A stretch of DNA of 64,000 nucleotides from Clostridia bacterium (GCA_017631325.1 JAGBTM010000006.1:23159-87158), one strand, 5' to 3'. Counted from the stretch's first letter, positions 1-64,000 are shown. Numbers and translations: made by a program. The notes: a model not told the origin generated them from the letters alone.

Positions 1-1912
1 CACCTCTCTCGCGTCCGAGCTCGCCGCGAAGCTTGTAGAAATTAAGTATATTATAGCCTGACTCAAAGAGCGTGCCTATACATTCGGCAACGCCAAGGCA
101 CTCCTTGGCCTCCTTCGGCATAAGCGAAAGGCCTTTGTTCCAATGCTCCTTCATTCTGCCTGCGAGAATTATCGCCTCGTCGAGCGTGTGACCTGCAAAA
201 AGGCTCTCACCTATTCTGTCACCGTCGGGTGGGTCGAGAAGAAGCCAGGTTCTCGGCTGAGAGTTGTTTTTGGGCTTGAGCGAAAGCTCCCAAACTACTC
301 CGTCGTGCATAGGTCCGTAGTAGCTGAACATGATGTTAGTCGGGTAGCTTCTGTATCCATTTTCGAACTCTACCCATGCGGCCGAAATGCTCTTTGCCAG
401 CGTTTTGCCGTATACCCGTGCTGCGAAATCGTATAAAAACGCTGCCTTGTCGTCGAAATTATCGGCAAAGGAAAGCTCGCCTGAGGCACGGCTCATAACA
501 GACGGATAGTTGCCGAAATACCAGCATTCCATAACGCCCGTTGTGCCGAGAGCCACGGCTGCCTTGTACTTTTCAAATATAAGGCCGGGAGCCGGAATAT
601 AAGGAACGGTTGCAATCTCGTGAGAGGTGCAAACCTGCATCTTTGCCCACATCTCGCGGCCCTCTGCGCCCGCCCATTTCGCACTCTTCTCATACAGCTC
701 CGAGGGGCCTATATAAGAGAGCCAATAGTCGTATGCTGCGCGCATTTTTCCAAGCTGCTCGTCGTAGCCGCGGTCCTCAAAGTTCTGCATAAGTATTACG
801 TCGGACTTTGACTTCTCGGTGTACTCCTTGATGTCCTCCCAGTCCCAGTATCTGTGACCGTAGGTCCAGCTTACGAACTTAGCGCCCGTGCCGGCGCGAC
901 GTATACCCTCTTTGATAACGTCGCATGAGTAAGCGAGGTTTTCGCCTCTTGAATACCTCGAGCATCTGGGACAGGTGCGACCTGCCGCAACCGAAGGACA
1001 GCTCGTAGGGCGCTCGCCGGCTGTGATGTCTATGTATCCGCCAAGGTCGGGTACGGCTCTGAAAAGGCCCTCGACGGCAGTAAGAATATAATCTCTTCCC
1101 GCGTCGGTTCTGAGGCAGACGGGATACCAGCGGTCAGCGATATCAGCGCCGCGGAACTCGGGGTGCTCTTTTGACTCGTGCTCTTCAAGACCGTGAGGCT
1201 CTATTGCAAAAATGTAAACCTTAACACCGTATTTTTTGCATTTAGCCACCACCCGTGTAAGCTTTTCTATTCTTTTTTTGATAGCGACGCTGTCGCAATC
1301 AAAGTATTTCGTCTTAATCAGCGCTCTGAAGCTCGTGTATATCCACAGTCCGTTCGTTCCCGAATGCGCCAGTCTGTTAAGATATTCGTCGGGATAGTAG
1401 TCCACCTCGTCAAGAAGCTCGTCTCCGTATTTCGGGGGACGGTTTGTCGGACTAAAGAAGCCACGGGTTATTCTGTCCTTGATTTTGGGTGTGCGAACGA
1501 GCTCGCCTTTGGCGAGATACGGTCCCTCTCGCTTCGTCATTTCGTCCTCGATATAAACGAGAGCGCGTCTTATTCCCTCGGTGTCCTCAGCACATACGGT
1601 GCAGCCCTCCTCCGTTACCGAGATGCGATAGCTCTCGTAACCGGAAACGGCTTCGCGCTTTAGGGTGATAGGGTATTTATTTCCATCTATTTTGCATACC
1701 CCGAGAAAAGTATCAAAATCCGCGTAGGCGGTCTCGAGAAGCCCGTCACCGTCGGGAAATTCGGACTTTATATACGCTCCGAGGGCGCATATTTCCCCCC
1801 GCTCACCCTTGCCGATTTTGAAATTCGGCGGTGGTGCTGTGTGTACGGGGAGCTTAAGGCTCTCTATAAATTCTATCGGGGGTTGTTTTTCGAAGAAAGG
1901 GTCTATTCTCAT
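1..1912 (-). CDS. Hypothetical protein, 3' end beyond left edge (>636 aa, no family recognised)
   Basis: Hand translation of the minus strand from ATG 1912-1910 (MRIDPFFEKQPPIEFIESLKLPVH...) stays open to base 1. It is missing from the ORF track only because it has no stop in the window. GAGG lies about 10 nt upstream, and the start is 30 nt downstream of the glnN stop on the same strand. Plus-strand ORFs 143-436, 610-811 and 1178-1663 are antisense to it. Confidence 0.65.
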   Translation of the reverse strand, partial: MRIDPFFEKQPPIEFIESLKLPVHTAPPPNFKIGKGERGEICALGAYIKSEFPDGDGLLETAYADFDTFLGVCKIDGNKYPITLKREAVSGYESYRISVTEEGCTVCAEDTEGIRRALVYIEDEMTKREGPYLAKGELVRTPKIKDRITRGFFSPTNRPPKYGDELLDEVDYYPDEYLNRLAHSGTNGLWIYTSFRALIKTKYFDCDSVAIKKRIEKLTRVVAKCKKYGVKVYIFAIEPHGLEEHESKEHPEFRGADIADRWYPVCLRTDAGRDYILTAVEGLFRAVPDLGGYIDITAGERPTSCPSVAAGRTCPRCSRYSRGENLAYSCDVIKEGIRRAGTGAKFVSWTYGHRYWDWEDIKEYTEKSKSDVILMQNFEDRGYDEQLGKMRAAYDYWLSYIGPSELYEKSAKWAGAEGREMWAKMQVCTSHEIATVPYIPAPGLIFEKYKAAVALGTTGVMECWYFGNYPSVMSRASGELSFADNFDDKAAFLYDFAARVYGKTLAKSISAAWVEFENGYRSYPTNIMFSYYGPMHDGVVWELSLKPKNNSQPRTWLLLDPPDGDRIGESLFAGHTLDEAIILAGRMKEHWNKGLSLMPKEAKECLGVAECIGTLFESGYNILNFYKLRGELGRERG

Positions 1913-1942
1913 AATTTTAAACCTCGCAAATCTAAGTACTGT

Positions 1943-4042
1943 TTAAATCTTGAATATAATATCTCCGTATGTCGGCATCGGCCAAGCCTCGCGCGAGGTG
2001 AGAGTCTCCATCTCGTCTACAACGCGGCGCAGGTTGTCCATCTTGGGAATAACCGTATTTTTGTAGAAGAACGCGGCCTCCTCATCGGAGGGCTTTGAAA
2101 TAGCCGAGCGCTCAGCGCGCTCGAGCGCGCCGTAGGCGTCGTAGGCCTTTGCGAGAGCGTCCGAGAGCTTCTCTATAATATCGCACTCGCAAGAGAGAGA
2201 TGCGCTCTTGACGGCAGAGCGTGTCGCATTTACAGCCGTGGAAAGCTCACCGATATACTTAGATACAGCGGGTATAATATCACGGAGTGTCATCTCGAGC
2301 ATCGTGCGTGCCTCAATATTTTTAATCTTACGGTAGCTGCCGAAAAATATCTCACGGCGCGAGCGCATTTCTGTCTCGCTCATAACTCCGAATTTGCCGA
2401 AAAGCTCTATATTTTTTTCATCAGTAAAGTGCGCGTACGCGTCGGGCGAGCTCTTGAAGTTGGAAAGACCTCGCGCCTCGGCCTCGGCCTCCCATTCGGG
2501 CGAGTAGGAGTTGCCCGAGAAGAGTATACGGGAGTGACACCTCAGGGTGTCGGAAAGGATTTTGTCAAGAGTTCTGTCAAAATCCACGGTTTCCTCGAGA
2601 ATGTCAGCGAATATCGTCAACGACTCGGCAACGGCAGTGTTAAGAACGATATTGGCAAGGGCGATATTCTGTCCCGAGCCTACCATTCTGAACTCAAACT
2701 TGTTTCCCGTAAACGCAAAGGGAGAGGTGCGGTTCCTGTCGGTGTTATCCTTGCGAATAGTGGGAACGGAGGGGGTGCCGAGCGACATGTATTTGGTGTC
2801 GCGCTTAGCATAGTGCGAGCCGTCGATTAATGAATGAACGAGGGCTTCAAGCTCTTCACCGAGGAAAATTGATATAATGGCAGGGGGCGCCTCGTGGCCA
2901 CCGAGACGGCAGTCGTTTGAGGCGGTAGCCGCCGATATTCTGAGCAGGTCCTGATACTCGTCAACAGCGCGGATAACTGCCGCAAGGAAGAGTAAGAACT
3001 GCTTGTTTTCGCCGGGGTTCTTGCCGGGCTTAAGAAGATTTTTTCCCGTGTCGGTTGAGAGCGACCAGTTGTTATGCTTGCCCGAGCCGTTTATACCCTC
3101 AAAGGGCTTCTCTGCAAGCAGGCAGGCCATACCGAACTTTGGAGCGAGCTTGCGCATGCATTCCATAGTCAGTAGGTTCTGGTCAACGGCTATGTTGGTG
3201 GTGCAGAATATAGGAGCCAGCTCGTGTTGAGAGGGGGCGGCCTCGTTGTGTTTGGTCTTTGCGCTGATGCCTAGACGCCACAGCTCTACGTCGAGCTCCT
3301 TCATAAATGCGCTCACGCGTGTGGGAAGCGCGCCAAAATAGTGGTCCTCAAGCTCCTGACCCTTGACGGGTGGAGCACCGAAAAGCGTTCTTCCGCAGTA
3401 GTAAAGGTCGCGTCTTGCCTTGTAGTCGTCCTCGTCGATAAGGAAATACTCCTGTTCTGCTCCGACGGTGGAAACTACTCTCTTTGCCGTGTCGTCGCCA
3501 AAAAGACGGATTATACGAAGTCCTGCCTTGGATATAGCGTCCATAGAGCGAAGCAAGGGGGTCTTGGTATCAAGAGCCTCACCGCCGTAGGAGCAGAATG
3601 CCGTGGGTATATAGAGCGAGCCGTCCTTGATAAAGGCGTAGGAGGCAGGGTCCCACGCGGTGTATCCGCGCGCCTCAAAGGTCGCACGAAGACCGCCCGA
3701 GGGGAACGAGGAGGCGTCGGGCTCACCGCGGATAAGCTCCTTGCCCGAGAACTCCATTATAACCTTACCGCCGCCTACGGGTGAGAGAAAAGCGTCGTGC
3801 TTTTCAGCGGTAACGCCCGTGAGGGGCTGGAACCAATGCGTGAAATGCGTTGCGCCGTGGTCGATGGCCCAGTCCTTCATAGCGCCGGCTACGACGTCGG
3901 CAATGCCTGCGTCAATTTCCTTGCCCGTGGCTATGGTATTCATAAGCGATGTGTATACGTCTTTAGGGAGGCGCTCCCTCATTACGTCCTCGTTGAAAAC
4001 ACACGAGGCAAATATTTCGGGAACAGAGTCAAACTTTTCCAT
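1943..4042 (-). CDS. glnN: Glutamine synthetase, type III
   Basis: ~700 aa, matching GSIII size. Reads MEKFDSVPEIFASCVFNEDVMRERLPKDVY, THFTHWFQPLTG, KPFEGINGSGKHNNWS. Start moved from 4072 to ATG 4042, which has AAAGGA upstream. Confidence 0.9.
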   Translation of the reverse strand: MEKFDSVPEIFASCVFNEDVMRERLPKDVYTSLMNTIATGKEIDAGIADVVAGAMKDWAIDHGATHFTHWFQPLTGVTAEKHDAFLSPVGGGKVIMEFSGKELIRGEPDASSFPSGGLRATFEARGYTAWDPASYAFIKDGSLYIPTAFCSYGGEALDTKTPLLRSMDAISKAGLRIIRLFGDDTAKRVVSTVGAEQEYFLIDEDDYKARRDLYYCGRTLFGAPPVKGQELEDHYFGALPTRVSAFMKELDVELWRLGISAKTKHNEAAPSQHELAPIFCTTNIAVDQNLLTMECMRKLAPKFGMACLLAEKPFEGINGSGKHNNWSLSTDTGKNLLKPGKNPGENKQFLLFLAAVIRAVDEYQDLLRISAATASNDCRLGGHEAPPAIISIFLGEELEALVHSLIDGSHYAKRDTKYMSLGTPSVPTIRKDNTDRNRTSPFAFTGNKFEFRMVGSGQNIALANIVLNTAVAESLTIFADILEETVDFDRTLDKILSDTLRCHSRILFSGNSYSPEWEAEAEARGLSNFKSSPDAYAHFTDEKNIELFGKFGVMSETEMRSRREIFFGSYRKIKNIEARTMLEMTLRDIIPAVSKYIGELSTAVNATRSAVKSASLSCECDIIEKLSDALAKAYDAYGALERAERSAISKPSDEEAAFFYKNTVIPKMDNLRRVVDEMETLTSREAWPMPTYGDIIFKI

Positions 4043-4165
4043 AATATGCGTCCTTTTCTTAAATAACAACACGCGTAATAATTTATTATGTCACAATTAT
4101 ACACCAACTTAGTATGAATGTCAAGAATTTCTTTTGCCCGAGAGGGATAATTAAATGAATCCGTC

Positions 4166-4194
4166 TTGACTTTTTTCTTTCGGGGTGTTATAAT
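4166..4194 (+). promoter_or_regulatory. SigA-type promoter for the exonuclease gene (TTGACT-17-TATAAT with TGn extended -10)
   Basis: TTGACT at 4166-4171, 17-nt spacer, TGtTATAAT ending at 4194, about 30 nt upstream of ATG 4226. Confidence 0.6.
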
Positions 4195-4225
4195 ACATAA
4201 GAATGAAAAAACGAAGGATTAAAAA

Positions 4226-5209
4226 ATGCATTATATAACACTCGATCTTGAGTGGAATCAAGCATACGCTCAAAAGGCGCTTGCCGTACAGCGTCAGCTC
4301 TCCTGCCGACTGCGTGGAGAGGTGATACAGATAGGCGCCGTCAAGCTTGATAAAAATATGAACGTATGCGGATCCTACCAGATAATTGTAAAGCCTAAGT
4401 ATTTTAAGAAGCTTCACCGACACGTCTCGGAGCTTACGGGCATAACTCAGCAGCAGATGGATATGGGCACACCGCTTGACGAGGCGGCCGAGAGATTTCG
4501 GAGCTGGTGCGGTAAGGATTATGCCTTTCTCACCTGGGGACCCGACGACATTCCAATGCTTAGGGAGAACCTCAACGCAAGCGGTATAAGTCAGGATTGG
4601 ATTGGCGAGGTCTACGACCTGCAAAAAATATTCAATACCCGAACCGACGGTCTTGCAAAGCAACGCTCTCTCGAGTATGCGATGGACTACTTCGGTATTC
4701 AGCAGACACTCCCCGCCCACGACGCTCTCAACGATGCGTATTTTACAGCGCTTGTAGCGATGCACCTCGACGTGCCCGACGCTATAAAGAGCTACACCTC
4801 ATCCCACGGTGACTTTCTCGAGGAGGAGGTAATTGGTGACGCTGACGCAGGCGACGACGGATACGTAACGATAGAGGAAATGCTTGAGGACGATATAATC
4901 AAGCATCCCTTGTGTCCCACCTGCCACGCACCCCTTACCGAAAAGGGTGATACTCTTCATTCCAAAGGACAGAAGTATACCTTTTATTTCACCTGTCAAC
5001 AGGACGGCGATATGCTGATTACACTCAGACTTCACCGTAATTTCAACGATACCTGGCGCGCAAAGCGCATAGTCAGACCGGCAGACGAGGCCTCGCTTAA
5101 AAGCTACAAGGAGGGCCTTATAAAGCACGAAAGCTTTAAGAAAAAGTCAACGAAAAAGAGAAGAACGCGTTTCCAAAAGAGCAAAAAGGAAACCGTGACT
5201 GCCGGCTAA
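4226..5209 (+). CDS. DEDDh 3'-5' exonuclease domain protein with C-terminal Cys-rich region and basic tail
   Basis: ITLDLEWNQ (ExoI DxE) and HDALNDAYFTA (Hx4D). C-terminal CPTCH...FTCQQDG and a KKKSTKKRRTRFQKSKK tail. GAAGGA lies 7 nt before the ATG. Confidence 0.8.
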   Translation: MHYITLDLEWNQAYAQKALAVQRQLSCRLRGEVIQIGAVKLDKNMNVCGSYQIIVKPKYFKKLHRHVSELTGITQQQMDMGTPLDEAAERFRSWCGKDYAFLTWGPDDIPMLRENLNASGISQDWIGEVYDLQKIFNTRTDGLAKQRSLEYAMDYFGIQQTLPAHDALNDAYFTALVAMHLDVPDAIKSYTSSHGDFLEEEVIGDADAGDDGYVTIEEMLEDDIIKHPLCPTCHAPLTEKGDTLHSKGQKYTFYFTCQQDGDMLITLRLHRNFNDTWRAKRIVRPADEASLKSYKEGLIKHESFKKKSTKKRRTRFQKSKKETVTAG

Positions 5210-5215
5210 AAATAC

Positions 5216-5265
5216 AAAAAGAACCACACGGGTATGCCCTAAATTAAGTGTGGTTCTTTTTTGTT
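5216..5265. terminator. Rho-independent terminator (usable on both strands)
   Basis: GAACCACAC (5221-5229) pairs with GTGTGGTTC (5248-5256), flanked by an A-run upstream and TTTTTTG downstream. It lies between convergent genes. Confidence 0.7.
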
Positions 5266-5393
5266 TCCCTTTTTGCAGCACTAAAGGCGCCCTTTTGCTC
5301 TTTGTCCTGCGTGATGGGAGCCCTTTAAAATATTACGAGTGGAAATTACCTGACTTGTCCTTATACAATCCGTCTTTGTGCCTTGGTTTATGG

Positions 5394-6152
5394 CTAGACG
5401 TAGACGTCGACGAGTACGTTCAGCCGTCCTCGCTTGGTGTTTGATTCAAATCCGCGATAAATAAATCTTCCGTGGCCTCTGACGCTTATAATCTCGTCCG
5501 GCTTTGGTGTGTATGAGCAAGAGGAAATTTCCTTGCCCGAGGCAAAGACAAGCCTCTTTAAAAACAGGCGCTGTGCGTCCTCTCTTGACAGGTTAAATAC
5601 CTTTGCAACCGTGGCGTCGAGTCTCTCGCTTGAAAGCTGTATTCTTTTGCTTTCGGTTTTGTATAGCTCGCCCTCGGGCACGCCGTCTATGAGCGTGACC
5701 TTGACGTCGGTGTGGCGCACGCGCGTAAGCTCCTTTATGAAATATTCGCTGATGCTGTCCTTTATAAAGACGAATGCATCACACCCTCTTATGACTATAT
5801 CACCCACAACCGAGCGCTCGATACCGAGGTTCAAAATAGCGCCGAGATAGTCCCTGTGAGTGAGCTGCTCTGCGAATTTCTCTGACACGGGGTGTACCTT
5901 TGCAGTAACTATGGGAAAGGGAAGCTCGTATCCAAGCTCCCCCTCCTCGCCAAATCTGACCATAACTCGCTCAGCGCCCCCGACTCCGCCGAAGAGGGTG
6001 TATTTAACGAATGAAATATCGCTTCTTATCTCTTGTAGAGCCGACTGCTCCGAGAGTGAAAGAAAGTCCGAAAAGGTGTAAATTCCCGAATTGTAGGACC
6101 GTCTTGCAAGCTCGGTAAGACGCTTTTTTATAAGCTCGGTATCGTCCGTCAT
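5394..6152 (-). CDS. ylmH: YlmH-like S4-domain RNA-binding protein (division-cluster associated)
   Basis: 252 aa with YlmH-like organisation and a C-terminal S4-like segment (RLDATVAKVFNLSREDAQRLFLKRLVF). The start overlaps the upstream stop as ATGA (6149-6152). Confidence 0.75.
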   Translation of the reverse strand: MTDDTELIKKRLTELARRSYNSGIYTFSDFLSLSEQSALQEIRSDISFVKYTLFGGVGGAERVMVRFGEEGELGYELPFPIVTAKVHPVSEKFAEQLTHRDYLGAILNLGIERSVVGDIVIRGCDAFVFIKDSISEYFIKELTRVRHTDVKVTLIDGVPEGELYKTESKRIQLSSERLDATVAKVFNLSREDAQRLFLKRLVFASGKEISSCSYTPKPDEIISVRGHGRFIYRGFESNTKRGRLNVLVDVYV

Positions 6153-6895
6153 ATCGTCATCATGTCAACGGGGTAGAGAATTTTGAGCTGGTTGATTTTT
6201 GAGTCGTATGCAGCGCGCTGCTTTTCTACGAGAAGCGCGTTTTTGATGTCCTCTGAAATCTGGGCAAAGGGCATAACCGACGAGTCACTCTTGGAATTGA
6301 GGCGTATCAGGTGATAGCCAAACTGAGTTTTAACAGGGCCTGAAATCTTACCGACTGACATAGCGAATACAGCCGAGTCAAATTCGGGTACCATCTGGCC
6401 TCTGCCGAAATCACCGAGAGAGCCGCCGTTTTCCTTTGAGGGACAGCTCGAATATTCGGTGGCAGCAGCCTCAAAGGTAGTAGCGCCCGAGTTGATTTTC
6501 TCGAGGATTTCCTTTGCAAGCTCCTCGCTGTCTACGAGAATGTGGTTTGCGTTTGCAGTCTCACCGCTCTTGAATTTTTCCTTGTTATTTTCGTAGTATT
6601 CCTCAGCGTCCTTGTCGCTTATTCTAATCTGAGAAATTACCTTCTCCGTTGCATAGCTTGTAAGCAGGTCGTCCTTTACCTTGGCAAGATGCGCTTTGAA
6701 TGCGGGCTCTGCCTCGTAAAGATTTCTCTTTGCATCAAGAAGCATAAGCTTGTTAGAGATGAGTTGCTTGAGAATTTCGCGTCTGCCGTCGGGCGTGTTG
6801 TATGCTTGACCCCTCTGCCCAAGGCTCATAAGAAATTCAGTTACGTTGTTGTCGGTTATGGGCATACCACCGACCGTTGCGAGTACCTTACTCAT
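6149..6895 (-). CDS. Parvulin-type peptidyl-prolyl isomerase (PpiC/PrsA family), no signal peptide visible
   Basis: ANHILV...GGSLGDFGRGQMVPEFDSAVF...GPVKTQFGYHLIRL is a classic parvulin core. The N-terminus MSKVLATVGGMPITDNN has no hydrophobic leader or lipobox. Confidence 0.8.
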   Translation of the reverse strand: MSKVLATVGGMPITDNNVTEFLMSLGQRGQAYNTPDGRREILKQLISNKLMLLDAKRNLYEAEPAFKAHLAKVKDDLLTSYATEKVISQIRISDKDAEEYYENNKEKFKSGETANANHILVDSEELAKEILEKINSGATTFEAAATEYSSCPSKENGGSLGDFGRGQMVPEFDSAVFAMSVGKISGPVKTQFGYHLIRLNSKSDSSVMPFAQISEDIKNALLVEKQRAAYDSKINQLKILYPVDMMTI

Positions 6896-7057
6896 TGTTT
6901 TATCTCCTTTGTTTTTTTGTTTATTTATCTAAGTGTAAACGTGTCGCTTTGGCGAAAAGCGTTGTTTTAAAACCTGCCGTTTTTAGCTTTTTGTCAAGAA
7001 AAAGCTTATTTTTGGCAACTTATATTTACAAAATGCAAGTTTTTGGCGCTATAAAAA

Positions 7058-8434
7058 TTATTTCTTCAAACGAAGACCCTTTGGATAGTGGTTCTTTATT
7101 TTTCCGCCGGAGAGCTTGCCGCCACCAAGCACCGCGCCCTCATAGCATACGGCAACGTAGCCCGAGCCTGACACTTCCTTCGCCTCAATTTCCTCACCGG
7201 TTAGATATTTTATAGCTCTTGGGTCGCCTTTTTTTAGGTTTTCTACTCGCTTCATATTGCCGCCAAATGCAGAGAAGAGCTGATGGTGAGGGAAGAAAAT
7301 TTTGCCTCTTATCTCGCCGAGCATAACTCCGGGCATAAAGACGGAATAGGGCGGAATAGGTATCTTGCTATTTGCGAGCGCTATACCGTCACCCTGCTTT
7401 ATAAATCGGCCGTCGGGTGCTTTTTTGAAGTTTTCCTTCAGGAACTTGAGCACCAGCTCTGCCTCTGCGCGACTGATTTCCTTTGCGCTGTCCTTATATA
7501 GAATTCTGGGCTCTTCGTATATATCGTCCCTGCGCTTAAGCTGTGCGATATACTGTCCCTCTCCACTTGATTTATGAGGATAAAAGCGGCGGGTAAGCGC
7601 GATATTCGTGTGGCACGAGCCCTCCGGTATTATGCCGTCCGAGGTGACACTCACTATCTCATCCCCAACGGGTACTAAATAGAAGTCGGGGTGCGTGTCG
7701 AGAAAAGCGTCGATAACGCCCTCGTTTTCCTCAATAGAATAGGTGCAGGTGGAGTAAAGCAGCTTTCCACCGGGCTTGACAGTCTTGGCGCAGTTGCTAA
7801 GAATAGTGATTTGACGCTCGGCGCACTCGCGCACGTTATCCTCGCTCCACTCCGTGAGAGCCGCGTCGTATTTTCTGAACATTCCCTCGCCCGAGCAGGG
7901 CGCGTCGCATATAACCGTATCGAAAAAAGCGGAAAACATTTTAGCAATTTCGGCAGTATCAAGAGAGGTAACCACAGCGTTCTTTATGCCGAGACGCTCA
8001 AAATTTCCGACTATTATTTTCGCTCGTTTTGGAACGTACTCGTTTGCTAAAAGGAAGCCGGTATCACCTATTATTTCAGCCACGTGCGAGGATTTTCCAC
8101 CTGGGGCAGCGCAGGCGTCGAGAACGTACTCACCCTCGGAAATCGAGGCGGAGCAGACCGTCGCCATAGCTCCGGGGTCCTGGGAATAAAACATTCCCGC
8201 ATGATGCTCGGGCAGCTGACCAAGTCCCGATTGCATATCGGGTATAAATCCCGTGTCTATATACGAAATAGGCGAAAGCTCGCCGTTAAACGTTGACTTA
8301 AAGGTCTCTTTTGAGGTCTTTATGAGGTTTACGCGCACGCCCTTGACCGACGGCCCGTCGAGCGCGCGCTCAAAATCCGCATACTCGTCACCGAGCAGCT
8401 TCTTCATTCTTGTAATAAACGCTTCGGGGAGCAT
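7058..8434 (-). CDS. rsmF: NOL1/NOP2/Sun-family rRNA cytosine-C5 methyltransferase (RsmF/RsmB-like)
   Basis: LDACAAPGGKS (SAM motif), DAPCSGEGMFRK and YSTCT catalytic Cys motifs; 458 aa. Confidence 0.8.
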   Translation of the reverse strand: MLPEAFITRMKKLLGDEYADFERALDGPSVKGVRVNLIKTSKETFKSTFNGELSPISYIDTGFIPDMQSGLGQLPEHHAGMFYSQDPGAMATVCSASISEGEYVLDACAAPGGKSSHVAEIIGDTGFLLANEYVPKRAKIIVGNFERLGIKNAVVTSLDTAEIAKMFSAFFDTVICDAPCSGEGMFRKYDAALTEWSEDNVRECAERQITILSNCAKTVKPGGKLLYSTCTYSIEENEGVIDAFLDTHPDFYLVPVGDEIVSVTSDGIIPEGSCHTNIALTRRFYPHKSSGEGQYIAQLKRRDDIYEEPRILYKDSAKEISRAEAELVLKFLKENFKKAPDGRFIKQGDGIALANSKIPIPPYSVFMPGVMLGEIRGKIFFPHHQLFSAFGGNMKRVENLKKGDPRAIKYLTGEEIEAKEVSGSGYVAVCYEGAVLGGGKLSGGKIKNHYPKGLRLKK

Positions 8435-8635
8435 AGTTCCTCCGTTTCTTTACCAGTGTCAAAATTAAAAAGCATTGTTATAACTATGTGCAAAAAGCTC
8501 TAAAAGCATTGTAACACAAATATTATATATTAAAAGAATAATTATGTCAACCGCTTCTTCGCGAAAATTACAATCACTCTAAAGGCGAAACGTCATATCG
8601 CCTTTTTTGTGGATATACCTAACCTTCGTCATACA

Positions 8636-8664
8636 TTGACAAAGAATTACGAAAGTGGTATAAT
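8636..8664 (+). promoter_or_regulatory. Consensus SigA promoter (TTGACA-17-TATAAT, TGn extended -10)
   Basis: TTGACA at 8636-8641, 17-nt spacer, TGgTATAAT ending at 8664, upstream of the ORF starting at 8708. Confidence 0.65.
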
Positions 8665-8707
8665 GAGGACAAATCAAAAACCAAGACAAAAGCAAAGGAG
8701 AAAATCA

Positions 8708-9484
8708 ATGTTCAAAAACACAACAGCTTCGATTGATGCTATCATTCGCGACGTTAAAACGGTGGCGCTGCTCGTAACCGTAATTTCCAACTTGATTTGT
8801 ATCGGTTATTTTACCTATGCTTCAATAGTCGGCACGGGATTTATGGCAATAAATATTGCCACTGTGGTTATATCGCTCGCCTACATAATAATTTATGCGG
8901 TGACGTACAGCAAAAAAGGAACGGAGAAAAAGGTTCACAGTGTTGCGGCAAAGATAAACAGCGGAGCAAAACTTGTATTCAGAACCATAACACTCGTGGC
9001 TACAATCTACGGTATAATTATAGCCGGTTCAAACAGTAACGGAATAACTATTATTCTCGCAACACTTTCAATTCTGATGTGGATTGTAAGCTTCGTCGTG
9101 GAAGTGCTTAAGTACTACGTTGAAATCAGATTTAATCAGCTTAAGGAAAGCCTTAAGAAGGATTTGATGGCACCCGTAAATACTGTTAAAGCAATAGGCA
9201 ATGGAGTTGCAAACGCGGTTAAGAGTGGAATTGAAATAGTTAAGGTTGCAGGCGAGGCAATATGCGAGGACGTTGAAGAAATAATCTGTGAAGGCAAGGA
9301 AGCGATACATCACGGCATGGAAGCTGTTGTTCACGGTCCTGCAGCAGAAAAATCAAAAGGCCTGTTTTTCAAAATGAAGCAGGCGGTACTTATGCGGAAG
9401 AGCGAAAAAGAAAGAAAAAAGCTTGCAAAAAAAGAAGCCAAGTTGCTTAAAGAGCCCAAAGAAAAGCAGCCGATTACCAAGTAA
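8708..9484 (+). CDS. Hypothetical multi-pass membrane protein with Lys-rich C-terminal tail
   Basis: ATG 8708 follows AAAGGAGA; the ORF-track start at 8609 is a GTG with no RBS. There are about four hydrophobic segments, then KSEKERKKLAKKEAKLLKEPKEK. No family recognised. Confidence 0.6.
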   Translation: MFKNTTASIDAIIRDVKTVALLVTVISNLICIGYFTYASIVGTGFMAINIATVVISLAYIIIYAVTYSKKGTEKKVHSVAAKINSGAKLVFRTITLVATIYGIIIAGSNSNGITIILATLSILMWIVSFVVEVLKYYVEIRFNQLKESLKKDLMAPVNTVKAIGNGVANAVKSGIEIVKVAGEAICEDVEEIICEGKEAIHHGMEAVVHGPAAEKSKGLFFKMKQAVLMRKSEKERKKLAKKEAKLLKEPKEKQPITK

Positions 9485-9503
9485 AGTTTACATATAAGAA
9501 CAA

Positions 9504-9561
9504 AAAACACGCATATTTGCCCGAATTTCATCTTAATCTCCGTGGCTAATATGCGTGTTTT
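9504..9561. terminator. Bidirectional terminator-like hairpin between convergent genes
   Basis: AAAACACGCATAT (9504-9516) pairs with ATATGCGTGTTTT (9549-9561), a 13-bp stem. The loop is long (32 nt). Confidence 0.5.
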
Positions 9562-9599
9562 GTTATAAAATTACATTTTGAATATCACTTTGCTAAAAG

Positions 9600-10352
9600 C
9601 TATTTATACGCCATTATTCTGCGTATTACGTCCTCGGCGTTTTCAAATTTTTTGTCTGCCTCTCCGAGCCCGAACGTCAGGTCTACGCTCTTACATCTAA
9701 GGCAGAGGACGGTGTCCTCGGGCAGACTTTCGATAACGGGAAGTTTGGAAAACTCAAGAGATTTAAGGTATATACCCGTTTTTGTGGCATCTGTGTATTC
9801 GGGGCTTATTCCTGCCGCCTCGACATACTTTTCAAGGCTTAAAAAAATCGCGCCGTCGTATCTTTCGCAGTAGTCATCGTATAGCGCGCGTGACAGAAGC
9901 ATAACGTGATAATCGCCCGTCATAACGATGTTGTTCAGGTCGGTGTAGTCCTCTTTCACTCTTGCTTCGTTTACGCTATGCCCAAGCGCAAGCTCTTTGT
10001 CAATTTCCTTTGCCGTCAGGACGTAGCGGTCATCGAGATTTATGTTCACCTCACCGTCGCCGTTGTAGTCTCCTACTACACGCTCAAGGCTCTTGATGGC
10101 CGTGTTGTAGGGCGGTATACCGTCGCTTGAGGTCTTGGATAGATAGTATCCACCTGCGTAGACGATATTTATATCGTAGTCGCGCTTGTTTATAAGCTGA
10201 CCGATAAGAACCGACGCAAAAATTATTACTAAAGCGACAACCACCGTGTGCCATTTATAATAGTACCAGAAGTTTTCAAGACGCTCCCTTAGGCTTGCCT
10301 TTTTGGCAGAGGCCTCGGCGCCTTCTCTTATTTCGCTTTGAGCTTCACTCAT
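9600..10352 (-). CDS. Hypothetical single-pass membrane-anchored protein
   Basis: ATG 10352 with GAGGTG 7 nt upstream is preferred over GTG 10361. One TM segment (WHTVVVALVIIFASVLIGQL) followed by a soluble domain. No family recognised. Confidence 0.6.
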   Translation of the reverse strand: MSEAQSEIREGAEASAKKASLRERLENFWYYYKWHTVVVALVIIFASVLIGQLINKRDYDINIVYAGGYYLSKTSSDGIPPYNTAIKSLERVVGDYNGDGEVNINLDDRYVLTAKEIDKELALGHSVNEARVKEDYTDLNNIVMTGDYHVMLLSRALYDDYCERYDGAIFLSLEKYVEAAGISPEYTDATKTGIYLKSLEFSKLPVIESLPEDTVLCLRCKSVDLTFGLGEADKKFENAEDVIRRIMAYK

Positions 10353-10478
10353 CTTTAGCACCTCGAATGCTTTTTTCTAAATTATATCAGTTATTTGTGA
10401 ACTTTTCAACACATAGCGCGCAAAAAGACGAAAAACGGTCGTAAAATGGAGAATAAAACAACTTTTTTCCGTAGGCTA

Positions 10479-10507
10479 TTGCAATAATCATGAAATAGTT
10501 ATATAAT
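10479..10507 (+). promoter_or_regulatory. SigA-type promoter of the metF operon (TTGCAA-17-TATAAT)
   Basis: TTGCAA at 10479-10484, 17-nt spacer, TATAAT at 10502-10507, 45 nt upstream of ATG 10553. Confidence 0.55.
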
Positions 10508-10552
10508 TAAATAAAATCTTTTACAAAAATTTTTGACGTCGGAGGTTTTGAG

Positions 10553-11428
10553 ATGAAAATAACAGAGCTTCTTAACAAGGATAAATTGACCCTCTCGTTT
10601 GAGGTTTTCCCGCCTAAAAGCGAGAGTGGATTTGAGAGCGTAAGGGTCGCTACCGAAAAGATAGCTAAGCTTCGCCCTCTGTTTATGAGTGTAACCTACG
10701 GAGCAGGCGGAGGAACGAGCAGGTATACGCTCAGCATTGCCGAAAATATCAAGGCAAGGCACGGGGTTCCGACAGTCGCGCATCTCACCTGCGTTTCCTC
10801 GACAAGACAAACCGTCAAGGAGAAAATCGAGAGCATTCGTGCTGCGGGCATAAAGAATATTATGGCCCTTAGAGGCGACCTGACCCCAGAGCTTATGGAA
10901 AGAGACCGTTCTAGCTGGGATTACCGCTATGCAGTAGACCTCATACGCGAGCTTCGTGCATACGGTGACGAGTTCTGTATCGGTGGTGCGTGCTATCCGG
11001 AGGTTCACCCCGAGAGCGAAAATCAAAAGGAAGACCTCAGACGTCTTAAGGAAAAGGTGGACGCCGGCTGTTCGTTTTTGACCACGCAGATGTTTTTTGA
11101 CAATAATCTTCTATATAATTTCCTCTACAAGATACGCGAGGCGGGTATAACCGTCCCGATAATTCCCGGCGTTATGCCTATAACGAATGCAAATCAGGTC
11201 GCTCGCGCTATCAAGCTTTCGGGCTCGTTTATGCCACAGCGATTTAAGGCGCTCGTTGACAAATTCGGCTCATCGCCAAACGCTATGAAGCAGGCGGGAA
11301 TTGCTTACGCCACCGACCAGATTATAGACCTTTTCGCTAACGGAATTAATAACGTCCACGTTTATTCTATGAACAAGCCCGACGTTGCCGAAGCGATAAT
11401 GAATAATCTTTCGGACATTTTGTCGTGA
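10553..11428 (+). CDS. metF: 5,10-methylenetetrahydrofolate reductase
   Basis: LSFEVFPPKSE, SVTYGAGGGT, AHLTC, ALRGD and GGACYPEVHPES are MetF family hallmarks. Confidence 0.9.
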   Translation: MKITELLNKDKLTLSFEVFPPKSESGFESVRVATEKIAKLRPLFMSVTYGAGGGTSRYTLSIAENIKARHGVPTVAHLTCVSSTRQTVKEKIESIRAAGIKNIMALRGDLTPELMERDRSSWDYRYAVDLIRELRAYGDEFCIGGACYPEVHPESENQKEDLRRLKEKVDAGCSFLTTQMFFDNNLLYNFLYKIREAGITVPIIPGVMPITNANQVARAIKLSGSFMPQRFKALVDKFGSSPNAMKQAGIAYATDQIIDLFANGINNVHVYSMNKPDVAEAIMNNLSDILS

Positions 11429-12048
11429 TGGAGGCGCCTCTTGTAAGGGAGTACCGAGCTCCCGAAATCAACCGAGACGAAATTTTCAGGTATCTTGGAC
11501 AAAGACGTCCAGAGGAGCAGTTATCGTCACTCGTAGAGGAGTGCATAAAAGAGGTGGACGGAGCTTTGTCCTACAAGGTGTGCTACGCCGAGCTTTCGAT
11601 TAAAGCCGAGGGTGAGCTTCTCGATTTAGGCTTTACCAAGACCGACTCACGCGCGCTTGAAAGGGTGCTTTCCGGGTGCGATAGCATAGTGCTTTTTGCC
11701 GCAACGCTCGGTGTTGGCGCTGACAGACTGATTATGCGTTACAGCGCGAGAAACCCCGCAAAGGCTCTCGTGCTTGATGCCATCTTTACCGAAAGGATAG
11801 AGGCGCTTTGCGATACGTTTTGTCTAGAGATAAAAAAGGAGATGGAAAGGCGTGGGTGTGAAACCCAAAAGCGATTTAGTGCAGGCTACGCCGATTTTCC
11901 TCTTGAAGCGCAGAGGGACGTTTTCTTATGTCTTACCCCCGAAAAGAATATAGGTGTGCATCTTAATTCTACGCTTCTTATGACGCCCACAAAATCTGTA
12001 ACCGCGATAATCGGAATAAGAAAAATTGATGAGAAAACAGCTTTTTAA
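11425..12048 (+). CDS. Stand-alone MetH reactivation (AdoMet-binding activation) domain protein
   Basis: The C-terminal RFSAGYADFPLEAQRDVF...LMTPTKSVTAIIG resembles the RPAPGYPxxPxH...M.P..S core of the Met_synt_B12 domain. The start overlaps the metF stop (ATGA-type overlap at 11425-11428). Confidence 0.7.
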   Translation: MMEAPLVREYRAPEINRDEIFRYLGQRRPEEQLSSLVEECIKEVDGALSYKVCYAELSIKAEGELLDLGFTKTDSRALERVLSGCDSIVLFAATLGVGADRLIMRYSARNPAKALVLDAIFTERIEALCDTFCLEIKKEMERRGCETQKRFSAGYADFPLEAQRDVFLCLTPEKNIGVHLNSTLLMTPTKSVTAIIGIRKIDEKTAF

Positions 12049-12062
12049 TTGAAGCGGCCCCT

Positions 12063-12175
12063 CGATAGTTAAAATCGCTTTTCCGATAATTAAAATAAGA
12101 TTTCGATAACTAAAATTCGATTTTGGGAAACTAAAATTTGTTTTATGATAAAATCGGTTTTATGATAATTAAATC
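12063..12175. repeat. About six degenerate 20-21-bp tandem units (GATAAyTAAAAT core) in the met operon spacer
   Basis: The units read cgatagttaaaatcgctttt / ccgataattaaaataagattt / cgataactaaaattcgatttt / gggaaactaaaatttgtttt / atgataaaatcggtttt / atgataattaaatcagt. Confidence 0.8.
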
Positions 12176-12284
12176 AGTCCGAAAGCTTCTGGTTTGTTTT
12201 TAAGCCAAATGAACTTTTAGGGCAAAAATGACAATAAAGCTTTGCAAAAATGCAGGTTTTGCACCGAATTTGTTCGAGGTGAAA

Positions 12285-14696
12285 ATGAAAATTACAGAAT
12301 TTTTAAAAGAAAATACACTCTATCTTGACGGTGGAATGGGAACTCTTCTGCAAGGCATGGGGCTTGCGCCCGGTGAGCTGCCTGAGAGATGGAATATAAA
12401 AAATCCCGAAAAAATTAAAAGTATACACCGAGCGTATTTTGACGCAGGCTGTAACGTAGTAAATACCAACACCTTTGGCGCTAACTCACTCAAGCTGTCG
12501 AAAGAAGAGCTTGAAGAGATTATTCGCTCTGCTGTTTCAATAGCGAGGTCTGCGGCTGAAGAATGCACTCTCGACGGTGAAAGATGGGTAGCTCTTGACA
12601 TAGGACCAAGCGGCAAAATGCTGAAGCCGTACGGTGAGCTTGAGTTCGAGGAGGCCGTTCGCGTTTTTGGCGAGGTTGCAGCGCTTGGCGAAAAATACGG
12701 TGCTGACCTTATATTTATCGAAACCATGAGTGACAGCTACGAAACCAAGGCGGCGCTACTGGGAGCGAAGGAAAACAGCACTCTCCCCGTATTCGTATCG
12801 AATGCGTACGGTATAGACGGCAAGCTTATGACGGGTGCCGACCCCCTGGCTATGATAGCGATGCTTGAGGGAATGGGCGCTGATGCCATAGGAGCAAACT
12901 GCTCGGTGGGACCCGAGGCGCTCGCTCCCGTTATGGAAAAATACCTGAAATATTCATCTGTGCCGATTATTCTTAAGCCCAACGCAGGACTGCCAAAGTC
13001 CGAAAACGGCAGGACCGTGTACGATATTTCGCCCGAGGAGTTTGCCCGTCAGCTTGCACCTCTCGTTACGGCAGGCGTTCGTGCGGTTGGTGGCTGCTGC
13101 GGTACGACACCCGAATATATTAAGGCTCTCGTTGACACAACGCGCAGCATTGCGCCCGTGCCGGTTACCGAAAAGAGCTTTAGTGCCGTATCCTCTTACA
13201 CGCATGCTGTGGAGCTTGGCAAAAGCCCCATTCTTATCGGTGAGCGCATAAACCCCACGGGCAAAAAGAGATTTAAAGAGGCCCTCAGAGCCTCCGACCT
13301 CTCCTACATAGTAGGCGAGGGAATAAAGCAGGAGGAGGCCGGCGTGTCGGTGCTCGACGTGAACGTCGGTCTTCCCGAAATTGACGAAAAACAGATGCTG
13401 ACAAGGGTCGTGCGCGAGCTGCAGGCGGTCATTGATTTGCCTTTACAGATAGATACCTCAAGCACCTCGGCTATGGAAGCGGCGCTTCGTATCTACAACG
13501 GCAAGGCTATGATAAACTCCGTGAGTGGCAAGGCCGAGAGCATGAGAGAGGTATTCCCGCTCGTTAAAAAGTACGGAGGTCTCGTGGTTGCGCTTACTCT
13601 TGATGAGGACGGCATACCGAAGAGCGCCGAGGACAGACTGAAAATAGCCGAGAAAATTCTTTCCGAGGCCAACAAATACGGCATCAAGAAAAAGGATATT
13701 ATATTTGACCCGCTTGCGATGGCTGTCAGCGCCGACTCGCGCGCAGCGGCTGAAACGCTAAAGGCTGTGTCGCTGATTAGGGAGAAGCTTTGTGCACTCA
13801 CGTCTGTTGGCGTATCAAACGTTTCGTTTGGTCTGCCTATGCGCGACGCCATCAACTCCTCGTTCTTTACCCTTGCACTCGGCAGAGGTCTGTCGGCTGC
13901 AATAATGAACCCTCATTCCGACGAAATGATGCGCGCATATTACTGCTACAAGGCTCTTGTCGGACAGGACGAAAGCTTCAGAGAATACATCGAGTACACC
14001 GCCAGAGCCCCTATGCTAAAGGTTGCCGAGAGTGTGCAAAACGCTACACGCACCGAGGATAACGAGCAGTTTTCTAGCGAGCTTGTGCGAGCCATAGTCA
14101 AGGGAATGTGCGCCCCCACGCGTGAGCTTGCTGAAAAGCTCATTAAGTTCAAGGCTCCGCTCGATATAATAAACGAGGATATAGTCCCTGCGCTCGATAA
14201 GGTGGGCGAGGGCTTTGAGAAAAAAACTATATATCTGCCAGGTCTTCTTATGAGCGCTGAGGCGGCAGCTTCTGCCTTCGAGGTTATAAAGGCCCATTCA
14301 ACGACCGAAAGTGCAGAGAAATGCACCGTTGTTATCGCAACCGTTGAGGGTGATATACACGATATAGGAAAGAATATCGTAAAGCTTCTTCTTGAAAATT
14401 ATGGCTTCAAGGTAATTGACCTCGGCCGTGACGTCAAGGGCGAGCTGATAGCAGAGGCGGTCGTAAAGCACAGTGCGGCACTCGTAGGCCTCAGCGCGCT
14501 TATGACGACCACCGTTCCCGCAATGGAGGAGGCTATAAGGCTCATAAGAGAGCGCGCGCCCGAGTGTAAAATTATGGTGGGTGGAGCAGTGCTAACGCTC
14601 GAGTATGCCGAAAAAATCGGAGCCGATAAATACGGCAAGGACGCTATGGAGGCCGTAAGATACGCCCTTGATGTAGATAAGAGCATTAACCAATAA
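12285..14696 (+). CDS. metH: Cobalamin-dependent methionine synthase core (Hcy-binding, pterin-binding, B12 cap and B12-binding domains; no activation domain)
   Basis: LDGGMGT and GGCCGTTPEYI (Hcy methyltransferase); GERINPTG...LDVNVG (pterin-binding); EGDIHDIGKNIV (DxHxxG B12 motif). Start set at ATG 12285 (MKITEFLKE), which follows GAGGTG. Confidence 0.9.
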   Translation: MKITEFLKENTLYLDGGMGTLLQGMGLAPGELPERWNIKNPEKIKSIHRAYFDAGCNVVNTNTFGANSLKLSKEELEEIIRSAVSIARSAAEECTLDGERWVALDIGPSGKMLKPYGELEFEEAVRVFGEVAALGEKYGADLIFIETMSDSYETKAALLGAKENSTLPVFVSNAYGIDGKLMTGADPLAMIAMLEGMGADAIGANCSVGPEALAPVMEKYLKYSSVPIILKPNAGLPKSENGRTVYDISPEEFARQLAPLVTAGVRAVGGCCGTTPEYIKALVDTTRSIAPVPVTEKSFSAVSSYTHAVELGKSPILIGERINPTGKKRFKEALRASDLSYIVGEGIKQEEAGVSVLDVNVGLPEIDEKQMLTRVVRELQAVIDLPLQIDTSSTSAMEAALRIYNGKAMINSVSGKAESMREVFPLVKKYGGLVVALTLDEDGIPKSAEDRLKIAEKILSEANKYGIKKKDIIFDPLAMAVSADSRAAAETLKAVSLIREKLCALTSVGVSNVSFGLPMRDAINSSFFTLALGRGLSAAIMNPHSDEMMRAYYCYKALVGQDESFREYIEYTARAPMLKVAESVQNATRTEDNEQFSSELVRAIVKGMCAPTRELAEKLIKFKAPLDIINEDIVPALDKVGEGFEKKTIYLPGLLMSAEAAASAFEVIKAHSTTESAEKCTVVIATVEGDIHDIGKNIVKLLLENYGFKVIDLGRDVKGELIAEAVVKHSAALVGLSALMTTTVPAMEEAIRLIRERAPECKIMVGGAVLTLEYAEKIGADKYGKDAMEAVRYALDVDKSINQ

Positions 14697-14751
14697 AAAT
14701 AATAAAGAAAACAAGAGTAGCAACAAATAAAAAGAAATAAAGAAAACAAAA

Positions 14752-14782
14752 AGCAGTGTTCGTTTTTGAATACTGCTTTTTT
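14752..14782 (+). terminator. Rho-independent terminator after metH
   Basis: A 10-bp stem, AGCAGTGTTC with GAATACTGCT, 6-nt loop, then TTTTTT. Confidence 0.75.
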
Positions 14783-14803
14783 GTTTTCATCTAAACAATA
14801 AGT

Positions 14804-14849
14804 AAAACGGGCAGAATGAAAACTTTAGGTTACATTCTGTCCGTTTTTT
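14804..14849. terminator. Second, bidirectional terminator (15-bp stem)
   Basis: AAAACGGGCAGAATG (14804-14818) pairs with CATTCTGTCCGTTTT (14833-14847). A and T runs on both sides mean it serves convergent metH and the LRR lipoprotein gene. Confidence 0.75.
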
Positions 14850-14943
14850 GAAATTGTTTTGCTATATAATTTGGATTTTAGTGTGTTAGTAATTTTGAGC
14901 TTTTCGTTCCTTTTATGAATATCGGTGCGTCTTCACTCAGGGG

Positions 14944-17442
14944 CTATCTGCCAAAATAAGGGGTGTATCCCGCTCTATCCTCGCACGCCTTTGCTAGCTC
15001 TTCGTTCATATCAGGTACGCATAGTGAAAGGGAAGAAAAAATGAGGTCGTATTTGCGCGCGATGCTCTCTTCGTCTAGGGATTTGTCAATAGCATAGGCA
15101 CAGGTGGAGCTGTTGTTTATAGCGGGAAGGTTCTTTTGCCATTTTTCCACGGTGGCGTCGTACAGAGCCTTGTACTCGGCTCTTTCCTCTGCGGTATAAT
15201 AGTCGTCAAGGTAGGGGTACAAATCAAGGAGCGCCTCGGTGTTGTATTCCGAGTATTCCCCAAACACCGTATTCATAGCGGAGATATAGGAGGCGATTTC
15301 CTTGTATCCCTTGTCTGTGGTTTTTCCTATTACGGCTTGTGCATACGACAGGTATTCCTTGGTAACGGCAAACACCCTCGTGGAATTTATCGCACCGTGC
15401 TTTGTGAGTGCGGATTTGTCGGTGCGGTACGGGTTGAAGCTCTTAAGTCTTCCGTAGCCCGATACCGAAATGACGGTGGTGAGGCTGAACTCACCGAGGT
15501 GCTTTGTGAGAAGCGCCTCGAGGCCCTCGAACATCGGCTCTACAATATATTTTTCAAAATCTTCCTTGAGGATAGCTCCCGGGACGGTTGCCTTTTTCGG
15601 AGTGTTCTCACCGTCTGCAAGGCATACTACCGAAAGAGAGTATAGCTCGGTCGCGCTACCCTCAATTTTGGCCCACTGCTCGCGCGTGCCGTCGTAGTAG
15701 ATAGCCACGAGAGAGGTACAGTCACAAAGGGCGTTTTCTGCTATTTTGGTGACACCCGTGTGAAGATTTAAGTAAATGAGGCTCTCAAGACCTGCGAGTG
15801 CGTAGCTCTTTATTTCGCTTATGCTGTTCGGCAGAGTTAAGTGCGTGAGGGCTGTACGGTTAATATAGAGCGCGCCTGCGTGATAGGTGGGGTTAGAGTC
15901 CTTTGTGGTATAGTCTATTTTAAGATACGAGGCTATATCGCTGATATAAACCGACGAGAGCCTATGGCAGTTATAGAAGGCCTCTTTGCCGATTTTTTCA
16001 AGAGTGGTAGGCAGTGTGATTTCCCTGAGATTTGTACATTGAGAGAAAACCTTTTGTCCAATTTCGGATACACCCTCGGGGATAAGTAGCGAGCTAAGGT
16101 AGAAATGACGGTAAAAGGCATACTCGTAAATAGCGTAGCCATCACCCATAAAGCTCGTGGGAAGCGTGGGTGAGTTATCGCCGCCCGTGTATGCGACAAG
16201 ATAATTTTTATCTTCATAGGTATAGAAGATATAGTCACCCTCGCAGACAAGACGCGAGGGACCTGAGTGTACCTCGAGCGCATAAAGACCAACCTTGCCG
16301 TAGTCGGTAGAGCCTGCTACGACGTCGAGAGAGCTGTTATTTATGACCTCTACCATCTTGTAGCAGTCGATAAAGGCCGTTTCGTTAATATATTCTACCG
16401 ATGCGCCAAGGGTTACGGACACAAGGTCGTTACAGTCGAAAAATGCGCTTGTGTGTATGTGGGTTACGCTGTCCGGAATGACGAGCGTTGTAATAGAGCG
16501 GCAGCTTGTAAAGGTGTTTGCGCCTATCGTTCTGACGCCCTCGGGAACGTTGATTTTCTTAAATCCGTATCCGCCTATAAAGGCGTAATTTCCAATGCTC
16601 GTAACACTGTCGGGTATATTCAGCTCGGTCACCTCTTTTTCGTTTAGGTAGAGGGCGTGTGAATAATAAAGGGGATTTGAGTATCTGTTTGCAAACGAAA
16701 GCTTACACCATCTCTCAAGGCAGGATATGTTCAGACGCTGAAGCCCTGTGCAACCGAGAAAGGCGTCCTTACCGATAGACGTAATGCTTTCGGGTATCGT
16801 TACCTGACGAAGAGATTTAAGTCCCGAGAAAGCACCCTCGGATATGGCAGTAACGCTCTTTCCGTTATAGCTTTGGGGGATAGAGAGTATCTCTCCCTCA
16901 CCCTCGTAGCCGGAAACCGCGTAGTAGCTACCCATATCGGTGTAGGTGACGGTAAGCACGTCGGTGTTTTGTGAGGTGTATACGCTATCGCATACAAGAC
17001 ATCTTCCGCCTACGTAGTCGTGCGCCTCAACGTCGGTTGTAAATGCGCACTCGGTACATTCTCGTCTGTGTCCGTCGCCTGCCGAGACGAAGTCACCGAG
17101 ACTATGAGAGAGCCTTGTTCCTTCGTCGGTCACGGTGTCGACAGCGCCGCATCTATGACAGACGGCGCTCTTCGTTCCGTCACGCTCACAGCTTGCGTCG
17201 GCGCACGAGACGTACTCACTAAGGTCGTGTCCGAGTGCTGAGTCCTCGTCGCTTATCGTAACGGTCTGCTGGCACACGGTACATTTTGCACTTTTAGTTC
17301 CGTCGCTCTCGCAGGTAGCGTCACCGTTTTCCAAAAAAGGCTCGAGAGTGTGTCCCGATTTGCAGGGATTCTCCCCCTCGCACGAGGCGAGCGCAAGCAC
17401 GCAAAGCAGGCCTATAAATGATGCTGTAATTATCTTTTTCAT
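14944..17442 (-). CDS. Surface lipoprotein: N-terminal Cys-rich repeat modules, BspA-type leucine-rich repeats, C-terminal domain of unknown function
   Basis: Signal peptide plus lipobox (LALASC). Three to four modules of H..(x)..C..DGTKSA.C..C. There are many repeats of the I(P/T).SVTSIG..AF..C..L type. Confidence 0.8.
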   Translation of the reverse strand: MKKIITASFIGLLCVLALASCEGENPCKSGHTLEPFLENGDATCESDGTKSAKCTVCQQTVTISDEDSALGHDLSEYVSCADASCERDGTKSAVCHRCGAVDTVTDEGTRLSHSLGDFVSAGDGHRRECTECAFTTDVEAHDYVGGRCLVCDSVYTSQNTDVLTVTYTDMGSYYAVSGYEGEGEILSIPQSYNGKSVTAISEGAFSGLKSLRQVTIPESITSIGKDAFLGCTGLQRLNISCLERWCKLSFANRYSNPLYYSHALYLNEKEVTELNIPDSVTSIGNYAFIGGYGFKKINVPEGVRTIGANTFTSCRSITTLVIPDSVTHIHTSAFFDCNDLVSVTLGASVEYINETAFIDCYKMVEVINNSSLDVVAGSTDYGKVGLYALEVHSGPSRLVCEGDYIFYTYEDKNYLVAYTGGDNSPTLPTSFMGDGYAIYEYAFYRHFYLSSLLIPEGVSEIGQKVFSQCTNLREITLPTTLEKIGKEAFYNCHRLSSVYISDIASYLKIDYTTKDSNPTYHAGALYINRTALTHLTLPNSISEIKSYALAGLESLIYLNLHTGVTKIAENALCDCTSLVAIYYDGTREQWAKIEGSATELYSLSVVCLADGENTPKKATVPGAILKEDFEKYIVEPMFEGLEALLTKHLGEFSLTTVISVSGYGRLKSFNPYRTDKSALTKHGAINSTRVFAVTKEYLSYAQAVIGKTTDKGYKEIASYISAMNTVFGEYSEYNTEALLDLYPYLDDYYTAEERAEYKALYDATVEKWQKNLPAINNSSTCAYAIDKSLDEESIARKYDLIFSSLSLCVPDMNEELAKACEDRAGYTPYFGR

Positions 17443-17471
17443 AAAATCTCTCCAAATATGGATTTTGGGGT

Positions 17472-18584
17472 TTAAATTTTAATAATCTGCTCACAAACGT
17501 CGCCAAGATTTGAATTAAATACCACCCGTGCGTTGTTTTCTCTAAGATTTATATAAGCGCCTCTCATAATGCGCCCGTTCGCTTCGGTTTTTATAAGCTC
17601 CGAGCCGACCACCACGGTACAGGGATGTCCAAGCTCGTCAAGCTCGTCGCCGGGGTGACTGATACAGCACTTATGAGTATGACCCGAGAGCATAAGATTT
17701 GGCTTTATATTTTCCTTTATCACATTTGCCCAGTCGGAGTAAAGCTCTCTTTCTATATCGAAGATTTTCTCGTCCTTTGGGAAGGTGAATGGGACGTGAG
17801 AAATTACGAGCCTGTACCTTACGCCATCTGCCTCGTACTCCTCTTTTGGATTTTCAATCGTGCTTTTAATCATTTCGCCTACGCAAAGACGAAAGTCGTG
17901 ACAGCAGACGGTGTGTCCGTAAGCAGAGTTAGAGTCGTCCTTGTCCTCGCCCGTGTCAACGAGAAGTCCCCAGATACAGCCTACTCTGAACGAATAGTAG
18001 GATTTTCCAAGACTGTCCGGCATATACTCGGTAAGCTGCTCGGCAAGAGCGCCTCTTAGGTCGTGGTTTCCGCGCGAAATTACAGTGGGTATCTCGCCCT
18101 TCGCTATTCTCGAGGAAATCTTGTAGCAGAGCGTTATGGCGTCGAATGTGTCCGACGCACTCGAAACGTCACCGTTGAGAACGAGTAGGTCGAGCCCGTT
18201 GGAATAAGGCTCTGCACAGGCTACTGCGTGGTCGAAATAACCGTGTACGTCGGCAAGATGGTAGACGTTTATGTCGCTCGTTTTTTCTATCGGTCTGAAA
18301 GCATAGCGTCTTTCGACGGGCTCGCCCGTTTTCGAATAGTAGTCTAGTCTCTCTATCATTTTTTCGGCTATAAGAGTATAACCGCGGGCCTCGTCAAGCT
18401 CAGACATCGGAACTGTGATTTTATGTACACCGGGCTTCGATTTTCTTATGCCGTTGGTGTGACAGAAATAGCTCTTTTTACCGACGCGAACCGAAATCAG
18501 AGCGTCCGCGTAAACGACAACTGCTATCTGATAATTATTTCCCACAGGGCAAACCGTGGGGTGATATAAAACCATACCTTCCAT
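17472..18584 (-). CDS. Calcineurin-like metallophosphoesterase
   Basis: HLADVHG, LNGD, SRGNHD and SGHTH metallophosphatase motifs. Start set at ATG 18584 (MEGMVLYHP), which follows AGAGGGA. Confidence 0.8.
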   Translation of the reverse strand: MEGMVLYHPTVCPVGNNYQIAVVVYADALISVRVGKKSYFCHTNGIRKSKPGVHKITVPMSELDEARGYTLIAEKMIERLDYYSKTGEPVERRYAFRPIEKTSDINVYHLADVHGYFDHAVACAEPYSNGLDLLVLNGDVSSASDTFDAITLCYKISSRIAKGEIPTVISRGNHDLRGALAEQLTEYMPDSLGKSYYSFRVGCIWGLLVDTGEDKDDSNSAYGHTVCCHDFRLCVGEMIKSTIENPKEEYEADGVRYRLVISHVPFTFPKDEKIFDIERELYSDWANVIKENIKPNLMLSGHTHKCCISHPGDELDELGHPCTVVVGSELIKTEANGRIMRGAYINLRENNARVVFNSNLGDVCEQIIKI

Positions 18585-18706
18585 ATAAGTATCCCTCTTT
18601 AAAAAATGTTTATTTTTTAAAAAATACTTCGTTAGGTTTATTGTAGCACAAACACCGCGCTTTTTCAATACTAACAGCCAAACTTATGCAAAACTTTAAA
18701 ATAAAT

Positions 18707-18738
18707 AGAGCCGCATGAGAAAATCTCCTTGCGGCTCT
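18707..18738 (-). terminator. Terminator-like hairpin downstream of lysS
   Basis: AGAGCCGCA pairs with TGCGGCTCT (9-bp stem, 14-nt loop). On the minus strand it is followed by ATTTATTTTAAAG. Confidence 0.5.
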
Positions 18739-18792
18739 TTACGGTTATAGCGTCAGAAATATTATCTTTTTTCCCTGAAATTAACTTATAGT

Positions 18793-18870
18793 GCTTGAAA
18801 ATCAATTTGCAGCGTTTAGAAAACAAACTTGCAACGCCTGAAAATAGCACTTTTCGCCTGAACTATTCAA
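18793..18870. repeat. Four degenerate ~21-bp tandem units directly 3' of lysS
   Basis: The units read gcttgaaaatcaatttgcagc / gtttagaaaacaaacttgcaac / gcctgaaaatagcacttttc / gcctgaactattcaattaagc. Confidence 0.65.
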
Positions 18871-20376
18871 TTAAGCCTCGGGCTTCATAGTGGGGAAGAG
18901 AAGAACGTCTCTGATGGACGCCGAGTCGGTGAGAAGCATTACGAGTCTGTCTACACCGAAGCCGAGGCCGCCTGTGGGGGGCATACCGTACTCAAGCGCG
19001 GTAACGTAGTCGTAATCAACTTCTGCGGTGGTGTTCGGGTCCTCTGCCTTCTTCTTGGCAACCTGATTTTCAAATCTCGCTCTCTGGTCAACGGGGTCGT
19101 TAAGCTCGGAGAATGCGTTGCCGTACTCGGTGCAGTTGATAAAGTACTCAAATCTCTCGGTAAAGGCAGGCTCTGTGGGCTTTCTCTTTGCAAGAGGCGA
19201 GTTCTCTACGGGATAGTCGTAAATGAAGGTGGGCTGAATGAGCTTGTCCTCGACGTAAGCGTCGAAGAACTCGATAAGAACAGTACCGCGAGTTGCGTCC
19301 TCGGGAACCTCAACGTTTCTCGCCTTGGCAACGGCACGAGCTTCCTCGTCCGACTTCCACTCGTAGTAGTCGACGCCTGCGTACTTCTTGACAGCCTCAA
19401 CCATGGTAAGTCTTTCCCAATTACCAAGGTCGATTTCGGTGCCCTGATAAGTAATCTTAGTAGAACCGCAAATCTCAACGGCAAGAAGCTTGTAGAGCTC
19501 TTCTACAAGGTCCATCATTCCGTAATAGTCGGTGAATGCCTGGTAAAGCTCGATAGAGGTGAACTCGGGGTTGTGCTTCTGGTCCATTCCCTCGTTTCTG
19601 AAAATTCTGCCTACCTCGTACACCTTGTGCATACCGCCGACGATAAGACGCTTTAAGTAAAGCTCGGTTTCGATACGGAGATACATAGGTATATCGAGAG
19701 TGTTGTGGTGAGTTACAAAGGGGCGCGCAGAGGCACCGATTTCGATAGGAAGAAGAATGGGGGTATCAACCTCAAGGAAGCCCTTGGAGTCAAGATAGCT
19801 TCTGATTATAGAGAGAATTTTCGACCTCTTGACAAAGGTGTCCTTAACCTCGGGATTAACTATAAGGTCAACGTATCTCTGTCTGTATCTCTGCTCGAGA
19901 TTTGTGAGACCGTGGAACTTCTCGGGAAGGGGAAGAAGCGACTTTGCAAGCAGGGTAATAGAGGTAGCGTGAAGAGAAACCTCACCCGTGCGTGTTCTGA
20001 AGAGGTGTCCCTCTACGCCTACGACGTCACCGACGTCCCACTTCTTGAATGCGGCGTAAGCCTCCTCGCCAACTCCGTCGCGAGCGACGTAAAGCTGGAT
20101 TTTGCCTTTTCCGTCAAGAATGTGAGCAAACGAAGCCTTGCCCATTATACGACGGCTTACAAGTCGGCCACCAAGAGAAACAACGATTTCTTCGCCCTCT
20201 GCAAGAGCGCTTTCCTTTTCTTCAAAAAGCTTTATTGCATCGGTGCTCTCGTGAGATACATCGTATTTTGTGATTTCAAAGGGGTTGTTACCCGTGTCAT
20301 AGAGGTTCTGGAGCTTTTCGCGGCGAACCGCCAGCTCGCTTGTGGAGTTTACGTTCTGATTTGCGTTTTCTGCCAT
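18871..20376 (-). CDS. lysS: Lysine--tRNA ligase (class II)
   Basis: 501 aa with FLEVDTPIL, FRNEGMDQKHNPEFT and GMPPTGGLGFGVDRLVMLL motifs. Confidence 0.95.
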   Translation of the reverse strand: MAENANQNVNSTSELAVRREKLQNLYDTGNNPFEITKYDVSHESTDAIKLFEEKESALAEGEEIVVSLGGRLVSRRIMGKASFAHILDGKGKIQLYVARDGVGEEAYAAFKKWDVGDVVGVEGHLFRTRTGEVSLHATSITLLAKSLLPLPEKFHGLTNLEQRYRQRYVDLIVNPEVKDTFVKRSKILSIIRSYLDSKGFLEVDTPILLPIEIGASARPFVTHHNTLDIPMYLRIETELYLKRLIVGGMHKVYEVGRIFRNEGMDQKHNPEFTSIELYQAFTDYYGMMDLVEELYKLLAVEICGSTKITYQGTEIDLGNWERLTMVEAVKKYAGVDYYEWKSDEEARAVAKARNVEVPEDATRGTVLIEFFDAYVEDKLIQPTFIYDYPVENSPLAKRKPTEPAFTERFEYFINCTEYGNAFSELNDPVDQRARFENQVAKKKAEDPNTTAEVDYDYVTALEYGMPPTGGLGFGVDRLVMLLTDSASIRDVLLFPTMKPEA

Positions 20377-20395
20377 TTTAGTTTTCCTCCGTTTA

Positions 20396-20875
20396 TTAGT
20401 CCTTGGCTCTGGTAACCTTAACTACCTTAAGACTAAGCGCGCCCTTAGCGACGTTCGCGATAACGGTGTCGCCCTCTCTTGCACCGATGAGCGCAAGTCC
20501 GATGGGAGATGCGTCCGAAATTTTGCCGTTCTTGGGGTCGGTTTCGTACGAGCCAACTATATGATAGGTTTTTTCACCAAGCTTGTCGCATTTTACTACA
20601 ACTATCGAGCCTACGCTGATTTTGGATTCGTCAATCTGGGACTCGTCTACAACCTTAGCGTTGGCAATCATTTCGCGAAGCTCGTCGATGCGCGAGTGAA
20701 TTTTTGCCTGCTCCTGCTTTGCCTCGTCGTACTCGGAGTTCTCCGAAAGGTCGCCAAATGCGCGAGCGGTGGAAATTTCCTTTTTGTTTTCCTCGACTCT
20801 TACGTTTACAAGATAGTCGAGCTCTTTCTGCAGTGCGTCGAAGCCTGCTTGAGTGTAGGTTTTTACTTCTGCCAT
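20396..20875 (-). CDS. greA: Transcription elongation factor GreA
   Basis: 159 aa with GDLSENSEYDEAK, a C-terminal SPIGLALIG motif, and the conserved greA-lysS arrangement. Confidence 0.95.
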   Translation of the reverse strand: MAEVKTYTQAGFDALQKELDYLVNVRVEENKKEISTARAFGDLSENSEYDEAKQEQAKIHSRIDELREMIANAKVVDESQIDESKISVGSIVVVKCDKLGEKTYHIVGSYETDPKNGKISDASPIGLALIGAREGDTVIANVAKGALSLKVVKVTRAKD

Positions 20876-20923
20876 TTCTGTGCATCTCCTGAAAATATGT
20901 TTAAAATGTGTTTTTTGTAAATC

Positions 20924-23863
20924 TTAGTTAGAATTTATCAGCATTTCAAGCTCGTATATAGCTATATCAAGCTGAGTGTCACCATCGTCACTTTTTTCAA
21001 TTTGAATGTCGGGAGTGATGCCGATGCCGTGATAGTTTATGCCTGAGGGGGTGTTGTAATACGCGGTCGTCAGGGTTATAGTCGAGCCGTCGGAGTAGGT
21101 AAATGAGTTTTGTATAACGCCCTTGCCGTAGGTCTTTTCACCGATTATCAGTGCGCAAAGCTCACCCTTGTCCCTGTAATCGCGTATAACCGATACGAAA
21201 ATTTCACCCGCGGAGGCGGTATAGCTGTCGGCAAGCACTATCATAGGCACGTCAACAACGGAGTCGTAGGGCTCGCCCACGCCACGCGAGTCGTCGCCGG
21301 AGGCTACGGAACGAATTAATCCATTTTTATACTGATAGGTAAGTAGGAGCTTATCCGACGGAAGAATATACGAGAGAGCGTTTGTTACGCTGCTTATATA
21401 TCCGCCTGTGTTGTGTCTTAGGTCAAAGATAATGCCCTTTGGGTTATACTTCATTATCTCGTTTATAAGCTCACAGAACTGCTCGTCGGTGTTGGCGTTG
21501 AAGGTGGAGATTTTGACGTATACTATGCCATTCTCTAGCATTTTATAGCTGACGCTTTCTTCAACGACAGGGGCGCGGATTGCACTAACGGTAATCAGCT
21601 CACCATCTCTTAAAACGGTTATCTCAACAGTGGTTCCTGTCTCGCCGCGTATTTTTTTCGTAACGTTGATGTAGCCTATCTCCTCAACCGTTTCTCCGTT
21701 TATTGCATAGATATAATCACCGACAAGAAGCCCCGCAATATCTGCGGCAGAGCCGTCAAGCACGGTTAAAATCATAACGGTCTCATTAAGGTGGTCGTAT
21801 TCAATAAGGGCTCCGATGCCGGAATAATTTCCGCTCATATCGGATTCGTGGTTGCTTGAGTCCTCGGCTAGTCGGTAGACCGAGTATTTGTCAGCCGACA
21901 TATAGACGTAGGCGTCTATGAGTGCGTTGGTCATAGCCTCGGTGTCGTCTGTGTCGGTGTAGGGAAGATATTCGGAAAGAAAACGTCTGGCGACCGCCAC
22001 GGAAAGCGGCAGAACGTCGCCTGCTTTATAGTCGAAGGACAAATCGGTGCCGTGATTAAGGTTGTAGTGGCTCTTAAACGTATCTTCTGCCCACCTGAGC
22101 TTTGCCTGATTGAAGGAGGGAAAGCCCCATGATATAAGGAATGCCGACACGGACTGACAGGTGTCTTTGCCGACCGAGAGGCTCTCAGATATGGCTGCGT
22201 TGATTAAATCAAGCTTGCCCTCGTGCGAGCCTACGTCAACCACCGTGTCAACGCTGTTGCAGTGGACACACCTCGCGCTTTTCGTTCCGTCCTTTGTAAA
22301 GGTTACGTCACCGTTTGAGGTGTACTCTCCGTACTCGTGGCTGAGCATCGTTGCGGGCTCGATTTTGGTATCGGTGACAGAGCAATAAATACATTTTGCA
22401 CTTTGGGTGCTATCGGAGGTGCAACTTGCGTTATTATTGGAAACGTAATCTCCGAAAACGTGCTCTCTTTGGGTGACGCTGCACGCGGTAAGCTTCTTAA
22501 TTTCCGAAAGCGCGGTGATAAGCTGAGTGCTAGGATTTTGGTCTATAACGTCGGGAACTATTCCAACACCGTGGTAGCTCACGCTTGAGGGGGGAATACA
22601 ATAGGTAACGGTCAGAGTGATAGATGAGCCGTCGGAGTAGGATATCGAGTTTTGCACTACTCCCTTGCCGTAGGTTTTTGTGCCGACGGACACGCCACTA
22701 AGCTCACCGCTTGCGATGTAATCGCGTATAGCCGCGGCGAAAATCTCAGCCGCTGAGGCCGTGTGCGCGTTAGTAATTACCGATATCGGTAAATCAACGA
22801 CAGAGTCAAAAGTCTCACCGTTTGGATGTGGGTCGTCTGAAGATAATATGCTGCGTGTTACACCACCCTTATATTGATAGCTAAAGAGTGTTTTGCCGCT
22901 CGGCAACAGATATGATAGCATATTCAATGCCGTGCCAACGTAACCGCCAAAATTATTTCTCAGGTCAAGAACAAGTCCAACAGCGCCCTCGTCTGCTAAC
23001 GCCTCGATGGCAGCGGCAAATTGCTCGTCGGTATTGTCCTTGAAAGAGGAAATGGAGATATATCCTATGCCGTCCTCGAGTAGCTCGTATTTGACGCTTT
23101 TCTCGATTATCTGCACACGGGTGACCACTAAATCTATCTGCTCGCCCTCTCGAAGCACGGTGAGAGTGAGGCTTGTTCCAACCTCGCCCTGTATTTTTGA
23201 TATCAGATTTAAAAAGCCTATATCGGATAAAAGCTCGCCGTCTATCGCGTGAACCAGGTCACCGACCTTAACGCCGGCAAGCTCTGCCGGTGAACTCGGA
23301 TTTACCTTAATGACAGTGAGGGTGTCCTCGTCGTATCTGTACTCAAAGACAGCTCCGATATCCGAGTAGGTGCCGCTCATATCCGTCTCGAATTCGTCGC
23401 GAGCCGCGGGAGTTCTGTATACTGCGTACGGGTCGGCTGAAACCTTTATATAGGAGCCTATGAGCGCCTCGGTAACGGCTTCCTTGCTTGAAAGCTCGGT
23501 CGTGTCGTAGTAGTCCTCGACAAAGCATCTTGCTACGGCTACCGCCAGAGGAAGCACGTCGCCTCTCGCATAATCGAAGGATAGGCCTGTGCCATGGTCG
23601 TAATTGTAGTAGGTAAAAAATACTCTTTCCGCCCATTTTACCTTGGCCACGTCGAAGCTTGGGATTCCGAAATAGCGAAGATAATCACTGACGTAGGAGT
23701 AGTTGCGCCTCGGTGTGCTTTCTTCACTCTCGACAGAGGTGAGTATTTGCTCCTTGGTGCCAATTTCGGGAACGAATACGCACGAGGCAAGGAGCGAGAT
23801 AATAAGTGATAAAAGCAAAACCGAAAGTGCCGTTTTCGTAATCTTTTTAGGGGAAAAAAGCAT
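20924..23863 (-). CDS. Lipoprotein with two tandem copies of an (N-domain)-PDZ-S41 C-terminal-processing-peptidase unit joined by a Cys-rich linker
   Basis: Lipobox SLLASC. Both halves carry a PDZ-like segment (GVKVGDLVHAIDG and GLLVGDYIYAING). Both also carry the S41 Ser motif (TASAAEIF and TASAGEIF) and Lys motif (TYGKGVVQN and TYGKGVIQN). Confidence 0.85.
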   Translation of the reverse strand: MLFSPKKITKTALSVLLLSLIISLLASCVFVPEIGTKEQILTSVESEESTPRRNYSYVSDYLRYFGIPSFDVAKVKWAERVFFTYYNYDHGTGLSFDYARGDVLPLAVAVARCFVEDYYDTTELSSKEAVTEALIGSYIKVSADPYAVYRTPAARDEFETDMSGTYSDIGAVFEYRYDEDTLTVIKVNPSSPAELAGVKVGDLVHAIDGELLSDIGFLNLISKIQGEVGTSLTLTVLREGEQIDLVVTRVQIIEKSVKYELLEDGIGYISISSFKDNTDEQFAAAIEALADEGAVGLVLDLRNNFGGYVGTALNMLSYLLPSGKTLFSYQYKGGVTRSILSSDDPHPNGETFDSVVDLPISVITNAHTASAAEIFAAAIRDYIASGELSGVSVGTKTYGKGVVQNSISYSDGSSITLTVTYCIPPSSVSYHGVGIVPDVIDQNPSTQLITALSEIKKLTACSVTQREHVFGDYVSNNNASCTSDSTQSAKCIYCSVTDTKIEPATMLSHEYGEYTSNGDVTFTKDGTKSARCVHCNSVDTVVDVGSHEGKLDLINAAISESLSVGKDTCQSVSAFLISWGFPSFNQAKLRWAEDTFKSHYNLNHGTDLSFDYKAGDVLPLSVAVARRFLSEYLPYTDTDDTEAMTNALIDAYVYMSADKYSVYRLAEDSSNHESDMSGNYSGIGALIEYDHLNETVMILTVLDGSAADIAGLLVGDYIYAINGETVEEIGYINVTKKIRGETGTTVEITVLRDGELITVSAIRAPVVEESVSYKMLENGIVYVKISTFNANTDEQFCELINEIMKYNPKGIIFDLRHNTGGYISSVTNALSYILPSDKLLLTYQYKNGLIRSVASGDDSRGVGEPYDSVVDVPMIVLADSYTASAGEIFVSVIRDYRDKGELCALIIGEKTYGKGVIQNSFTYSDGSTITLTTAYYNTPSGINYHGIGITPDIQIEKSDDGDTQLDIAIYELEMLINSN

Positions 23864-24026
23864 AATTATAACCTTTTAATAATATTGGCAGTAGCCTCGC
23901 GGTATGCCAAATCTCCTTATTTTATATAATGTGAGGTTGAAGCACGGTGCGTCAACCCCACAAATCTATAAAGTTATAAATACTTAGCTAAATCGAATTG
24001 TAAAAAGGTATGTAAAACCGGCGCTC

Positions 24027-25118
24027 TTAGAATTTGGTGGGCTTGTTCGCAAGATATTTCTTAACCATAAGCGCAACCTTGAAGGTTACTGCGTGGTCAA
24101 ACTCGCGAAGGTCAAGGCCCGAGAGCTTTCTGATTTTTTCAAGTCTGTAAACGAGGGTGTTTCTATGTACGAAAAGCTTTCTTGAGGTCTCTGAAACGTT
24201 GAGGTTGTTCTCAAAGAAGCTCTGCACCGTCATAAGAGTTTCTCGGTCGAGAGACTCGAGCGAGCCCTTTTTGAATACTTCTTGAAGGAAAATCTCGCAA
24301 AGGGTGGTGGGAAGCTGGTAAATAAGTCTGCCTATACCAAGGTTCTCGTAGGACATAATAGGCTTCTCGATATCGAACACCTTTCCTACCTCGAGAGCAA
24401 TTCTCGCTTCCTTGTAGGCCTTTGCCAAATCCTTGAGGTTGTCAACTGCGGTGGAAATACCGATAAGCGCTTTTGCGCCTCTGGACTCGAGGATTTTATC
24501 CTGGAGCTTCTTTGCGTACTTTTCGGTCTTTTCTATCTCGTCGTCGGGAGAAATTTCCTTAACTATTACAGCGTCGTGCTCTGCGATATTGATAACGAAA
24601 TTACCCTCGCCGCCGTCTGACGCTACTGCCTCGCTGAGTATCTCGTAAGCCGAGCCGTCGGTAATCTGGGGGAAGCGGAATACGATAACCACACGGTTGC
24701 AGTCGGTAGAGAAGTGAAGCTCACTTGATTTTATGTAAATATCACTAGGTAATATGTTATCGAGAATAACGCTCTTCATAAACGAGGTCTTGTCGTACTT
24801 CTCGTCGTAAAGCTCCTTCATATTACCTATGAATATTGAGAGAAGCTCGGTCATGGTAGATGCATGAGAGTCGTCGCCCTCAACAAAAGCAATACAGTCG
24901 TTTTTGTTATTTGCAGATATGAAGCGGTAGGTATATCCGTCGTAAACCACCGAGTCGGGAGCGAATGAAAGCTCCTCCTTGACTCTCTGCTTTGATTCAC
25001 CTATCTTGGAAAACTCGCTGCAAGCAACGACTATGCCGTTTTCGTCGATAATGCCTATTGTACGGCCGACGGTATCCTTAATCTGGTGAATTATAGATTG
25101 AAATAAACGATTAGACAT
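24027..25118 (-). CDS. PucR/CdaR-family transcriptional regulator
   Basis: The C-terminal HTH, VSETSRKLFVHRNTLVYRLEKIRKLSGLDL, is typical of PucR_C. Start set at ATG 25118 (MSNRLFQSII). Confidence 0.75.
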   Translation of the reverse strand: MSNRLFQSIIHQIKDTVGRTIGIIDENGIVVACSEFSKIGESKQRVKEELSFAPDSVVYDGYTYRFISANNKNDCIAFVEGDDSHASTMTELLSIFIGNMKELYDEKYDKTSFMKSVILDNILPSDIYIKSSELHFSTDCNRVVIVFRFPQITDGSAYEILSEAVASDGGEGNFVINIAEHDAVIVKEISPDDEIEKTEKYAKKLQDKILESRGAKALIGISTAVDNLKDLAKAYKEARIALEVGKVFDIEKPIMSYENLGIGRLIYQLPTTLCEIFLQEVFKKGSLESLDRETLMTVQSFFENNLNVSETSRKLFVHRNTLVYRLEKIRKLSGLDLREFDHAVTFKVALMVKKYLANKPTKF

Positions 25119-25216
25119 ATTTTGCCCTTTCTTAGCAAGGTTGCTGAAAAAATAAAAGCCTCTGCAAAAGCCGAGAAGTACAGCCTTCGCAAAGAGTATT
25201 GGTAATGCTGTACTAT

Positions 25217-25245
25217 ATTCTACCTTATTTTTAGACAAATTTCAA
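25217..25245 (-). promoter_or_regulatory. Putative SigA promoter for the PucR-family gene (TTGAAA-17-TAGAAT on the minus strand)
   Basis: Plus-strand tttcaa at 25240-25245 and attcta at 25217-25222, with a 17-nt spacer. Confidence 0.45.
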
Positions 25246-25352
25246 TAGATTTTAAGAAAAAAATAAAAAAATTCACAAAAAAGAATAAATTACTTTGTTG
25301 AAAATAACGAATAGTACCAAAAAAACGCCACGAAATAGGCAAAACATGGGCC

Positions 25353-26096
25353 TCAGCGCATTTCGTATTCGTATGAAATAGCCGACAAAACGTAGCTTGG
25401 AGCCGTTTCACAGCGCAAAATTCTCTCACCAAGAGATACCGAGCGGCAGCCACGTTCTATGGCAAGCTCAGCCTCCTCGTGTGAAAATCCACCCTCGGCA
25501 CCAACCATAACCGATATGGATTTCGGTGTTGCTACACCCGAGAGAAGCGAGCGCAGGCTCTTTTCTTTTTCGCACTCGTAGCATATAAGGGCAAGCTCGG
25601 ATTTTGTTGCCTCGTCTACAGCCTCTTTAAAGCTCATAGGTGCGCTTACCACGGGCAGTATGGCTCTGCCGCACTGCTTCGCAGCCTCCTCGGCAATTCT
25701 CGAAAGACGTGCGCACACCTTATCTATTTTATCCGCCTTGGGCCTTTTGATACACCTGGAGGACTCGAAGGGTATTATTTTCGACGCTCCAAGCTCAACG
25801 GCCTTTTGTATAACGGTTTCGAGCTTGTCACCCTTGGGATAGGCCATAAGGAGCGTTATAAATACGGGTGGCTCCTTTGCGCTTTGGCGCTCCGAAATAA
25901 TACGGCAAAGGCACTGCTCGTCACGTATTTTTTCGAGCGCACACGCATATTCGAGCGACGCTCCATCGGCTACCGTAACCTCATCGCCTACGGCCATACG
26001 AAGCGAGCGTGCAATATGACGGGCATCGTCGCCTGTGATAGTTATATAGCCGTTTTCACGGTCAATTAAATCTCTCGTTACGAAAAATCTTGGCAT
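25353..26096 (-). CDS. rsmE: 16S rRNA (uracil1498-N3)-methyltransferase
   Basis: Reads MPRFFV...ITGDDARHIARSLRMAVGD at the N-terminus and GAEGGFSHEEAE in the C-terminal part; 247 aa. Confidence 0.9.
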   Translation of the reverse strand: MPRFFVTRDLIDRENGYITITGDDARHIARSLRMAVGDEVTVADGASLEYACALEKIRDEQCLCRIISERQSAKEPPVFITLLMAYPKGDKLETVIQKAVELGASKIIPFESSRCIKRPKADKIDKVCARLSRIAEEAAKQCGRAILPVVSAPMSFKEAVDEATKSELALICYECEKEKSLRSLLSGVATPKSISVMVGAEGGFSHEEAELAIERGCRSVSLGERILRCETAPSYVLSAISYEYEMR

Positions 26097-26281
26097 ATTA
26101 ACTCCATTTTGGTTGGAATATTAATTCCGATTTCGGAATATTAATTCTGCTAATTCTGTTTAGATAGGAAATTCTCTGCTTTAGTTGTCAGGTGCTTTTA
26201 CGTTAAACGAATTTAAGCTTTGAAATCAACTCGGTAAAAAACATACATAAACGCTAGAATGAGCGGAAATTTATTGTAGTT

Positions 26282-27199
26282 TTACTTAATTCTGACCAGC
26301 ATACCTACCCAGTCGTTTTCGGTGATTTCCTCTTCAACCTCGAAGCCCTCGGACAATACGGCACTTCTTACCTCGTCGGCACGCTCACCGATAATTCCCG
26401 AGAGAATAAGGGGCGAGCCTACCTTTACATATTTTCTCACGTCGGGGAGCATACGGATAATTATATCCGCAACTATATTTGCTACGCAGAAATCGTATTT
26501 TCCATTTGCGAGGTCTACACCGCGAAGCAGGTCGGACACTCCGACCGTTATGTTGGTACAGCCGTCGGCCAGAGCGTTTTCTCTTGCAACTCTGACTGCC
26601 GTCGGGTCAATGTCGTAGGCGTTACACCATTTTGCACCGAGCTTTGATGCGCAAATCGAGAGAATGCCTGAGCCTGTGCCGACGTCAAGAACACGCTCGC
26701 CACCCTTGATAAGATTTTGCATAAGCCTGATAACAAGCCTCGTGGTTTCGTGGGTGCCTGTGCCAAAGGCCATTCCGGGGTCCATTCGGATTATTACCTC
26801 ATCGCCCTGCTGCTCGTACTCCTCCCACGCAGGCACTATGGTTACTCTGCCGAGAGGGACGGGCTTGTAGTATTTTTTCCAGGACTCTGCCCAGTCGTCC
26901 TCGCACACACCGTCGATTTCGATTTTGGCGTCTATGGAAAGGGCAGGAAGTCTTGCCGAGAGAAACTCGGCGTATTCGGTGAAGCTTCTCTCCTCGGGGA
27001 CGAAAAGAGATACCTTTACCGTTTCCTTGTCCGCATTGAGTATGGTGTCGTCCACCAGCTCACCGTACATTCCGTTAAGCGAGAAGTCGCTGAAGTCCTC
27101 TATCATAAGGCCGTTGTCGAGCATACTCATAACGGCTACTATTTCGTCAAGGTCGCGTGTCTTTCCTATTACTGTAATTTTTGTCCAATTTGCTCCCAT
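26282..27199 (-). CDS. prmA: Ribosomal protein L11 methyltransferase
   Basis: DPGMAFGTGTHETTRL and LDVGTGSGILSI motifs, with the conserved prmA-rsmE order. Confidence 0.9.
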   Translation of the reverse strand: MGANWTKITVIGKTRDLDEIVAVMSMLDNGLMIEDFSDFSLNGMYGELVDDTILNADKETVKVSLFVPEERSFTEYAEFLSARLPALSIDAKIEIDGVCEDDWAESWKKYYKPVPLGRVTIVPAWEEYEQQGDEVIIRMDPGMAFGTGTHETTRLVIRLMQNLIKGGERVLDVGTGSGILSICASKLGAKWCNAYDIDPTAVRVARENALADGCTNITVGVSDLLRGVDLANGKYDFCVANIVADIIIRMLPDVRKYVKVGSPLILSGIIGERADEVRSAVLSEGFEVEEEITENDWVGMLVRIK

Positions 27200-28110
27200 A
27201 CATAATCTCCAATTTCGTGTAAAACGGTATTTTTGTCAATATTTATTTGCATAATCAACTCTTTTTCAGTAGAAAACTTCTTTTCTTCTCTTATAAAATC
27301 GAGCAGATATACGGTTACGTTCTTGCCGTAAAGGTCACCCTCGAAGTTCAGAATATAGGTTTCAAGATGCTCCTTGCGCTCTGTGAAGGTCGGGCAGATA
27401 CCGACGTTCGTGAGAGCCTTATATATCTTATCTCCAATTCTTACGGCGCTGGCGTACACTCCGTATTTCAGAAGTGACGGAGACGGGCAAGCAGTATTTA
27501 TCGTCGGGTATCCGAGCGAGTGGCCAACACCGTTTCCTGAGGTTACCGTGCCGCCTATTCTTAGCGGCTCGCCCAAAAATTTATTAGCAGCGAACACGTT
27601 GCCGTGAGAGAGGAACTCTCTTATTAGAGAGGTTGATACGTACCAACCGAAATACTCAAGCTTTTCACAAACGATACATTCAACCCCACACTCGCTAAGC
27701 ATGATTTCGAGGTCGTTTGCGTTTCCCGATGCGCCAAGTCCAAAACGGTAGTTATATCCGCATACGGCACATTTTACGTTAAAATCGTCTGCAAGAACCG
27801 TCTGCGCAAAACTTAGGTCGGACATTAACCGTACGCTGTTAAAATCGGCAAAGATTATGAAATCAACCCCAAGCTCGCTTAAAATCTCGGCCTTTTGCCT
27901 GTCACTGTAAATTCTGGGTGTACCGGCCTTGATTTTGCTGTCCGAAGCAAAGGTGAAAACGCCGAGAGGCAGAGAAAGCTCGTCTGCACGCCGTCTTGCG
28001 CGGGACAAAAGCTCCCTGTGACCGACGTGGATGCCGTCGAAAAAGCCAAGTGCCATAACGCAGGGCGGGATATTCAGTTTTTCTCTGTACTTGTAGTAGT
28101 ACTCGGTCAT
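27169..28110 (-). CDS. ribF: Bifunctional riboflavin kinase / FMN adenylyltransferase
   Basis: GFFDGIHVGHRELL (nucleotidyltransferase) and a C-terminal riboflavin-kinase part (GYPTIN...ETYILNFEGDLYG). The 3' end overlaps the prmA start by 31 nt. Confidence 0.9.
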   Translation of the reverse strand: MTEYYYKYREKLNIPPCVMALGFFDGIHVGHRELLSRARRRADELSLPLGVFTFASDSKIKAGTPRIYSDRQKAEILSELGVDFIIFADFNSVRLMSDLSFAQTVLADDFNVKCAVCGYNYRFGLGASGNANDLEIMLSECGVECIVCEKLEYFGWYVSTSLIREFLSHGNVFAANKFLGEPLRIGGTVTSGNGVGHSLGYPTINTACPSPSLLKYGVYASAVRIGDKIYKALTNVGICPTFTERKEHLETYILNFEGDLYGKNVTVYLLDFIREEKKFSTEKELIMQINIDKNTVLHEIGDYVWEQIGQKLQ

Positions 28111-28194
28111 AAAACACCTCGCATAAGTTGAAATCTAGAATGAGAAATGATAAAAGGTGGATTTGGAAATTTGGGCTAAAATGTAAATGTTGAT

Positions 28195-30126
28195 TTACAT
28201 AATCAGCTCGTAAAGCTCCAAAAGCTCCTCTTCTATCTCGCTTTTTCTTTTGTCTATTTCAGCGGCGCGTACATAGTTTGTGGCCGCCTCTCCGAATAGC
28301 TCCTCGTCTAAAGATGCGATCTCCTCCTCGAGCCTTGCTACTCGTTCCTTTGCGCGCTCTATTTTTCTTTGCTCTCCGCGTACGCGTGCCTGTTCCCGCT
28401 TCTTTTCCTCGTAGCTTTCCTTGCCCGAGCTCTTTTTATCGCTCTCGGCTGTGGCTTCGCTTCTAAGATGGCGTTCTTCTCTTTTTCTCATATACTCGCC
28501 AAAGGCGTCGTCGTAGCTTTCGAGTGAGTAGTCGTACAGCCCTCTCTCAAATTCGGGGGCTAACTCTATAATTCTGGTTGCAATTTTATTTATGAAATAT
28601 CTGTCGTGCGAAACGGCAACTATCGTGCCGTCAAACGCCTCAAGCGCGTCCTCAAGCGCCTCGCACGAGCCTATATCGAGGTGGTTTGTGGGCTCGTCCA
28701 TAACGAGAAGATTTACCTTTTTCAGTATAAGCTTTGAGAGGGTAAGTCTTGCTCTCTCTCCGCCCGAAAGAGTTGACACGGGTCTGTCTATATCCTCGGC
28801 TCCAAACAAAAAGAGCGCGAGTGTTGAGCGAAGCTCCAGGTCGGTTTTATCGGGGTATTCAGAGCGCAATTCCTCGAAAACGGTGTTACTATCGTTAAGA
28901 CCTCGGTTCTCCTGGTCGTAGTAGCCTATTTTTATATTGTAGCCGAGGGTGATCTTACCCTCGCTTGGAGTAAGGCGCGAATTAATCAGCTTCATTAGAG
29001 TGGATTTTCCCGAACCGTTTCGGCCGAGAAAAAATACTCGCTCGTATCTTCTTATAAGGAAGCTTACGTTTCTTATCAATGGCGCGCCACCGTATGAAAA
29101 GGACACCCCCTTAGCGTCTATGACGTCGCCCGCCGACTGTTCCTCGGTGGCAAACGACATACGGATAGTGCGCTCGTCCTTTACAGATGGGGCGAGCTTC
29201 TCCATTCTCTCAAGCTGCTTTTCCTTTGAGCGTATGGTTACGAAATTGTGCTCGCGATTACATCTGCGCTGAAAATCTATATTGGCGCGGATTTTGGCGA
29301 TTATCTTCTGCTGCTCCTTGTATCGCTTGTCCTGAAGAGCCGCTTCCTTCTCGCACTCCTCCTTGGCGACGGAATACGAGCCGTTGTAAAGCTTCGCCTC
29401 GCCGTAACGGATAGAGAGCGTTTTGGTCGTGGTTTTGTCAAGGAAATACCTGTCGTGCGATACTATCAGAACGGTTTTCTTGTAGCCTGCGATAAAGCTC
29501 TCGAGCCACGCAAGTGCGTCTGTGTCAAGATGGTTGGTCGGCTCGTCTAGCATAAGAACGTCGGGCTCGGTTGCTAAAAGTCTTGCAAGAGCAAGGCGCG
29601 TATACTGTCCGCCCGAAAGCGTTCGTATTTTCTGCGAGAGCTGCTGTTCGGTGTATCCAAGGCGAAGCAGCATACTGCGACAGCGCGAGCGGAACTCAAG
29701 TCCGCCCTCTCGTAAATAGCGTGCGTTCTGCTCGCCAAGGCGTGCACTGAGCGTGATGGTATCTGCCTCGACACCCCTGCCCGCCGATACCGAGAGCTGC
29801 GCCTCCGTTCTCGCTATCTCGCTCTCAAGCTCTAGAAGAGCAGGGAAGGCTGTGTACATATATTCAAGAGCCGAAAGCTCGCCGGGGAGCGAGGTAAGGT
29901 CGGGATTTTGCTGAAGATGTCCGACGGTATAGCCCTTTTGAACGTATACAGCGCCCGAGTCAGCCGTGTATTCGCCGGTGATAACGCGAAAGAGGGAGGT
30001 CTTGCCGGCGCCGTTTACACCGATAATTCCCACCCTGTCGCCGTCGTTTACGGCAAACGAAATATTCTTAAGTATCACGTCGGTCCCAAAGGACAGACAC
30101 ACGTCCTGAGTAGATAAGCTAATCAT
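28195..30126 (-). CDS. ABC-F family ATPase (YdiF/Uup-like, two ABC cassettes and a C-terminal coiled coil)
   Basis: GVNGAGKTS / LSGGQYTRLALA / LMLDEPTNHLD, then GRNGSGKST / LSGGERARL / LVMDEPTNHLD. No TM domain, and the tail is rich in Lys and Glu. Confidence 0.85.
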   Translation of the reverse strand: MISLSTQDVCLSFGTDVILKNISFAVNDGDRVGIIGVNGAGKTSLFRVITGEYTADSGAVYVQKGYTVGHLQQNPDLTSLPGELSALEYMYTAFPALLELESEIARTEAQLSVSAGRGVEADTITLSARLGEQNARYLREGGLEFRSRCRSMLLRLGYTEQQLSQKIRTLSGGQYTRLALARLLATEPDVLMLDEPTNHLDTDALAWLESFIAGYKKTVLIVSHDRYFLDKTTTKTLSIRYGEAKLYNGSYSVAKEECEKEAALQDKRYKEQQKIIAKIRANIDFQRRCNREHNFVTIRSKEKQLERMEKLAPSVKDERTIRMSFATEEQSAGDVIDAKGVSFSYGGAPLIRNVSFLIRRYERVFFLGRNGSGKSTLMKLINSRLTPSEGKITLGYNIKIGYYDQENRGLNDSNTVFEELRSEYPDKTDLELRSTLALFLFGAEDIDRPVSTLSGGERARLTLSKLILKKVNLLVMDEPTNHLDIGSCEALEDALEAFDGTIVAVSHDRYFINKIATRIIELAPEFERGLYDYSLESYDDAFGEYMRKREERHLRSEATAESDKKSSGKESYEEKKREQARVRGEQRKIERAKERVARLEEEIASLDEELFGEAATNYVRAAEIDKRKSEIEEELLELYELIM

Positions 30127-30352
30127 TTAAACCTTCAAGTAAGTTATATAATGTAAGTTGTACGTTTGAGTTATATAAAGTAAGATATACAATCAGAGCA
30201 TTGACAGTATAACTTAAATTAAAATAGATATTCATGTGTATGCGCTTTATAGTATATATAGGAAGAAAATCCCACACATTTCGAAATCCGAGCATTCTCT
30301 TCCATTATAGTATTCTACCATAAACGCAGGAAAAAATCAATATTTCATATTC

Positions 30353-30370
30353 AATGAATAAATATTCACA
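30353..30370. promoter_or_regulatory. Distal ARG-box-like palindrome (AATGAATAAATATTCACA)
   Basis: Matches the ARG box consensus TNTGAATWWWWATTCANW at every core position. TGAATA/TATTCA is a perfect inverted repeat. Confidence 0.5.
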
Positions 30371-30531
30371 AAAAACGCTGCATATTCATTGCATATACTG
30401 CATATTTTAAATATAATTATGATTTTCGCACTAAATATATACGCTAAAAGAATATTTATTTTGGAATGCGTTAGTGCAAATTAGTCAAAAAGGCGCATTT
30501 TTGAGTCCCAAAATCCCGTTTTTTCATCATT

Positions 30532-30570
30532 TTTGAATAAAAATGCAAAAAAAGTGAATTATTTTTCAAA
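30532..30570. promoter_or_regulatory. Tandem ARG boxes (ArgR/AhrC operator-like) abutting the -35 of the ABC-transporter promoter
   Basis: Box A is TTTGAATAAAAATGCAAA (30532-30549), 1 core mismatch. Box B is AGTGAATTATTTTTCAAA (30553-30570), 2 mismatches. The 3-bp gap gives 21 bp centre to centre, as in classical ArgR operators. Confidence 0.55.
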
Positions 30571-30576
30571 AACCTA

Positions 30577-30605
30577 TTGACATTCGCAAAAAGCTGGTGT
30601 ATAAT
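30577..30605 (+). promoter_or_regulatory. Perfect consensus SigA promoter (TTGACA-17-TATAAT)
   Basis: TTGACA at 30577-30582, 17-nt spacer, TATAAT at 30600-30605, 65 nt upstream of ATG 30671. Confidence 0.7.
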
Positions 30606-30670
30606 GTATCCATCTTAAAAAAACACATCGGGGCGAGAAAGATTTGCCGTCCCGAAGAAAGAGGAAAAAA

Positions 30671-31525
30671 ATGAAAAAGGTATTATCACTTATTCTTGCA
30701 GTCGTTCTTTGTCTTGGCTGCACGTTTGCTTTTGCATCCTGCGGCGGAGGCGAGACCTTTGTAAGCAAGGTTGGTGTACAGAAGGGTACCACCAGCGAAA
30801 TGTACGCAAACATTCTTAAGGGCGTTAAGGTTGCTTCCTACGACACATTTGCTCTTGCAGCAAACGATATGAAGAATGGAAACGTTGACTTCGTTATCGT
30901 TGACAAGACCACCGCAAACGCTCTTAGCTCTCAGATTTCCGGTCTTAAGGTTATCGACAACATTCCCCTCTCCAGCGAGAACTATGGTATCGGTATTGAC
31001 CCCGCTCAGACTGCTCTCAAGGGTCAGATAGACGCTATTCTTGAGAACAAGGCAGCCGAGATTCAGGCAATCAAGGACAAGTACATGAACGACGACACAG
31101 ACGCCTTCGTTGGCGTAACCTCTGCTGCTAAGAACGTTGACAACGCAGCAGGTCAGCTCGTTGTAGCTACCAACGCTGAGTTTGCTCCTTGGGAGTATGC
31201 TTCGGGCGCTGAGGACGGCGGCACAGTATATTACGGTATCGATATGGAAATCGCTAAGCTCATCGCTGACGAGCTTAACATGGAGCTTGTTATCGAGGAT
31301 ATGGCGTTCGACAACGTTGTAGGCTCGGTTGGTAAGCAGGGCATCGATATCGCAATGTCCGGTATCACCATCACCGCAGAGCGTCTTGAGGTTATCAACT
31401 TCTCTAACCCCTACTACACCGAATCCATCGTAGTTGTTTGCAAGGCAGACGATACCAGATTTGATTCGTGCGGTACCGTTGTTGACCTTCTCACCATTAT
31501 CTGCGTAGCTTCCGAAGAGGAATAA
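30671..31525 (+). CDS. Amino-acid ABC transporter substrate-binding lipoprotein (family-3 SBP, lobes in permuted order)
   Basis: Start at MKKVLSLILAVVLCLGCTFAFASCGG (lipobox ASC), following AGAGGAAAAAA. The C-lobe-type sequence (KVGVQKGTTSE...NGNVDFVIVD...ENYGIGI) precedes the N-lobe-type sequence (LVVATNAEFAPWEY...GIDMEIAKLIA...MSGITITAER...FSNPYY). Confidence 0.8.
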   Translation: MKKVLSLILAVVLCLGCTFAFASCGGGETFVSKVGVQKGTTSEMYANILKGVKVASYDTFALAANDMKNGNVDFVIVDKTTANALSSQISGLKVIDNIPLSSENYGIGIDPAQTALKGQIDAILENKAAEIQAIKDKYMNDDTDAFVGVTSAAKNVDNAAGQLVVATNAEFAPWEYASGAEDGGTVYYGIDMEIAKLIADELNMELVIEDMAFDNVVGSVGKQGIDIAMSGITITAERLEVINFSNPYYTESIVVVCKADDTRFDSCGTVVDLLTIICVASEEE

Positions 31526-31588
31526 AATTAATAAAAAGGTACTAAAGGCTTAGTTCTTTGAGCTAAGCCTTTAATTTGGTTAATAAAC

Positions 31589-32296
31589 ATGGATAGTTTT
31601 TCCGAAATGTGGCAAGAATTTGTCAAACAGTTCATAACCCGTAAGGGTTACGTAAACGTACTTAACGGCCTCGCTATAACCGTAGAGATCGCTATACTCG
31701 GTCTGCTTATAGGCATAGTTATCGGTACGCTTATCGCGATAGTCAGAGTTATGCCGAAGTACAAGCTCCTACCCCGTGTTCTCGACAAAATATGCGGCTG
31801 CTACGTTGAGCTTTTTCGCGGCACGCCTATGGTTGTTCAGCTTCTTATAGGATATTGGGTACTGCTTCCTGCACTTGACGTGCAGGTAAACTCGGGTGTT
31901 CCAGTAGCTGTTATAGTTTTTGGACTTAACAGTGGCGCGTACGTAAGTGAAATTATGCGAGGCGGTATCAACTCGGTTGACCCCGGTCAGATGGAGGCCG
32001 GCAGAGCCGTCGGCCTGTCATACGCTACTACGATGATGAAGATAGTAGTACCTCAGGCAGTCAAAAATATACTCCCCACGCTTGGTAACGAGTTTATAGT
32101 TCTCATCAAGGAAACGTCGGTAGTAAGCTTTATCGCAGTAACCGACCTTTATAAGTCCTTCAAGCAGCTCGGTGACCCCACCTACAACTACACGGTGCCC
32201 TACCTTATGCTCGCACTGACTTATCTTGTTATGGTGCTGCTCATTTCCGCAGGTGTCAGAGCCTTGGAGACAAAACTGAAGAAGAGTGAGAAATAA
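31589..32296 (+). CDS. Amino-acid ABC transporter permease (His/Glu/Gln/Arg/opine family)
   Basis: 235 aa, about 5 TM segments, with an EAA-type loop: [30 protein letters not shown]. Confidence 0.85.
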
Positions 32297-32297
32297 T

Positions 32298-33086
32298 ATG
32301 GAAAAAGAAATGGCTTTAAACGACGTCGTGCTTTCTATAAGAGGCCTTAAGAAGCAGTTTGGAAACCTCGAGGTTCTCCACGGCATAGATCTTGATATCA
32401 TCGACGGTGAGCAGATCGCTATTATAGGTCCCTCGGGCTGCGGAAAGTCCACGTTCCTTCGTTGCATAAACTGTATGGAGGACCCGAGCGCAGGAACCAT
32501 TATTTTTGATGGCGAGAACCTTGCGGATATGAAGGTTGATATCAACGTACATAGACAGAAGATTGGAATGGTTTTTCAGCAGTTCAATCTCTTTAATAAC
32601 CTTACGGTGCTTGAGAACATCACCCTCGCGCCTATAACGGTAGCAAAGAAGAAGATTTCGAGATTTGACCGTAAGGGCCTTGCGCAAATCAAAAAGGACG
32701 CAGAAGAAAAGGCCTACGCGCTTCTTCGCCGTATAGGTCTCGAGGAGAAGGCTAACGTCTACCCCTCGACACTCTCGGGTGGACAGAAGCAGAGAATTGC
32801 GATAGTCAGAGCGCTCGCTATGGACCCCAAGGTAATTCTCTTTGACGAGCCAACCTCAGCGCTCGATCCCGAGATGGTAGGCGAGGTTCTCGACCTTATG
32901 CGTTCGCTTGCCGATGAGGGTATGACGATGGTTATCGTTACTCACGAGATGGGCTTTGCGCGTGAGGCCGCAGACAGAATCCTCTTTATCGATGAGGGCG
33001 TAATAAAAGAGGAGGGAACTCCCGCCGAGGTGTTCGATAATCCCCAGCACCCAAGACTTAAGGACTTTCTTTCTAAGGTGCTTTAA
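32298..33086 (+). CDS. Amino-acid ABC transporter ATP-binding protein
   Basis: [24 protein letters not shown] and [11 protein letters not shown] motifs. ATG 32298 has GAGTGAG upstream and is preferred over the GTG at 32286. Confidence 0.9.
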
Positions 33087-33124
33087 TAAACAAGCTTCGT
33101 ACTGATAAAACTAAAAAAATAAAA

Positions 33125-33177
33125 ACGGCTCTCCCGAGTGCTAAATCAATAGCATTTCGGGGGCCGTTTTTTATTTT
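33125..33177. terminator. Terminator hairpin after the ABC operon
   Basis: ACGGC..CCCGA pairs with TCGGG.GCCGT (imperfect, with an inner TGCT/AGCA extension), followed by TTTTTTATTTT. Confidence 0.65.
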
Positions 33178-33227
33178 GGTAGCTTAAAATTACAAAATGC
33201 GTAAAAATTGCTTCGTAATTGCTCTTG

Positions 33228-34163
33228 TTATTTCTCGTATTCTGAGCGCAAAATTTCAAGAGCTGAGGAAAATTCCTTAGGGAGAGGACACTCAAACATC
33301 ATTCTTTCGCGTGTTTTGGGGTGGGTTAAGGAGAGCTTCTTTGCGTGGAGAGCCTGTCCTGCGAAAAGTCCGTTGTGCCTTTGCTCGAATTTGGTTTTGC
33401 CGCCGCCGTAGACCTCGTCACCGAGAAGCGGGTGGCCGGTGTATGACATATGCACTCTGATTTGGTGTGTTCTGCCGGTTTCAAGCCTTAAGGAAAGATA
33501 GCTTACAGCGCCAAAGCGCTCGAGAACCGTATAGTGCGTTCTCGCCTCTCTTGCCGTGCCACCCGACAGCACTACTGCCATCTTCTTTCTGTCCTTTGGA
33601 TTTCTGCCGATAGGATAGTCTACCGTGCCTGTATCCTCGCGAAATCCACCGGACACGAGAGCGTGATACTCCCTTTCTATGCCGTGGTGCTTCATTTCTT
33701 CCGAGAGTGCCGCGTGCGCCTCATCGCATTTCGCTACTACGAGAAGTCCCGAGGTGTCCTTGTCTATTCTGTGTACGATGCCCGGACGCATAACGCCGCC
33801 GATGCCCGATAGACTGTCCTTGCAGTGATAGAGCAGGGCGTTAACAAGCGTTCCCGAATAGTTGCCGGGAGCAGGGTGTACCACCATTCCTTTCGGTTTA
33901 TTGATAACGATTATATACTCGTCCTCGTATACGACCTCAAGCGGTATATTCTCGGCTGTGGCCTCTGCCTCCTTGATTTCGGGCATGGTTATCTCTATTA
34001 TATCGCCCTCGCGAGGTGTGTATTTTTTTTGCACGGGTGTGCCGTTTACGGTTATTTGACCCGAGTCGATAAGCTTTGCTACGGTGCTTCTTGAAAGCTC
34101 GGTTTGCTCGGCAATATAGGAGTCAAGCCTCTCACTTTCCTTAAATTCAACCTCTATTCTCAC
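33228..34163 (-). CDS. rluD: RluA/RluD-family 23S rRNA pseudouridine synthase
   Basis: An N-terminal S4-like segment (RLDSYIAEQTELSRSTVAKLI), the catalytic HRIDKDTSGLLVVAK, and RTHQIRVH. Confidence 0.85.
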   Translation of the reverse strand: MRIEVEFKESERLDSYIAEQTELSRSTVAKLIDSGQITVNGTPVQKKYTPREGDIIEITMPEIKEAEATAENIPLEVVYEDEYIIVINKPKGMVVHPAPGNYSGTLVNALLYHCKDSLSGIGGVMRPGIVHRIDKDTSGLLVVAKCDEAHAALSEEMKHHGIEREYHALVSGGFREDTGTVDYPIGRNPKDRKKMAVVLSGGTAREARTHYTVLERFGAVSYLSLRLETGRTHQIRVHMSYTGHPLLGDEVYGGGKTKFEQRHNGLFAGQALHAKKLSLTHPKTRERMMFECPLPKEFSSALEILRSEYEK

Positions 34164-34183
34164 TCTTTTTGCCTCGCAAAATC

Positions 34184-34735
34184 TTATTTAGAGCCGCTTT
34201 TCTTTGCGTTTTTGCTTTCCTTGATAAATTCGCGTATCAGAACGAAGATGAGAAGTCCCGCTCCGACGCACACGAACGAGTCAGCTATATTAAAGACCGG
34301 GAACTCGCGCCATACAATGCCAAAATCACTGAATACGGGGTACTTTACGAACTTGCAGTGAATGAAGTCCACGACGTACCCAAGAGAGAGCCTGTCTATC
34401 ATATTTCCTATACCGCCCGATATTACGAGCGCTATCGCAAATCCGAACAGAGAGCTGTCCGCGTGACCGAGGTACAAATAGAGCGAGAAGCCTATAATAG
34501 CAACCGTCGACGCTACGATAAAGAGCCATCTTTGGTCTGACATCATGCCGAACGCCGCACCCCTGTTTTCAACGTAGGTAAAGTGAAAAACATTCTCTAT
34601 GAGGGGGAGCGTGTCGATTTTTTTGAGAAATTCAACAGCTAATAGCTTGCTTATTCTGTCTAAAAGTATACCAAGCGCTATGGTGAGCGAATACATCAGG
34701 TACTCGCTGTTTTTCTTTTTTATAAACAGTTTCAT
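34184..34735 (-). CDS. lspA: Lipoprotein signal peptidase II
   Basis: YVENRGAAFG, ISGGIGNMIDR and FPVFNIADS motifs. AAGGAA lies 7 nt upstream of ATG 34735. Confidence 0.9.
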   Translation of the reverse strand: MKLFIKKKNSEYLMYSLTIALGILLDRISKLLAVEFLKKIDTLPLIENVFHFTYVENRGAAFGMMSDQRWLFIVASTVAIIGFSLYLYLGHADSSLFGFAIALVISGGIGNMIDRLSLGYVVDFIHCKFVKYPVFSDFGIVWREFPVFNIADSFVCVGAGLLIFVLIREFIKESKNAKKSGSK

Positions 34736-34770
34736 ATCAAATTCCTTATTTCTTGAGTCGTCTAAAATCG

Positions 34771-35046
34771 CTATATAGCGGGCAGAAGTATCTGCAACAG
34801 ATAAATCACGAGAGATGCGACGAAAAACGACCAGTCTACAGGTGAGCTTTGGCCTATATTGAGCTTATACATCACAAAGCGAACGGGCGCCACAAAGGGC
34901 TCGGTTACGGCTACCGCGATAGCGTACAGTTTACTTTCCTCAACGTCCATAAAAAGAGGCATAAGCATACGCGCGAGTATGCCGAAATAAGCTATATCAA
35001 GAATTATAGAAATAGTTTTTGCTATTATGAATAGTACAGTTTCCAC
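34771..35046 (-). CDS. YggT-family membrane protein
   Basis: 91 aa, with two hydrophobic halves and LARMLMPLF...TEPFVAPVR. It occupies the conserved position next to sepF. Confidence 0.8.
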   Translation of the reverse strand: METVLFIIAKTISIILDIAYFGILARMLMPLFMDVEESKLYAIAVAVTEPFVAPVRFVMYKLNIGQSSPVDWSFFVASLVIYLLQILLPAI

Positions 35047-35126
35047 TAAATTAATCCTGTCTTATAATAGTTTTATAGGGATCGGCGTATAAGCGCTGAT
35101 CCCTTGATGTCCTTATTGGATGATAA

Positions 35127-35555
35127 TCACTCGTCGTCGGAAACGTCAACGTTGTGAGGGGTGATTATAAAGGTGGTGTTGTTGATGTTCTTGATTTCGC
35201 CACCGGTGGTGTAGGTAACGCCGTTGAGGAAGTCGAGCATTCTAATAATATCGTTCATCTCAAGAACCTCGGTGTTGAGAACGACGGTGCAACCTCTGAT
35301 GAGGTAATCCGCAATGTCACTGACCTCGGAAAAGTCTGCGGGGCGAACTATCTTGAATTCAATATTGCTGTCTTGGTCGCTGTTTGCTACCATAGCGGCA
35401 GAGGACTTTTTCTGTACGCTCTCCTCGTACACCTCATCCATAGCGGGCTCGCTCTTGACAGAGGGCTCCTCGTAGGGCTTGAAGGTAAGCTCGGTCTCCT
35501 CGGTTTTTTTGCCAACCTTCTTGATTTTTTCTGCAAATGATTCGAAAACTCCCAT
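35127..35555 (-). CDS. sepF: Cell division protein SepF
   Basis: 142 aa. The C-terminal core reads FKIVRPADFSEVSDIADYLIRGCTVVLNTEVLE...RMLDFLNGVTY. Confidence 0.9.
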   Translation of the reverse strand: MGVFESFAEKIKKVGKKTEETELTFKPYEEPSVKSEPAMDEVYEESVQKKSSAAMVANSDQDSNIEFKIVRPADFSEVSDIADYLIRGCTVVLNTEVLEMNDIIRMLDFLNGVTYTTGGEIKNINNTTFIITPHNVDVSDDE

Positions 35556-35617
35556 TTCTATCTCCTTATTTTTACATAAATTATTTTCTTTTCGTAGTGT
35601 TGTAGCGCCGTCTGAAA

Positions 35618-36307
35618 TTACTTAACGAACAGCCTGCGACCTATACGCACGAGGGTTGAGCCCTCCTCGATAGCTACGCGATAGCTGTCGCTCATTCCCA
35701 TAGAGAGAATACCGTCGCCATACCAGCCGTGCCTTTTTCCAATATCCTCGAAAATCTCTCGCGTCAGGCGAAAATATTTCCTTGAATCCTCGGGTTTTTC
35801 ACACACGGGGCCCATCGTCATAAGTCCCGACACCAAAAGGTGAGGGAAGCTCTTGAGCGCTAGATAAAACTCCTCTGCGCACTCGGGCATAACACCGCCC
35901 TTGTTCTCCTCCCGTCCCGAGTTAATCTCGATAAGTACGGGGACGGTGCGGTCGATTTTTTTAGCCTGTCTCTCGATTTCCTCAGCGAGTGATATAGAGT
36001 CAAGAGAGTGTATGAGCGATACCCTGTCTATGATGTATTTAACTTTGTTTCTTTGCAGATTTCCTATCTCGTGAAGCGAGGGCGAAAGTCCCTCTGCCAA
36101 CAGAAGCTCTGCGCGGCGGCGAAGCTCACCGGGTCTGTTTTCGCCTATATTTTCGGCGCCGTAGCGGACAAGCGCAGAAAGCTCGTCGTCGGTACCGCTC
36201 TTGGTTACTGAGACCAGAGTGATTTTGCGGCCGTATTTACGTTCGTAATCGGAAATCTCGGACAAAACGCTCTCGAGATTTTCCTTGATGTAAGTATAGC
36301 TATCCAT
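35618..36307 (-). CDS. yggS: YggS/YlmE-family PLP homeostasis protein
   Basis: LVSVTKSGTDDEL, GENRPGEL, IGNLQRNK and LSMGMSDSY motifs. Confidence 0.9.
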   Translation of the reverse strand: MDSYTYIKENLESVLSEISDYERKYGRKITLVSVTKSGTDDELSALVRYGAENIGENRPGELRRRAELLLAEGLSPSLHEIGNLQRNKVKYIIDRVSLIHSLDSISLAEEIERQAKKIDRTVPVLIEINSGREENKGGVMPECAEEFYLALKSFPHLLVSGLMTMGPVCEKPEDSRKYFRLTREIFEDIGKRHGWYGDGILSMGMSDSYRVAIEEGSTLVRIGRRLFVK

Positions 36308-36488
36308 ATTAAAAATCCTACTCTTAAATAATTATACCATACGAAAAGACTTAAAATCAAGGGATTTGCCAAATTTTCTTTAAAATATTATTATAGATAT
36401 CTATTGATTTTATAGGGCTTTTGTGATAGAATAAAATAAGCGAAATATTTTCATGAGGGCGCATTGTCCCGCGAAAAACGGAGGTCTT

Positions 36489-36896
36489 ATGCACGACAAA
36501 ATAATAGGAGCAAGTCTGCCGAGCGTGATGGCGCTTTCATACGTCGGGGACGCTGTGCATTCCTTATATATCAGAAAAATGCTTGTAAAGGGCGGACTTT
36601 GTAAGTCGGGCGAGCTTAACGCTGCCGCGCTTGACTACGTCACGGCCGAGGCGCAGGCGAGTGTTATGCGAAGAATAGAGCCTCATCTTTCGGAGGACGA
36701 GCACGCTACTTACAAAAGGGCCTTGAACTCGACCCATCTGAACAAGCCTAAGCACGCGTCGGCTGCTGATTACCGTGCCGCGACGGGCTTTGAGGCCGTG
36801 GTTGGTATGCTCGAGTGGATAGGCGACACGGATAGGCTCTCATACCTTATGGAGCTTGCCTACGGCGACGTCTCAAAATCAAACGATAATAATTAA
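36489..36896 (+). CDS. mrnC: Mini-ribonuclease 3
   Basis: ALSYVGDAVHSLYIRKML and YRAATGFEAVVGML motifs, about 135 aa. ATG 36489 follows GGAGG. Confidence 0.85.
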   Translation: MHDKIIGASLPSVMALSYVGDAVHSLYIRKMLVKGGLCKSGELNAAALDYVTAEAQASVMRRIEPHLSEDEHATYKRALNSTHLNKPKHASAADYRAATGFEAVVGMLEWIGDTDRLSYLMELAYGDVSKSNDNN

Positions 36897-36910
36897 ACAG
36901 GAGATATAAA

Positions 36911-38152
36911 ATGATACAGAGAATTAAAGGAACGATGGATATACTCCCCTCTGAAACTCCGCTTTGGAGATATATAGAGGGCATTATGCGTGAGGAGGCC
37001 GAGAAGTACGGCTATGGCGAGATACGCACTCCCACCTTTGAGAATACCGAGCTTTTCGTCAGAGGCGTAGGCGATACCACCGACGTTGTGCAAAAGGAGA
37101 TGTACACCTTTGCCGACAGAGACGAGGACAGGTCTATATCTCTTCGCCCCGAGGGAACGGCCTCGGTTGCCAGAGCTATAATTGAGAACGGAAAATGCTC
37201 CGACCCGATGCCCCTCAAATACTATTACATCATTTCCTGCTTCCGACACGAGAAGCCCCAGGCAGGCAGAAGCCGTGAGTTCTATCAGTTCGGTACCGAG
37301 ATGTTCGGCTCTACGAGCCCCGCTTCCGATGCTACGGCTATTGCGCTTGCAAGCTCGGTGCTCCGCAGACTCGGCTTAAAGAACGTAAAGCTTCATATAA
37401 ACTCGATAGGCTGTAAGGAGTGCAGACCCGCTTACAGAGCTTCACTCGTCGAGCATTTTTCATCTCGTCGAGACAAGCTTTGCGACACCTGTAAAACCAG
37501 ACTTGAAAAAAACCCCCTCAGACTTCTCGACTGCAAAAATCCCGACTGTCGCGAGGGCGCTGAGCTTGCTCCGAAGACGACCGAGCATCTTTGCCCGAGC
37601 TGTGAGAGAAGCTTTAATCTTCTGAAAAACGCACTCGACGCTATGAAGATAGACTATGTGGTTGACTCGAGCATCGTGCGTGGTCTTGATTACTACACGG
37701 GTACCGTCTTTGAGTTTATAGCAGACGGTATAGGCGCTCAGTCCACCGTGTGCGGAGGCGGTAGATACGACGGCCTCGTTGCCTCTCTTGGCGGCCCTGA
37801 GCTTTCGGGCATAGGCTTCGCTATGGGTATCACAAGACTTATTATGGCTATGCGCGAGGCGGGTGTTGATAAGATAGAGACCAAAACACCGAAGGTTTAT
37901 ATCGCAGCTATGGGCGAGGGCGCTATGATAAAGGGCCTTGAGATAGCCGAAAGACTCAGAAGAGAGGGCGTATTTGCCGAATGCGACGTCGTAGGCAGAA
38001 GTCTTAAGGCGCAGATGAAATACGCTAACAAGATATCGGCAGAGTACACGCTTATTATCGGCGAGTCGGAGCTTGAGTCCGGAAAGGCTCAGCTTAGAAA
38101 TATGCAAAACGGAGAGCAGAGCGAGGTAGAGCTCGACAGCTTCGTTATCTGA
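36911..38152 (+). CDS. hisS: Histidine--tRNA ligase
   Basis: RGTMDILP, LRPEGTA, FRHEKPQAGRSREFYQFG and GGGRYDGL motifs. Confidence 0.95.
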   Translation: MIQRIKGTMDILPSETPLWRYIEGIMREEAEKYGYGEIRTPTFENTELFVRGVGDTTDVVQKEMYTFADRDEDRSISLRPEGTASVARAIIENGKCSDPMPLKYYYIISCFRHEKPQAGRSREFYQFGTEMFGSTSPASDATAIALASSVLRRLGLKNVKLHINSIGCKECRPAYRASLVEHFSSRRDKLCDTCKTRLEKNPLRLLDCKNPDCREGAELAPKTTEHLCPSCERSFNLLKNALDAMKIDYVVDSSIVRGLDYYTGTVFEFIADGIGAQSTVCGGGRYDGLVASLGGPELSGIGFAMGITRLIMAMREAGVDKIETKTPKVYIAAMGEGAMIKGLEIAERLRREGVFAECDVVGRSLKAQMKYANKISAEYTLIIGESELESGKAQLRNMQNGEQSEVELDSFVI

Positions 38153-38153
38153 T

Positions 38154-40457
38154 ATGAGAGACAGACGCGATTTTTTACCCGTCACCCTCGAGGACGTACG
38201 TCAGAGGCGATGGGCTGAGATTGATTTCGTTTACGTGACGGGTGATGCCTACGTGGATCACCCGTCCTTCGGCGCTTCTATCATTACGCGCGTTCTCGAG
38301 AACGAGGGCTTTCGTGTGGCGGTTCTTGCGCAGCCCGATTACAAGAGCTGTGAGGATTTCAAGCGCTTCGGCAGACCCCGTCTTGGCTTTTTGGTATCTA
38401 GCGGAAACATAGATTCTATGGTTGCGCACTATACGGTGTCAAAAAAGAAGCGCACCTACGATTATTACAGCGCGGGCGGTAAGATGGGCGCGCGCCCTGA
38501 CAGAGCTCTTATCGTATACTGCAACAGAATACGCGAGGCTTACGGTGACGTGCCGATTATCGTCGGTGGACTTGAGGCCTCGCTTCGCAGGTTTGCTCAC
38601 TACGATTATTGGGACGACAGGGTGAGGCGCAGTATCCTCGTTGACTCGAGAGCCGACATTCTCACCTACGGAATGGGCGAAAATATTATAAAGAGAATAG
38701 CAGCGCTTCTTGATAAGGGCGTACCCGTGCGCAAAATTCGTGACGTACGAGGTACGGTTTATCTTGCAAAGTCTGACGAGAAGCCGCACTTTGATTTTAT
38801 CTCGGTCGGTGATTACGACACCTTAAAGACCGACAAGTCGGCCTATGCCAAGGCCTTTGCAGTGCAGTATAAGAACACCGACTCGGTGAACGGACGCGCC
38901 GTGGTAGAGAGCTACGGTGACAAAATACTCGTCCAAAATCCCCCTATGCCGCCTCTTGAACGTGAGGAGCTCGACGAGGTCTACGCTCTTCCGTATGCGC
39001 GCGACTACCACCCGGACTATGAGAGCGAGGGCGGTGTTCCCGCTATAAACGAGGTTAAATTCTCGATAACTCACAACAGAGGATGCTTTGGAGCCTGTAA
39101 CTTCTGTGCAATTGCTTTCCATCAGGGACGTGAGGTTCGCTCTCGAAGTGTCGAGAGCGTTGTAGCCGAGGCGAAGATTATTACCGAGATGCCCGATTTC
39201 AAGGGCTATATAAACGACGTCGGAGGCCCTACGGCCAATTTCCGTTATCCGTCGTGTGATAAGCAGAAGAAGGACGGAGTTTGTCCCACTCGCAAGTGCC
39301 TCTCGCCTACTCCCTGCAAGAATTTGAAGGTGGACCACACCGAGTATGCAAATATGCTCTCCGAGATTGAAGCATTGCCCAAAATTAAGAAGGTTTTCGT
39401 GCGCTCGGGTATACGCTTTGATTATCTTAGCTATGACAAGGACGACAGCTTCTTCCGTCAGCTCGTTACAAGACACGTCTCGGGACAGCTTAAGGTTGCC
39501 CCCGAGCATTGCTCGAACTCGGCTCTCGCCATGATGGGCAAGCCTCCGATAGAGGTATACGAGCGCTTCAGGAGTAAGTATTTTTCGCTCTGCAAGGAAG
39601 CAGGGCTTGAGCAGTATCTCGTGCCGTATCTTATGTCGAGCCATCCCGGTGCGACGATGAACGATGCGGTAGAGATGGCCCTTTGGCTAAAGAAATGGGG
39701 ATATATGCCGGAGCAGGTCCAGGATTTTTATCCCACCCCAGGCACAATATCAACCGTTATGTACTACACGGGCATTCACCCAATGACTGGCAAGACCGTG
39801 TACGTAACCACCGATTACAACGAAAAGAAACTTCAGAGAGCTCTTCTTCAATATTCCAAGCCCGAGAACGCAAATCTCGTCAGAGAGGCGCTGAGGATAG
39901 CAGGAAGAGAGGACCTTATAGGCCTCGGACCCGACTGTCTTGTCCGTCCTGCCTTTGGTAAGGGTACACAGTGGCACCCTGAATCTCGGGGTAAGAATGG
40001 CACAAGGTCCGCGCGCGGCACGGCTACTACCAAGAACGGCTCGAAGTTTGCGAATGGTACGACTAGCACTAAGAACGGCTCGAAGTTTGCGAACGGTACG
40101 ACTAGCACCAAGAACGGCTCAAAGTCTGCGAATGGTGTGGCAACGAAATTCGTCACCCGTCAAGATGCAACAGACAAGTCCATTGGCAAGTCAAAAAAAC
40201 AGGGCTCTAATCGCTCTAATGCAAATAAATCTTTGCAAAAAGAGAATAAAATCATATTTGGCGCTCACGCAGGCTTTAATGACGGAGCGAAGTCCACGAG
40301 GAGCGGTGGCAGAATGGGACTCTCGGGACGGTCGAAAAAGCTCGACAGAGTCTTCGGCTCCGATGCTCTGAGGATAAGAAAAGAGGCCGACAGGCTCTCG
40401 AGTGGCGCAAATCAAAAAAAGGCAAGCAAAAGGGCAAAAGTAAATAAAAACGGCTAA
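38154..40457 (+). CDS. ygiQ: YgiQ-family radical SAM protein with long basic, repeat-containing C-terminal tail
   Basis: FLPVT...DFVYVTGDAYVDHPSFG, and CFGACNFCAI (CxxxCxxC). The start lies 1 nt after the hisS stop. Confidence 0.85.
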   Translation: MRDRRDFLPVTLEDVRQRRWAEIDFVYVTGDAYVDHPSFGASIITRVLENEGFRVAVLAQPDYKSCEDFKRFGRPRLGFLVSSGNIDSMVAHYTVSKKKRTYDYYSAGGKMGARPDRALIVYCNRIREAYGDVPIIVGGLEASLRRFAHYDYWDDRVRRSILVDSRADILTYGMGENIIKRIAALLDKGVPVRKIRDVRGTVYLAKSDEKPHFDFISVGDYDTLKTDKSAYAKAFAVQYKNTDSVNGRAVVESYGDKILVQNPPMPPLEREELDEVYALPYARDYHPDYESEGGVPAINEVKFSITHNRGCFGACNFCAIAFHQGREVRSRSVESVVAEAKIITEMPDFKGYINDVGGPTANFRYPSCDKQKKDGVCPTRKCLSPTPCKNLKVDHTEYANMLSEIEALPKIKKVFVRSGIRFDYLSYDKDDSFFRQLVTRHVSGQLKVAPEHCSNSALAMMGKPPIEVYERFRSKYFSLCKEAGLEQYLVPYLMSSHPGATMNDAVEMALWLKKWGYMPEQVQDFYPTPGTISTVMYYTGIHPMTGKTVYVTTDYNEKKLQRALLQYSKPENANLVREALRIAGREDLIGLGPDCLVRPAFGKGTQWHPESRGKNGTRSARGTATTKNGSKFANGTTSTKNGSKFANGTTSTKNGSKSANGVATKFVTRQDATDKSIGKSKKQGSNRSNANKSLQKENKIIFGAHAGFNDGAKSTRSGGRMGLSGRSKKLDRVFGSDALRIRKEADRLSSGANQKKASKRAKVNKNG
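40029..40145 (+). repeat. Three in-frame 39-bp tandem repeats (TKNGSKFANGTTS x3) inside the ygiQ tail
   Basis: Units at 40029-40067, 40068-40106 and 40107-40145. The first two differ at only a few synonymous or near-synonymous positions. Confidence 0.9.
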
Positions 40458-40616
40458 AATAAACGTACAAGTGATAAAAACATCGTACTATTTACGAACG
40501 AATAAGGCTACAAAAATATCGGCAGAAACCAAAAAGTCCAAAAAGTTCAAGGGCTTGTATTTAAGTGACTTTTGACAGAAATAACGGAAAAGGATACTTT
40601 TGGAAAAAGCCGTATG

Positions 40617-40748
40617 ATTTCCACATTCATTTTGGGTAAAACTCGATAAAATGTGGATAACTACCACCGTGTTTAGAGTAGTTCGGCGAAATCTCGCCTT
40701 TTTCGACAAAAAGTTTTCCACACTTTCAACATATCGTTTTGTGGAAAA
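40617..40748. promoter_or_regulatory. Cluster of DnaA-box-like 9-mers arranged as two inverted pairs
   Basis: ATTTCCACA at 40617-40625 (2 mismatches), TGTGGATAA at 40652-40660 (perfect complement of TTATCCACA), TTTTCCACA at 40714-40722 (1 mismatch), and TGTGGAAAA at 40740-40748 (1 mismatch). Confidence 0.5.
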
Positions 40749-40913
40749 CTAAGCGCGGAGCTATCAAAGCTTTTGCTTATTTGTCGGGAAAATACAATTT
40801 GTCCACGCGGCTTAGTCGGGCGTCGGTGTCGTTTTTTCTAAAAAACATTTTAAGTTGGCCTTGCGCTTTTTAGTATTTTTTACGAACGATTACTTCAAGA
40901 AAGGATATTCTTA

Positions 40914-43900
40914 ATGAAACACGCACTCGTTTCCGGGAAAAATATTAGTGTCGATCGGTTTCTCGATCTAAAATTACAATCATTTAATAATGGTTGCGAA
41001 GATATATTTTGTTCGTTATGCAAGCAAAAAGCGCAATACATTAGAAAGTCTCGGAATGGGGATAAGGGTCCTTATTTTCGTCATGTAGAAGCTAATGAAA
41101 AATGTTTGTATTCTATTTATGATGGTTTTCATGACGAACAAAGTATGTCGTTTAGAGATGCACTAAAATGCAAATTTGAAAATGATGGTTTTTTTGTTGA
41201 AGAAGAAGTTGTTTTAGAAAATTTCGACAATCAAATCATAGATTTAGTTTGCAAAAAAGAGAATGCGTGTGCATATATTCAAGTTGTTTCTAATAAAAAG
41301 AAATCACGCGAATATGCCCGTGAAACTTATGACAAATTATCAAAATATGTAAGTCCAATATCAGTTTTTTTCATAAGCAATGATCTCAAAAAGAGTGTAG
41401 AATATTTCTCGCCGGAGCCAATTGTTGCCATGGAACATGTGGAAAGGTGGGGGCTTTTGCAATATGAACAAGAAGGCGAACTGTATCGTGAAAGGGACGG
41501 CTTTTTATCGGATTTAGCAATTGTAGATAATAAATGCATAATACAGAAAGATTATAAGACACCATTAGCATATAAATATAAAAGTAATATCCTCAACAAT
41601 TATAGAAAAGAAAACTTCCATTCTAACGAAAAAGAACAGGAAGAAAAAGTGATTAGTAGAGTTCCTGAATATGCTCCCTCACGAGAAGAATCTAGTTGGC
41701 ATCACGACAGAGAAGCGATAAAAAAAGAAAAAGCGGCTTCTAAAGATGGGGGTAAAATTCAAAAGCATTTGTCTGGAACTTTAGAAGACAAGTATTTAAA
41801 TGCGAAACAAAATTTATTTGATAAGGTATACGGTGAGCGCTTAAATCCCGAGCAGCGTCGCGCCGTATTCACCACGCGCGGACCTTTGCTTGTTCTTGCG
41901 GGTGCGGGAAGTGGAAAAACCACGGTTTTGGTCAACCGAATAGCCTATCTTATCAAGTACGGTGACGCGTATTTTTCGGATTTTGTGCCAGACGGTATAA
42001 CGCCCGAGGCCGTGCGCGCGCTTGAGACGGCCGAGAGCTTCTCGCGTGAGGAGATTTCGGAGATTTTGCCTCAGTTCATAACCGCTTCGACACCCCCATG
42101 GCGAGTGCTTGCGATAACCTTTACAAACAAGGCCGCAGGCGAGATTAAGGATAGACTTTTGTCTACGTTTGATGACAAGGATATTGCGTCGTCGGTGTGG
42201 GCCGGAACCTTCCATTCTGTTTGTATGCGTATTTTACGCAAGCACGGTGAGCTTGTGGGTCTTCGCGAGGGATTTTCCATCTACGACACCGACGACAAAA
42301 AGCGTATGATAAGCGATATTATAAAGTCGCTTGGGTACGATGAGAAAACTCTCGCGCCACGCGCCGTGGCTGACGCTATCAGCAGGGCCAAGGATGAGCT
42401 CAAGGGCCCTGACGAGATGGATGTCGGATATGACCCGAGAGGCAAGAAGATTATCGAGATATACCGCTATTACGAGAAGCGTATGAAAGAGCATAACGCT
42501 GTGGATTTCGACGATATTATTATGAAATGCGTCGAGCTTCTTGAGGCTAACAAGGGCGTCAGAGATTATTATCAGGAGAAGTTTATGCACGTTCTTGTTG
42601 ACGAGTATCAGGACACAAACTACGCACAGTTCGTGCTTACGAAAATACTTTCTGATAAGCACGAGAATATAATGGTAGTCGGCGACGACGACCAGAGCAT
42701 ATACAGGTTCCGCGGAGCGACTATTGAGAACATTTTGAACTTTGATAAGACCTATCCGAGCGCGACGGTTATCAAGCTCGAGCAGAATTACCGTTCGACC
42801 TCTAATATACTCGATGCGGCAAACGCTGTGATTTCGCACAATACCGACCGTCACGCAAAGAGCCTTTGGTGCTCGGCAGGAAGCGGTGAAAAAATAACGC
42901 TCAGAGCCGCTGAAAATGCCGAGGGTGAGGGCAGATATATCCTTGATAAAATATCGACAGGGGTACGACTTGGCGGTAAGAAGTATTCGGATTTTGCAGT
43001 TCTTTATCGCACCAACGCACTCGGACGTGCGCTCCAGACTACCTTTGCGAAAAGCGGTATTCCCTATAAGGTTATAGGAGATATGCGCTTCTACGACCGC
43101 AAGGAAATTAAGGATATGGTCGCATATCTTACCGTTATAACCACCCCGAGCGATAATCTTCGCTTAAAGCGTATAATGAACGAGCCAAAGCGAAAAATAG
43201 GCTCGGCAACAGCGGCGGCAATAGAGGAGATAGCACAGCACGAGGGACTTTCAATGTTCGCTGTTATGGAGCGTTCGGAGAGCTATACGGCGCTGCTTAA
43301 GAGTTCTGACAAGCTCACGGCCTTCACCTCTATGATAAATAAAATAAAGGAAGAAAAGACGCTTCCCTCGGAGATACTCACCGAGGTTTTTGAGGCAAGC
43401 GGATACAAGGCCTCTCTTGTCTCGGAGGGCTTTGAGGGACAGGGCAAAATCGAAAACGTAACCGAGCTTATAAACGGTGCGGCCGAATACGAAAAGAGAT
43501 GCTTGGACGAGGATATCGAGCCGACGGCTATGGGATTTCTTGAGGAAATCTCGCTTATCAGCGACGTTGACAGGTACGACGAGACAGCAGATGCAGTAGT
43601 TCTTATGACTATACACGCTGCCAAAGGACTTGAGTTTCCCGTAGTATTTATAGCCGGTATGGAGGACGGAATTTTCCCCTCACAGCAGAACATCGGTGAG
43701 CCGTCGGAGATGAGCGAGGAAAGGCGCCTTGCCTACGTTGCTATAACTCGTGCAAAGGAAAAATTATACATCACCTATGCAAAGGAACGAATGATGTACG
43801 GCAAAACTGCCTACAACAAGCTTTCAAGATTTGCAAAGGACGAGATACCCGAGAGTCTTATAGACGAGGACAAGCCGAGAATGGCACCCCCGCGTATGAC

Positions 43901-44192
43901 AGGAGCACCCGACCGTCCGTGGCAGCGCGAGCGTGCCAGCGGCTATAACCTCAGCGAAATGCGTCGCGACGTTAATATATCGCAAAGACCCACTCCCCAG
44001 AAAAAGCAGGGCGCGAGCGGCTACGGAGTAGAAAAATTTGCTCCCGGAACCAGAATTTCTCATGCTATGTTCGGTGAGGGAGTAATCGCTTCGGCACGTG
44101 ATATGGGCGGTGACGTTTTGTACGAGGTGAACTTCGACAAGGCGGGCACAAAGAAGCTGATGGCAACCTTTGCAAAGCTTAAGAAAATTTAA
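40914..44192 (+). CDS. pcrA: PcrA/UvrD-family ATP-dependent DNA helicase with ~310-aa N-terminal extension (CoiA-like Zn-ribbon/nuclease-type module)
   Basis: The helicase part begins at about nt 41841: LNPEQRRAV, AGAGSGKT, VDEYQDTN, YRSTSNIL, TIHAAKGLEFPVVF, VAITRAKEKLYIT, and a C-terminal GTRISHAMFGEGVI Tudor-like end. The N-terminal 305 codons are AT-rich but fully open. AAAGGA lies 9 nt before ATG 40914. Confidence 0.85.
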   Translation: MKHALVSGKNISVDRFLDLKLQSFNNGCEDIFCSLCKQKAQYIRKSRNGDKGPYFRHVEANEKCLYSIYDGFHDEQSMSFRDALKCKFENDGFFVEEEVVLENFDNQIIDLVCKKENACAYIQVVSNKKKSREYARETYDKLSKYVSPISVFFISNDLKKSVEYFSPEPIVAMEHVERWGLLQYEQEGELYRERDGFLSDLAIVDNKCIIQKDYKTPLAYKYKSNILNNYRKENFHSNEKEQEEKVISRVPEYAPSREESSWHHDREAIKKEKAASKDGGKIQKHLSGTLEDKYLNAKQNLFDKVYGERLNPEQRRAVFTTRGPLLVLAGAGSGKTTVLVNRIAYLIKYGDAYFSDFVPDGITPEAVRALETAESFSREEISEILPQFITASTPPWRVLAITFTNKAAGEIKDRLLSTFDDKDIASSVWAGTFHSVCMRILRKHGELVGLREGFSIYDTDDKKRMISDIIKSLGYDEKTLAPRAVADAISRAKDELKGPDEMDVGYDPRGKKIIEIYRYYEKRMKEHNAVDFDDIIMKCVELLEANKGVRDYYQEKFMHVLVDEYQDTNYAQFVLTKILSDKHENIMVVGDDDQSIYRFRGATIENILNFDKTYPSATVIKLEQNYRSTSNILDAANAVISHNTDRHAKSLWCSAGSGEKITLRAAENAEGEGRYILDKISTGVRLGGKKYSDFAVLYRTNALGRALQTTFAKSGIPYKVIGDMRFYDRKEIKDMVAYLTVITTPSDNLRLKRIMNEPKRKIGSATAAAIEEIAQHEGLSMFAVMERSESYTALLKSSDKLTAFTSMINKIKEEKTLPSEILTEVFEASGYKASLVSEGFEGQGKIENVTELINGAAEYEKRCLDEDIEPTAMGFLEEISLISDVDRYDETADAVVLMTIHAAKGLEFPVVFIAGMEDGIFPSQQNIGEPSEMSEERRLAYVAITRAKEKLYITYAKERMMYGKTAYNKLSRFAKDEIPESLIDEDKPRMAPPRMTGAPDRPWQRERASGYNLSEMRRDVNISQRPTPQKKQGASGYGVEKFAPGTRISHAMFGEGVIASARDMGGDVLYEVNFDKAGTKKLMATFAKLKKI

Positions 44193-44316
44193 AAAAGGCG
44201 AAAAACTTAACACGGATATGGGCTAAAGCCCTAAAACACGCACAAAGAGAGCGGGCAACCCCCGAAAATACGCCCAAAGGGGCAAAATGATACGCCGTGT
44301 GGCAGAGAGGAGATAT

Positions 44317-45603
44317 ATGGAAAGAGAAAAGACAACGGTAGCCAAAAACGGCATAAAAATATACAGCTACACAAATCCTGCGCTTCACAGCTTCTATATA
44401 TCTCTTTTCGTCAAGGCAGGCTGTATGTACGAGAGCGCCTCGGAAAACGGAATAACCCATTTTCTTGAGCATGCCGTATACAGAAACGTAAACTACGAGA
44501 TGGGCGGAGAGCTTTATTCACTTCTTGACAGATACGGAGTAGAGTTTGGCGCATCGACCTACAGCGAAATGATACAGTTTTATACCTCCGGTGTCACTGC
44601 GAGCTTTAAGCTCGCCGCTGATATTATCTCAAAGGTTCTTTCTCCTATCAGGCTCCCACGCTCCGAGGTCGAAGCAGAGAAGTCAAGGATAAAGGCCGAG
44701 ATACGCGAGAGCGACGACAGAACCTCGCTTTCAACCTTTAGCGCGACAATAGTACACGAGGGCACCTCTCTTTCGCGCACCATACTCGGTACTCTCGGAA
44801 GCGTATCGCAGATTAACGCATCAAGGCTTGAAAAGTACAGAAGGCGCGTATTCTCACCCGAAAACATATTCGTTTATGTGACCGGTGCGCCAACCGACGA
44901 GGACCTCGATTACCTTAAGAGGCTGCTCGGTGAGGCAGAGCTTTTCTCGGGTGAAATTCACGACAACGTCGCACCCGTGTCAGATAAATTCAATAAAAGA
45001 GAGAAAAATTTGTACGTCAAAAACGCAGATTTTACCATGCTTCGCTTTAGCTTTGACATGGACATGTCCCGTATAGCCCCATGCACCGACGACGTACTTT
45101 ACGAGATGCTACTTGGAGGATATTCCTCTCGCTTCTTTATTGAAATGAGCGAGAAAAGAGGCCTATTTTACGATATTGCGGGAAGTGTCGAGAAATACAA
45201 GAATATAGGAAGCTTCGCCTTTAACTTTGAGGTCAGAGGAGGCTCTCTTTACGAGGCAGTAGAGATAACCCTTAAAATTTTGTCGGACCTAAAGAAGCGT
45301 GAGCCTACCGAACAGGAGTGCGTGAAAACACGCTTCACCGACAGCGCGTATTTGCTATATGACGATGCGCGTGAGCTTAACTTTAATTTTGCCTACGACT
45401 GTCATATTATGGGCGCAGAATATAAGAGCGTCGATGAAAGTGTCGCACTTTATAATTCCGTAACGCCAAAAGATGTGCACTCGGCAGCGTGTGAGATTTT
45501 CAAAGCAGAGAACCTGACGCTAGCCATAAAGTGTGACAAAAAGCGTCTTGACGCTGCAAGGCTGGAGGCAATTATTGAGAAATTTAAGGACGGAGTGCTC
45601 TGA
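44317..45603 (+). CDS. M16 (pitrilysin/insulinase) family zinc peptidase
   Basis: An HFLEH (HxxEH) motif near the N-terminus, about 430 aa. ATG 44317 follows GAGGAG. Confidence 0.8.
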   Translation: MEREKTTVAKNGIKIYSYTNPALHSFYISLFVKAGCMYESASENGITHFLEHAVYRNVNYEMGGELYSLLDRYGVEFGASTYSEMIQFYTSGVTASFKLAADIISKVLSPIRLPRSEVEAEKSRIKAEIRESDDRTSLSTFSATIVHEGTSLSRTILGTLGSVSQINASRLEKYRRRVFSPENIFVYVTGAPTDEDLDYLKRLLGEAELFSGEIHDNVAPVSDKFNKREKNLYVKNADFTMLRFSFDMDMSRIAPCTDDVLYEMLLGGYSSRFFIEMSEKRGLFYDIAGSVEKYKNIGSFAFNFEVRGGSLYEAVEITLKILSDLKKREPTEQECVKTRFTDSAYLLYDDARELNFNFAYDCHIMGAEYKSVDESVALYNSVTPKDVHSAACEIFKAENLTLAIKCDKKRLDAARLEAIIEKFKDGVL

Positions 45604-45698
45604 TTTTCGCCCTGAGGGAATAATTTTGGGGCACGATATTATAAAGCCCCGCAACATAAAAACGTTTAATTACTCGAAGCTCCAAAAAGGAAAAAGAA

Positions 45699-46352
45699 AT
45701 GATAAGGTGCTGTATATTTGACCTTGACGGTACGCTGCTTAATACCCTAGATACGATAAATTATTATCTTGGCGCAGCGCTCAAAAAAAACGGTATTTCC
45801 CCAATAACGAGGGAGGCGTGTCAAAAATATGTAGGAAACGGTGCAAGACGTCTGATTTCTCGCGCCCTTAGCGAGTGTGGTATCGAGGACGAAAATATAT
45901 TCCGAAAGGTGTTTTGCGACTATAACGCGGCGTATGATGAAAATCCATTCTATTTAACCGAAAAGTACGCCGGCATAGACGAGCTTATTGACACACTGAG
46001 AGAAAGGGGCATCGCCCTTGCTGTTTTCTCAAACAAGCCCGATTTTGCGACACGCTCCGCCATTTCCCGTTTCTTTGGTGATAAATTCAGTATAGTCCGC
46101 GGCGCAACCGATACTATGCCCCTGAAGCCCTCACCCGACGGCGTATACGATATTCTCTCTCGCCTTAACTTTTCGCCCGACGAGTGCGCCTATATCGGTG
46201 ACTCCGAGGTTGACGTTATGACGGGTAAGGCGGCAGGCGTCTTAAAAAATATCGCTGTCAGCTGGGGTTTTCGCTCGCGCGATGAGCTAGGTCGGGCAGG
46301 CGCTGAGATTATCGTTAATTCAGTGGGTGAAATTCTATCGCACGTTCTATAA
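45699..46352 (+). CDS. HAD-IA hydrolase (phosphoglycolate-phosphatase-like)
   Basis: IFDLDGTLLNT (DxDxT), SNKP and YIGDSEVDVMTG motifs. Confidence 0.8.
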   Translation: MIRCCIFDLDGTLLNTLDTINYYLGAALKKNGISPITREACQKYVGNGARRLISRALSECGIEDENIFRKVFCDYNAAYDENPFYLTEKYAGIDELIDTLRERGIALAVFSNKPDFATRSAISRFFGDKFSIVRGATDTMPLKPSPDGVYDILSRLNFSPDECAYIGDSEVDVMTGKAAGVLKNIAVSWGFRSRDELGRAGAEIIVNSVGEILSHVL

Positions 46353-46466
46353 AACAGATGCGAAAAAATAAGTCGCCGAGCAAAATTCACATCTTCTGTC
46401 TCAAGCAAGGCGTTTTTGCTTATGAAATATTTTCGAATATAGCATAGAACCGAAAAAATTATAAAA

Positions 46467-46520
46467 AGCGTTTAGTGTGATACTGCCAACCAAGCATCAC
46501 GCTGAACGCTTTTGTATTTT
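46467..46520. terminator. Bidirectional terminator (15-bp stem with G-U pairs)
   Basis: AGCGTTTAGTGTGAT (46467-46481) pairs with ATCACGCTGAACGCT (46496-46510). It is followed by TTTGTATTTT on the plus strand and TTTTTATAATTTTTT on the minus strand. Confidence 0.65.
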
Positions 46521-47325
46521 ATAGGCGCGTATCGCGCCGTATATTTCTTGGACTCTCTCCGGTTGCCGCCTTAAACATTCTTCTGAAATACGAGGGGTAT
46601 GAAAAGCCAAGCTCAAAGCTTATTTCCTCAATACTCTTTTTCGTGCTTGTGAGAAGCTCGAGGGCCTTTTGAATTATCAGTCTGTTTTTGTACTCTACCG
46701 GCGTACAGCCCATAGCACTTTTGAATTTAGAGTAGAAATGCGACTCGGACAGATTGCAGAGCGAGGCGAGCTCTCCTACCGAAATTTTAGATGCAAAATT
46801 ATTGTCTACATGCTTGATTGCGGGTATTATCGCCTCGGTGTCGCGGCTGATGTACCCCTTTTTCATTTCAGGATATAGATTTGAAAGGAACGTGTAAAGC
46901 GCTCCAAGTGTGCGCATAGGCTCTGTTTCGAAGCGTTCAGCCGCCTTGCATATATCCGTAATATCTACGCCACTTACAATCTGAAAGGGATATTCGTCGT
47001 ATTCAGAGGACTTCGAGAAGCTGTAATTGAGAGAATAAAAGTGAATATCGGGCTCGCCATACCACACTGAATAGTAACGTGTGCTCTTTGCTATGTAAAT
47101 TACGTCACCCGCCTTAGCCCTGAGCCTTTTTCCCTCGTAGAAAAATTCTGCCTCGCCTTCAACGAGCAGTCCTATGCAGGGGTGACGGAAATAAACGAGG
47201 CTTCCCTCACCTCGCCTGTTTAAAAAACGGTAGTCTATACAGTTTAGAAAGTTGATGTAGGGTATTTCCACGCTACTACCCTCCCTTTTTTTCTTTAGTA
47301 TACCATTATAGTATCCTATTGTCAA
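46519..47325 (-). CDS. AraC-family transcriptional regulator (cupin sensor + HTH)
   Basis: The C-terminal double HTH reads LASLCNLSESHFYSKFKSAMGCTPVEYKNRL...LGFSYPSYFRRMFKAATGESP. Confidence 0.85.
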   Translation of the reverse strand: MTIGYYNGILKKKREGSSVEIPYINFLNCIDYRFLNRRGEGSLVYFRHPCIGLLVEGEAEFFYEGKRLRAKAGDVIYIAKSTRYYSVWYGEPDIHFYSLNYSFSKSSEYDEYPFQIVSGVDITDICKAAERFETEPMRTLGALYTFLSNLYPEMKKGYISRDTEAIIPAIKHVDNNFASKISVGELASLCNLSESHFYSKFKSAMGCTPVEYKNRLIIQKALELLTSTKKSIEEISFELGFSYPSYFRRMFKAATGESPRNIRRDTRL

Positions 47326-47483
47326 TGTTTTTTAGTATTTTAGAGCAATAAAACAGAGAATAGTATCCTTTTTTAATAGAATAATCCCTTGCTATTAACG
47401 AGGTGTGATTATATAATAAATGTATAAGGTAAAACGAGAACAAGTATAAAAATAAAATATACCACCAGTAAAGGAAAAAGAGC

Positions 47484-48509
47484 ATGAAAATCAAGAAAAT
47501 AATATTCACAGCACCGAACAAGGCAGAGCTTGTTGAGGGGGAACTTGCAGAGCTCCGGAGTGACGAGGTGCTCGTCAAAACCTCATACTCCACAATTAGC
47601 GCAGGCACAGAGCGTGCAAACCTTGTCGGTGAGCTTAATATAAGCCCCAACTCATATCCTACGTCGAATATCCCCGTCTTTCCGAGGGCTGTCGGCTACT
47701 GCTCGGCAGGTATAGTCGAGGCAGTAGGTGAGGACGTAAAGTCTGTCAAGGTAGGTGACAGAGTAGTCGGAATGTGGTCGAAGCACCAGTCCTACAACGT
47801 ATTTAAGGAAAAGAACGTCGTGAAAATCGAATACGATAATATACCAATGAGAGAGGTTGCGGCAAGCTTTATATCAACGTTTTCGCTCGGTGGACTTCGC
47901 AAGTGCGCGCCCGAGATAGGCGAGTCGTGTATAGTTTTCGGCTTGGGTATTCTCGGTCTGTACGCTGTGCAGATAGCAAAGGCCTCGGGCCTTGTCCCTG
48001 TTATTGCGGTGGACCCTGTTAAAGAAAAGCGCGATATGGCGCTGAAGATGGGCGCGGATTTCGTGTTTGACTCAACCGACTGGGCTCTTGCCGATAAAGT
48101 AAAGGCGCTGACGGGAGGAGGAGCAAAGATTGCCATAGAGGTGACGGGCATAGGTCAGGCGCTTAATCAGGCTCTCGACTGTATGGCGCGCTTTGGCAGA
48201 GTTTCGCTTCTTGGCTGTACGAGAAGCTCCGACTTCACGGTTGATTACTACCGTAAGGTGCATTTTCCCGGCATAACTCTAGTCGGAGCGCACACCAACG
48301 CTCGCCCCGACCTTCAGTCGCGCCCTGGCAACTACACCGACGCTGACGATATGAGGACGATACTCAAGCTTCTCGGCACGGGGCGTCTTGATTACTCTTT
48401 TGTTATATCCGAGCTCCACAAGCCCGAAGAGGCAGAAGAGGTATTCTCCCGTCTTGCCTTTGACAAGAATTTTCCCGTTGGCGTTCAGTTCGACTGGACC
48501 GAGTGCTAA
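47484..48509 (+). CDS. Medium-chain dehydrogenase/reductase (zinc-type alcohol dehydrogenase-like)
   Basis: A GroES-like N-terminus (EVLVKTSYSTISAGTE...GYCSAGIVEAVG) and a Rossmann motif, VFGLGILGL. Confidence 0.75.
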   Translation: MKIKKIIFTAPNKAELVEGELAELRSDEVLVKTSYSTISAGTERANLVGELNISPNSYPTSNIPVFPRAVGYCSAGIVEAVGEDVKSVKVGDRVVGMWSKHQSYNVFKEKNVVKIEYDNIPMREVAASFISTFSLGGLRKCAPEIGESCIVFGLGILGLYAVQIAKASGLVPVIAVDPVKEKRDMALKMGADFVFDSTDWALADKVKALTGGGAKIAIEVTGIGQALNQALDCMARFGRVSLLGCTRSSDFTVDYYRKVHFPGITLVGAHTNARPDLQSRPGNYTDADDMRTILKLLGTGRLDYSFVISELHKPEEAEEVFSRLAFDKNFPVGVQFDWTEC

Positions 48510-48575
48510 GTGTATGGGCGTGTTAAGAAATTCGCGAGAAAACCTAAAAAATAAACCAAATTCAGAGGCTGGAAA

Positions 48576-49598
48576 ATGAAGAAAATAAGAATAGTTCACT
48601 ACGGAATAGGCCACGACCACAGCCCGCAGTATCTCGACGCTATCAAGGAGTACCCTGACGTATTCGAGATACTCGGCGTGTGCGAGCCGAATGAAAAAAT
48701 GCGTGAGGAATGCGGACACTTCGACGCCTACAAGGGCCTTAAGTGGCTCACAGAGGAAGAAATGTTTAAGCTAGATGGGGTTGACGCCGTTATGGTAGAG
48801 GCGCACGACCTTGACCTTGTAAAATACGCGCAGAAGTGCGCCGACCGTGGCTGGCACATACATATGGATAAGGCAGCAGGGGTGGATATCGAAGCCTTTA
48901 AAAAGCTTCTTCGCACCGTAAAAGAGAAAAATCTCGTCTTTCAGATGGGATATATGTTCCGTTACAACGCTATAATAAAATACGCCCTTGAGGAAAAGAG
49001 GCTTGGTCACCTTGGTGAGATTTACCACATGGACGCCTTTATGAATACGCGTCACCCGAGGGATAAGCGCGAGTGGATGTCACACCTGCCGGGTGGCGAT
49101 ATGCTGTATCTCGGCTGTCACATGGTTGATATGATTTTGCTTTTTCAAGGTATCCCAAACCGCATAATTCCCCTGAATAAAAACACAGGCCTTGACGGAC
49201 TTGATTACCCCGACGAGTGCGCAGCGGTTTTTGAATACGACAAGGGAGTGTCGTTCGTAAGGGCTAGCGCAGTCGAGGTAAACGGCTACGGCAGACGGCA
49301 GGTAGTAATATGCGGCTCGGATAAGACTATTGAAGTCAGACGTCTTGAGGCCCCCACAATTGCAAGGGTGACGGATATCAAAAATGCAGCTACCTACGCT
49401 GAAAAATCCGAGAAAATGAGGGTAGAGCAGAACTCTATACTCGAAAGATATTACGAAATGATGCTCGACTTTGCCGCCTTTGTCAGAGGCGAGAAGGAAA
49501 ACCCCTATACCCTCGAATATGAATACACCCTGCAGAAGCTGGTGCTTGCCGCGTGCGGTATGGATATTGACTATAAGAAGTGTGACCTTTTTGACTAA
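48576..49598 (+). CDS. Gfo/Idh/MocA-family oxidoreductase
   Basis: An N-terminal MKKIRIVHYGIGHDHS Rossmann start, and 340 aa typical of the family. Confidence 0.75.
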   Translation: MKKIRIVHYGIGHDHSPQYLDAIKEYPDVFEILGVCEPNEKMREECGHFDAYKGLKWLTEEEMFKLDGVDAVMVEAHDLDLVKYAQKCADRGWHIHMDKAAGVDIEAFKKLLRTVKEKNLVFQMGYMFRYNAIIKYALEEKRLGHLGEIYHMDAFMNTRHPRDKREWMSHLPGGDMLYLGCHMVDMILLFQGIPNRIIPLNKNTGLDGLDYPDECAAVFEYDKGVSFVRASAVEVNGYGRRQVVICGSDKTIEVRRLEAPTIARVTDIKNAATYAEKSEKMRVEQNSILERYYEMMLDFAAFVRGEKENPYTLEYEYTLQKLVLAACGMDIDYKKCDLFD

Positions 49599-49775
49599 TA
49601 TAACGGCTGAATTTGAAAGTACAAACAAAATATGAGACTGATACGCAAGGCTTTTAGCACGTTATGTTTTTGTCTATCACTTATAAGAGCGAGACGTGTT
49701 TTTAAGACGCAAATTTAACAAAAAGGCTGAAAAGCAAACTAATATTTACATATACTATGAATTGAGGTAAATAAA

Positions 49776-50759
49776 ATGAAGGCAATACTTATAAATGATG
49801 ATAAAAGTCTTAGATGGGACGAGGTGCCAAATCCTACTGTAAAGGATGACGAGGTGCTCGTTAAGATAGAGGCTGCGGCTCTCAACCGCGCAGACCTTAT
49901 GCAAAGAGAGGGTGACTATCCACCGCCTGCAGGATGCCCCGAGTGGATGGGACTTGAGGTTGCGGGCGAGATTATAGAGATGGGCAAGGACGTCAGCGCC
50001 CTGTCGGAGTGGAAAATTGGTGACAAGGTATGCGCGCTTCTTGGAGGAGGCGGATACGCCGAGTACGTCAGCGTTAAGTACGATATGCTCATGCCAGTGC
50101 CGAAAAACTGCTCGATGGTAGAAGCTGCGGCCATTCCCGAGGCGTTTGCCACGGCCTACCTTAACCTCTTTATTGAGGGTAAAATCAAGGAGGGTAACAC
50201 TCTTCTTATGAATGCCGGCGCATCGGGACTTGCGAGCGTAATAATACCTATGGCAAAGGCGTTCGGTATTAGGGTTATAACCACCGTTCTTACCGACGAA
50301 ATCAAGGAAAATATCAAGCATCTTAACGCCGACCGCGTGGTTGTTACGACGAAAGAGGATATTTCGGCAGTTCTCAAAGAGGAGCTTGAGGCAGGACACC
50401 CCGTTGACGTGGCTATTGACTGTCTTGGCGGTGAGATTATGGGTAAGTGCATACATTACCTCACTCACGGCGCGCGCTGGATTATGATTGCGGCGCTTGC
50501 AGGCACTAAGACCGAAATTGACCTTAAAAACATCTACGTCAGAAACGTCAGAATTATAGGCAGTACCCTGCGCTCAAGAGCCCCTGAGGTAAAGGCAGAA
50601 ATCCTTGCGGGAATAGTGCGCGACGTATATCCTAAAATCGAGGCAGGCCTCGTAAAGCCGACTATCCATGCAGTACTTCCGATCAGGGAGGCAGAGGCGG
50701 CACACGATATTCTCTATAAGGGCAAGAACGTCGGTAAGGTCGTTTTGACCGTAAATTAA
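49776..50759 (+). CDS. NAD(P)H:quinone oxidoreductase (zeta-crystallin/PIG3-like MDR)
   Basis: EVLVKIEAAALNRADLMQREGDYPPP, GLEVAGEI and AGASGLAS motifs. Confidence 0.8.
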   Translation: MKAILINDDKSLRWDEVPNPTVKDDEVLVKIEAAALNRADLMQREGDYPPPAGCPEWMGLEVAGEIIEMGKDVSALSEWKIGDKVCALLGGGGYAEYVSVKYDMLMPVPKNCSMVEAAAIPEAFATAYLNLFIEGKIKEGNTLLMNAGASGLASVIIPMAKAFGIRVITTVLTDEIKENIKHLNADRVVVTTKEDISAVLKEELEAGHPVDVAIDCLGGEIMGKCIHYLTHGARWIMIAALAGTKTEIDLKNIYVRNVRIIGSTLRSRAPEVKAEILAGIVRDVYPKIEAGLVKPTIHAVLPIREAEAAHDILYKGKNVGKVVLTVN

Positions 50760-50799
50760 CCAAATCCCACCCACAAAAATAAAACCTCAGGGGTAGAAA

Positions 50800-52617
50800 A
50801 TGGAAAAAATCAGAACTGCACGATTTAAATATTCGGGCACGATAGACCGTGCCCTGCGCTATATAGAGAAAATACAGCTTGGGGACAGGGCACTCTGGGA
50901 CAGCGTTATCTCGCCTTTTTATAACGGATGCGACAGCGAGGGCTGGCGTGGAGAGTACTTTGGCAAGCTCATGCGAGGCGGAGTGTCGGTCTACAAATAC
51001 ACTCGCGATCCCGAGCTTTACCGGACCTTGACCTATGCTGTAAAAAAGCTTATTTTGGCTCAGGACGGCCTCGGTAGAATAAGCACGTACTCTCCTAAAT
51101 ACGAGTTCTCGGACTGGGACGTATGGTGCAGAAAGTACGTTATGTACGGCCTTATCTACTACCTCGATATTTGCGAGGACAGGGCGCTGTACGAGATGGT
51201 CAAGGCGACGCTCATTCGCCACGGCAATTACATAGTAGATAAAATAGGCAGGGAAGAGGACGGCAAGGTTGAGATAGTCAAGACGGCAAGCTTCTGGCTC
51301 GGTGTAAATTCCGCCTCAATTCTCAGACCCTTCGTTATGCTATATAAGATTACCGGCGAGTGTAGGTATCTCGATTTTGCCGAGTACGTTATCTCAACGG
51401 GCGGTACGGACGGTACAAGCCTCATTGACGTTGCTGTTGAGAAGGGATATTTCGACTTCGTAAATTACGTAAGCTCTATGGGCTGCGTTAAAGAGGGTAA
51501 TCTTATTGAGCTTGCAAGCGAGGACAAAATATTCCCGTATCAGTATCCCGAAACCAAGGCGTATGAGACTATATCCTTCTTCGAGGGCGTTCTTGAATAC
51601 GCGACTGTCAAAAACGACAAGCGCCTAATTGACGCATGTATGAAATTTGGTGAGAGAGTGCTAAAGACTGACCTTACTATCGTTGGGGCTGTCGGTTGCT
51701 ACGACGAAATTTTCAACAATTCAACGAAAAATCAGGTAAGATACAGCGAAAAGCACATGCAGGAAACCTGCGTTGTAGTAACTCTTATGGAGTATCTCTC
51801 GCGAATGTACGAGTACAACAGAGACGCGCGCTATATCGATTATATTGAGCGTTCGCTTTACAATGCTTTCCTCGGCGCTATAAACTATAATTACGGCAAA
51901 AACGGTGGGCTTCCATTCGATAGCTACTCGCCCTTAATCAACAACCGACGCGGACTTCTCGTGGCAGGAAAGCAGTACCTGCCCGACGGCTCGTACTACG
52001 GTTGCTGCGCTGCTATTGGCTCGATGGGCTTTTGCGCACCTACCTCGCTCGGTGTTACCGAGAGTGACACGGGCGTTTGCATTTCCATTTACGAGAGTGG
52101 CGCGGTAGAGTATAAGGGAGCTAAAATCAAGATAGAAACGGAGTACCCGTTCGATGGCGAAATTTCGCTGAAAATTGAAACAGATACCCCTACTTTATTC
52201 TCGATTTCTTTGCGTATTCCCTCGTGGTGTCGCTTGTATAAAATCAACAAAAACGAAAGAAAACTCGACACGCCCCCCATAAACAGCTGGGTAACGCTTA
52301 CGGACGAGTGGCAAAACGGGGATATCGTGAAGCTACAGCTCGATATGCCCTTCGTGTATCACCCGTCCGAGAGCTTTGACCCCACCGTTACCGACCGCTT
52401 TGCTATAACGCGAGGCCCTATCGTCTACGCTGCAGAAAACAGAGAGTACTCACTCGCTGCTCCCTGTATAGAGGATATTTCGTTTGAAAAGACGAAAAGA
52501 GAGGGAGCTTTGTCCTCCTATATTATAAAAACTAAAAGCGAGCAGCTGCCCGTATGCAATTACAGCAGTGTCGGCTTGGACTGGAAAACGAATGTCACCG
52601 TCTGGCTGAAAAAGTAA
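50800..52617 (+). CDS. Glycoside hydrolase family 127-like protein (DUF1680 / beta-L-arabinofuranosidase-type)
   Basis: 605 aa. WRGEYFGKLMRG...AQDGLGRISTY, QETCVVV and YYGCCAAIG resemble the GH127 ETC and CC Cys-ligand motifs. The call rests on memory of the motifs only. Confidence 0.55.
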   Translation: MEKIRTARFKYSGTIDRALRYIEKIQLGDRALWDSVISPFYNGCDSEGWRGEYFGKLMRGGVSVYKYTRDPELYRTLTYAVKKLILAQDGLGRISTYSPKYEFSDWDVWCRKYVMYGLIYYLDICEDRALYEMVKATLIRHGNYIVDKIGREEDGKVEIVKTASFWLGVNSASILRPFVMLYKITGECRYLDFAEYVISTGGTDGTSLIDVAVEKGYFDFVNYVSSMGCVKEGNLIELASEDKIFPYQYPETKAYETISFFEGVLEYATVKNDKRLIDACMKFGERVLKTDLTIVGAVGCYDEIFNNSTKNQVRYSEKHMQETCVVVTLMEYLSRMYEYNRDARYIDYIERSLYNAFLGAINYNYGKNGGLPFDSYSPLINNRRGLLVAGKQYLPDGSYYGCCAAIGSMGFCAPTSLGVTESDTGVCISIYESGAVEYKGAKIKIETEYPFDGEISLKIETDTPTLFSISLRIPSWCRLYKINKNERKLDTPPINSWVTLTDEWQNGDIVKLQLDMPFVYHPSESFDPTVTDRFAITRGPIVYAAENREYSLAAPCIEDISFEKTKREGALSSYIIKTKSEQLPVCNYSSVGLDWKTNVTVWLKK

Positions 52618-52638
52618 TATGTTTCGGGCAAAATAAAA

Positions 52639-52662
52639 ATCGGGGCGCGGCTGCGCCCCGAT
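52639..52662. terminator. GC-rich bidirectional terminator between GH127-like gene and prfB
   Basis: ATCGGGGCGC ggct GCGCCCCGAT is a perfect 10-bp stem. A strong T-run (TTTTTATTTT) follows on the minus strand. Confidence 0.8.
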
Positions 52663-52669
52663 ACTGCTT

Positions 52670-53797
52670 TTATTTACTGTTTTCCTCGCCCTCGACCGAG
52701 ATGTGCTTGAGATAAGCGTTGATAAAGCCGTCTATCTCGCCGTCCATAACCGAGTCGATATTGCCGTCCTCGTAGCCGGTTCTCGTGTCCTTTGCGAGAG
52801 TGTAGGGCATAAATACGTAGCTTCGTATCTGGCTGCCCCACTCGATATTTGCCTTGTTGCCCTGAATGTCCTCTATTCTGTCAAGCTTCTCGCGTAGCTT
52901 GATTTCCATAAGCTTTGCCTTAAGCATTTTGAGAGCCGTTTCCTTGTTCTGAAGCTGGCTTCTCTCGGTCTGACAGCCGACGACGATACCCGTAGGCTTG
53001 TGAACTATTCTGATGGCCGAGTCGGTCTTGTTGATATGCTGACCTCCTGCGCCTGAGGAACGGTGCGCAGTTATATCGAGGTCCTCGTCGCGAAGAACGA
53101 TAGTGTCGTCGTCCTCGAACTCAGGCATAACCTCAACCGATGCAAACGAGGTATGGCGTCTGCCCGACGAGTCGAAGGGGGAAACTCTGACGAGTCTGTG
53201 TACTCCGTTCTCGCTCTTAAGATAGCCGTATGCGTTGATGCCCTCAACCATAATGGTAGCGGACTTAAGGCCTGCCTCGTCACCGTCGAGCCAGTCGATA
53301 AGCTTGACGTTAAAGCCGCTCTTCTCGCCCCAACGGGTGTACATACGGTAGAGCATAGAAGCCCAGTCCTGAGCCTCGGTACCGCCGGCGCCGGGGTGGA
53401 ATGAAACTATGGCGTTGTTTCTATCATAGGGGCCCGAGAGAAGAACCTCAATACGCTTTCTCTCTGCCTCGCTCTCTATATAGTCGGTTTCGGAAAGAAC
53501 CTCCTCGACCGAGTCCTCGTCGGAGGCCTCGATAGCCATCTCACAGAGAGTGTAGGTGTCCTCGAGCTTTGAGAGAAGCGCCTCGTAGCTCTCGTACTTA
53601 TCCTTCATCTGCTTGATTTCGCGCAGCTTCTTTGAGGAGCGTTCGGCATCGTCCCAGAAATCTGCCACGAGCGTTTCGCGCTCAAGCTCAGCGCATCTTT
53701 CCTTAGTTTCATCTATTCTCAGCTGACGGCCAAGCTCCGAGAGTACGTCCTCGAGCGCGACCAGTCGTCTTTTTGCTTCTTCAAGAGCAACAATCAT
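52670..53797 (-). CDS. prfB: Peptide chain release factor 2 (uninterrupted frame)
   Basis: SPF (VRVSPFDS) and GGQ (SGAGGQHINK) motifs; 375 aa in one frame. Confidence 0.95.
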   Translation of the reverse strand: MIVALEEAKRRLVALEDVLSELGRQLRIDETKERCAELERETLVADFWDDAERSSKKLREIKQMKDKYESYEALLSKLEDTYTLCEMAIEASDEDSVEEVLSETDYIESEAERKRIEVLLSGPYDRNNAIVSFHPGAGGTEAQDWASMLYRMYTRWGEKSGFNVKLIDWLDGDEAGLKSATIMVEGINAYGYLKSENGVHRLVRVSPFDSSGRRHTSFASVEVMPEFEDDDTIVLRDEDLDITAHRSSGAGGQHINKTDSAIRIVHKPTGIVVGCQTERSQLQNKETALKMLKAKLMEIKLREKLDRIEDIQGNKANIEWGSQIRSYVFMPYTLAKDTRTGYEDGNIDSVMDGEIDGFINAYLKHISVEGEENSK

Positions 53798-53971
53798 GTT
53801 TTGGTTTCCTTTTCAGAAAGTAATTTACAAGTGCTTTTATTATCCACCGATATATTTTAACATAAACCGAAGAAAATGTAAATAGCATTTTAAAATATTT
53901 AATTTTCGGTTGATTTTTGCTTTAAGATATGCTATTATATACATATACAAATTATAAGGCAGGTAAACACA

Positions 53972-54172
53972 ATGACAGTTACTAAGGATACACTCATAGG
54001 TGATATTCTCGACTTTGACGTCGAGTGCGCTAAATTTTTCTTTGAAATAGGCATGCATTGTCTCGGTTGCCCTCATTCCAGAGGCGAGTCTATCGAGGAC
54101 GCGTGTTACGTTCACGGCACCAATGCCGACGAGCTTGTAAAGAAGATAAACGACTTTCTTTCGTCTAAATGA
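53972..54172 (+). CDS. DUF1858 / hybrid-cluster-associated redox disulfide domain protein
   Basis: 66 aa. TLIGDIL...GMHCLGCPHSRGESIEDAC..HG matches the small CxxC protein family. Confidence 0.7.
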   Translation: MTVTKDTLIGDILDFDVECAKFFFEIGMHCLGCPHSRGESIEDACYVHGTNADELVKKINDFLSSK

Positions 54173-54864
54173 GTGATTTAAGAATACGCGCGCGTCTGTT
54201 ATCTGCGGCGTCGCTCGTCAGGCAGGGAGCGCTGTTTGCCGATATAGGCACCGACCACGCTTACCTGCCTATTTTTTTGCTTAAAGAGGGCAAAATTGAT
54301 CACGCAATAGCGAGCGATATAAACGAGGGACCGCTAAGCAAGGCTCGTGAGAACGTCGCTTCGGCAGGTCTTTCGGATAAGGTCGATTTTTTTCTGTGCG
54401 ACGGTGCAAGAGCGCTTTGTGACAGCGGTGCAACCGACTATGCAGTATGCGGTATGGGTGGCGAGCTTATAGCCGATATAATTCGCTCGGCAGAGCATCT
54501 TAAATCAGATGGCGTGCGCCTGATTTTACAGCCTATGACACGAGAGGGACATCTTCGAAGATTTCTCTATGAGAATGGCTTCGATATACTTTCGGAGACC
54601 TACTCCTACGATTCAGGTAAATATTACGTAACCCTCTGTTCTCACTACACGGGTACCCCCGTGTCGCTTTCCGAGAGCGAATACGCGCTGGGGCGCGAGG
54701 GAATACCGCGCATAAATTCCGAGGCAGAGCGCGGCTATCTTCAAACGAAGCAGAGAGCCTATGAGCGCGCAGCCGTCGGCAAGAGCCTTGGCGGTGAGTC
54801 GGGGAGCGTCGAGCGTGAAATTATAGAGCTGATAAAGAGTAGACTTGAAGCCTTGCATAAATAA
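54169..54864 (+). CDS. trmK: tRNA (adenine22-N1)-methyltransferase
   Basis: The ADIGTDHAYLPIFL motif, 231 aa, followed by a Nif3 homologue as in Bacillus yqfN-yqfO. Confidence 0.85.
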   Translation: MSDLRIRARLLSAASLVRQGALFADIGTDHAYLPIFLLKEGKIDHAIASDINEGPLSKARENVASAGLSDKVDFFLCDGARALCDSGATDYAVCGMGGELIADIIRSAEHLKSDGVRLILQPMTREGHLRRFLYENGFDILSETYSYDSGKYYVTLCSHYTGTPVSLSESEYALGREGIPRINSEAERGYLQTKQRAYERAAVGKSLGGESGSVEREIIELIKSRLEALHK

Positions 54865-54889
54865 TACTATCTCACCGAGGAGATTTTCT

Positions 54890-55651
54890 ATGACAGTAAA
54901 CGAATTATACGAAAAATTTAATGAAAAAATACCCGAGAGCCTTTCTGAGCAGTGGGATAACGACGGTCTTATGTGCTGTGCCGACGGTACTCAGGAGGTC
55001 TCGCGCGTGCTCGTTACACTTGACGTCACCGACGAGATAGTTGATTATGCTATATCCTCGCACTTTGATTTGATTATCTCGCACCACCCCCTGATTTTTC
55101 GTCCTCTTTCTGCGCTTACCGAGGAAAATCACGTGGCAAGAAAGGTTATTAAGCTTCTCACATCGGCAGTTTCGGTGTTCTCGTTCCACACCCGTGCAGA
55201 TAAGGTGTCAGGCGGTGTCAACGACCAGCTTGCCGAGCTTATAGGAGTACACGAGGCTGTGCCCTTTGGGGAGGGGCTTCTTGGCAGAATAGGAACGGTA
55301 GACGAGGAGTGCGAGCTTGAGGAGTTCGTGTGCTTGGTTAAGCAGTCGATTAATGCCGATACAGTGCGCTATGCCGATGCCTTTAACTCGGTGAAAAAGG
55401 TTGCCGTAGTTGGCGGTGACGGTAAGGATTTCGTTAAGGCAGCCATCGAAGCCGGAGCCGATACCTACGTTTCAGGCCGTATAGGCTATAATCTCATGGA
55501 GGAGGCCTCCGGTCTTGGTATTAATCTTATCGAGGCAGGCCATTTCTTCACCGAGCAGCCCGTTACCGATTTCTTCGTGGACCTTGTGTCTGAGTTTGAC
55601 CCCGATATTTACGTCGAGACGGTGGATTCTAACGCTATAAAGGTAATTTAA
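54890..55651 (+). CDS. Nif3-family dinuclear-metal-centre protein
   Basis: DNDGL, ISHHPLIF and LIEAGHFFTE motifs. ATG 54890 follows GAGGAG. Confidence 0.85.
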   Translation: MTVNELYEKFNEKIPESLSEQWDNDGLMCCADGTQEVSRVLVTLDVTDEIVDYAISSHFDLIISHHPLIFRPLSALTEENHVARKVIKLLTSAVSVFSFHTRADKVSGGVNDQLAELIGVHEAVPFGEGLLGRIGTVDEECELEEFVCLVKQSINADTVRYADAFNSVKKVAVVGGDGKDFVKAAIEAGADTYVSGRIGYNLMEEASGLGINLIEAGHFFTEQPVTDFFVDLVSEFDPDIYVETVDSNAIKVI

Positions 55652-55767
55652 AAGTCCTTTGACGTTCTTTCTCGAAAGAAGCAATCTTAAGCGTGAGAGA
55701 CAAATAAAAAACAACCTATACAAATAACAAACCGTAAACAAGCAACAAATAACAACAAATAACAAAA

Positions 55768-55810
55768 ACGCTATTTCCGAAGATATTGCTCGGAAATAGC
55801 GTTTTTCTTT
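55768..55810 (+). terminator. Rho-independent terminator after nif3
   Basis: ACGCTATTTCCGA pairs with TCGGAAATAGCGT (13-bp stem, 9-nt loop), then TTTTCTTTT. Confidence 0.8.
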
Positions 55811-55961
55811 TAAAAGCAAACAATAATTTGCATTTTATCCCAAATTCGTTCTAAATTCAAATATAGTTTAAATCCAACAAACGTCTTTACGAGAATTTGG
55901 TTTAAAAGGATTTTGTCTGATTTTAGGACAAAAAATTAAACCGTTCAGAGTGAAAGAAAAA

Positions 55962-56897
55962 TCAATACAGATGCTCGTAGATGCCACCGGGCACGAACTC
56001 GCGGATTAAAGAGTTCTCGGGCACGAGTGAGACGTCGATATCCTCTATTTTCTTCAGGGCCTCCAGCACAACGTTGACGTAGGGGTCTTCTCTTAGCGCC
56101 CCATCTGCGAGCAGCTTGTTTGCAAACGGTTTCATTACGCCAAGCTCAAAGGCGTGGAAGGTATCAAAGGTCATATCAGCCAGCGGCTTGTAGGGATATA
56201 GGTAAACGTCCTCTGCCCGAAGCACGCCTTGCCACATTTCGAGCGTTCTTTTTGCATCTGCGCCTCTGTAAATGCTGTCGCGCACAAGACGGCGTACAAA
56301 CCTTATCTTTCTGCCTGAGAGTATTCGCTTTCCCTCAATACAGATGTTTGTCGAAACGCTTATGAAAATTTTCAGTATCTTATCCTTTGGAAGAGTGTCG
56401 TATATTTTGGGATTAAGAGCGTGCAGTCCCTCTATAATAACGCAGCCGTTTTCGAGAGGGGGATACTCGGTAAACGCTACTCTCTCTCCTGTTTTAAAGT
56501 CGTATTTGGGGACCGAGAATGGCTCGCCTTGTGCGATTTTCCCAAGGGTGTCGCGTATCATATCAATTTCGAGCGCCTCTGGACATTCATAATCGTGAGA
56601 GCCGTCGTCACATTTCGGATAATCGGGGGAGGAGTGCGTCTTGTAGAAGTCGTCAAGAGATATAACCGACGAAAAAACACCAAGCTCGCGTATAGCGTCG
56701 GATATAAGGTTTGCGCTCGTGGTTTTTCCGGAGCCTGACGGGCCTGCGAGAAGTATAACCCTTATCTTTCCGTTTTCGGTTATCTTTTGCGCTATCTCTC
56801 GGATTTTTGCATGGTAGGTTATTTCCTCGCGCCGTATCATTTCCGACGGGTATTTTCTTGAAAGCTTATTTATAAATAAAAGTTGCATCTCAGCCAT
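55962..56897 (-). CDS. Uridine-kinase/phosphoribulokinase-family P-loop nucleoside kinase
   Basis: A LLAGPSGSGKTT P-loop, then ISLDDFY and IIEGLHALNP, as in uridine-kinase-like proteins. Confidence 0.7.
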   Translation of the reverse strand: MAEMQLLFINKLSRKYPSEMIRREEITYHAKIREIAQKITENGKIRVILLAGPSGSGKTTSANLISDAIRELGVFSSVISLDDFYKTHSSPDYPKCDDGSHDYECPEALEIDMIRDTLGKIAQGEPFSVPKYDFKTGERVAFTEYPPLENGCVIIEGLHALNPKIYDTLPKDKILKIFISVSTNICIEGKRILSGRKIRFVRRLVRDSIYRGADAKRTLEMWQGVLRAEDVYLYPYKPLADMTFDTFHAFELGVMKPFANKLLADGALREDPYVNVVLEALKKIEDIDVSLVPENSLIREFVPGGIYEHLY

Positions 56898-56950
56898 ATT
56901 TTATCACCTCACTGTTCAGTAGTGCCTAATCGGTATATTACGCATATGAG

Positions 56951-57039
56951 ATTATATTGCCACAGTATCACGCTACAAATTGAATTGGGCGTAAAATTAT
57001 ATTGCCACAATATTGCTTCAAATTATAGTGAAGCATGAA
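56951..57039. repeat. Two ~45-bp tandem units sharing an 18-mer (ATTATATTGCCACArTAT), plus a degenerate third unit
   Basis: ATTATATTGCCACAGTAT at 56951-56968 and ATTATATTGCCACAATAT at 56996-57013. A partial ATTATATCAGCG follows at about 57040. Confidence 0.75.
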
Positions 57040-57139
57040 ATTATATCAGCGTGCTGTAATATTTTGAAGCTCTTTTTGATTTTGTCAATACCGTCTGCCC
57101 CGAAATCATTAAGACGCGAGGTGTCGGCGCGTGATGTTA

Positions 57140-57799
57140 TTAAAGCTCGAGAAGCTCTCCAAGGTCCTCAACCGACCTCAAGTAGTAATCGCAGTTGGCT
57201 CTCATAAATTCTTCAATTTCGGGCACGCGATACGCCCAACCTGCCGCCGCAAAATCGACGCCGGCGCCTCTAGCCATATCGTATCCCGGCTTGAGATCGT
57301 CAACGACGAGTATCTCTGATGGGGTGAGCGAAAAGCGCTCCATTAAATCATATATAGTCTTTGGAGAGGGCTTTCTCATATCCTTTGGAATATCCCAGCC
57401 GTATATTACGTCGGGTGTAGGGAGCGAGTTCTTCTCGTAGTCGCGTCTTATATATTCCGTGAGCGAGTGCGAGTCAACTGCGACTATACCGCCGTTTGCC
57501 TTGAATTTCTCTATAAGAGATGCCATTCCGTCGTAGGCCGCGGGTACGTGTCCCTTTACGAAATCCGACCAGAAGCGCTCCTCGTCGGCAAGCTCGTCCT
57601 CACTAAGTCCAACCTCGTCAACGAAAAGAGAAATAATACCCGGGTGAAAATTTTTGAGTATGTATTCTTCAAAGGTATACTTGTCCGCAAGATGCGGTCT
57701 GTGAATTTTTAAATACTCGACGAAGCTCGGGAAATGAATTGTTGCAGAGCTGTTTACAACGGTGTCGTCGTGGTCGAGCACAAGACATTTGTATTTCAT
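57140..57799 (-). CDS. HAD-family hydrolase
   Basis: An LVLDHDDTVVNS (DxDxT-type) motif and VVDDLKPGYDMA. Confidence 0.75.
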   Translation of the reverse strand: MKYKCLVLDHDDTVVNSSATIHFPSFVEYLKIHRPHLADKYTFEEYILKNFHPGIISLFVDEVGLSEDELADEERFWSDFVKGHVPAAYDGMASLIEKFKANGGIVAVDSHSLTEYIRRDYEKNSLPTPDVIYGWDIPKDMRKPSPKTIYDLMERFSLTPSEILVVDDLKPGYDMARGAGVDFAAAGWAYRVPEIEEFMRANCDYYLRSVEDLGELLEL

Positions 57800-57872
57800 A
57801 GAAAACCTCTTGAAGCTTGATAAAATAAGGTGGATTTAAATAAAGCGTCGATAGTGGAGGCGCTTGGGAGGA

Positions 57873-58763
57873 TCATTTATCCAAATTCATAAATGAAATC
57901 TTTGGCGAGTAGCTCGTCAAATCGGATCTGGTAACCGTCAGAGTGCGCGAGCGCATGAGCCTCTCCCACCCCTCACGGCTGCCGCCAAAGGATATTTGCA
58001 CAAGTGCGTCACAGCCCGAAAATACCTCACCGTCCTCAATTTCGACAAGGTCGCGAGGTAGGGCAATTCTCGAAAGAGAAGCGCAGTCCGCAAAGGCGTC
58101 AAAACCGATAGTGCGTGTGCCTATCGGAAGTATAATGCTCGCAAGAGACGTACAGCCCTTGAATGCTCTACGGCCTATTTTGACAAGTTTAGTTGGCAAA
58201 TCGACGTTTTTTAGCGAGCGACAGCCCTCAAATGTGGACTCGTCGATAAGTCCCATGTTGTTTGAAAGCTTTACACTCTCAAGACCGAAGCAACAGGAAA
58301 ATGCGCTAAATTCCACAAGAGCGCAGCTGTCGGGGACGGTAATGTGAGTGAGATTAAAGCAAAATGCAAAGGCCGAAGCTCCTATCATATAGACGGACTC
58401 GGAAAGACGCACCTTGCCAAGAGATGCGCACCCCTCAAAGCAGCCCTCACCTATTCTCGTTACGCTGTCGGGCATAATTATCTCGCATAGCGACGGACAG
58501 GAGGAAAAGGCCTCGTCGAGAATTTCAATTACGCCAAAGGGCATATTCACCCTGCTAAGAGATTTACAGCCTGCAAAGGCGCAGGCCGAAATCCTCTTTA
58601 GCGAGCGAGGGAGGGTGACGGATTTGAGATTTTCAAAATCTCTGAACGCGTTTTCAGCGATTTCCTCTATACCCTCGGGAATTATAATCTCGCTGTTTTC
58701 GGGAGTGTCGGAGTAGCTTCCGCGAAAGACTACTCTTAACTCTTCTTTTTCATTTTTAGCCAT
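57873..58763 (-). CDS. BspA-type leucine-rich-repeat protein without signal peptide
   Basis: Repeated I.E.AF..C.SL..V.LP/I units fill nearly all 296 aa. The N-terminus MAKNEKEELRVVF is hydrophilic. The start lies 2 nt after the valS stop. Confidence 0.8.
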   Translation of the reverse strand: MAKNEKEELRVVFRGSYSDTPENSEIIIPEGIEEIAENAFRDFENLKSVTLPRSLKRISACAFAGCKSLSRVNMPFGVIEILDEAFSSCPSLCEIIMPDSVTRIGEGCFEGCASLGKVRLSESVYMIGASAFAFCFNLTHITVPDSCALVEFSAFSCCFGLESVKLSNNMGLIDESTFEGCRSLKNVDLPTKLVKIGRRAFKGCTSLASIILPIGTRTIGFDAFADCASLSRIALPRDLVEIEDGEVFSGCDALVQISFGGSREGWERLMRSRTLTVTRSDLTSYSPKISFMNLDK

Positions 58764-58765
58764 AA

Positions 58766-61399
58766 TTAACTGAGCTTTTTAAGGCTCGCCTCGAGTGCCT
58801 CGCGCACCTCGAGATACTTCTTCAGCTTTGCGCGCTCGCCATCGATAACGGCTGCGGGAGCTTTGGAAACGAAGCCCTCGTTTGAAAGCTTCTTTTCAAT
58901 TCTCTCAATTTCAGCTTCATTCTTCTTCTTTTCTGCCCTGAGGCGCGCGATTTCCTTTTCAAAATCGATAACCTCGGAAAGAGGAATATACATAACTGCC
59001 GCATCGGTAGCGATAGAAACCGCGTCGTCCTTGTCGTAGCCCTCGGTGAGAATAAGCTCGGAGGCAGAGGCCAGCTTGAGAAGAATTTTCTCAGCGCGGA
59101 TAAAGGTGTCCTTGTATTTGGTCTGAACGTAGAGCTTTGCTTTCTTTGAGGGGGGGACGTTCATTTCAGCGCGTCTTGCTCTGATGGCGGTGATAGCGCC
59201 GATAATTCTCTCCACGTCCTCTTTTTCGGTCTTGTAGTTGAGGCTCTCGCTATATGTGGGATATGCCGATATCATAATCGACTCGTCGGTGTGGGGAAGA
59301 GCCTGATATATTTCCTCAGTGATAAAGGGCATATAGGGGTGAAGAAGCTTCAAGATGCCGGTGAGAACGTAAACTAAAGTGCGCTTTGCCGCAAGAGAAG
59401 ACTTACCCGTGTCGAAAATACGGCTCTTAGCCATCTCGATGTACCAGTCGCAGAACGTATCCCAGGTGAACGAGTAAATCTCTGCAAGAGCGACGCCTAT
59501 CTCGTAGCCCTCTATATTGTCGTTTACTGTTTTGGTAAGTGCGTTGAAGCGAGAGATAATCCACTTATCCTCAATAGCCATATCCTCCTCTGAGGGCAGG
59601 CCGAGAAGCTCCTCGTCCTCTTCCGAAAGGTTCATAAGAACAAATCTTGATGCGTTCCAGAGCTTGTTTGCAAAGTTTCTTGCCGACTCTATCTTCTCGT
59701 CGGAGAAGCGCATATCGTTTCCGGGAGCGTTGCCGGTAGCAAGAGCAAAGCGAAGCGCGTCTGCGCCGAACTGGTCGATTACTTTAAGGGGGTCAATGCC
59801 GTTGCCGAGCGACTTCGACATCTTCCTGCCCTGTGCGTCACGAACGAGGCCGTGGATAAATACAGTTGAGAATGGCTTTTCTCCCATGTGCTCCATAGCC
59901 GAGAAAATCATTCTTGCAACCCAGAAGAATATGATGTCGTATCCGGTTACGAGAACGCTTGTGGGATAGTATCTCTTAAGGTCCTCGGTCTTATCGGGCC
60001 AGCCGAGAGTAGAGAAGGGCCAGAGTGCCGACGAGAACCAGGTGTCAAGCACGTCCTCCTCCTGTCTAAGAGCTCCTCCGCACCTGGAGCAGACTGTGAT
60101 ATCCTCCTTGGATACCTCCATATTACCACACTTGTCGCAGTAGAATGCGGGAATTCTGTGGCCCCACCAAAGCTGACGCGAAATGCACCAGTCGTGGCAG
60201 TTTTCCATCCAATTTATATAGGTCTTTGAAAATCTTTCGGGCTCAAATTTAACCTCGCCGGATTTTACAACCTCGAGCGCAGGCTTTGCAAGAGGCTCCA
60301 TCTTAACGAACCACTGGTCGCTCGTGAGAGGCTCAACCGTTGTCTTGCAGCGGTAGCATGTGCCGACGTTGTGAGAGCAGGGGTCGATTTTAACGAGATA
60401 GCCACCGTCCTCAAGGTCACGGACAAGCTCACGGCGTGCCTCGTATCTGTCCATTCCTGCATACTTTCCGCCGTACTCTGAAGAAATTGTCGCGTCGTCG
60501 TTCATGACCTTGATAATCTCAAGGCCGTGGCGCTTTCCTACCTCAAAGTCGTTGGGGTCGTGGGCGGGTGTAATCTTAACACAGCCGGTACCGAAGTCGC
60601 GCTCAACGTATTCGTCTGCAATAACGGGTATCTCGCGGTTTACGATGGGGAGGATGAGCGTCTTGCCTACAAGGTGAGCGTATCTGTCGTCCTCGGGGTG
60701 TACTGCAACCGCGGTATCACCGAGCATAGTCTCAGGACGCGTAGTAGCGATGGTTACAAATTCGTCAGAGTCTTTGACGGGATATCTTATATGCCAGAAC
60801 GAGCCGGGCTGCTCGGTGTATTCAACCTCAGCGTCCGAGAGCGCGGTAAGGCAACGGGGACACCAGTTGATTATTCTGTATCCGCGGTAGATAAGGCCCT
60901 TGTTATAGAGGTTTACGAACACCTCGCGCACAGCCTTTGAGCAGCCCTCGTCCATAGTGAAGCGCTCGCGCGACCAGTCACACGAGGAGCCGAGCTTCTT
61001 AAGCTGGTTTATAATTCTCGAGCCGTACTGATTTTTCCAGTCCCAGACTCTATCAAGGAACTTCTCACGGCCGAGGTCGTATCTTGTGAGACCCTCGTTT
61101 ACTCTGAGAGCCTCCTCAACCTTTATCTGCGTGGCAATACCTGCGTGGTCGGTACCCGGTACCCAAAGGGTGGAGTAGCCCTGCATGCGCTTGGTTCGTA
61201 CGAGTATATCCTGGAGAGTTTCGTCAAGGGCATGTCCCATGTGGAGCTGACCCGTAACGTTTGGCGGGGGAATTACGATAGAAAAAGCAGGCTTTTTCTC
61301 GTCCTTGTCGGGTGCGAAGTATCCCTTCTCGCACCAGTTCTGATAAATTCTGTCCTCAAATTCGCGAGGAGCGTAGTTTTTTGCAAGCTCTTTTCTCAT
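58766..61399 (-). CDS. valS: Valine--tRNA ligase
   Basis: [15 protein letters not shown] (HIGH), KMSKSLGN (KMSKS) and a C-terminal coiled coil; 877 aa. AAAGGAAG lies upstream of the ATG. Confidence 0.95.
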
Positions 61400-61496
61400 T
61401 TTGAAGCTTCCTTTCGGTGAGTATATCTTAATTTAATTTTGTTCTAAAATGTTTGCCTTGAAACAGACTTGTATTTTTCGTCTCAGTCCAGCTTTT

Positions 61497-61591
61497 GATT
61501 TTGCTTTGGTTTAACTTTGGATTTTGCTTTTGTTTAACCTTGAATTTTTACTTTGGTTTAACTTTGAATTCTTGCTTTGGAAACGAATTTG
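61497..61591. repeat. Four to five 23-24-nt tandem repeats in the valS 5' untranslated region
   Basis: Plus-strand units read gattttgctttggtttaactttg / gattttgcttttgtttaaccttg / aatttttactttggtttaactttg / aattcttgctttggaaacgaatttg. On the mRNA the unit is CAAAGUUAAACCAAAGCAAAAUC. Confidence 0.85.
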
Positions 61592-61680
61592 TTTTTTGAT
61601 TTTAACTTTAAACCTTTAGATAATTTTGGGTTTTTCTCTGTTTTTCTGAACGCTCAAAAACGTTTTTGCCCTGAAAATAA

Positions 61681-61927
61681 AAAAATCCCAAAGCAGAAAA
61701 AACTGCCTTGGGGCGAAAAAATCGCGGTACCACCCAAATTCGGAGAAAACTCCCTCAGAGACGGCAAAGCCGTCAGGGCAGATAACGGTGCCGACCGTCG
61801 AGTTCTAATAGGCAGATGCCCCTCTTCCCGAATACTGCGGGGCGACCTTCACACAGCGCTCATAGGGCTTGCACCAACCGCCCTCTCTCTACACGAGCCA
61901 CACGAGTTACTCCTCCCCGAGAAATAC
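61681..61927 (-). promoter_or_regulatory. T-box riboswitch leader, valine specifier (GUC), with intrinsic terminator
   Basis: Minus-strand elements: AGUA, AGAGAGAGGG (AG bay), a GGUGCAA distal loop, and specifier context GAAG-GUC-G closing onto CCCCG/CGGGG. The T-box sequence is AATTTGGGTGGTACCGCG (61740-61723). The terminator is CCCAAGGCAG-TTTTTT-CTGCTTTGGG (61712-61687) plus a U-run. Confidence 0.85.
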
Positions 61928-61933
61928 CTATAT

Positions 61934-61962
61934 ATTTTAACACAAATTTTTCTTTTTGTCAA
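61934..61962 (-). promoter_or_regulatory. SigA promoter for the T-box/valS transcript (TTGACA-17-TAAAAT on the minus strand)
   Basis: Plus-strand tgtcaa at 61957-61962 and atttta at 61934-61939, with a 17-nt spacer. Confidence 0.6.
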
Positions 61963-62010
61963 CTATATTTATTTTTATATTTTGCGTGGCTTAATTTTGC
62001 GCTTTTTGTG

Positions 62011-62039
62011 TTGACAAAAAACGTGAGTTGGTATATAAT
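62011..62039 (+). promoter_or_regulatory. Perfect consensus SigA promoter (TTGACA-17-TATAAT) for the CapA-family gene
   Basis: TTGACA at 62011-62016 and TATAAT at 62034-62039, with a 17-nt spacer. Confidence 0.65.
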
Positions 62040-62092
62040 TGTCTTACTAACGACTAAATCCGTATGTGTTATACGGCAGGAAAGAGGAAAAC

Positions 62093-63184
62093 ATGAGAAT
62101 ACTTATAGGAGCAGACCTTGTACCAACGGCAAAAAACGAGCATCTTTTTATAAAGGGGGACGCAAAGGCGCTTTTTGGTGACGTAGTCAAGCTCAGAGAG
62201 GGCGCTGACAGATTTATAGTCAACCTTGAATGCGCACTAACCGACAGCGACCACGCAATAAAAAAATTCGGCCCTAATCTTAAAGCAGCTCCCGCTACTG
62301 TAAACGGGCTTCGCGCCATCGGTGTAACCGACGTGCTTCTCAGTAACAACCACACACTCGACTTCGGAGTTGAGGGTATGATAGACACTATGAAGGCTCT
62401 TGATGATGCTGCAATTCCTTACACGGGTGTGGGCAAAAACGACACCGACTCAAGAAAACCCTACTTCATAGAGGGCAACGGCAAGAGAATAGGCATAATC
62501 AACGTGTGCGAGCACGAGTACACCTACGCTATCCCGAACAGAATGGGCGCAAACCCCTTTGACCCCTTCCTCACAATGCAGGATATACGCTCTGCAAAGG
62601 AGCAGTGCGATTTCCTTATCGCTATCTACCACGGTGGTAAGGAGTATTGCAAATACCCCTCGCCCCGTATCTATAACCTCACGCACGAGATGGTATACTG
62701 CGGCGCAGACGTGGTTATCACTCAGCATAGCCACTGTATCGGCTGCTACGAGCAGTTCGAGGGTGCGCATATCGTACACGGACAGGGCAACTTCAATTTC
62801 GTTTATCCCGATGCTCCAAATCAGGACGAGGGCTGGTTCACCTCGCTCCTTATCGAGCTTGATATCGACAAGGATATTGACATCAAGTTCTATCCCCTCG
62901 TTGCAACCGAGAACGGCTGTGACATCGCAAGAGGCGAGAAGGCTAAGGAAATTATGGGCGGCTTCCTTGACAGATGCCGTGAGCTTTCCGACGGACGCTG
63001 GCTCGATGGCTGGCGTGAGTTCTGCCACGCGCCTGCACGTGAGTACTATCACGAGAGAATACGTGGAAAGAACGAGACCGAGATAGAGATACAGAACTTC
63101 GCTCACTACCTCGACTGCGAAGCGCACACTGACGTATGGCGCGAGCTTTACCCCACCTGGAATATGACAAATGACGTGGAATAA
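62093..63184 (+). CDS. CapA-family (PGA_cap metallophosphatase-like) protein
   Basis: MRILIGADLVPT, NLECALT, LSNNHTLDFG and IAIYHGGKEY motifs. ATG 62093 follows AAGAGGAAAA. Confidence 0.75.
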   Translation: MRILIGADLVPTAKNEHLFIKGDAKALFGDVVKLREGADRFIVNLECALTDSDHAIKKFGPNLKAAPATVNGLRAIGVTDVLLSNNHTLDFGVEGMIDTMKALDDAAIPYTGVGKNDTDSRKPYFIEGNGKRIGIINVCEHEYTYAIPNRMGANPFDPFLTMQDIRSAKEQCDFLIAIYHGGKEYCKYPSPRIYNLTHEMVYCGADVVITQHSHCIGCYEQFEGAHIVHGQGNFNFVYPDAPNQDEGWFTSLLIELDIDKDIDIKFYPLVATENGCDIARGEKAKEIMGGFLDRCRELSDGRWLDGWREFCHAPAREYYHERIRGKNETEIEIQNFAHYLDCEAHTDVWRELYPTWNMTNDVE

Positions 63185-63246
63185 GCTTTTGGTTTAAAGT
63201 ATATCTTCTCTAAATCGTTTCGTAAAAATATGCTCTAAATAATCAA

Positions 63247-63293
63247 AAACACACCAATTTGCAAATAATAAGTTGCATTTTGGTGTGTTTTTT
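63247..63293. terminator. Bidirectional terminator
   Basis: AAACACACCAA pairs with TTGGTGTGTTT (11 bp, plus an inner TGCA/TGCA extension). It is flanked by A- and T-runs. Confidence 0.75.
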
Positions 63294-63363
63294 GCCATTT
63301 TTCCTTAAAATCTCAAATAAAATCTAGATAAGATTTAGAACAAGTCTTGATATTGGGTGCTAA

Positions 63364-64000
63364 TTATTTGTGAACGAGAACTAAGCGTCCGCCATCAAGC
63401 CTTGACTCCTCGGCCGCAATTCCCATAAGGTGACTTTCAATTGAGGCCTCAAGAGATGTTCCTGCAGGCGCACGTCCCTCGAGCATCTCATAAAGAGACG
63501 AAATAAGACCCGTGTCTCCGCCGCCATGGTCGTGACCGCCCTCCTTGGGCTTTGCAAGAGAGTGACGGACCGTCTCGCCGCCGAATTTTCTGAGGGTGAC
63601 GTACTCGTCGTCAAGGTCGATAACGCCCCCCGTTCCGAAGTACGTAGAATGTCTGCCGTAGCCTGTGACGAATGCCGTCATAGTAAGTGAGGCCTTGACA
63701 CCGTTCTCAAAGGTCATCTGCACCATCTGGTGATCAACAGCGTTGTTGTCGCAATGGAAAACGCATCTTCCGTACGGACCCTCCTCGATCGCCTCGCGCA
63801 GCTTCTTCTCGGTAAGGGGGGCCTCTGCCGCAACGTTGTAGGGCCAGTAGTCCTCAGGGCAGTCAAGCTTGAACCAGTTGTCAAGATAAAGAACCTTTGC
63901 GCTGTACGCGCAGGTGTCAGAGTATTTACATTCGGTGCATCTTTTTGCCGCGCCCTCCGGAGCGTTTTGCTCGTTGAAGAATGTCAGGTCTCCAACGCTG
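63364..64000 (-). CDS. Gfo/Idh/MocA-family oxidoreductase, C-terminal part (5' end beyond right edge)
   Basis: The hand-translated frame stays open from base 64000: ...CTECKYSDTCAYSAKVLYLD...CPEDYW...YGRCVFHCDNNAVDHQMVQMTFENGVKASLTMTAF... The ORF track shows only the M-initiated tail, 63364-63726. Confidence 0.7.
   Translation of the reverse strand, partial: SVGDLTFFNEQNAPEGAAKRCTECKYSDTCAYSAKVLYLDNWFKLDCPEDYWPYNVAAEAPLTEKKLREAIEEGPYGRCVFHCDNNAVDHQMVQMTFENGVKASLTMTAFVTGYGRHSTYFGTGGVIDLDDEYVTLRKFGGETVRHSLAKPKEGGHDHGGGDTGLISSLYEMLEGRAPAGTSLEASIESHLMGIAAEESRLDGGRLVLVHK

Follow-up and report, generated by a model that had tools for sequence, protein, structure and literature searches.

A putative in-frame fusion of an AT-rich orphan gene to the 5' end of pcrA in a single lineage of gut Clostridia

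The pcrA gene of an uncultured gut Clostridia lineage has lost its native start and is continuous, in an intact reading frame, with inserted DNA of foreign composition that recurs in independent assemblies and is absent from relatives. In the 64,000-nucleotide stretch of Clostridia bacterium DNA analysed here (the window; all features described below lie on the plus strand), the chimeric ORF (40914..44192) encodes 1092 amino acids comprising an orphan module, a linker and PcrA, with ATG 40914 as the earliest start codon past an in-frame stop at 40851. We lean towards a recent, lineage-specific fusion in which a horizontally acquired orphan gene was joined in frame to pcrA to give a 1092-residue product. 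The preliminary description of this locus had proposed an in-frame fusion with loss of the native start, which the independent assemblies bear out; 85 related loci without the extension show the fusion to be lineage-specific.

The helicase portion of the ORF (PcrA core, residues 293-1092; 41790..44189) is orthologous from codon 7 onwards to the PcrA proteins of sister species (805-810 residues), with 89% amino acid identity to P0002, the nearest extension-less orthologue, and 86% to P0003. Domain profiles on the core include PF00580 (1.6e-83), PF13361 (8.1e-80) and the tudor profile PF21196 (30.5 bits, gathering score 23.9), and the top NCBIfam match is TIGR01073 (3.6e-234), whose 779 bits lie under the equivalog cutoff of 911. 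As previously described, the PcrA entry motif LNPEQ is found at nt 41841, and the UvrD/PcrA domains recognised by Pfam and NCBIfam extend from around residue 310 onward. The window shares with loci L001-L008 the arrangement hisS, radical-SAM gene, pcrA, M16 peptidase gene, HAD gene, and the helicase core can be presumed to retain the normal function of PcrA.

Synteny with sister species places the insert, of approximately 905 bp, at 40887..41789, with an uncertainty of about 5-15 nt on each boundary. Homology to loci L001, L002 and L008 ends near 40886-40892 and restarts at 41790-41797: positions 40334-40886 of the window align with 2087-2640 of L001, and the window from 41797 onwards aligns with L001 from 2710. 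The ancestral sequence replaced by the insert is around 65 bp long and comprises the native RBS, the ATG and codons 1-6 (MQEIKQ) of pcrA. The junction between foreign and native DNA had earlier been placed at ~41826; it belongs at ~41772-41790, with sister-species homology restarting at KYLNAK. AT-richness over the first dozen codons of native pcrA is also seen in relatives. No notable direct or inverted repeats were seen in the flanks of the insert, transposase and homing-endonuclease models matched nothing within it, and no Rfam family was matched in the window. We considered and rejected an intein, a self-splicing intron and an IS element, as the insert replaces the 5' end, has no N-extein and deletes the native ATG.

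The extension is compositionally foreign, as first suggested, with a G+C content of 0.335 and a GC3 of 0.257 against 0.41-0.65 (mostly ~0.55) for the GC3 of the other long ORFs in the window. The hand counts of G+C that accompanied the original suggestion (23/60, 18/60 and 42/60) proved exact on recount. Along the sequence, G+C dips to 0.27-0.40 over 40400-41800 and is ~0.50 on both sides; the part of this low-G+C stretch at 40458-40886 is native, conserved intergenic sequence outside the foreign DNA.

Ahead of the PcrA core the ORF carries ~292 extra residues, and comparison of its 1092 residues with orthologue lengths of 802-817 gives an excess of ~286. There are no stops among the 292 codons of the extension frame, compared with 11-34 in each of the remaining five frames and a mean of 24.7 in the shuffled extension, for which the Poisson probability of zero stops is ~2e-11. 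It had been argued earlier that an open frame of 305 codons in roughly one-third G+C DNA is very unlikely by chance. Even a useless module would nonetheless be expected to remain free of stops, since any stop would prevent PcrA from being translated.

The insert is 100% identical, both junctions included, in loci L005-L007, and is missing from every other locus compared. L005-L007 represent three ENA assemblies/analyses with two named BioSamples, SNPs in the flanking sequence mark them as distinct strains or assemblies, and the 1015-residue version of the protein is carried by five contigs in all. There are zero SNPs within the insert among the assemblies, and selection on the module is therefore not measurable. 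Nearly all of the 85 related pcrA loci have a canonical ATG 42 codons ahead of AGAGSGKT, and the extension is absent from all 85; this lineage alone has 328 codons before that motif and no canonical ATG. Five loci (L072, L073, L079, L081 and L052) have long open frames upstream, which were dismissed as chance or non-protein-like; these loci keep a Met beside the conserved (R/K)YL.AKR PcrA start within a canonical start region.

Searches for relatives of the extension used residues 1-309 or 1-292 as queries. No homologue was found in a word-indexed search of 5.8 billion clusters, among PDB sequences, or by exhaustive phmmer against 1.84 billion representatives. Against phages and plasmids, tblastn returned chance matches only (E of at least 1). 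Combined pattern and tblastn searches through GTDB genomes, IMG/VR and JGI metagenomes came back empty, and tblastn and blastn against the 88 loci retrieved and the remainder of the window turned up no further relative. PHROGs yielded nothing for the extension (best E 0.014) and no PADLOC model matched it. The extension thus has no homologue in the databases searched, the fusion is not an annotated family, and our literature search found nothing on a PcrA carrying an N-terminal nuclease module.

Each of the motifs originally picked out in the module (FCSLCKQK, YFRH, EQSMSFRDALK, FVEEEVVL, IIDLVC and AYIQVVS) is found in the ORF translation, although the spacer from CxxCKQK to YFRH, given as 12 residues, is in fact 14. 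The first two of these motifs lie in a zinc-ribbon-like segment spanning residues 25-66 (40986..41111; C33-x2-C36 ... Y-F-R-H57 ... C64). The best-scoring model for residues 21-70 is DUF7830 (PF25169; 24.9 bits, E 1.9e-5, profile positions 31-67 of 72), yet this match is under the gathering threshold of 27.5; DUF7828 matches the segment with an E of 0.077. Shuffles that preserve the ligands reach at most 14.6 bits against DUF7830, and the real segment scores ~10 bits higher. An S. pneumoniae CoiA query sequence, 84% identical to real CoiA, matches both DUF7830 and DUF7828, many real streptococcal CoiAs match PF25165/DUF7828, and DUF7830 is matched weakly by the N-termini of real CoiAs as well. 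No mention of DUF7830 was found in the literature. The sub-threshold match hints at a CoiA_N/DUF7830-type zinc ribbon in residues 25-66.

Modeling of the following region is suggestive of a restriction-endonuclease-like domain at residues 75-165 (41136..41408). An AF2 single-sequence model of residues 21-175 has the element order alpha-beta-beta-beta-alpha-beta at low confidence (pLDDT 43.6, pTM 0.45), and a corresponding model of 309 residues (pLDDT 35) gave a Foldseek list that is a noisier version of the one from residues 21-175. The top PDB matches include tRNA-splicing endonuclease, Hjc, HincII, EcoO109I, the Cas4-family ACE1 and PA-N, and most of the top 50 are proteins that we class as having the PD-(D/E)xK fold. 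All matches are below significance (E of at least 6.6e-3, TM below 0.5) and, as the AF2 runs were single-sequence because no alignment could be built, the Foldseek results serve only as hints. The best Pfam match on residues 70-170 is HSDR_N_2, which is not significant (E 0.05). The restriction-endonuclease-type fold proposed earlier is weakly favoured by the kind of protein matched, and placed in doubt by pLDDT values of 35-44 and by the E and TM values of the matches; residues 75-165 may adopt such a fold.

The predicted topology places a candidate Asp110 (41241-41243) on beta2, while the predicted beta3 (A-Y121-I-Q123; 41274-41282) contains no acidic residue. The canonical (D/E)xK is absent from this strand (C-A-Y-I-Q-V-V), leaving Asp110 as the one candidate seen, although the module may have a variant active site. 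In S. pneumoniae CoiA the active site consists of D95 on beta2 and E105 on beta3, both of which are required (bioRxiv 10.1101/2024.02.06.579203). In a by-eye alignment that has no statistical support, D110 (IID) falls at the CoiA beta2 Asp and Tyr121 at E105, an assignment of residues that is accordingly uncertain. We consider it rather unlikely that the module is an active nuclease, because the beta3 acid expected from CoiA is absent.

Two further segments complete the extension. Residues 166-215 (41409..41558) are uncharacterised and have beta-strands predicted in the low-confidence model. Residues 216-292 (41559..41789), which end at the fusion junction (HLSGTLED/KYLNAK), are K/E/S-rich and hydrophobic-poor, with 38% charged and 21% hydrophobic residues and a pLDDT below 50. 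Neither segment matched a family among the Pfam profiles, and the second is probably a flexible linker.

These features suggest a model for the origin of the chimera. Around 0.9 kb of AT-rich acquired DNA would have brought its own RBS, ATG and ~292 codons of an orphan gene, recombining at a site bounded by the conserved promoter region of pcrA and its codon 7, with deletion of the native RBS, ATG and six codons. Transcription would then proceed from the native upstream region, and translation would run from ATG 40914 straight into pcrA. The PcrA produced in this way would have 1092 residues: a zinc ribbon (25-66), probably an endonuclease-like fold (75-165), a 50-residue segment, a K/E-rich linker of ~75 residues, and the core. 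If the tethered module does anything, it would most likely be a DNA-binding or structure-recognising appendage.

The most serious alternative is that the long protein is made and its module is functionless, a nearly complete and possibly inactivated mobile-element gene having landed in frame as a 'frozen accident'. The orphan module belongs to a singleton lineage and has no homologues, its unameliorated composition implies a very recent event, and the insert is without SNPs, hence gives no sign of selection. The expected beta3 catalytic acid is missing from the by-eye alignment (CoiA site: bioRxiv 10.1101/2024.02.06.579203), and PcrA could accommodate a passenger by virtue of the long and probably disordered linker. 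Nevertheless, the insert is the sole allele in all recovered assemblies of the lineage, a 290-residue appendage on a replication and repair helicase should come at some cost, and the zinc-ribbon ligands and predicted secondary-structure elements are intact. We therefore regard a functionless passenger as a genuine possibility, albeit not a likely one.

A second alternative concerns where translation begins. The native intergenic region upstream of pcrA (40458..40886) is conserved with sister species, the window from 40331 or 40334 to 40850 or 40886 aligning with the intergenic sequence ahead of pcrA in L001, L002 and L008 (70-75% identity), and the pcrA promoter presumably lies within 40458..40886. 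Exact matches to TTWTCCACA, which resembles a DnaA box, occur three times in the 64-kb window, all clustered at 40652-40748. The insert itself carries a Shine-Dalgarno-like AAAGGA (40900..40905) 8 nt upstream of ATG 40914; its anti-SD duplex energy is -5.7 kcal/mol, and most neighbouring genes tested range from -5.7 to -7.4. This SD favours initiation at ATG 40914.

If initiation were instead internal, most PcrA would be of near-normal length, made from GTG 41649, TTG 41769 or ATG 41430, with the full-length fusion a minor product. An in-frame GTG at codon 246 (41649..41651), a candidate start for an 847-residue PcrA, has AGGAAG 7 nt upstream (dG -4.3; a consensus match only); the earlier statement that a stand-alone PcrA was left with neither an ATG nor a GTG preceded by an RBS is thus not quite accurate. 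The in-frame TTG at codon 286 (41769..41771) would give an 807-residue PcrA and precedes the ancestral start position by one codon; as correctly noted before, its G-run is poorly spaced, lying 16 nt away, which counts against its use. Each of two annotation pipelines independently settled on an internal ATG: a protein record sourced from NCBI (920 residues) starts at the in-frame ATG of codon 173 (41430..41432), and ENA records start at ATG 41145 to give 1015 residues (proteins P0001 and P0121). The choices of the gene callers, together with the existence of GTG 41649 and TTG 41769, are points against the fusion as the main product.

On the other side, there is no stop between 40914 and the core, and ribosomes that initiate at the well-placed SD and ATG 40914 would read through. 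K/E-rich coding sequence can be expected to contain SD-like purine runs by chance, and promoter-like and terminator-like sites are not in excess within the extension, where the promoter scan found 4 sites against 4.2 expected. Internal initiation as the main source of PcrA is, in our estimation, improbable. Truncation of the ORF at internal ATGs by gene callers makes the whole module invisible to homology searches, a blind spot in which the zinc ribbon is missing from public records and, in the 920-residue record, the nuclease-like part is missing too.

The module was initially described as CoiA-like, and of this the sub-threshold DUF7830 zinc ribbon is weakly supported, whereas membership of the CoiA family is not supported. 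CoiA, a competence D-loop endonuclease of Bacillota, resembles the module in its N-terminal CxxC...xFxH...C zinc-ribbon motif: the CxxC (C33, C36) is present and the Cys at 64 is as in CoiA, but the HxxH of the C2H2-type CoiA zinc finger reads Y-F-R-H57. The two also have, in the same order and at similar spacing, a zinc finger followed by elements resembling alpha(E)-beta1(VExE)-beta2(IxD)-beta3(xxQ)-alpha-beta. Their overall lengths are similar (292 residues in the extension, 318 in CoiA), and the N-termini of both match the CoiA_N-related DUF7830 and DUF7828. CoiA acts jointly with a helicase (bioRxiv 10.1101/2024.02.06.579203), which would be in keeping with a fusion to PcrA. Unlike the helicase-fused module, CoiA is a stand-alone, competence-induced protein with a CoiA C-terminal region, to which nothing in the extension matched.

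Profile and alignment tests of family membership were all negative. PF06054 (CoiA_nuc; gathering score 20.3 bits) gave no match at E <= 10 with the whole protein, residues 1-309 or sub-fragments, and the same queries gave no match to PF25164 (CoiA_N) or PF25166. The hhalign probability of the module against CoiA is 0.26%, and a filter-free (--max) HMM of 120 streptococcal CoiAs scores it at -0.7 bits, a value at least equalled by 35% of 2000 shuffles. Smith-Waterman and semi-global alignments to CoiA score no higher than shuffles. Taken with YxxH in place of HxxH and Tyr121 opposite the essential E105, these results make it very unlikely that the module is a true, highly diverged but active CoiA-family D-loop endonuclease that nicks displaced strands in cis. 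The broader proposal of an active, very diverged CoiA-like structure-specific endonuclease that would make PcrA, a housekeeping anti-recombinase, into a single-chain helicase/nuclease nicking displaced strands at D-loops or stalled forks is also improbable. Were such a capture real, it would represent an AddA/RecB-like architecture at birth, with less than ~0.2% divergence since the event.

The metagenome-assembled source and the sharp compositional break might raise the suspicion of an artefact of assembly or sequencing, either as a chimeric contig or as a frameshift hiding a separate upstream gene; this is already largely refuted and barely credible, given that 910 bp with both junctions are 100% identical in three more independently assembled contigs (three ENA analyses), that syntenic native sequence lies on both sides of the insert, and that the frame is open throughout.

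Provided that the long protein is the true product, the fusion we favour would be a clean, datable case in which horizontal transfer added a domain to a helicase central to replication and repair, overwrote its native start codon and left its expression dependent on foreign translation signals. An active module would indicate that helicase-nuclease machines can arise in one step; a passenger would show what N-terminal baggage PcrA tolerates. The case comes from one uncultured gut Clostridia lineage, and for now it counts as a curiosity, if a well-documented one, and not as a new system.

The closest point of comparison is the canonical PcrA of sister species (P0002, P0003, P0122; 805-807 residues). 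It shares with the chimera an orthologous core (86-90% amino acid identity), UvrD-helicase, UvrD_C and tudor domains with a clade-specific insertion in domain 1A, the gene neighbourhood and the upstream region. The sister-species protein begins MQEIKQKYLNAK, 42 codons before AGAGSGKT; here this start is replaced by 292 foreign codons before KYLNAK.

Among helicase-nuclease systems, AddA and RecB likewise combine a UvrD-family SF1A motor with a PD-(D/E)xK-fold domain (here a possible one) on a single polypeptide. Their nuclease is C-terminal, is a member of a conserved family, has a canonical active site and works with a partner subunit, whereas the module described here is N-terminal, orphan, without a canonical (D/E)xK, and attached to a housekeeping PcrA orthologue. 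We rejected AddA or RecB as the identity of the protein itself: profiles for both match the helicase part, but at 196 bits (AddA) and 134 bits (RecB) they fall far short of cutoffs of ~700, and the C-terminus is the PcrA tudor domain; no AddB/RecC-type partner gene is adjacent to the locus. Accessory SF1 helicases with N-terminal nuclease-type domains, such as NERD-UvrD-like proteins, have a nuclease-like domain preceding a UvrD-like helicase. The extension was matched by none of the nuclease models in Pfam, NERD included, and the helicase here is the syntenic housekeeping pcrA rather than an island-borne accessory gene.

The chimeric open reading frame at 40914..44192 (+) encodes 1092 aa, and its top NCBIfam family is TIGR01073 (pcrA; 3.6e-234). 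The UvrD-helicase, UvrD_C and PcrA-tudor domains detected with Pfam and NCBIfam all lie from approximately residue 310 onward, with LNPEQ starting at nt 41841. Ahead of them stands an extension of 292 codons with a G+C of 0.335 and a GC3 of 0.257, the GC3 of the window's other long ORFs being 0.41-0.65 (most ~0.55). A G+C scan gave 0.27-0.40 across 40400-41800 and ~0.50 in the flanks; the left portion of this tract (40458-40886) belongs to the native intergenic region and is not foreign. No stop interrupts the 292 codons of the extension frame, against 11-34 in the remaining five frames and a mean of 24.7 in shuffled extensions (Poisson P of zero stops ~2e-11). The extension is therefore genuine coding DNA, confirming the claim of the preliminary description that the open frame exceeds chance. 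The motifs quoted there were all found in the translation and its hand G+C counts (23, 18 and 42 of 60) were exact on recount; the spacer from CxxC to YFRH is 14 residues rather than 12, and the native/foreign junction lies near 41790 rather than at 41826.

Comparison with relatives resolves the event at the 5' end of pcrA. The nearest public PcrA proteins are 802-817 aa long and align to no more than the final 74% of the query, with core identities of 89% (P0002) and 86% (P0003); P0122, a third relative without the extension, falls in the same 90% cluster. The N-termini of these three proteins are MQEIKQKYLNAK or MKMQETDKKYLDAK, where the window protein has ...HLSGTLEDKYLNAK. Gene order (hisS, radical-SAM gene, pcrA, M16 peptidase gene, HAD gene) is common to the relatives' contigs. 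In BLASTN and MAFFT alignments with three sister-species loci lacking the insert (L001, L002 and L008), window 40331/40334-40886 aligns to the intergenic region before pcrA, and window sequence from 41790/41797 aligns to pcrA starting at about codon 7. Between these flanks lie ~905 bp in the window versus ~65 bp in the relatives, the latter carrying the Shine-Dalgarno sequence and start ATG of pcrA together with six of its codons. A foreign coding segment has been joined in frame to pcrA, with the native translation start deleted and the native upstream region kept. The insert carries a Shine-Dalgarno-like AAAGGA (+) 8 nt before ATG 40914, with an anti-SD duplex energy (-5.7 kcal/mol) on par with most neighbouring genes tested, and this ATG is the earliest start codon past the in-frame stop at 40851. 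We looked in the insert for terminal repeats, an Rfam family, a transposase and an intein/intron signature, and found none.

The PcrA core is intact, and its 89% protein versus 79% DNA identity to the nearest orthologue implies continued purifying selection. Domain 1A of the helicase contains a ~45-residue insertion, YGDAYFSDFVPDGITPEAVRALETAESFSREEISEILPQFITASTPPW (~41931-42083; aa 340-390 of the ORF), which follows the Walker A region, precedes motif Ia and cuts the Pfam/TIGR matches in two. All close relatives have it too, so this insertion is a feature of the clade with no connection to the N-terminal fusion. P0015, a 926-aa PcrA relative from ENA, has an exact ~120-aa internal tandem duplication (ASLISRAKDRLEDPDAY...SIYRFRGA twice) that is either real or an assembly artefact.

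Upstream of pcrA, a cluster of DnaA-box-like motifs occupies 40616-40748 within the intergenic region 40458-40913. It holds all three of the exact TTWTCCACA consensus matches in the 64-kb window (40652-40660, -; 40714-40722, +; 40740-40748, -), where 0.7 were expected, as well as ATTTCCACA at ~40616-40624. The exact boxes are unchanged in L001, L002 and L008, within a 457-bp intergenic region of 79% column identity. GC skew showed no clear origin-like switch; the motifs may represent a cluster of DnaA boxes or a pcrA promoter under DnaA control. Towards its 3' end, the radical-SAM gene (38154-40457; PF08497/PF11842) contains a 39-bp tandem repeat (40029-40136; 2.8 copies, 91% matches) encoding NGSKFANGTTSTK repeats in the C-terminal tail of the protein. 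Strain-to-strain SNPs are concentrated within it, at 40043-40106, and the product is 26 aa shorter in the strain of ENA contig L007.

The protein cluster of the fusion product contains a 920-aa version (NCBI, from ATG 41430) and a 1015-aa version (ENA, from ATG 41145). Five ENA contigs carry the latter; the three inspected each come from a different ENA analysis, two naming different BioSamples and the third giving no sample. The whole 910-bp segment, both junctions included, is 100% identical in all three, and the 6-21 substitutions per contig relative to the window across the 11 kb compared all fall outside the insert, in the flanks, so that an assembly artefact is all but excluded. Neither public call covers the zinc-ribbon part; they disagree with one another, both shorten the ORF, and since each begins at an internal ATG, protein databases lack aa 1-77 (or 1-172). 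The fusion exemplifies how start-codon calling conceals domain-capture events.

The N-terminal fusion was absent from all 85 related loci compared (80 GTDB species-representative loci plus L001-L004 and L008), in which the ATG-to-AGAGSGKT distance is 42 codons (occasionally 39-60). This lineage alone has 328 codons ahead of AGAGSGKT and has lost the canonical ATG, making the fusion specific to one species-level lineage. A few longer upstream open frames in other loci were rejected as chance or non-protein-like, Met being kept in the canonical start region. The 64 kb around the fusion are ordinary housekeeping chromosome; the ORFs examined there included no other UvrD-like gene. A 291-aa ORF at 8609-9481 (+) has a G+C of 0.40 and a GC3 of 0.41, below its neighbours, and zero Pfam matches at E <= 1e-5; it may have been acquired recently or be evolving fast. 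An 832-aa BspA-type leucine-rich-repeat protein (14947-17442, -; LRR_5, 7.4e-61) is encoded amid the housekeeping genes.

At the sequence level the extension is an orphan in the databases searched. No homologue was found in an indexed search of 5.8 billion clusters or by exhaustive phmmer against 1.84 billion representatives, databases from which aa 1-77 (or 1-172) of its own protein are themselves missing. PDB sequences, PHROGs and PADLOC gave no match, and phages and plasmids (tblastn) and the GTDB genomes, IMG/VR and JGI metagenomes scanned gave no homologue.

Its N-terminal part probably forms a zinc ribbon. The only near-match in Pfam is DUF7830 on aa 25-66. It scores 21.8 bits when the 309-aa query is used and 24.9 bits (E 1.9e-5) when the query is trimmed to aa 21-70, both below the gathering score of 27.5; a faint DUF7828 match lies beside it. 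Full shuffles of aa 21-70 matched DUF7830 in none of five cases and Cys/His-preserving shuffles in one of five, at 14.6 bits, so ~10 bits of the real score are owed to non-ligand residues. An approximate CoiA query (84% identical to real streptococcal CoiA) matched CoiA_N and CoiA_nuc and, through its zinc finger, DUF7828 and DUF7830 more weakly, and precomputed matches to PF25165 (DUF7828) are listed for many real CoiAs. On these profile matches, DUF7830 is related to the finger at the CoiA N-terminus.

Beyond the ribbon, the hints of a nuclease fold are mutually consistent, each being non-significant alone. AF2 without an alignment produced poor models (pLDDT 35.0 for aa 1-309; pLDDT 43.6, pTM 0.45 for aa 21-175), the shorter reading alpha(80-90), beta(93-95), beta(110-114), beta(119-125), alpha(132-143), beta(149-155), beta(161-165). 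About 40 of its 50 top Foldseek PDB matches have what we take to be restriction-endonuclease-like folds, including tRNA-splicing endonucleases, Hjc resolvases, HincII, EcoO109I, Cas4-family ACE1 and viral cap-snatching endonucleases. No match passed E 0.001, and every TM score was < 0.5. The same proteins headed a noisier list from the poorer 309-aa model. In aa 70-170 the best Pfam match was HSDR_N_2 (E 0.05, non-significant), a domain found at the N-terminus of type I restriction enzyme R subunits. Residues 216-292 are K/E/S-rich, hydrophobic-poor and of low model confidence, and look like a linker.

CoiA combines a C2H2-type finger at its N-terminus with a PD-(D/E)xK fold whose site is atypical; D95 (beta2) and E105 (beta3) are essential, and its C-terminal region lacks a signature (bioRxiv 10.1101/2024.02.06.579203). 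By eye, the window protein has the same element order and spacing, with IID110 for CoiA IAD95, but the CoiA HxxH reads YFRH and beta3 reads A-Y121-I-Q123 where CoiA has L-E105-V-Q107; a CoiA-type active site appears incomplete. Profile and alignment tests were negative: Pfam gave zero CoiA_nuc, CoiA_N or CoiA_C matches in the extension, hhalign against 16 real CoiAs gave a probability of 0.26%, and BLOSUM62 local and semi-global alignments to CoiA scored no higher than shuffles. A filter-free HMM from 120 CoiAs scored -0.7 bits, equal to the mean of 2000 shuffles, 35% of which reached or exceeded it. The extension can therefore fairly be called "CoiA-like in layout"; membership of the CoiA family is not supported.

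We propose that ribosomes initiate at the Shine-Dalgarno sequence and ATG 40914, yielding a 1092-aa PcrA whose helicase core would work normally, with the predicted zinc-ribbon/endonuclease-fold module tethered flexibly at its N-terminus. If active at all, the module would more likely bind DNA structures near the motor than cut. It could also be a passenger without function, and the two readings cannot be separated: pcrA is essential in those Firmicutes that have been studied, any stop arising in the fused module would shut off PcrA translation and so keep the frame open regardless of usefulness, and there is zero variation within the insert to tell them apart. Internal initiation is possible at GTG 41649 (+), with AGGAAG upstream at a 7-nt spacer, or at TTG 41769 (+), which is one codon off the ancestral start but whose SD is poorly spaced. 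This route looks secondary, as ribosomes arriving from 40914 are not halted.

The fusion, documented in one uncultured lineage, is a very recent case of an essential gene capturing a domain. Any function of the module is putative, and the fusion does not amount to a demonstrated new mechanism. A housekeeping, syntenic PcrA with an N-terminal zinc-ribbon/endonuclease-fold module was undescribed in the literature searched. UvrD-family motors fused to nucleases are well known. In AddA and RecB the nuclease is C-terminal, whereas the module described here is N-terminal on PcrA. Some accessory helicases do carry N-terminal nuclease-type domains and resemble the window protein in this respect, but here the helicase is the housekeeping, syntenic PcrA.
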